From positions 1 through 40,790 of the forward strand of contig JYFJ02003497.1 in assembly GCA_000934665.2 (NCBI GenBank): a stretch of DNA of 40,790 bases. Reading direction: 5' to 3'. The notes below the pieces were generated by a model. It did no database searches. It saw only the letters and a list, made by a program, of their open reading frames with translations, and had not been told where the DNA came from. Of this stretch, positions 1-40,790 are shown in pieces; the first letter of the stretch is position 1, and each line of letters opens with the position of its first letter. Made by a program: the position numbers and the translations under genes. Origin of the DNA: Catajapyx aquilonaris (Eukaryota).

Positions 1-251
1 GGCTACTTATCGTAAAGAATAAGGGCGCCAAAAAATACTATTAATCCCAATGTAGTGTCATTTGTCAAATAAATTCTCATAATATAATATCCTTATTAAT
101 ATTTTTTACAGCAATTTACACAATTCAACAATCACCATAAAATGTTTGATTTAGGTTACATTTTAGCCTTATTAGTGTGTCAAGTAAAATAATGTGGTAA
201 TCTGTGTGTTTCAGAGCATAATGATTCATTTTACAGTATGTTATCTGAAAC

Positions 252-338
252 ATATGTTGGGTTAGCTTGCGTCTCCCTTCATCGCTGACCACCCCTCATA
301 GGGAAATGTCGTGATGTTGTTGTTGTTGTTGTTGTTGT
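252..338 (+). mobile_element. 5'-truncated non-LTR retroelement/SINE 3' end (RTE-like) with (GTT)n tail and 13-bp target-site duplication
   Basis: TGTTATCTGAAAC occurs at 239-251 and again at 339-351. The 87 bp between them end in ...CATCGCTGACCACCCCTCATAGGGAAATGTCGTGAT(GTT)n, which resembles the GACCCC...GGGA...(GTT)n 3' ends of RTE-clade elements. Confidence 0.6.
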
Positions 339-3300
339 TGTTATCTGAAACCATTATTTTCACGGCTTTTCCAGTTTTCCCCGCCACTTCTTCCACCCTT
401 TTCTCCCAGCCTGACATCTTTTCTCCAACTGAACCTGCGTTACTGAGCTATACTAGTCAGGGTGTGACCAGAGGTCAGGGGTCACACAATGCATTGTACC
501 AAGGAGTACCACTGCAGGTGCACACCGGAGTATACCGAAGTGAGTACCCCCATTGTATGGAGCCAACATCTAGTGAAGTTTATAAATATTATTCTGAAAA
601 TGTCATTATATCGGTTTAATAATACATGTGTTCAATGTATGGAAGAACTGCCGGTTCTTGTGATGCTAACGGAGTGTATCTTCCGTTGAGAACTTTCAAA
701 AATAATGCAGCTATAGAAATTACAGTATACTATTGTAAGTCTGTCAGTTTCTGGCACGAACCTGCGTCTGCCATCTGCTGACGATATGGATTTTTACTAC
801 TGTACGACGCACTTAGAAAGAAGTTTCGACTTGTTCCGTGGCGCTAAAGAGCCGGGAAATGTTTTTGTCAGTACGCAAAATCATCACAGGTTGGCTTAAT
901 TCAGAAGATTTTAACCACATTTAAAAAAATACACTGTAAAGTCTAAAGTGTTAACCCCTGTCGACGGAAGTAGAGAGAAGGTTTCGCTTTAGATACCAGA
1001 AGTGATATATTCCGACAATCATATTCCTCTTTTCAATGTTTACCAGTAATATATGTATAACAAGATTTTTTTATTAAACTCCTACTTGTGAGAAAGTGCT
1101 GGCGAAATAAAAAGCAGCTCTGTGTAAAAAATTTCTGATAATATTAACGCACATTGAGACACATTCCACAATAACGTATAAGTAACCACTGACGTGTACG
1201 TATAGAAGACGAATCCTATGTATTCTCATTTCATTATAAATTATTAGGCCTATCATGTATATCAAATATGTTTTAAAATGCACTGTGTGTACTACCAGCT
1301 AGATACGTACCTCTTGTAACGTGCTGGAACGTCATATTCAATTTTATCTGGTTTCAAGGAGATAATTATAACACGCACATTATGCTTTGAAGAAGAGGTA
1401 GAAACAACAGGCTTTTTTTATTTTCATTACATTATAGTCGTACTCTCGTACATTCACATTATAGCGACCAGTGTAACAGCACGCGTCATATTCTTGATTA
1501 GCACAGGTTGCAGACTTCCCGACAATAAATTGATTTGTTACCAACACAAAAGATATCCATTGGCCTCAGGCCCCACCGGATATACCACGACAGGAAGTCT
1601 TCTTAACACGCTCTAGCCACACTCAATAATACCTTATTTTTTTATACGTATGACAACAGTCTAACATAGGCCATTCATTATTTTGGCATGCAATACAGTA
1701 CAAGTAAGGTGCACACAGTATACAAGAATAACTCAGAGAGCGCAACAACTCTCGACTCTGTAATAAATAAACAATCCTAATTTCACCATTTTTAGCAGGT
1801 GTGAAAGTCTGCAGAAGGCTCCATGTGTATGTATGAGAACAAGGATTACATACACAATCATACTCGTCATTTCCCCATTTGTTGGCTTCTTTTGTGCGGG
1901 GCAGAAATTCATCACATTAGATCGAGGTTGAGATTATTATCATACTAGAAAATTTTCTTGTAGCCTCTAAATAGGTAAATAGACACCAACTGCTGCAGAA
2001 ATCATCCCGCAAGTTAGCTACAGATTACAGCACATTTGTACGGAGCTGGCTTGGCCAGCAACGAAGCTTTTTCAAGTGAAATGCGGTTACTCAAGTGTGT
2101 GACAACAGTCATTATTATTTTTTAAACTTTCTTCAAAAAATACAGACGATTATCTCACCACATTTACTAATGTGTAACAGAGCACTCTGAGTGAAGTTAC
2201 AAAGAGTCAGTAATGTTCTGTACGAAGAGAATGACATGGAAGGGAATTGAGCATTTAAGCTCAAGTTATAGTAGAGAATATTAAGGTGGAAAGAAAAAAA
2301 AATCTGCACTTCAAGTATATTTGAGATAGAAACGCTCTATCATGGGAAGACTGAAAATTCTTAACAGAAAAAATGGATCCAGCTATTTTATCTTCTTCAG
2401 ATAATTTATAAAACGCCAATATCATTATTTTAAAGATAACTTAGTACTTCTTTTCTTTCCACCCAAATAATATTACGCTAGCCGGTTGAGACCTAGTAGT
2501 ACAGCAATAGGAGATTTTGGAAAGTTTTGAAAAGGATATTGGAATTAACGATCAACAATAATTACTTGTAGTACAGTACATATCATTTACACAAACGTGT
2601 CGTGGTTAAAATATGCCCTCTTTGTCTCCTGGAGCTTTGCTACAGTGGGTACAAAAAAGCAAGTTGGGTTTTTTTGTTTGGAAAAACTGCACATTCTGTG
2701 TTACTTCCATATGTGTGGCTATAAAACATGACTCTGTATTATCAAATGAGCTATCACATTAGACAAACAGGACAGGCACAAACAAATAGGAAAGGTGTTC
2801 GATTCTCAATCCAACACAGAACTCGGTTGGCGTGTGAATTTTTTAAGTCACTTCTCCCTATATGAGTATTAGTTCAGGTTCCAATTGTTACCTAAAGAAT
2901 TTTTGGTGAAGTACTACATGGCACACAACATGATGCAATATAGAAACATTCAGCTTTATACTGTACGTGAAAAGAGTAAACTTTCTATGCTTTGAACGTA
3001 GTTTACTTTCCGAGACAACAGATATTGGCAAAAAACACTACAGGGCATCGAATAAAGGAGAGACCTCTTTAGACTCATTAGAGTCGAAGAGAAAAGATAG
3101 GCACCTCCTTGTTTTTTTAAAGTCCAGTACATTAATATTGTGTAACACATTTAAACACATTCCTTTGATATTGTTTTATTATATGTTCCACTTTTTTTTC
3201 CACAAATACGTGAGGGCAGAAAAATAAGAGAGAAAGCAAGAATTTAAGACCTACGAAGAATTAGTTTGTTGTGTACATGTTCTTCAGTCGACATGCAATG

Positions 3301-5997
3301 ACTATATTATTATTTTTTTTGTAAATAATTCATGTCGGTGAAAATTTGAGATCCTACAACTCTGTCGTAGCAAACTGACCAGTTCATTACAAAGATTGAA
3401 AGTGGCTCCTGAGAGATATATAAATCACTGCTGGTATTTTTCTTCTCATACTTTAGCTATCAAGATTATGCCGATTTGGAGTCAAAACTGTAGGAAAAAT
3501 CTACTTTTTTTGTATAGGACGATATCAATCTCATTCCAGATTCAGAAGCACAAGACACACAACTTTTGCGTGTGTACAAAGAACAAACCTTAAGTTCAAG
3601 TGATTTATTGCTAGAAATAGGAGTTTCGTGTACGTAGTTCTATTGTCCTCATATACGGTATATATATATTTTTTGACCGGAAATGCAATGTTTTGTCCTT
3701 CAAGTCTCATTACATGTGCCTAACCCCTCTTCACTCCAACATCAAGTGAGCGAGATGCCTATTATCTTCATATTTTCTTCTCTAATGCTCCACCTGGTTG
3801 GCACTTGGTATAAATCTTTTAGTGAACAAAATTCAACGCGGTGTTCTGATTGTCGCAAGAAATCACTTAATTGTCAGACTATGAGCGATAAGTGCTTTGT
3901 TTGACAACACTTGACACATCATCGCAGGAATAAGCCAAGTATGTATATATAATGTACAGCAGTACACACATGTGTTTTTTTTCTTCTTCTCCACCTGACT
4001 CAGACACACATTTGCTATGAAAATATAAACAAAAATTCTGGACAAGTCCAGTGATTGTAATCACAATTAAAAGGCATCGTTATCTCATTTTCCACCGTAT
4101 GAAAAGATAATGCTACCGTATACAAGACTATAAATATTGTACGGATCCATGTGTGTGGGAGATACAGATGCAACTTACTACTGAGCCGTGTAATGGCTGC
4201 GTAGATGTTGCATCCATTTAACTTATTTTTTTTGCAACAATACTGATAGGTGTGCAAGTGAGATAGTATGCGGTTTCAGGTAAACCCGAGAACAGACTAC
4301 GTACAAGCATATGCACACCTACATTACAATTGCGCGTCCGAGAGTGCGATCTAAATGTGTCTGAAGCGCATCTAATTCACATAGTAGCAATTAGTCTAAC
4401 GAGCCTTTTTAATTAGCACATCATAGTCTCCTTTCACGTATATAAAAAACCAGAAAATCGACGATTAAGTGTCTACGCAATTAGCAGTGCAGAGCTACAG
4501 CAGTTGTGCACTCTTAGTGCACTTTTCATGTCAAAAGTTCTACAGGCTTTTCTCATAACATTGGTACATTTTGATAACCTGCGTTAGTCTTTTCTTTAAA
4601 TACAACGTGCATGCACGTTTAATCAGGAGTACAATGTATTATAATAATACATTTCCATTAGACGTTGCATAAACAAAGATAAGCGTATCATTCATCTGCC
4701 ACTGCAGATTCGTTCTTTTTGCTTCGTCCGAATGGAAAATTGATGAGGGAGAATCTCAACGGAAGATTATAATATATTAAAGTCACATAAGAAAATATGA
4801 AAGCAATGCCTTCGCATCTACTATTATGTTGACTGCAGTGTGTACTTAACGGCAGCAATGTTTAAAGTGATCAAGTAAAAGTTGTTCCAAATCATTTAAC
4901 AAAGTTAAATCTTTGCAACGTTACAATATCATGTAAAAGCCTATATGTTGTACCCTGACCAACCTTTTCTTCTTCTTCTTCTTCTTTAAATATACGTGTA
5001 GTAGAGTAAGCGTCATCGTTTGAATTATTTTGAGCCACATTGTGTCTATGAAACGAAACTTTAAAAAAAGACACGACAGCTGTGGTATAGTGTATGAGGC
5101 CCATGAATTATAATATATTTTTTGTGCGATACATTTTATCAGCTCTGCGCTTTATAGGTATACACTATTTTGGCCTCTGAACATTAAAGGTAACGCGTCA
5201 TATGCTGTAAACTTTGTGCGCCGCTTTTTAAATTTTTAAAAATCTCATCAACCTGCATGTCCGCGCTTCATATTGTAGGCCTACGTGTTTGACATGACAT
5301 TGCACACGGCAGCACTATTCCCAATTACAGTCCTGGTTAATTATTATTGGTGGTGTCCCACATAATGTGAACTCTCTAAAAAGCAAATTTTCAAGGACTT
5401 TAACGTGGTTTCCCTCATGTATAATATGGGCTTCCGGATTTCAAACCCACGGAGGTCATACAGCTCATTACACATTCTTTGTTGATAGGAAAATGTGAAA
5501 TTTTTTTTTTTGTCTACACGATGTTCAATATATGCAAAAAAAAGCCGTTGCTAATGTCACTCTCTGGGCAGCTATTTGCTTTTATAGTTTGCTCAGGTAC
5601 ATAATAGACATGTGGAGAATTCGCGTTCATGCATGGCCTACAAACGTCGTGTCTCTATCATCACAGGTACTAGCGCAGTCCAATTGCGTTAAACTCATAC
5701 TCCGCAGATATTATCTTCTTCGTCTAATCGACTCAATTCGCATTATGCAATTAAGCTGCCAGTGTTGATTTTTCCTATGGCTGTGCCCTACCTTGGAATA
5801 AGTCCCCGTTTGGTTGAAGCAAGCAAAAGCGCGATATTTCCCTGCATTAGACCTGTACAGAGTGATCGCAATGCATGAAGAAGAAGGCTGCTGCTGCACT
5901 GCTGTAGTTAGGACACTACGGAAGATTGCAAATATTTTTTGCAAAGGGTTTTAAAGAGTGAGACACATGGTTAGGGGACGCAGACAGCTCTGTTTGA

Positions 5998-8900
5998 TCA
6001 GTTGGAGTGGCGTCCATGTGGTGATAATCCTCCTCCACCACCTTCAGAACTGACCCTTCCGCTGTCCATCTCGCTTGAAGCACTGGAGCTGAGCGTGGTG
6101 TTGCTTCCATAAGGGTCGAGAGAGCTCTGGACGGACATGGAGCGTCCTCCTTGCACCATCCTCACTCGGTTGGGGGAGAGCTTGGTTGGGTCGACACTTG
6201 CTGGATCTGCCTGGACCAAACGGGGGGCCACGGACATTTACTCACGAACAACACATTCCGGCCTTAGAACAAACAACCAGCAAAATGGCAACAGAACATT
6301 TAATAAGGAGGAAACTGAAAATATGCTCCCAAGTAACGCACATTTTACAACAAAATTGGCCACCACCATATATAGTTTAAAACCTGCTCTCTAAACACAC
6401 CTTTTTTGTGTACTCTCTGAGAGTGTATGATCATACAATCGAATCATAAAACAATTTTATGTCAATTTGAGCCAATGTAAACACTAGTTGGAAAAATTAT
6501 CACCGATATGTTGAAGAATGAAGAAGCTGAAAGAGAGAAATCATATAAAACTCTGCAAAATGGGTCATTCAGAGAGCAAGTGTCACTCGGGAGTAAACAA
6601 AAAGACAGCAAAAAAAATATAAGCATCCTTAAGTCTACAAGAACGAAAAAAATAAAACTTGCCACTCTCCATCCTCAGCCTTTAGCCGTTTGCAAAAAGG
6701 AAATTATGAAGCCAATAGTAGCCGATGTATAGTTACACACGCAAATGCAATAAGAAGCTTCCCTTATACATGTATATAAAATTCTACCCTTCCCTCGCAG
6801 TATATCGATCATCCTTACAGGGCTTGCGAATCAAATCAGCACACTTGCATTAGACCTGTTAGCTGCATTACAGGCCCTCAAAATTGGACTGACTATAGCC
6901 TTTTTCCCAACCAGTAAACATGATCCACTGCAAATTGCAATTACACAGGCGTTTAAAAAAAATAACAAACATGAATTATACCTGGTAAGCGAGAGCGTTC
7001 ATGATGATGTGGTAAGGAACAAGGCCTAGTGGATGGATGTCCTTCATGAGCACATTTGCCGGGATTTTGTGGAACTGGATGAACTCCAGGAAGTTGGCAA
7101 TCACTTCTTTTAAAGGGGTCCCCGGATTGCTGTCGCAGTACTTTTTACCCCACATTAAAGCCGCCTGAGATAGAGAGAGAAACGAATCAGTATAGACGAT
7201 CTCAAGAAAGAAAAAATTCAGCTAAAAGATGCTGTAACTTAAAGATCGACAACCTGGAATTTGGTGAATTCGTCCGCCTTGAGCTCCTCTCTACAGAGGA
7301 TGAGACGGACCACGTGTTGCGGCAAAAGCGTGAATGATCCCAGGTTGAGCACGTCGTTCCCGTGTTCGTCCACAAACTCCAAAACCTGCGAAATATATTT
7401 TTTTAAATGTGAAAATAACTCTCAAAATCCGGATTTGTTGATCATTTTTTTGTACCTTTTGCACAAGAGATTTGGTGCACTTGTACTGGATGTATCTCTC
7501 TGCCGATGCCAACAATGCGCACACTGTGTCTACGTTTATGCAACACTGCACAAAACCGCCGCAGGCCCTTCTGAGCTCATCCAAACCGTAGTAATCGGCC
7601 GCGTTCATTACGCCTGCGAATCAATAATATTTACTTCAAGAGTTGGGAATTGGTGAGGTTGCTGTGCATTAAACTCAGCGGTCGAACCAAAGCGGCGCAT
7701 GTGCTGCACCTGATATCATTTTGACAGAATTTTCATGGTGCAATTTTTGTTTTTTGCAAAAATAGATCTTACCGAGCAAGGTTCGGGGTTGTAATGTAAC
7801 GCAGCCTGTGTGGATGTACTCTATGAGCTGGCGAAACACATCCGGTTCAAACTCCTCCACTATGAGCGTCTGGTGTTGATTCGTCTGCTGCAAAGAGTTT
7901 TAAGACATTGTGAGGAGATATGCTGAAACTCACAGGCTAATTTTGTAAAATCATAATTATAATTTAAGAGACAGGTGCTGTTGTCCTTGTGCGGTTGATC
8001 ATATGTATACACTTTAAAAAATATATTGAGTGGAAATTTCAACTGAACTTCAGCAAAATGAGTCCAAATTACTTTGATGATGACTCGAGTGAATTGGACT
8101 CAAATGTAACATGTTTTTCAATAATTTCAATGAGTAGTTAAAACCAGCACTCAATAAATATTAGAGTGTATATTTTCATACAATTATTAAGATGAGTAAA
8201 AGTCAAAATAATAATGTGCAAGAAGATTCAGTGCGCTATATGATCGGTGGGGGAAGGAAATAATATGTTTATCATATTCTCCCGATATGTTAGCAGCATG
8301 CAGTTAATTGTCTACATTTTTGCACATTTTATTTGTAATGATAATTACAGGAATCCACTGCAGTGTTGCTAATATACCTGGTGTGATACATTCTTAAAAA
8401 AACTTTCAGAAAACAGTGCATGTGGTAAACATTTCTTGGACTAGAACATAACATAATCTGAACACAAAACATGCTGCTGGCACAAACAAACATGATGTGA
8501 CATTATCACAAGTGCTGTACTGTCCTACTCAGTAAACATGTTATTACAGGTGGTACAGATTTATATTTTTTAAAAAAAGCTAAACCAGTGAACGGTGAAA
8601 ATGAGGCCAGAAACTAGGGAGGAGAGCACACAGTAAACATGCTTTCAAACTACAGCCTTTGAGCCGATACCCAAAGACCCGAACGTAATTGTAATTACAG
8701 TGTCGGTACGCACAGCAACGTCAATTTAGCAATGCAAATTATATGTGGTGCTAGCTCAACATATCATGTTATCTCCGCCGTGTAGGATTGTCATTCACAG
8801 CATTTTCCATGTTGGCCAAGCGTTGCACGTAGCATTCACGGTCCAAAGGCTGTCAACAGGCCATTAGCGGTCCTTTTATTACGATCATCTCTTCAAGCGT

Positions 8901-11900
8901 CATTAATTCAAAAAAATCTAATGGGGACAGTTGCATCGTCAATATCTGGTTAAAAGAGACCTGAAATTTGGCGCCCTACCGAGCATTTTAATGAGGTCGA
9001 TGTTGTTATTTTTCGAGGGGGGCCAACATGGAAGTTCAAAAGGTAGGCTATCCCTACTGTGGTTTTTAACTAAATGTGTCTAAACAATATATATCGAATG
9101 GAAATCAATACAATATTTTCTATTGGTGACTTCCACCCGAGTGAGTGACGGGGCCTAGTGCTTGTGTGTATAAAAAGTGGTATATATAGAAAAATATCTG
9201 TGATCCTATATAGAAAAAAAGGGGAGGGTAAAATTTTCTATCGAGCGAGCATACCTCTTGAATAGGAGCCAGCTGCTGGGTGTATCCCCGCTGCAGGAGA
9301 CACAACACAAAAAACATCAATGGCACGTAGCCTACAATTACACAGCGCAACGATCATGGAATCGGGTCTTGCTGGAAGCTTCTGGATAACACACATTGTT
9401 TTAAACAAAATAATATAATTTATATATGGGAATCGGACTGGAGGATATAGGGACACAATTGAGCGCACTTCTGCATGAGAATCATTCTTCTGATCAACTT
9501 ACAAATATTTACATGGCATTTTTTTTTGAATGAATGGATTCTCAGGCGAAGGCTAATAATTGATCACATTTCGCACAGGCATATACAAAAGGAAAAAATA
9601 ACTACACAATAATGCAACGGTGAGCTGAACGACGATGAGGGCCCATCACAAAAGGGGATCCATCAAGTGCTTGGGGAATTGTTACCTGGCTTTGCCCACT
9701 TTGCTGCAGGCAGATTATAAAGTTAGTGGTACCCCTGTCGAGGGATGAAAGTGATTAGCGATAGTTTGTTGCTTTTGGCAAGCGTCTGCCGGTACTATTA
9801 GTTTCAAAGCGTTTCACGACATTTTTAAAGCAGCGGCCAAGTACTACACCGAGCTGTACTCTTTTAGGAGCATGAACAGTTGGTTCATCTCTAAATATTT
9901 ATTCGTGTAGTTATACGTTTTCTGTGATAAGATTGCACTGTACTGTTTCATACCTGAAAGAGTTAAGCCATGCTTCTATAAATCTATGGGGTTGTTTACT
10001 ACATTTTTTTTGGCATGAACATTGCTGCAACAAGAAGAAGCAACAAAGTGCAAACGTGGTCAATGAGTTCAACTAGATGCAAGTTTTGTCTTACGGCCAA
10101 ATAGGCAGCATCTTTAATGTTATTGACGCTGAATTTTCTTTGCGACATTTACTGTGTGACTGACAACAAAATACACATGAGAATCGTACTTCCACACAAG
10201 TCGGGCCACGTGACACAAATACAACACTGAAAATTGTCTCGAACATGACGTACAGTACATGACGAGTAAATCACTCAGACAATTATTTACGCACTACATC
10301 GCAAAAATGACTCTAAACAATCGGTACACCTACACCGAATCGAGATGTTTTTATTGGCATCCCTACCTGTTGGGCAGCGTTTTGCAGATTTAATAAAGGC
10401 TCGCTGCTTCTCTTCAAGAAGAGCCGGAGTTTATTTTCCCTCTGAGGCGGATCTTTTTTTCGCTGAGGACTAGGCGTTTGGTAAAGCATCTTGAGGAACA
10501 CTCTGTGAACAAACACACACAAAAATTGCACTGTGAAGTACATACAGTATGTTTCCGTCTCTTCCGCTCCTGAAAACAATGAGGGGGCTGCATCTTTGGC
10601 AACTTCGATCGTTCACTGCATTTGCATTATACAGCCTCTGATTTGCTTTCGGTGATGCAGCAGTATGCAAGCACATTAGAAGACAGTTGGCCCCGCTGAT
10701 GAGTAACATGCAGGCGAGGAATACATGACTTAATGAAGGCTGAGCTAAATCCGGGGAGGCATCAATCATGGATACAGAGCTTCAAACCCTTCTCCCTTAT
10801 TGAGTGTACACAAAACGCCCTTTAGTGCTCGCCAATAATGATGCCAGCTCAGGAAGTGATTTTGGCAATTATTGGACTTGCTGATATTCCGCATAAGACC
10901 TGCAGTGAAGTAACCTCTCATAATAATATTCCAGAGGTAATTGTTGCTTCTCTTTAAGCAGGTTTCTGGAATCTTGCGAAGTAAGTGCTGCCAGCTCAGC
11001 CTGACAAAGACTAACCTTTTCTGCAGACAAGAAATGCTTCCAAGTCATCAAGACTGACAAACAACCCGAAAAGTGGGCGAACCGGACGCTAAATTATTCA
11101 TATATCCTCTCAACAATGTGGAATAGTGGTTTCGCCACATGCCTGCTCCTAATTAATGTAAGGTTATAAGCCGAACTCCTGGAGAGTTCCGTCCACTCTC
11201 AAAATTATTCCGGATGTGGGCTTTATTCCCTTGTAATCCTAATATTTGCACGGTGTGCGCACCTTCATTGTAAACCAGCCAACTAGGAAGCCAGTAGGTG
11301 GCAAATTGTGTTTCTCTCCCCCCCCCCCTTCTATACTACCCCCTGGAGGGAAAACAAGCCCACAGACCTATGAGCAAGGAAGTCGCACATAAATCAAAGC
11401 GAGTTGTTGACAAGCTTAGGGGCAAGCAAGCAAGCAAAGGCAACTTGATATGCTGCTATTTCTGGGGTTCCCTCCATCCATTCCCAATAAATGAAGGGAC
11501 CTTGGGGGCGACGGAAGGGAATTGAGTTATATACGCATGCCGGAGAGAGATGGGTGCAGGAAAAGGCAAAAGGAGACGCCCTGAACAGTATTATGACGTC
11601 GGAGGCCTGCTGAAAGTGGCTTCCATCGCCGCAAAACTTGTATACATGATGAAAGTTTCTTCTAATTCTCTCCGTCGGGTATTTGTCCGACCTGATAGTA
11701 CCACTATCTCCCGTGCGACTTGAGAGTGGCAGGAGTGTGCAGGGGAAGAGCGCTCCATCTATGCGTCAAGAATAGTACTACGTGGTAAATCCCAGGTCGG
11801 ACAAACATCCGATGGTTATGTTCCTATATAGAATGTATGTGGAGATGGACTGACCTACTCCTGGCGGCCAGCACTGCTTTGACGGCACAGACGGGCTCTC

Positions 11901-12051
11901 TAGTGTCACCGACGAGGAAGGTGACGTCGCAGAGCTCTGGCATGCTGGCCAGGAACTTCATGTCCTCGGCCAGCCCGCTCTTGTTCTCGAACGTGCTGAA
12001 GTCCGGCTCGTCACTTAGCGCCTCAGCCATTATTATGGCCTGCTCCAGCAT
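5998..12051 (-). CDS. gprs: BTB/POZ + BACK domain 'serine-enriched protein' (gprs-like), 8 coding exons, 389 aa
   Basis: Exons (minus): 12051-11855, 10502-10367, 9290-9255, 7887-7773, 7613-7456, 7385-7254, 7164-6982, 6210-5998. All introns are GT-AG with consistent phases; total 1170 nt. Protein: ...FENKSGLAEDMKFLASMPELCDVTFLVGDTREPVCAVKAVLAARSRVF..., EEFEPDVFRQLIEYIHTGCVTLQPRTLLGVMNAADYYGLDELR (BTB), VLEFVDEHGNDVLNLG...DEFTKFQAALMWGKKYC (BACK), then a Ser-rich tail. Confidence 0.9.
8010..8168. mobile_element. Non-autonomous DNA transposon (MITE), CACTA/EnSpm-like ends, in a gprs intron
   Basis: TA|CACTTTAAAAAATATATTGAGTG ... CACTCAATAAATATTAGAGTG|TA: imperfect ~23-bp terminal inverted repeats flanked by TA, plus an internal inverted pair TGAGTCCAA / TTGGACTCA. 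Confidence 0.6.
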
Positions 12052-13221
12052 CGGGAAGTTTCGCTGCTGAAATATGCCAACCCAGGAAAGAGGAGTGAGG
12101 AGGAATATTATTATTATTCAAGGGTCGAAATAAGGAGAAGTGATGGCGGGGGACGATGAGAGTCATGAGGAGGGAATATCAAAGGGGGTGGAGGAGGAAT
12201 GAGGGGTATAATAAAATGTGGGATGTTCTTGTGGGCGAGCGTGATGGTAGGCAAATGAGTTATGCGCCTTGGGGAATACTTTTTAAAAGATTTTCTTATG
12301 ACTGCAAGAAACTTGGCAGGCAATACAGTAAAATAAATTGAGAAGGGGGGGGGGGGGATTTACAAGTTAGTGGATTTTTCCTCCTGTTGATAAAAGCGCC
12401 TGTAAGTCAGGCCACTCCTGCGAGCAAGAGAGGCGCAACAGTTATCCCCCTGACAGGATACAATATACCCAAGGCCATTCCCTCAATCACGTTACCCCCA
12501 TTTTTTTTAAACAACAAAAAAACGAGCTTTATTTAGTCCGCAAACAACGGAAGTGTAGGAAAATGAGCATATTGATCAACCCACCGCCCCCACAGTATGT
12601 GTGTGTGACGAGAGAGAGAATATACCACATGCCATATGGGGGACTATAACACTAGGGCCATAATGTGCATTGGGCCACACATTACAGCCAGTTCATTCCG
12701 CCTAATCGCACCTGTTTATCACGCTTGTTTTTTTTCCTCCCCTTTCCAAATAAAAACAACAGGCAAGGGAGCAGTACCGGACTCTAATGGACACACTTTA
12801 TTATCCGGATGTCTTCCGGGTAGATTCATGTGAAGAAGCCAATGGGGTGTTGTTGTGATGTATCGATTTCTGAGAAACAGGAGGGGGGCGTTTTATTTTT
12901 GGAGGCAGGAAAGTGCCAATAAGCAAAGGCGGCGCATCAAGGTGAAACTAGCAAAATTGTGCAAAAAAAGGGGGGGGGGGGAGGATGTACGCAAAAAGGT
13001 GGTGGGGGAGGGGGGGGGGGTGTAGGCCAAGGACTGGATGAGTCCAAGTTTTGTTCCCAAGCTAAAATCCGGAGGCTGCATATATCGATCGGATATACAC
13101 CGGTATTTCAACAGGTGGCGTTAGAGCTTGGGTCGCTCTTATAGTTTGGTATATATAAAATATATATATGTGTGCGTGGGCGGATCAAGTACATTATGTG
13201 AGAACACACACATATACACAC

Positions 13222-13238
13222 AGAGAGAGAGAGAGAGA
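13222..13238. repeat. (AG)n microsatellite / GAGA tract upstream of the gprs coding region
   Basis: AGAGAGAGAGAGAGAGA next to CA-rich sequence. Confidence 0.8.
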
Positions 13239-13257
13239 TCAATAGATCGATGCTGAC

Positions 13258-14100
13258 CTGATGAGGTGGAATGTTGATGCTGGGTTTTGAAGAGTTTTCA
13301 GGTTGAGACGACGCTGGGGACGCCCAGTTTGCTGCGATGGACGGAAAAGGCTGGCAGCTGAGGATGGACCTATAGAGAGGATGCTGTGGGTGGTGTTGGA
13401 TGAGTGGGGGGTGGGGGTGGGGGTGGGTGGGAGGGAGGCCACACCGCCTCCCGCCGCCGCCACTATCAGAGGACAGAAAAGGCAGCAGAGGGACCGACGG
13501 AGGCGACGACGACGACGACGATCCTCATCATATGCATCGCTATATGTATACACCGGCGCGCGCAGGACTCACTTCTGCTTCCGCGCGACCCATACCCTCT
13601 TCTCTATAATATGATTTGGTATACACACTTGCTCTAAGTACACCCCTTCAACAAGTGCCTGGGTTGACAAACATATCTGGGAGACACTTTTATTGCTGGA
13701 AACTGAACCAGGAATATCGGAATAGTTTAGTAGTACACTTTACTCTTCATACGACCGCTTTTAAAGTGAATTTTTAAACGAGTTTAAAGCGGTGCCAATA
13801 ATGTGGCTGCTCTGCATTTCATGTTCAGCATATATTTTAAACAATCAGTAAATGGTTAGGTTTTATTTATGGAACAAAATGGGGGGAAACGCCTGCTCAC
13901 TAGTACAGTACCGTGTGTACATGTCCACATTGATTTAATAGTTTAATTAAGCAATTTAAAAAGGACTACTGTATCTACAGTCGGAATACGATAGTGAGAG
14001 TGGGGCTAGTGGCGCCTCTAGTGGTGGAAATGTCTAAATATTAAAAAGTCGGCCATGTTTGTTGTTACATACTGCATCTAGTTCATCGTTGGACAGGGTA
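13258..14100. promoter_or_regulatory. Divergent promoter / 5' UTR region between gprs (minus) and crn (plus)
   Basis: Head-to-head arrangement with a CpG-rich stretch at ~13300-13590. Minus-strand donors CAG|GTCAGC (13258) and GAA|GTGAGT (13573) and an acceptor at ~12066 suggest gprs 5' UTR exons. Plus-strand donors near 14098 and 14161 and an acceptor at 14343 suggest a crn 5' UTR intron. Confidence 0.5.
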
Positions 14101-14362
14101 AATTCGAGCATTTTTCGTCGTTCGAACGACGCCGAATCATTTGGATTGGAACGAGGAAAGGTAAATTTCATTTGCATCATACTCATTAGTAGGATACGCT
14201 AATTAGCCTGACATAGACACACGCACAAGCACTGCTAAGTTGCATTTAGTGCCAGTACCGCCAGTAACTGCGGTGTGAGTACATATCAGCCAAGTACTGC
14301 CTGTTTTAAAAAAGTATGTATGACCAGTACTGGCTAATTGCAGGTTGAGCCAGAAGCACAAG

Positions 14363-16545
14363 ATGGAAGGACAGTCCGGCGGAATGTCATCTAAACCGCA
14401 GAAGATGCCGAAGGTCGCTCGGGTGAAGAACAAGGCTCCGGCGGAGATCCAGATCACTGCGGAACAGCTGCTGCGAGAGGCCAAGGAGCGGGACCTGGAA
14501 ATCCTTCCACCGCCACCGAAGCAGAAGATTTCCGATCCGGATGAGCTGGCGGACTACCAGGTTCGGAAGCGAAAGGCGTTTGAGGATAACATACGCAAGA
14601 ATAGGGGGATCATCAGCAATTGGATCAAGTACGCGCAGTGGGAAGAGAGCCAGAAGGAAATACAGAGAGCAAGGTCCGTGTACGAACGGGCTTTGGATGT
14701 GGATCATCGCAATATCACGTTATGGCTCAAGTACACCGAGATGGAGATGCGGAACAGGCAGGTCAACCATGCTCGGAATCTGTGGGATCGAGCTGTCACG
14801 ATTCTCCCGAGAGCGAACCAGTTTTGGTACAAGTACACTTACATGGAGGAGATGCTTGGAAATGTTGCGGGCGCTAGACAAGTGTTTGACCGATGGATGG
14901 AATGGGAGCCGGAAGAGCAAGCGTGGCTCACTTACATCAAGTTCGAGCTTCGTTACAAGGAGCTGGAGTTGGCACGTATCATTTACGAGCGGTTTGTGTA
15001 CGTACATCCGGATGTTCGCAACTGGATCAAGTACGCACGCTTTGAAGAACTTCACGGCTTCATTTCTGGGGCAAGAAAGGTGTACGAAAGGGCCGTCGAC
15101 TTTTATGGGGAAGACCATATGGATGAGCGTGTCTTTATTGCCTTTGCCAAGTTCGAGGAAGGGCAGAAGGAGCATGATCGGGCTCGGGTCATATACAGGT
15201 ATGCACATTCGCATTGTGTTGGGAATAAATGAAGTAACATGTAATTTTCTCTGGCAGGTATGCCCTGGAGCATATTCCGAAGGAGCGTGCACAGGAACTG
15301 TACAAGGCGTACACGATTCATGAAAAGAAATATGGTGACCGGGCCGGCATTGAGGATGTGATTGTGAGCAAGCGCAAGTATCAGTATGAGGAGGAAGTTA
15401 TTGCAGATCCATCCAATTATGACTCTTGGTTCGACTACATTCGTCTGATGGAGAGCGAGGGAAACGTGGAGGCCACCCGTGAAGTGTATGAGCGCGCAAT
15501 TGCTAATGTGCCACCAGCGAAAGAGAAGCAATTCTGGCGACGCTACATTTACTTGTGGATCAATTATGCATTGTTTGAAGAATTAGAGGCTGGGGATGTT
15601 GACCGAACACGCCAGGTGTACCGGGCGGGCTTGGAACTTGTCCCTCACAAAGCTTTCACATTTGCCAAGGTGTGGCTGATGTACGCACATTTTGAGATGC
15701 GACAGAAGGACCTGCAGGCTGCCCGAAAATATCTGGGCATGGCCATTGGTATGTGCCCAAAGGACAAGTTATTCAGAGGGTACATTGAGCTTGAAATTCA
15801 GCTACGTGAGTTTGATCGCTGCCGATTGCTGTACCAAAAGTTCATTGAGTTTGGTCCTGAGAACTGCACCACCTGGATGAAGTTTGCGGAATTGGAGGTC
15901 TTGCTGGGAGACACTGACCGTGCCAGGGCTGTGTATGAACTCGCCATCAACCAACCACGATTGGATATGCCTGAGATTCTGTGGAAGGCATACGTCGACT
16001 TTGAGATTGAACAGGAGGAGTATGATCGGGCCAGAAAGCTTTACGAACGACTGCTGGAGCGCACCCAGCATGTCAAGGTTTGGATAAGCTACGCCCAGTT
16101 TGAGCTCTCCATCACAGAACCAACTGACAAACCAGATGAGGAAGGAAACAAGGAAGCGGTGGCCAGAGCAACGAAGGTGTACGAACGTGCCGATCGTGTC
16201 CTGGCCAGTTCTGAAGAAAAGGAGGAGCGTCTGCTGCTCCTTGAAGCGTGGCGTGATTTTGAAACGGCAAACGGCACTGCAGAATCACAAGCGCATGTGC
16301 GGCAGAGGATGCCGAAGCAGGTGAAGCGGCGAAGGCAGGTGCAGCCTGAAAATGGCGGTGACTCTTACTGGGAGGAATACTTCGACTACATCTTCCCTGA
16401 GAACGAGGCGGCCAAACCGAACCTGAAGCTGCTGGCCATGGCGAAGCAGTGGAAGAAGCAGCAGTTGGCAGACAGAGAGCCTGAGGATGACGAGGAAGGG
16501 AACGGGGAAGAAGAGCAAGGGGAGGCAGTGTCCGTGAGAGACTGA
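14363..16545 (+). CDS. crn: Crooked neck / CRNKL1 (Clf1/Syf3) HAT-repeat pre-mRNA splicing factor, 707 aa
   Basis: Exons 14363-15198 and 15258-16545 (59-nt GT-AG intron, phase 2). Diagnostic N-terminus [23 protein letters not shown], tandem HAT repeats ([30 protein letters not shown]), C-terminal [11 protein letters not shown]...[12 protein letters not shown]. Confidence 0.97.
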
Positions 16546-17250
16546 GACAAAACATTGACTGTATTCCCATGTGTTCATATTATCATGTTACTTTTTTTTA
16601 AAATCATGCATAAATATAGATTATAGGCTTTTTGCACTTCCACATTTTCATTCATGGTAAATAATTTTGAGTACTTTCAGTCCAATATTGATACACATCG
16701 AAACTTGTCTACAGAAGAATAAATTCCATTTTAGAAATTCCTGTACTAATTCAGTCGTAGAGATTATTTTTCACAATTTTTCAAAGAATTATATCGTTTC
16801 CAGTGATATTTCGCTGATGAAAAAAAATAATCTCAAGCCACAAAATGGAGAAGGAATTACCGGTGAAATTAACTCGTAAGTGATATACCAGGTACGAAAC
16901 TGACGCAGCATCGGACAAACTGTTCTTCAAAAGATGACTTTGTGAAGGCTGCAAGGTCATATCCATACGCATATGTGTGGTGTTATGTCAATAGTTACCA
17001 CCTGGAGTCTCTTTATTTGCTACTCACTGCTTACATTTGTGAGGTAACTGATGACAATGCTATTATTTGGCCAGTTTGGTCTGTATTACCTAGCACATTT
17101 TATCTATGAATACACTCTTACCTAATATCGGGCGTAGTTTCCAGGCCTCACTTCTTGGTATTGAAATTATGATGTGCAAGTCACACTAGAGACCAAACAT
17201 TATGCAAGACTCGGGGCAAGGCCAAGGCCGACTGTTAGCTCAACTTCGCC

Positions 17251-17258
17251 TATATAAA
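17251..17258 (+). promoter_or_regulatory. TATA box of the small secreted peptide gene
   Basis: TATATAAAGG with GC-rich flanks, 78 nt upstream of the ATG at 17329. Confidence 0.7.
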
Positions 17259-17328
17259 GGCCACGGCTCAATTTACGTGCAATATTCCTCTGCTAATTTT
17301 AAAGCAGTCAGGTCCTTTTGCTTCCAAG

Positions 17329-17608
17329 ATGAAGGCTTTGGTAATACCTGCCCCACACATTTTGCGACATAGTGTCTCACCTAATCATTTTTCAGGCAGT
17401 GCTTTTCGCAGCTTTGCTGCTCGTTTCATTGGCAATGGCTCAGCGCGGGTGGGTTGGTGGACCGGACAGCCTTCCGTATTTCTTGAGAGGCGATGGTGGC
17501 AACCGAGGATATGATGGTAACAGGGGATATGGACGCCAGAACCAGGGTCGTTTCGTGGGGCAAAATGGACATGGAATATACCGTGGAGGTGGAGGAAACC
17601 GGGGTTGA
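17329..17608 (+). CDS. Small secreted Gly/Arg-rich peptide precursor (74 aa; antimicrobial-peptide-like or structural)
   Basis: Exons 17329-17340 (MKAL) and 17396-17608, joined across a 55-nt GT-AG intron: MKALAVLFAALLLVSLAMA|QRGWVGGPDSLPYFLRGDGGNRGYDGNRGYGRQNQGRFVGQNGHGIYRGGGGNRG*. Typical signal peptide, upstream TATA box, 3' UTR intron 17623-17690, AATAAA at ~17779. Confidence 0.85.
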
Positions 17609-18024
17609 GTGACATTCATTAGGTAAGTACACGTTACTCCGTTTATTATCGACCTTTTCAAGGGACTTGATGGCCAATTTCTGATTTCAGATTCTTCTCA
17701 GAGGATCGGCTTGAAAACGAGACACTTAATGCTGCGTGCGCTTGTTGTATTGTAAAACTACAGCTTCTTGAACACGATAATAAATCAGAACCATTAAGCA
17801 GTGTTTCTTTAAAAATTTTCTTGCTTGACTTTTGCATGGTACAGGATATGTTGGGTACACTACACTTTTTTGCAATGTTTGTAATCCAATTTTACACAAC
17901 ACAATGCATTTCATGAGGTAAGCTTATACCCACCTTCCGAAGCCATTCACAATGTCGAAAATCTTCTGCGTCACACTCCAATGTATGTTCCTTCATACAG
18001 TATTTCGAAACAAATCCACTGATT

Positions 18025-19803
18025 CTAAATCGGGGGAGTTAAACCCGGAGAACCATCCACAACGCTGTACCATTTTGTTAAGGTGTTTGGATGTGGCAAA
18101 GTTGACTTGAAACGTTTCCTCATATAATTGTAGGCCTTTCCTGCAAACAAAACATACCTATTGTAGTATTATTGCCAAATGTTGCGAAGATGGGCAACGT
18201 AATTTATTAAATATCAAGAAATATTGCACAAATAATATTCTGATGCAGGCCTGCATGGAAATTAAATGTTCGGATTAGTGTTGCTAGTGACCCTAGCAAA
18301 ATGCCTTTGGTCACATCGGCCGAGGCAAAGCTGTTTGAAATATTGATTTCAGCAGAGCAACATGATCTACATTCAAAGAGAGCTCTAATTTACACATGTA
18401 CCGGTACCCAATAGTTATATCTTTGCACATGAATTCCTACCAGAATACAAACGCAGGGTCAATGCAAATGCTCTGAGTTCTGGTGTATATTTTCTCCCAG
18501 TCGCAGTCTTAAGAAAGGTTGCACGTTTCAGTCGCTCAGCTGCTGGTCCGCGAAATGCATTCTGAAAGGGGGGAAAATATGTCAGGCCAAAGTACAAGAT
18601 GATGCCATTTGCTTATTGAATAATTTTTTATGGGACATTTAATCACAGCCTCTAAAAGATGTGACATACCTCAAGCAGGTCTGAATCAGCATCACTTACA
18701 AGTGATTTCTTATGTCGGGTTTTCAAAACTTCTTTCAAAACAGCAACTCGTTTTTCCAGTCGTTTATTCTTCTGAAGTAGGTTCCTGATTTGTAAACGAC
18801 TTTGGAGGTGCTCCTTATGAGCCAATAACAGACAGTTTTGCGCTTTAGTTGGGGATGACATGTCCTCCATAGTGAAGTCTCCCACGTATCTGTAGCACTT
18901 CTTTTTAGGACGAGGTGGAGCGTGACTGTCGCTTGCAACTGGCAACTCATCTCCTTCAGAACAGATGTAAGAAGAAGGTGTTTGATTCTTATCCCAATAT
19001 CCATACCAATTACCAGCACCTAAGGCCATACTTTATGACATAAATCCTAATGTTTCTCTTAAAAGTACCTGCTGAAATTGCCGATGAGCTTGGATGCGGT
19101 TGGGATGGCCTACAATCTTCACTTTCCGCAGGGTCTGGTTGAGGTTGGGATGGCCTACATTCTTCACTTTCCGCAGGATCTGGTTGAGGTTGGGATGGCC
19201 TACAATCTTCACTTTCCGCAGGGTCTGGTTGAGGTTGGGAAGGCCTACAATCTTCACTTTCCGCAGGGTCTGGTTGAGGTTGGGTTGTACATTCTACAGG
19301 TTCGGGTGCAGCAACTCGTTTTAATGCACGACGGCCCTCCCTTTTCTTAGGCAAATGTTGCGGAAAATTGAAAATCGTGGGTACAGCACCTTTCCTAAGC
19401 CAGTGCCCACCAAATCCCTCCTTATTGAAGCAATTCGGTTCAAAATGCTTCGAACAAACTTTAGTATATTTTGTTGGTGCGAATCCATCTCTTCTTATAG
19501 CAACCAACCATTGCTTCTTCACATCTGAATTGTTTGGGAAACTTTAAAAAAAAATATAGATATGCAAATAAGTAGCATATAATCTAGCTATAAAATTATT
19601 TCAATGAGACCATATGAGAAAATGCCCAAATGAACATTTGACTATTTAAATGGTATTACCCAGTACTTGTTGTACTAAACTATTTCGTTATTACCTAACA
19701 GTACTTGTTGCACTAGACTAATTTGTTATTACCTATGAAAAGTAATGTCGCTTCCTTTCGCAAATCTTTCTTTGCATGAAATTGCACAGCAACTCACGAC
19801 CAT
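18025..19803 (-). CDS. THAP-domain protein derived from a P-element/THAP9 transposase, truncated before the catalytic domain (354 aa, 5 exons)
   Basis: Exons (minus): 19803-19733, 19541-19069, 18953-18670, 18561-18441, 18140-18025. All GT-AG and phase-consistent; 1065 nt. THAP C2CH signature MVVSCCAISC...FHSFP...W...VCSKHF...LRKGAVPTIF; coiled coil IRNLLQKNKRLEKRVAVLKEVL; P-transposase motif KYTPELRAFALTLRLYSGKAYNYMRKRFKSTLPHPNTLTKWYSVVDGSPG, then a stop. Confidence 0.85.
19098..19284 (-). repeat. Coding minisatellite, 45 bp x 4 (QPQPDPAESEDCRPS) inside the THAP gene
   Basis: Units start at 19098, 19143, 19188 and 19233 (partial at 19278). They are near-identical, in frame and have no spacers. 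Confidence 0.95.
19661..19735. repeat. 38-bp tandem duplication at the THAP gene intron-1 donor
   Basis: CAGTACTTGTTGTACTAAACTATTTCGTTATTACCTA (19661-19697) and CAGTACTTGTTGCACTAGACTAATTTGTTATTACCTA (19699-19735). Confidence 0.8.
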
Positions 19804-20015
19804 TTTTTTTTTTGGCGGATCTTGTCCCATGGGTTGGCACCACCTGATCATTAGTAGCCGGTTAAATACTAATTTAAATTTAATTCAACAAATAATTAAA
19901 TAACATTATTTTGTATAACACTTAAACTATTGGGGCGGTTAATAACTTAAAGTTAAACAGGTAGATGGCAGGGCAAGCGCCATTTTTTGTTTTGTTTTTT
20001 AAAGTTGAATTCAAG
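19804..20015. promoter_or_regulatory. Short bidirectional promoter between the THAP gene and WDR12
   Basis: The two start codons are only 212 bp apart, head-to-head. AT-rich core, GGGGCGG box, CTCF-like CAGGTAGATGGCAG (19958-19971), and a YY1-like CAAGATGGCG over the WDR12 ATG. Confidence 0.65.
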
Positions 20016-21745
20016 ATGGCGTCGACTGCGAGCACTTCGTCTCAACTCCAGGCAGTTTTGTCCACCAAACAGGAAAGGTACTGCCCGTTCATACCTTCTA
20101 ATCCCACCGATTTGTCGGGAAACACTGTACAATTACGAATTACCACAATTGCGACCGTAAATTTGAGCGCATTTGGTCATTTTGAGGACGGTTATGCGTC
20201 ACCACGTGGTTGCATATGGCTAATGTCCCGGCAGGTTGTGATTATTCCTCTTTCAATCAATCAATCAATCAATCATTTTACCTCAGGGACTATTGCTCTT
20301 TAATGCGGTGGTTTATTCGGACAGGTATGCGGTTCCTGACGTCCCCTTGGCCATACCGGCGGACGTGAGCATCAAGGACCTGAGCTCCATAGTCAACAGG
20401 CTGCTACAAGGTAAGCCGTTTGCAGCCGGATTGATTCCAGTTGATTGATCGTTGCAATTTTCATTTTTAATAGAAAGCAGAGATGAGCATCAGGAGATTG
20501 AGTTTGATTTCTTGGTCGGCGGAGAATTCTTGCGTGTGCCGCTTTCGGAGCATCTCCAGGAACGGGATCTGTCCTCGGAGGATGTGGTGTCTATTGAGTA
20601 TCTGGAGAGACTCCCTGCGCCTGAGCCGGAGGATTGCCTGCATCATGACGATTGGGTGTCCGCGGTTAGGTGCCAAGGAGATTGGATCTTGTCTGGAAGC
20701 TACGACAACTCGCTTCACTTGTGGACTACGAGGGGGAAGCATCGTTTGGCCATTCCAGGGCATATGGAACCGGTCACGGCTGTTACTTGGGTCAAACATG
20801 AAGGAGACATTGCTAGTTTCATCAGGTTCGCATTGACGTAGAAAGCCTTTTGATTTGCTTTTCTCTACAATTGCTATTTTCCAGCACATCTCAAGACCAG
20901 ACGGCAATGGTGTGGCGCTGGAATCTGGAGCAGAACTCCGTTGAGTGTGTTCAGGTATGTCGCGGCCACCAGCGTAGCGTACAGTGTGTGGGCGTGGATC
21001 CGACTAGTACGCACATGGCCACCGGCAGCTGGGACAACATGCTGAAGATATGGGGTCTTGACGATAGCCCTGAAAACCTCGACAGCAACGAGAGTAGCGG
21101 AATCACACCCTCCAAAAAGAGGCGTCTGGATGCCAACACACGTGTCCCAATCCTGACATTGCAAGGACACAAGGAGTGTGTGTCTGGCTTGGTCTGGATT
21201 GATTCGTCCCAGATATGCACATGCAGTTGGGATCACACGTTGAGGGTGTGGGACGTGTCGACCCAGAGCAAATCTGGTGGAAGTAAACTGGAGCTGCCTG
21301 GAAACAAAGCGTTTATGGATTTGTGCTGGACGCGCCACAACCCACACTGTGTGCTGACAGCATCGGCTGACTCTTTGGTGCGCATGTATGACGTGCGGTC
21401 TGTTGACGGATCTGTTGTGAAAGCAAGTTTCAAGTCTCACAAAGGATGGGTGTCTCAAGTATGTTGGGCTGAAGACGATCCGAATCTGTTTGTGTCCGCT
21501 GCTTTCGACATGCTCATGAAGATGTGGGACATCAGGAGGTGAGTTGTTGCTTGCCATACCATGAATTTGGGTGTATCTGTACCGCTAACATGTGATATTT
21601 CAGCCCCAAGGCTCCGCTGTACGACATGACTGGACACCGCGACAAGATAATGTGCTGTGACTGGAGTAATCCAGAGCTGATGATGTCGGGAGGTGCCGAT
21701 AACATGATCAGGATTTACAGCCGCAAGACAGGCCAACAAATATGA
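20016..21745 (+). CDS. WDR12: Ribosome biogenesis protein WDR12/Ytm1 (NLE/ubiquitin-like domain + WD40 repeats; PeBoW complex), 431 aa
   Basis: Exons 20016-20077, 20325-20410, 20474-20825, 20885-21538, 21604-21745 (1296 nt, GT-AG, phase-consistent). Motifs: [68 protein letters not shown]. Confidence 0.95.
20253..20275. repeat. (TCAA)n microsatellite in WDR12 intron 1
   Basis: Five full TCAA units plus a partial one. Confidence 0.8.
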
Positions 21746-22189
21746 TGGAGACTAATTTCGCTATAATTTCGCAGCCTGCAGCTTGATTTCAGACATTCTG
21801 CCACCTCTATTTTTTATTGAAGTAACATCCAATAGCTTCAGTTAACCATGAAAAAGTGTTTTCAGTTGAACCATGGTTTTTTCTGCATGTTGGAATTGCT
21901 TGTTTTGGCAACCATTCATCCTGACGCATGCATGTAATTCATTGTCAACAATTCAGTTTGTACGAGATGTAAAATTCATACATAAGTTGTGCAAATATAG
22001 GCTGAAGATATACCAAAATCCTTATCGCATGTTATGTTACACCATTTCCTACGGATCCGACTTTGTAGGGAAACCACCAACTCCTGTACGAAGCACACTG
22101 CACAGGTTATCCGCGTGCAACAAGAAAAAAGGGGGAAAAGGTGATCAGTAATAAAAATTCTGTGAAATGTTCAGGGTTCTGAAAACCTT

Positions 22190-25100
22190 TATCATGAGCA
22201 ATGCCTTGAACACCAGTTTACCTTCTCGGCATTCTGTGTTTTTTTTTCTCTCTTCTAAATCCAACCCTTTTACAATCCTCTTTCCCCACATTCATTGTTC
22301 CTTTTTTTAAAATCCTTTCTACCCACTCCTTTTTGACCCCTGACCCATCCCTACCCAGACCCCCATCCCCACACCAAAAAAAAAAATGAACAAAAAATTT
22401 TTCTCTTCACAAAGAAAAAAACCCTAACAGAAGACTTTACACAGAACCCAAAGGCCCAGGGGGGGGGAAACAAGCCCAAGGTAGTTTTCAATATTTTTGT
22501 AGTTTTTTTTTTGTAGTTTTTCCATCAAATATTTTTTTTTCTTATTTCACTCACTTGGTAGTTTTCATGCACCTGAAGCTTGTTTCCAAACTTCAATTGT
22601 CCGTGCAAGTGGGTGGTATGATACGTTGCACATGCACAATCTTTTTCCTTTAGAGTCCGACTTGACGTCTCGACTGCTCACTTACATACCACCCACTTGC
22701 ACCATACATCGCTCCCTGGATAGGGAAGACTGGAATGCAGACACCACCACACAGGCAAAGTCCGTTTTGTTCTTTGCACACTGGTTCAATGCTCTTTACA
22801 TTGAAGCTCAAAAAAATCTTTTTATCTTTTTTTTTATCTTTTTTTGGTGGAGGCAAGTGTATAATATTTTTTTTTGCATTTTTCCCAACATTTTTTCTTT
22901 TTTTGTACAGAACTGCAATTTTTTTTAAAATTCCCTAAAGGAGGCTGAAACATAGTATGGAATTTGTGTTGATATTTACAAGGAACTAGGTTCTTTCATA
23001 CACCTACTTCTTCTAAGCCTGCACGGTCTCATTAAATATGGTAGTTATTATTATTATTCTTTTTTTTTGTTTAAAGTCTACGAGTTGTTCGCTACGTAAA
23101 CACTTCACCTCAAGTTTTCGTGAAGTCTTGTTTTGCATAGGCTTTGATGTCAACATGATGACAATGAGGTGTAATTAACATCTAGAATATAAATAACACT
23201 GGCTCTTGTTTGCAAAAATTGTAACAAAATAGTTTCTCTCGATTACGTAGTTTTTTCATCTAAAGCTCCTGTCTAAAACGGGCATTTTTAAAACTTCTCT
23301 CTCACATTCACTCTCTCTCTCTTTGTTTTTTACAGTTATCTATATACTTATTTTGGAACCAATGCCCTGCTAGGATCCCCAACAAGGCTGGGAGGAAAAA
23401 GTATAAAAACCAAACAGATTGGGGGGAGGAGGGGGGGATTTTATTACAAGACGGCGAGAGAAATTGGGGAAGGGAAGAACGTAACGAAGAACTAAGGGCA
23501 CTTTGGCTTTGGCAAATGCCCCTGGACAAACTCACAATACCCGACAAAACCCCCCCNAAGACTCTAGCTCTATCTGCCGTGCCTTTACAAGAGGGGAAAC
23601 AATCCATTGAACCGTCACCGTCCCCCCAAAAAGTGTTTTTTTTTTTCTCCAACAATCCTAGGACACTATGGCTCAGCCTCCCAAAAAAAAAATTATAACA
23701 ACAAAAGCATTTTGACAATCTACCAGCACTATTACCTATGTTATCTAGCTATAACTACCTACTTAGTAATCCTAAAATCTTTAAAATCTACCTCATTTTT
23801 TTTCTTCATCTTTTCACATCTAGAACTCACAAGGACAAGACAACCAACACTGCACACAGTTTCTTGACAAAAAGACATGAAAATGTAAAACTCAAAAAAG
23901 AAAAGAAAAAAAAACAACTCGTAATCTAGATTTACGACACAATTCAACTTTTTTTTTTTCTTCTTCTTCTTTGCTGTTATCGATATGTGAAGCACAAGGG
24001 CTTTTATTTGCACGGGATGGGATTGGGGACTGGATCGAGCAAAAATCGGGAGATTGGGAAGTTTACAGCATGTTTCATGCTGCGTTTAAAAAAAACAAAA
24101 CAAATGAGAAAACAACAGCACTCAAGCTTCACATAAAGATATCATTTGCAAACTATCTAACCCTAAGTGTCTGTTCATTTCTTTTTTTCTTCTTCATCTA
24201 AACTACACTTTTTTATACACTACAGTTCAATACTTCGCAAACTTGCTTCTTTTCCTATGATCTTGTGTTACTCTTGTCACTTCTCCTCTTCTTTTTATTC
24301 CTTCAGTCCTGTTTTGATGCAAGTTTCGCACTGAGGAGGACAAGTTTTCATCTTCATTGAGGTTGCATATTTTGCCGCCGCAACAGTTTTTTTTTTTTTA
24401 GTCCCATAACTCAAGCGTCTTGTTTTGTTGTTGTTTTGTTTACCAGAGGTCTACAAATATGTCTGCTATATGTAAACACACGGCATCTTTACACACAAGT
24501 AGTTTTGTCATCTTAAAAATATCCATTATCCCATCAAATTCTGTTGTACCAAAATAAACTAAATCTTTTTAGTTAACAGTAAAATCTTTCAATATTTTGT
24601 AGCTCAACTACTGCACCTGAAACAATACAAAGTGCACGATATCAAGACCAGACATAAAAAGGGAAAAAAATGTACAGTTGAGAGGTTTGGGGTCAAGGGT
24701 TGGGTTGCGGGGAGAAAAATCGCGGCAAAAGACCAAAGAAAAATAACGTAATCAAATCCCTGCTTTTCGATTTCTGGTGGGGTTTTTTTTTTGGTGTGTT
24801 TTTGTTTCAGAACTTCAATCCCATCCTCAAAAATTTCATCCTCTGTGGCACTCGTTTCCATCACCACCACACGCAATAATATAGTAATATAAAAAAAAGT
24901 GGTCACACGTCAGTTTCTTTTTCAATCTGTACGCTGTGCACCTCATTTCACTTGTGGCGATCTCTCTCATCTGCAAAGTCACTTTTACAAGGGTGCATTT
25001 CTTCAACGGAGAGACCAAAAAAAAAAAAAGTTACAGAAAAGAAAAACAAATGTATAAAACGTCTCTTCAGAAAAAATTTCCTGTACTGTACAATCCATTG

Positions 25101-26291
25101 CTGCAAAAAACTGGGCAGCTAAACCATTCTTGAAAAAATTTTCCAGTCTTTTGAGGAGCAACGGTAGTTCTCCCCCTCCCCTCCCTCCCTCTACGCAGCT
25201 TGTGAATTACAATAAAAACTTTTTTCTCTCTCTCTCTCTCTCTCATCGCGCGTTTCCGCCTGCCTCTTTCATCAATTTTCCTCTTGCTCGCATGCAACTG
25301 GGCCACATGCAGCTTCACTTTTCATCTCTTCTCTCGCTCTCAAAGTCATTTTCTCACTACTTTTCTGCATGACTATAAACACTAATCAACTCAATTCTCT
25401 GTTTTCAACAACTACAACATAGAACAATGAACTAGAGGGTGATTTGGCTTGGTTTTCAGTTAAATCCCTGTCTTGAATTCTGAAAGGCACATATCTAAAA
25501 TTCTTTCAATTATACAATAATGAAGTGGGGGAGAAAAAAAAAAAAGAGTACGGCTTTAACACCCAAAAACAAAAAATCTTTCGTTCAGAAATAACAAACT
25601 GCCAAAAAAATACATACAAAGTTGTTAAAACGAGAAAAAAAATAATAGTAATTTCCAGGCAAAAAAAAGGTACAGTCAGTGGCTGATCTCTACAGATTGG
25701 AATGTGAAAAAACAGAATCCGTAGCAGGAAAACTCGGGAGAGTTTTAGGAATAAGGTTTTTGGACTTTTTTTTTCTTTTCTTTCTTTTCTTTTGTCCTGG
25801 AAGCTATTTTTGTGTGCTGAGCTGCAGAAACCAGGGAACTTTCTTTCTTGCACACACTCTCAAGCACACGTTCTTTCTCACACAATTGTTTAAGATTCTT
25901 TTTAGGACCTGCCTGCTGGTCAGCCCTGTGTGAGAAGCCCAACTAAGATAACGTGGATAATTTTGTTTTACATCCACTCGATATTTTTTTCTTTTGATTC
26001 CGTATAAAATAATGTCGAAAAATAAAAAAGACAACTAAAAAACAACCTGCCCCTTTTTTTTAAAGGTCAACCCAAAATTCTCTGCCTGCCAGTCTAAAAA
26101 ACTGATCTAGAGTCAGTTTACAAAGACTAAAAACAACAACAAAATAAACACAATGTCCATTGGCATCGGTAGAAATGGAGGAGACAAAAAGTCCAAGTTC
26201 CAAATGTTTTTTTTGTTGTTTTTTTTTGTTAAAGTTTGCAGAAAAGTTGTAGCTTCATGATTTTTCTCTTCTAATAATCTATAAGAACATC
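22190..26291 (-). other. Probable long A/U-homopolymer-rich 3' UTR of shep
   Basis: Follows the shep stop codon and a 3' UTR intron (26370-26292). About 4 kb of dense A/T runs with no credible ORF; the composition is distinct from the introns. The exact 3' end is not determinable. Confidence 0.6.
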
Positions 26292-26376
26292 CTGCAGGGA
26301 AGGCAGAAGTGAATATTAGAGTTTGAATTACTTTTAAAAATAAATAAATTGAGAGCCAACAAATTCTTACCTGTAG

Positions 26377-29300
26377 TTACTTGGCAACTTGTGCTTGATA
26401 GGCTTGGTACTGCTCTTCAGATGTGGCATTTGAGGTCTGATTCGGATCCCCTTCCGGCAGTGGAAGGGTTGGGATGATTGGTTGCGGTTGTCCCGCAAAT
26501 ATGTAGGGGTGGGGTCCCGACGCCAGGTACTGAAAAAGCAGCGTCTATGAGCATCAGGAGAAACAAAAATAAAGATTGTGATCAAAATGTAGGCCCAGTG
26601 TTGTATCAACACAAATTAAGAGATCATCATCCACGTGTTCAAAACACAATCCGATATTTTCTCCTTAATTTCGGTTGACGCAACCGACCCTCAAAGACTA
26701 GAACAGTCGCAACAATTCCAGAAGTCGCACATTAAACGGGGGTTTCTGTCCCTTTTGGCAGTGCAAGTTCTGGAAAGTTGACTGTTTATTCAGTAAGCAT
26801 GAAATTAAATGCAGACCGATCCTGGAGTTCCGAGCTGCAAGGCTGACATTTGAGTCGGAAGTTGCTGCAGCATGTGACTGTAATGCACAGACGCAGGATC
26901 CATTGTGGTCGGCAGCACCTGTTATTTTTTTTTAGAGAGAAGAAAATTTGATGACACACACGTACAGAGATGCGGCACTGGGCAAAAACAGGATGCTCTG
27001 CCAACAATAATTAACAAATTGTGGAACCATCCGTCACCTTGAGCCAATGGAAGTTGTTATCATTAAGTGCAAGCCATGTTTTGATTAATGTTGGTAAGCA
27101 TCATGTTGTTCACCCTTAGTGTATTAGCCACTGAATTAGCCATGTTTTTGTTTGTCTGTTGTTAACCGCTCGACTCACCTCCACCTGTTGAATGTGTGGT
27201 GGTTGCATGATGTATTGCTGAGGCATCCAAGGAGTGCTGGGCAGGGAATAGCTTGGTACTTGAGGGCTAAAGTGCCGGCTAAACTGGTGATGGTTCACAG
27301 CAGGCAGCATCTGCGGGGCAACCCCATTCTGGGGCAGGACATTGGGGTCATAGGTCACAGGAGTTCCCTGTCAACCACCACCACGTCATTAGGGTCATAC
27401 ACTCTCAGAATCCAAACACCACATAAAAAAGGATCTACAATTTTTCTACTTGTCCGTTAGGTGCTCCTGACTAGAACGCAATCCAAAAAAATTAACGATG
27501 CTCTATAAACAGCATGAGAGAGCAGAATCAATATTTGCTCATGATTAGGAAGCGACTGTGATCAGGATAGGAATGCAATCGAGGAAGAAACTGGATTGCC
27601 TAATTTAATCAAAAGCTAAGTATTGACTTCCTGGTCTCCCACTTGAAAGCATGCTTCGAGGTCCTTAGAAAAAAGGAATCGAAAGAGACAGAAGGATATG
27701 CCACGAGAAAAAAGTCTCTTCTCTCCGGCCTTCTACTAAAATGTGCACTACATTACGCTAATTGCTACTGTTACTGATTAGTGCTCCCCCCCCACATGTA
27801 ATTTCTGTGATTACTTTGGCATTAGATTCCTGAGCGCAATGTGAGCCATGCTACTGTGATCTACAATAACTACTCCACCAAATTAAAATTGCTTACAATG
27901 TTATCAGCAAACCCAATCATCTTGGCAAAACTAAGGTACACTGTTACTGCCAAGAGCAAACCAAACGAAGCAAATGTACCACACCTTGAAGGCGTGAGGA
28001 CAAATGCTCACCTCGCCGTCCCTCCACATCCGCTGGTCCTGATTCTTGTACTGGTTTCTCTTCTTGTTACCGCCATCAGCAAATTTTACTAAAAGGGGTT
28101 CTTTGCAGGCAGGGAGTTTGAAACCATTAAACTTAAGGATAATTTCCTCACACTTCTCCTTTGACTCCATTCTGAAATGAAATTTCTCATTAGATTTTGT
28201 ACAAGTGAAATAAACGGCAGTGTTTTTTATATATTTAAAAACACATACCTTGCAAACCCTACTCCTCTACTTTGGCTTTTGGCATCGCGCAGAATCCTGG
28301 TGGAAATCACCTGACCATGAGATCGAAGCAGCTCCTCTAACTGACTTTCCTCGTAATAGAGCGGGAGGTTCGCAATGTACAAGTTGGTAGGGTCCTGCTC
28401 TTGTTGCTGGAAACAAAAGACCTTCAATTTGTCAAGCACATATGATTCACATCTGTGCTGTTCCACTGCAAAGAATATAATAAACATAGGTTGTAAAGCA
28501 ACCTCCAATTTACCTTTGCCATCTGGGCCTGCATGCCCCTGCTCTGTAGCACTCGCACAGCATTCTCGGCCGCTACGGGAGATTCAAAGTCAACAAATCC
28601 GTAACCTGAAACAGAAAATACAGCAATTAATCGAATGCAAATAAGACGCAATAAAATGGCTGGCTCAACGATGCTCACCTTTACACTTGTTAGTATTCTT
28701 GTCCAATATTGCCTTTGTCGATATGATGTTCCCAAATCTGTGGAGCAGAATTTGTTAGTACAATCCGTGTGCACTGCTACACGATCTGAGGGACACTTAC
28801 TCTTTGCATAAATTAACCAAGTCCTTGTCTGTGGTGTTTTGAGGGAGGCCACGAATGTACAGGTTGGTTTTGGAGAGCTGCTCTCCGCTGCTGATGCTGG
28901 AGTTGGGAGTGGTGGTAGGAGTCGAGCCACCCTGAGAACCTGTGTTGTTGAGGTTGGTGATTGCTGATGGGGAAGCGGCAGTTGGAACACGTTGGCTGGG
29001 CGTGTATGTCTGCTGAGAAGAAGAGAACGTGAAGGGGAATGTTCAAACACGGCACACGTAACAACACTGTCAACAAGCCTATGTGCAAAAAGCACGGCAC
29101 ATACAGGAACTCTATCCACGGCTGTCCAGCACAAGTCACTCATGTGCTGCAGCATTTCTTTCCGTAGAGTATATTACAAATTCTCTAGAAAGTGCTTGGA
29201 ATGAAAGACTACGAATAAGGATAAGGACGGGTCAAATCAGGCATTTGTTTTCAGGGTCAGAAGAGTCACTTCCAGTTCAATCTCACTGATAGCTATTCTG

Positions 29301-32300
29301 CAGTTCATTGGACTCTGGACCTTCGGGAGATACTCCTGACCATTACTCATATCTAATCTGCCCAGCTTCCATTTGAGGTTCCCATGATAAAATATTCAGT
29401 TAAGGTATCTCTTTCTCCTCTCCCGAGCCTACTGACACATGCTAACTAGCTCAGCCACAACGCTCACCCTTTACCAGTTTTAGCAAGTTTCTGTGCAAAG
29501 CACGAGGCAATCTACCTGTGGTGTAAGTAATTTACAAAAGTTTGTTTCCATGCACTTGATAAAGACAAGTCCGTTGTCTCTCCTGGGGAGGAAATATGCC
29601 AAGAATTCCTGCTGCTTCTTGAACATAGGAAACATTTAATAGGAGGGCGCAATGAACTCTGATAATGCATGACAATTATAGCACGGAAATGTTTTGTATC
29701 GCCAGGAGTTTTCCATTATAGCGGAAGGGTTCAAAGGCACTTTCACTCTACTGCTGACCCTGCCAGTGGTGGATGTCATTACTGATACTTCAAAGGCTTC
29801 CCTTCCTCTAGTCACCAGTTTCCCCTTTGATTTCCCATACATACACTACATGGGAGTACTTCAGCTTGCCAATATAATAAATTCAATAAGCGACTTTAAA
29901 AAAAAAAGCATCACACAAACATTCATAACTTTAAAAACTTCTGGAATTTGCAATATTGGATCCCAGCATAGCAGCATGAAATCCGCAGCTTATGGTTCCC
30001 CCAGTTATTCCCGGATGTGCAGCCCTTACATGGAAGCAAACTTGGAACATCCAGCCCCGGCACCTGAGTGTTCCAAACTAGGTGGCCATTGATTTTCCTC
30101 CACTTGACAGGCATGTCTTGACCTCCCAACCCATAGCCAAGTCCCTAATTGAATGGACCAAAAAGCGATGGCTCGAATTCCCCAGTCCCAACTTTGCCGC
30201 TAAGGCCCAGAAACGAGCGTTAATTCTCCAATTTATTAACCCCTTCTCTCAGGCAAGTGTTTCAGTTTCCACAGTGGTTTACCCTCCTTACTCATTACCA
30301 AAGTGCCTGCTGGGTATCTGCAAATTAATTTATTAAGGTGGCATAATGTTGGCTAGCAGAGGGTACGAGGTAGCAGAATAGTTTGTCTATGACTCCATAA
30401 AAGCTGCCCGCATTTGTTTTCTGCACTATTAAAATGGTACAGTGCAAGTTTGATCGCCATAATTGACATATTGTCAATAACTGCCTATTTTCACCTGCGA
30501 CGCCGAACATCCCAAGATTCCACATAAACTTTGCGAAATTTTTGGATGGATTTTCAATGCCGTATGCAATGGAAACCTGCTCAGTAAGGAAAAATTTTCT
30601 TGGAATGGAGCAATTCTGCTAGACAGGTTTATTCGTCCCAATCAATTATATAAACGGATGGTCTGAGAAAGAGGAAAGTTTCCTGGGAAGGGCAATTACC
30701 GATCTTCCTCGACTTGCTTCATTGTCACCAAACTTGTTCTCTACACACCCAGAGGGCAACTACCAGTACGGCAAGTGGAAACATGTCCAGCCAAGATGCC
30801 TGAACTTAACTGGGACTGGTCATAGCTGCTAGACCACAACAACGTTTTGATACTTATGGATGCTTCAACAATAGTACTGTACCAACCTTTTTCATTTAAA
30901 TGCAACTATTTAATATCAGTTCAGCAATGAGTCAATACCTTTCAAGGTTCATCAATAAGTTTTCAAACTTCATCCGATGGCCAGGTAAATATTTAACCGG
31001 AACAGCTGTTTACTGAAATATTCCACATTTTTATGCCCCACCAAGCAGCACGTGAATTCCTTTACAAACATCCATTCAGCACAGGCTCTAATGCATTTCC
31101 TGTGGAGCCCTTGACAAATAACTACAACCAATAATATTCAGCAAAGTGCACACAGCAAGACAGCAACCACTCGCGGCCCCCCCTTTTCTATTGCCATTTT
31201 TTTTTCTTCTTTCTTTTCTTTCATTTCTCCTCCATCGAATCAATGCACGGTCGCAAACCGGCCTTCCCTGCGAAAAACCATATAAAGCTTCGGGGACCTT
31301 GGATTACTTTTCGCGTGTCGATGTGTGTCCGGACGTGTTGAGAGTGAATGCAGGGAGCACAGCGAATGAATACGCAGCAGCTCTCAATTATTCACACGAT
31401 CCAGTTTTTCTCTTCCCCTGGCAACAATGTAGAGCCAATTCGCCATTTTTTTATCCACCCCCCTGCCACCCTGCCAAATTGCCTGGGCCATCCTCAGATC
31501 GGCCCTGCGACGCCAAAATGGCCGACTCCCGACGCTCCCACACTTTGGGCTTATACAGAAGGGGGGGAACTCCCCAGCCAGGATTACAAAAAAAAAAATC
31601 GTCGTGTCAAAGTCCTGAGAGGGATGATACACAGCTGATTTATCAACAGGCACTTCCGGTTGATAAAATGCACAGGGTGATTCCAAAACGAAGTATGTCA
31701 CTAATCTAATCCTACTACCATTATCATGCAGCACTAATGAAGCAATATCTAGCGAAAAACTATTCATGAAAAGATGAAACGTCACACAAAAAAATTATTG
31801 CTGCAACTGTCACCATTTTGGCCCAGACTCAACCTGCAGATTTTTTTTCTTCCCCTCTCTTCATTTTGGCAATATTCGGTACATTCCCTTGAGTCTTCCT
31901 GTGTGGGAGGAATTTGCGCCAACTGTTGATATGGCTCAACAAGTTTTGATGTCCGTTTTTTGTAATTACCCTAGATCTATTTCAAAGAGTCCAAAGCCTT
32001 TTTTCTATCCTTGCAATAAATCCGCGCCTCTTCCGATTACACTCATTTATTGGGATGTGCTCAACACCCACGCTGAAAAATGAAACTCCAGCAGGTCTCT
32101 CCAGAAAACTAGTCACATCCCGAACTTCCGACCCCCCACACAAAAAAAAACCCCTCTCCAATGACGTAATAATTAGGCGCGAAAACCCGAATCGATTCGA
32201 TCCTGATTGAGCAATTACTCCGCTTTCATAAAAGGACAACGCTCCAATCAGTGGCACAACCTTGGATCTTTTTTTTTCTGATCAAAAAAACAGCCTTTCG

Positions 32301-35300
32301 GGGGGCCATCTTCGGCCAGCAAAAATAATCTGAGAGAATGTAACATATTGTCAACCCAACTTTGCAAAATGGACTCGTCCACCTATATGGTCGCATTTTG
32401 CTCTAAAAGAAAAAGTGACACGACCGAAAAGACGCGTTCGTCCTATTTGCACCTGTCATTCCAGCACGACAGTTTATCAATAATTATGCTCCGTCTGTTT
32501 GTGCTCTGCCCATTAACGCCCCAATGTCACTCGAGCACCCACTTTACCAATCCCACATTTTTTTTTCTTCTTCTTCTTTCTGCAAATGCCATTTGCAAAC
32601 AATGCGGCGAATTTTCGAACCGCGGCTTCTTCTTTCAAGGTTAGGCCCTTATTTCTAATTCAATATTGATTTGCCGCAACACCTCGCTTTTCCTCTTGGG
32701 CTTCCATATTTTTGTGTGTGTTTGTGTGAGTGATTTTCACACCATAGGACAGTTACAGTTCTCATCTGAACCCTATTTACAGACCCTGGCCTGGCCGGAA
32801 GTTGGTGAGATTCCGGAGGATGAAGTGGAGAAGCCGTGATTATCCGACCAGGGGTGGAAAAAGGCAGCATCTTCCTTTTCTTGGGAGACTGCCTGGCTCT
32901 CTCTACACGCCCCCATCTCTCTCCCCCTCTTTTTACTCTCTCTGCTACACCCAACACTGGGGGCTAATCAATACTTCCTCTGCAACCCACTCCACCCGGA
33001 AAACCCACCAAGCCACGTGCTACTCCAGAAAACCTCCAGAGGCTACCTCCACTCCTATACACACACACACACACACAAATAACTGTGCCTATTTAAACCA
33101 AATCAATGCTGGATTTCTACCATATTGGGTCTCGATTAGTCTGCTGCAGTTTTTTCCCCCCCTCGACTATCTCTATATGGTTATACTGGCTTATTAGAGC
33201 AGGCCCAAATCGGGGGGACTGTTAGAAGCTGGCGGACTGTATTCCAATCGATTTCTCACCACACTGCCTCTCTGTCCAGCAATGGGTGGGGATGTTGGGA
33301 GGTGGGGGGAGAGACTAAACCCAATTTTAACTCCCAGTTTTATGCCAGCTATGGGAGCAGCCAATTAATCCGGTTGTTTTGCAGGTGCAAAAACCATATG
33401 ACAAGATGCAAGGAGGCCTGCCACAATGAGATTTTTCTTCGTCTGTTTTTGCTCAACTGTACGCCATGAGGGGGATGGGAAAAAAAAGGTCCGGCCAGTT
33501 TGATAGGGTGTGAAGGAAACCATCCCGAGCTTGTGAGGAATTTCAATGGGGTACAGTCTCGTGAAGTAACGGAGAGGAGCCTCGAAAGAGGTCAACCGTT
33601 GCGGGGTTGTTGGCAAAAGGCATTCGGTAAAACAATAATCATATAAATGAAGGGGGGTGGAATTATAAGAGTTGACGACATACCGGCCAGATATTTGATA
33701 TCAGCAAAGCATATTCAGTTCCTGTCTGCGCAAGAGTTTATCATAGATTATCCACGGTTGCTATTCCTGTCACGTTTTTAATAATTGCTCACTCGGTACG
33801 TGATTTCTCTTTCTTTTTTTTAAAAAAAAATAATCAGGCTGCTGTACAACGTGGCCGAACTGGGCCGAATTAAACTAAAACAGGCTCGGTTCGGCGATGT
33901 AATGTCCTTCAAGGAAAGACCGAGGTTCATGCATTTTCAAGTTTACCTTTCCGAAAAGGAGTCCCCCTCCCTCCGTGTCTGGCCAAGTGCCAAATTGAAA
34001 CCCAAAATACTAGTACTCCACCGCGGCCCACTCGGCCGGATATTGATTCAACGTATATTCCATGCAGTATTAAACGCGACTGAGTACTATTTGGCAGTAA
34101 TTGCCAGCTACGACCAATTCTGCTTTTCCTTTCGCAAATTGCATACATGTAGCTCACTAACCATTTCGCATTGCGCGTTTTGTTCCATGTTTATTGAAAC
34201 ACGAGTTGCTCTACCCCCCCTCAGCATGCAGCTGCCTGAAAATCCCATCAATTTCTCTCCGTGTCATAATCCGGCGGAAAATACATGATATCGGTTCTCC
34301 ACTGGGAGGATCGAAACGAGCTACTGGCAAGGACCGGTGTGCTCGTTTCGCCGAATTGCATCTGAACCGAACTGCATCAACGTGGCACCGTTTTATATTT
34401 ATAACTTTAATATCATACACAGCCGCACACATTAATTAGAACCGTCCTGGCGTGACTCGAAAACACAAATATGAGCACGGCTTGCGTAAAGCGATTTAAG
34501 TTCATCGATACCGAAGAAGACCTCAATGCTGCAAATTGCGCAATATATCATTGATTGTTTGAAATGGTGGGCCGAGTAAAAATCCCAGTGCACGAAACTT
34601 CTGCGAAATCCATCCGATAAGGGCTTGAACACGACTTCCGGCCCCCCCTCGGAATTATTAGCCCTATATACATACACACATTTTCGGGCTCTGCAAGTCA
34701 GGCTAAATCCTATAGCGCAACTTTGTGCAAGGTCCGTCGATGAACTGCATTCAGTCTTTGGGCCCTCAACCCTCACTTGCTTTGGTTACCAACTTTCCAG
34801 GCGACCGAATTTCCCCTGAAATAATCCGGATCCTGCTGATAGGGATCTGGCCCGTATTATACCGTAGATCATGTGGCCTTTTCCACCATGCTATACACGA
34901 GGCAATAATTATGCTATACATATACCAGGCGTGCATACTGCAGGCATATCGTGCACTGATGGTGATCATGGCATGTAACTGACACTCTGTACGATACCGT
35001 GTATCCTTCACATACATCGCGCACTTGTCTTGCGGTTTGTGCTTTTTTTTCTGGCACGGTAGATACCCCTTTTCGGTTACAGTAATCCATGAAAACCGCC
35101 TGATCATTGCGCTCAAGTAGGCTGCACTGTCGCAATCCTAGGTTGATGAGGAATAAAGAGTGTGAGAAAACTGACGGTATAAAGTACTAAAAATTAGATA
35201 TTAACCTGGCTCTCACGCTTCTGAAATAGCTCAACTAGAACCCTCCGAAAGTTTCCGCTTTCAAACACGGGAGATGAGAAATCCGGTCTTGCCCAATGTA

Positions 35301-38300
35301 CGAGTACTCTACAGGGGAATGCATCTACTTGCTTCATATAGGTGTAACATACATGATAGCTACTTCACTAGTCTGGCGGTCAAGACGTCTTAGTTATCTG
35401 ATTCAGATATAAATGTGGATCTGATAAGGAACATACTATTGGCCATATCATTCGCAAACGGCCAGCAGGAGCACCAATTGGTAGAATATTAAATGTGCAA
35501 CCCAGTATTTTGTTTCATAAATACCAGATATGTTAAGCTAGTCTCTCCTTCCCTAAAGGCAAAGGTCGGCAAAGGTACAGGTAAGTCGAATATGATAAAT
35601 CCACCAGTTTCGTTTGTTGACTTCACTAAAATAACAGTAACGTCAAATTTAATTATGAATCATCCAGAACAAACAAATTGGAACCCTATGGATATGCTGT
35701 ACACATCTGTCGGACTTAAGTACAGCCTATAACCTTTCAAAATATTCACCTGCCCATAATTTCCAGACATTTCGACTCGGAGATAAGCGACAGATTAATT
35801 TTTGTTTCGTCACTCACGTGAACACTGGTCGTATCCTTCGAGTTGGCAAAAATATTCCCTAACCAGCTAAGCACAGATCTCGAGTGACATACCGAGAACT
35901 GGCACGCGATTATCTGAACCAGGCCTCAAAATGGTTTCTGTTGAAGAGGAAATGTCAAAATGGATGATCTGACATCTCACTTCCGAGATCAACGTTATAC
36001 ACACTTTCGCCTTTTACAGAAAATCGAAAAGAATCCGAGAGATGTGCATTCTATACATTCGTATATGCTACGAGTACAGTGAGAAAGATAATAATTGCCA
36101 AGTCTTACACCGCGACCGGTTCAATTACACACGATTACTATTATTCGTACAGTTTGAAAGCACCGAGTCAATCACTGTGCACGTTGCAAGTGCGTGGCAG
36201 CGAGAAAAAAAAATACCTAACGAGTGCAGCAACTTATTTTTCGCACGCAAGCGCTTCTCGGTAAGGGTTTCGGGTTTCAAACTAGCACATGAATACGATT
36301 CTCCCTTTGTCACGTCCCAACATCCCTCTCGATGAACAATGGGGTCCTTCCAGGTACGACACAAAAGGTATATATGCAACATACGTCCTCCTCCTCCTCC
36401 TCCTCCTCCACCTCCTCTAGGCCACCTTCCTCTTCTTCGGTGGTGTCGTCGTCTTTCTTGCTGTGTTCGTCATTGAAATCGCCGTCGTCATCGGTTGGCT
36501 TGCACCCCAAGACGTACCGGGCTGCGGCTGCGGCGGTTGCGGCGGCGACGGAGGCATCCGAGGATGACGAGGAGGCTGGGATGTCGCCAAGTACCGGGCG
36601 CCGCCGAAGCCGACGCCGACGGCATTCCGGGCGGTACTCCAGAGTCCACTCGGCCTTCTCCTCATCATCCGCCTCTCCATCCTCATCCTCGCAGAATCCC
36701 ATCCGACTTTTTCCAGCGACCTTGGCTGCCCAGGTGGTGTTTTCCCAGCACATGGTAGCGCCTTCCTCAACCTTCCAGAACGAGTCTTCGTCAAAGTCGG
36801 GCCAGTCGCACACGCGAGGCCACTCTTCGTCGTCACCCTTCTTCATCTTCGCAGTCACAACACCTCGACCGGATCGTACAAGCACGAGACAAACACTGAC
36901 TTGCACTTGCTTGGGGGTGAAGACACACTGGAATCCGATCCGAGTACTGCGCTGTAAGAATCCTCACAGTCGCCCTTTGTCTTTACGTACAGGGTGGGTC
37001 ATTGAATCTTTCAATGCCGAGACAATAGGAAGCAGCAGCGGCATGCATCCGTGGTGATAACTGTTATATGAGCAGTGTCGCGATAGCAACTACCTGACAG
37101 AAGTTTACTTCGCGTGGCTAAAGGTATCGGGTTTTTTTTTTGGCCAGCTTCACTATGATTTACAATACGATCCACCGGATTGTCCGACGCCTCAATTTTT
37201 GGAAATTGGAAAAGTACGTGAGAGAACTCATGTTAGCAGCAGCAGCAGAAAAATCATCTGTCAAATTCAGTAATCGAACTATGGATCTCACAGCTTTGGC
37301 ACAAACCATTGCATCCAGGTAAGACTTAGTTGAGCCCAACTTATTCTATTAGGCAATTTATACATAAACATGAGTATAAGTTACACTGCACTTCCTACGT
37401 TGCACCCACCATGCGCATATGCAGCTTTTATGCGGCCCTGACGTGACGCTCAAAAGTTTCAAAGTCATAAACCTCAAACCTCACGAAAATTTCCTACCCA
37501 CTTTATTGTCAACTTATGGCTCAAGTTCTGCATGGAACCAACAACTCTAAACCAGCCCATTTATTATTCAACCAGGACTAAGGTGTGTTTTCCGCCTGAA
37601 TTGTTGCCAAATTGATTGTTAATAATAAGCAACATTCCCCTAAGTTTCACTCTTCGCTTTCAACAGATTTTTAAAACAAATGGCATAACACTTTGCTTCA
37701 GATGTCCATAGAGCCCATGAGACCATCTGGAGGCATTCTTGTACAGTATCGTTATTGTTATATTAAAGAAGCAAGGGCAACTGAAGAGTTTTTGGTGCAC
37801 ATGATGACCACTTTCAGTGTTATCCAGTAGTTAATTCGCAATTCATAAGCAAATCCTTGCTAGCTTCAGAGCCAACGCAGTTAAATCTTTATGGGTGCGT
37901 TCGTAACGCTTGAGACTCGTCTAGGTGTTCATTAATATCCGCCCATGACCATAGGCGAGACCATAAGAAAACGCTTTTACCAGCTATTACTCTCCGGTGT
38001 TTTCTGATTAACGGTTACAGGCCATGAACAGCAGCTATTTGCTGAGGTATTTGTGTGGCGCTCGATGGAACACACTGTACGCTTCTCGGATCGGGGGTCT
38101 TATCGCGACTCCCAAGAATCCCCATTGTGTTGTTTTCCTTGCCATAAACAGGAAACTGGCGGCTCTGATGCAACCAACACCACCGAGAAAAACAGCGTTA
38201 TTGCCCCCCATTTGCATCCGGATGCCAATGTCGTGTTGCTTCCTCTGTCGAAAAACGTAAACCGCCTTCGCAGTGGAAAACCCCCGGGGACAGAAATGAG

Positions 38301-40403
38301 TGTTTACAGGGGGGGTTATCAACAAGAACATCGACACCCTCCTCATGAACTCCGTGTGGTGTGCACCTTCTGACAAATTACAAAGCTTACGTCTGAGAGA
38401 ACTGGATCCAATTCCAGCTGACGCCTCTAAAAATGCTAATAGGATTTCCAATGGAGGTTTACACGCTGATTTCTACAGTAGTATTAATAGCAGACATTAC
38501 TATACCGGCATGTGCGTCAAGTCCACGCGTGGTGTGCAAGAGTAACGGCTTATGAAATTGAAGACCACATGCCGAACAGAAGGAGTTCAATACTCCAGAA
38601 AAAAATGCAAGTTCAAAGCACACTTCATTTATGTATATTCCGGACACCTGCTGCCTGCGATACAGTTCAGGAACGTAAGGCAACAACCTGTTGTAAGATC
38701 TGCTTGCATACTACATATACATGCTGAAGGGTGATGCAATGCAATGGGTATTCCCATTACATACTAATATCAAAATGGCTTCTAATCTCGCAAATTACAC
38801 AGAACGAATATCTGGCAAAGATAGCTTCTCCAGCAAATTGCAATTAAGAGGAGCATTTTTTTCTGGTGTGGGACAACTGCCAACTTTTTCCCAAACACAA
38901 AGCGCGTCCCGTCCCAAACGAAATCTGACGTTTGTTGACATGTGTCATGTGTCATAGTATGCACTTTTGAATTCGTCGACAGTTGCAACAATAACTCCTT
39001 CCCAATATTGTGTATACCTCGAGACAAGATCGAAGGGACGTTAAAAAAAACTTTTCGCAACAAACTCTGCCAGTGTTCGCTGAAATAACTCCCCACCCAG
39101 AGTTCAGCTGCCCCTGGCCGATAAAGCCTGTTCTCTGTCTGCAGTGTAAGGTTTCTATTCTCCTGGTCGAGGTCAGCGCCGAGTGGCGTCACCTCCCCCT
39201 GCCTGGAGAAGGGCCATGGGGAAAAGAGAAGCACCTACACCGCCACCTCCCAGAATAGACATTTGCAATGGCAACCCCACATTTTGCGTAACATTTTTCA
39301 TGATAACTCCGGTTTCGCGACGCATTATATGCGCCACGTAACAGCTGAAAAATGGAAAGGCTATCAGCTTTCCCAGACAATGGGGGATCACGTGATTTTC
39401 AATTACGCATATGGCATTTTGCAAATGGCTGGCGTGAAGACCAAGAACAGACGTACTCTACAGGTGTTTAGTACAGACGTGGTGGTACTGTTAGGGTGGG
39501 GAGAAATTTCGGCAACATCCGGATCAGGTATCGAAAAATGATCTACACGTCCGGTACATATGGGCCACTATTTAAAATTTCGCTGACTCAAATTTACGTA
39601 ACTGCAAGTGACAGGCCCCACCCACTGACCTCCCTCCATGACAATAAATTTTTCGTACAGTACCGCACGTCTGTCAACGCGATAATCCTTTGCCTCGCAA
39701 TCAACCAAGCGAACTATGCTATTGGATGAGTGGCAATCAAATCGCCCTGCACACTATTTTATGGTCGGGAAGCGACAAAATTTTTTTTATATTCTCCCCT
39801 CGCGAGAGTGCAACACCAAGCCAGGAACCCTTCGCCACAAAATTGCAAGGATGCCAAAAAGTTGAAAGATGCCGGTTCTAAAAATTAGCGATTTTTATTT
39901 TACAGCTTTCCATCTCAGCCTATATTCGGAGTTTCACTGTGCATGGGTAGCCTCAAGTTGAGCCCAGTACCTCCTGAAGGCAAACCGACGACAAAGTGAT
40001 GCTTTCACGTCCCTAACCCAGGATCTTCCCCGGGAGTGCACTGGTCCTAATACAGAGCAGTCGGCTCATTAGGCACAATCCAGGTTTCCTCCAACGCTAA
40101 AGTGCAACCATACAAATTTCATGCAGCTGTGCGCCTGATGAACGCCTGAGAGAATCCGGAGTTTTGGTGCTGGAGATTGTAACTCACCGTGGGAGGCTGG
40201 GCGTATGCGGCCGTCTGGTATTGGGCGGCTGCGGGCTGAATGTGCGAAGGGTAGCGCAAGGCGGCGTACGAGGGCCAATTGCCCTGGGCACGGTAGGAGC
40301 TGCTCGGGGCGCCGCCGGCCGATGTGGTCGCCGCCACTGAGCTCGGAGGCCGGGGACCCTTCTGGCCTCCTCCTCCGTATGCTGCCCGTGGAGTGTTGGT
40401 CCC
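26377..40403 (-). CDS. shep: Alan shepard / RBMS (MSSP) family RNA-binding protein with two RRMs; 5'-partial (start upstream of the window for this isoform)
   Basis: Exons (minus): 40403-40188, 29009(or 29012)-28801, 28737-28679, 28605-28514, 28406-28249, 28171-28012, 27367-27179, 26918-26817, 26529-26377; phases consistent. Motifs: [95 protein letters not shown]. Confidence 0.93.
33059..33077. repeat. (AC)n microsatellite in the shep intron
   Basis: About 9 AC units. Confidence 0.8.
36385..36846 (-). CDS. Candidate alternative first coding exon of shep (154 aa, acidic)
   Basis: GC-rich island in an AT-rich intron. ATG at 36846 (GCGAAG ATG), open for 154 codons ([15 protein letters not shown]...EEEEEEED), ending at a phase-0 donor GAC|GTATGT that matches the phase-0 acceptor at 29009/29012. 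Inr-like TCAGTG at 36899-36894. Confidence 0.5.
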
Positions 40404-40790
40404 CTGAAGCACAAAGAAACACATGATGTAATTACACAACATTTATAACACTACAAACACTGTCAATCATGCCAAGTTATGAATCGGTGCGGCCCCAACT
40501 CCGCAGAAATCCCAATATTCCCACACGGAATACATGAATCTCAGGCAACCCGTGGGAATCCGATCGTTTATCGAACCCGTTAGCTAACGTGGGGCCGCGT
40601 TTTAGCAAGAGGTCATTTTGGTCAAAGCATGCAGGATGCAAGTCCTTCCTAAGTGCCCGGCATAAACTTCGTAATGGTGACCCTGCGCTGTTGTACGAGG
40701 GCGGTTCGGAAAGTTCTAAGAATCGGATGGAAAGAAACACAATATCAGAGTGATTGAGGTTTTATTTTTCGACGTAATCTCCTCGAAGGT

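Follow-up and report, generated by a model that had tools for sequence, protein, structure and literature searches.

Truncated transposases that repress the family they come from (KP and the 66-kDa repressor) and stationary genes derived from P elements are textbook subjects, described almost entirely from Drosophila and vertebrates. The 66-kDa repressor arises by intron retention. Besides the montium group of Drosophila, the obscura group also carries a stationary P neogene, and for the neogenes of both groups orthology across species and expression have been shown. According to a review, P transposase consists of six domains, i.e., a THAP domain, a coiled-coil region, a helix-turn-helix (HTH) domain, a split RNase H domain that carries a GTP-binding insertion, and a C-terminal domain (PMC7776569). 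The same review gives KP a length of 207 aa, places the HTH domain in contact with the terminal inverted repeat (TIR) at its inner half, and describes the 66-kDa repressor as lacking just the C-terminal third of the transposase (PMC7776569). The stationary P gene of the montium group may encode a 66-kDa-like protein, judging from the title of Nouaud and Anxolabehere (1997) as cited in PMC8434751. According to a preprint, both full-length and amino-terminal truncated THAP9 and P transposase have been examined for oligomerisation (bioRxiv 10.1101/2020.10.06.328815).

We analyzed a 40,790-nt stretch of the genome of Catajapyx aquilonaris (contig JYFJ02003497.1, assembly GCA_000934665.2), hereafter the window, which contains a gene that resembles these systems. 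The original prediction described it as an intact, spliced P-element/THAP9-derived gene that stops before the transposase catalytic core. The sequence comparisons give firm support both to the origin of the gene from a P/THAP9-type transposase and to its having been cleanly cut short ahead of the catalytic core. Whether it is best read as a gene retained by the host is weighed below.

Gene structure and encoded domains

The gene lies on the minus strand and runs from 19803 to 18025; its five exons join into one open frame and all introns are of the GT..AG type. Exon 1 (19733..19803) starts with the ATG at 19803-19801, contributes 71 coding nucleotides and encodes the first half of the THAP zinc finger, including the first two cysteines of the C2CH set. 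It ends in the donor AG/GTAATA, and tblastn with residues 1-23 of the crayfish relative P0015 found 70% identity in it. Intron 1 (19542..19732; 191 nt, GC 0.27) splits the THAP domain where P0015 runs continuous. In intron 1, a 38-nt sequence is tandemly duplicated (two copies, 19661-19735), which repeats the donor TAG/GTAATAAC and thereby creates a second, out-of-frame donor 38 nt downstream. Exon 2 (19069..19541) completes the THAP domain, contributing CxxH and the AVPTIF motif with its second half, and then encodes a Pro/Gln/acidic linker with four 15-aa repeats. At the DNA level these form an in-frame tandem array (19091..19284, minus strand) of a 45-nt unit in 4.3 copies with 95% matches; among the four full units, two changes are synonymous and one is conservative.

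Intron 2 (18954..19068, minus strand) lies in the variable linker and has its donor at 19068. With the acceptor at 19020, the intron is 49 nt long, has a weak pyrimidine tract and gives a protein of 376 aa, and with the acceptor at 18954 it is 115 nt long, has a good pyrimidine tract and gives exactly the 354 aa that had been predicted. Because 24 in-frame GT..AG combinations are possible in the linker around this intron, its junction is not fixed; the choice of acceptor affects no domain. The junctions of introns 1, 3 and 4 are backed by homology.

Exon 3 (18670..19019, start maybe at 18953; minus strand) encodes a basic patch, a conserved YxGDF...SPTKA segment and a long helix that corresponds to the coiled-coil (leucine-zipper) region of P-type transposases. 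Intron 3 (18562..18669, minus strand) has 108 nt, a multiple of three, and contains an in-frame stop six codons in. Its retention would give a protein with a THAP domain and a coiled coil and no HTH domain, which is the layout of many arthropod 'THAP1-like' proteins. At exactly this position, 16 of the 25 aligned relatives, which are mostly unspliced ORFs from short contigs, read through with a valine (GTN codon), suggesting that intron 3 is a family-wide feature. Since the position is common to the family, the introns say nothing on host origin. Exon 4 (18441..18561, minus strand) encodes the first half of the P-transposase HTH domain (PF12017, E 1.7e-5, profile positions 24-51 of 73), and intron 4 (18141..18440, minus strand; 300 nt) splits this domain: the Pfam profile runs from 51 to 53 across the intron, and the alignment to the relatives P0006, P0008 and P0014 is gap-free there. 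Exon 5 (18025..18140, minus strand) completes the HTH domain (PF12017, E 1.4e-7, profile 53-73) and adds 13 further residues before the TAG at 18027-18025. In tblastn, P0006, P0008 and P0014 matched with 54-59% identity over 18147-18037, and the homology of the full-length relatives ends here.

In the spliced protein, a THAP domain is followed by the coiled coil and then by the PF12017 HTH domain. The THAP match (PF05485) lies in exon 2 with E 3.8e-11 and covers positions 23-87 of the 87-position profile; in a motif search of the spliced protein, the C2CH ligands and AVPTIF both proved intact. The two halves of PF12017 in exons 4 and 5 are collinear and each scores above the Pfam curated cut-off. 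Exon 3 matched no Pfam family. When it was modeled with AlphaFold2 together with 25 relatives, exon-3 residues 56-103 formed one 48-residue helix with block-mean pLDDT values of 89-98. This predicted helix and the homology to P-type transposases suggest that the protein pairs as a dimer via the coiled coil. The THAP finger, the repeat linker and the coiled coil of the prediction are thus all present, and the Pfam analysis of the spliced protein gave the expected outcome, with THAP and the P-transposase HTH domain found and RNase H absent. THAP1-like host proteins carry an HCF-1 binding motif, [DE]HxY, and a regular-expression search of the spliced protein detected no such motif between the THAP domain and the coiled coil.

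A public read run of unknown library type contains 0.44 of the sampled words of 18025-19803, a region of which exons make up about 0.6. Four DNA-type runs, all from one sample, contain 0.93-0.97 of the sampled words.

Relatives of the protein and the position of its end

An HMMER scan of 1.84 billion representative sequences with exon 3 returned 75 matches at E <= 0.001, four of them at E <= 1e-10. The best were 45-47% identical, and one of the 75, a bacterial surface protein, is probably spurious. Recognizable THAP domains occur in 18 of these relatives, PF12017 in six, the RNase H N-terminal part and the GTP-binding insertion in two each, and the RNase H C-terminal part in one. Where a source is named, it is in most cases a spider or an insect and in one case a crayfish; among invertebrates, THAP9-type homologues are likewise most frequent in arachnids according to a 2026 preprint (10.64898/2026.08.31.747927). 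In P0006, P0008, P0014 and P0015 the coiled-coil segment directly precedes PF12017. P0006, from the spider Larinioides, continues after its exon-3-like segment with the HTH domain, the RNase H N-terminal part (PF21787) and the GTP-binding domain (PF21788), and P0014 from Araneus has the same order up to PF21787. The spliced protein is 47% identical to P0014 over 156 aa (E 3e-40) and 45% identical to P0006 over 154 aa (E 5e-35), with a ceiling of about 55% identity to any relative. The THAP domain and the split PF12017, found in this order, together with the E-value of 3e-40 to P0014, bear out the proposed P/THAP9 transposase origin. Likewise, the claim that the last segment resembles the region just before RNase H in P/THAP9 proteins agrees with the PF12017 HTH match and with the 45-47% identity to relatives that continue into RNase H. 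Of the columns that are invariant in five relatives, the Catajapyx protein keeps 35 of 40, as compared with 17 of 53 variable columns; this pattern of conserved residues could date from the active transposon phase.

An orthologue was not found in word-indexed protein searches, in the HMMER scan of 1.84 billion representatives or in a metagenome scan. The word-indexed searches with exons 3, 2 and 4 matched no longer protein, and the metagenome scan with exon 3 gave 595 pattern matches and no confirmed one. In the ESM Atlas, exon 3 retrieved generic coiled-coil look-alikes only, below recognition level. PDB searches with exons 5 and 4 singly produced no real match, the identity to the Drosophila protein being too low for direct detection.

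The sole protein found with the same truncated layout is P0015 (XP_069181919.1), a 566-aa protein of the crayfish Procambarus clarkii. Its database name, 'THAP domain-containing protein 5-like', is misleading, as the protein is the front end of a P transposase with THAP, coiled coil and PF12017, and its tail resembles repeats of the short segment that normally opens the RNase H domain. Orthology between the two genes was considered and found no support: in a tree of 19 rows and 211 columns covering THAP and the coiled coil, P0015 is not sister to the Catajapyx gene, which groups with spider sequences and one dragonfly sequence (support 88/86). We read the two as putative parallel truncations. 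Spider annotations frequently include relatives that are truncated or have internal deletions (P0003, P0008, P0009), which makes truncation the usual decay route of P-like elements. In the annotated spider proteins P0003, P0009 and P0013, the coiled-coil exon is in every case fused directly at the intron-3 position, either with C-terminal parts of the transposase or with an exon of an alcohol dehydrogenase; these proteins represent internal-deletion elements or else gene models that are chimeric.

The end of the protein was placed on the Drosophila transposase through P0006, which aligns to it (PDB 6p5a) with E 9e-18. Residues WY 189-190 of P0006 stand opposite Drosophila residues 195-196, and its CALMVDEM segment stands opposite the segment with D230. 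Since the Catajapyx protein continues for 13 residues after its own WY, its end corresponds to about Drosophila residue 209, i.e., 21 residues before the catalytic D230, and it therefore has the module set and the approximate length of the 207-aa KP repressor. A protein of this predicted extent cannot cut or join DNA. It ends a few residues past the end of homology and has no tail of its own, which we counted against the reading of retention by the host. After the SPG codons of exon 5 both frames reach stops. The +2 frame there (17993-18050, minus strand) gives 17 more codons that start with GF and faintly resemble the PGFT... continuation of the family; they may be the last trace, shifted out of frame, of the RNase H N-terminus.

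Missing transposon parts and genomic setting

When all 75 relatives were compared with the 40.8-kb window by tblastn, 374 alignments were obtained, and the best one outside the gene had E 0.025. For residues 200-567 of P0006, nothing in the window was better than E 1.5. A Pfam scan of 300 of the 321 stop-to-stop ORFs of at least 55 aa detected no transposase catalytic domain; the ORFs left out were four over 22337-22925 and 17 beyond 38955. Neither tblastn with the 75 relatives nor Pfam over these 300 ORFs revealed remnants of the RNase H, GTP-binding or C-terminal parts in the window, in agreement with the predicted lack of downstream catalytic coding sequence. The weak match with E 0.025, at 9591-9788, was discarded because no THAP-like ORF exists at that place. 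Flanking inverted repeats were not found either, the repeat finder giving just short AT-rich or implausible pairs. In a flank-to-flank TIR scan the best match was 12/16, a score reached by 97 of 100 shuffles, which upholds the predicted absence of TIRs. One candidate TIR pair (17799-17816 and 20110-20127) was rejected: it would enclose exon 1 of WDR12, it is 78% complementary, and by eye the flanking 8-mers differ.

The site is compact and lies between CRNKL1 and WDR12. The upstream neighbor, on the opposite strand and head-to-head, is WDR12, as had been proposed; its start codon is at 20017, and it is identified by NLE and WD40 domains and by a match to human WDR12 (E 1e-52). The start codons of the two genes are separated by a divergent interval of 213 bp (19804..20016), which is presumed to be a shared promoter region. 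Downstream and tail-to-tail lies CRNKL1 (crooked neck; E 2e-199), whose stop codon is at 17606-17608; the spacer between the two genes (17609..18024) holds no transposase remnant. A plus-strand AATAAA for CRNKL1 occurs at 17779, so that, allowing for a short cleavage-site distance, its 3' end is about 225 bp from the stop codon of the transposase-derived gene, consistent with the prediction that the next gene ends within some 250 bp. The sole canonical minus-strand AATAAA after that stop codon is at 17647, with none within 378 nt of the stop, and because of this the 3' ends of the two genes would overlap. Directly after the CRNKL1 stop codon (17606-17630) there is a perfect donor-like AG/GTAAGT, which could mark a CRNKL1 3'-UTR intron or an alternative C-terminus of its Gly/Arg-rich tail.

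The GC3 of the transposase-derived gene is 0.345, against 0.60-0.65 in both neighbors, and is like the overall GC of the local introns (0.27-0.37). Two ORFs with parts of a BTB/POZ domain (E 5e-4 and 1e-3) and one exon with an RRM (E 8e-9), at 7678-12117 and 28230-28583 on the minus strand, indicate further genes in the window. No transposon domains were found elsewhere among the scanned ORFs of the window.

Retention by the host and comparison with known systems

The explanation that we favor is that an arthropod P-element/THAP9-type transposase gene became immobile at this site and that its front end alone was retained by the host, as a candidate repressor or regulator. We give this about an even chance of being correct. 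The copy keeps its THAP zinc finger, repeat linker, coiled coil and HTH domain and has lost everything from the RNase H core onward, along with the terminal repeats. Transcription would start from the 213-bp interval shared with WDR12, and the product would pair through its coiled coil and bind specific DNA through its THAP and HTH domains. As a repressor or regulator, it might then occupy binding sites that belong to related P-like elements or poison the transposase of these elements, or else it might act at host sites. Retention, as opposed to decay, is suggested by the fact that 354-376 codons and eight splice sites are intact despite the loss of both ends and two thirds of the gene, a loss that must have taken two or more separate rearrangements. 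The 35 of 40 invariant columns that are kept, the intact THAP ligands and AVPTIF motif and the confidently predicted helix are further signs of constraint. When the other compared windows of the same genome were searched by DNA words, nothing similar turned up, which is a weak test because these are a small part of it. An old, well-adapted host gene is made less likely by three results: the GC3 of 0.345, the identity of at most about 55% to any relative, and the finding that the crayfish protein of the same layout is not a sister. From the sequence alone, domestication is a reasonable reading and the locus a candidate neogene, with the balance near the middle. A narrower version holds that a P-like element at the WDR12 promoter was cut down to THAP, zipper and HTH and became a fixed, constitutively expressed KP-type repressor that guards against P/THAP9-like elements, which are common among arthropods. 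We regard this more specific role as rather unlikely. If it were true, the gene would be a natural, fixed counterpart of Drosophila KP with an origin separate from those of the Drosophila neogenes and the crayfish look-alike.

The main rival to host retention is a young non-functional relic, in which a P-like element inserted beside the WDR12 promoter, deletions took the 3' two thirds and both ends, and disabling mutations are yet to come. Its intron-like GC3 (0.345) and poor poly(A) signals would fit such a history, as would the near-identical 45-nt repeats, which show recent change. The introns would have been inherited from the family, truncated and internally deleted relatives are frequent, and the protein and metagenome searches found no orthologue. 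On the other hand, a relic would have to have preserved a frame of 354-376 codons and eight good splice sites through at least two rearrangements, and similar DNA is missing from the other compared windows, a weak test given the small part of the genome that they represent. A relic is possible, and we entertain it tentatively.

Two other explanations concern the ends of the gene. The model may be incomplete, with further 3' exons beyond view or an alternative splice within exon 5 that adds another C-terminus: there is a GT after the SPG codons in exon 5, the next frame offers 17 more codons faintly like the family continuation, and the 3' end is undefined. Nevertheless, tblastn and Pfam found no RNase H, GTP-binding or C-terminal homology in the 40.8-kb window, and the downstream 18 kb on the minus strand are occupied by CRNKL1 and the BTB gene, so we hold an incomplete model to be very unlikely. 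The KP-like protein content would also suit a non-autonomous element that is still mobile and has terminal repeats so short or so diverged that they escape detection. Such mobility is hardly credible in view of inverted repeats in the flanks that do not exceed chance, the lack, by eye, of a target duplication at the one candidate pair, and the tight spacing of only 213 bp to the WDR12 start codon and about 225 bp to the CRNKL1 3' end. Moreover, the gene has no C-terminal coding remnant, unlike the internal-deletion forms P0003 and P0009.

Among known systems, the KP and 66-kDa repressors share with the Catajapyx protein the architecture of a truncated P-type transposase with THAP and a dimerising coiled coil and without a complete catalytic core. 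The 66-kDa repressor is much longer, and the predicted protein is KP-like in module content and length, which makes repression a candidate role. KP, however, derives from an internally deleted, still mobile element with TIRs, whereas no TIRs were found around the Catajapyx gene. In being immobile, truncated, without terminal repeats and maybe encoding a repressor-like protein, the gene resembles the stationary P neogenes known from the montium and obscura groups of Drosophila. The product of the montium gene may be 66-kDa-like as far as the title of its description tells, whereas the present gene stops earlier, directly after the HTH domain, and belongs to a different arthropod lineage.

Closest in layout is the crayfish P0015, which likewise has a THAP domain, a repetitive linker, a coiled coil and the PF12017 HTH domain and lacks RNase H. 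Identity is 55% in THAP and 44% in the coiled coil and HTH, but P0015 differs in its 566-aa length, its unrelated linker and its own tail of about 100 aa. The arthropod 'THAP1-like' proteins (Ischnura XP_046400287.1, Rhopalosiphum XP_060836229.1) share the THAP domain, the YxGDF...SPTKA segment and the coiled coil and are without the PF12017 HTH domain. Human THAP9 derives, like the gene described here, from a P-type transposase and is a single stationary gene, as the Catajapyx gene would be; THAP9 keeps RNase H and the GTP-binding domain, whereas the Catajapyx gene has lost both. Similar partial copies occur in many arthropod genomes, and the locus is a well-defined candidate rather than a demonstrated neogene. 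Should host retention be correct, its two DNA-binding modules plus zipper would make the gene a compact test case, and if the gene is fixed and host-driven, a KP-sized gene in another arthropod would imply that the route from transposase to repressor or new transcription factor recurs. The kind of gene is already known from KP-type proteins and stationary P neogenes, and the Catajapyx gene adds a further member to it.
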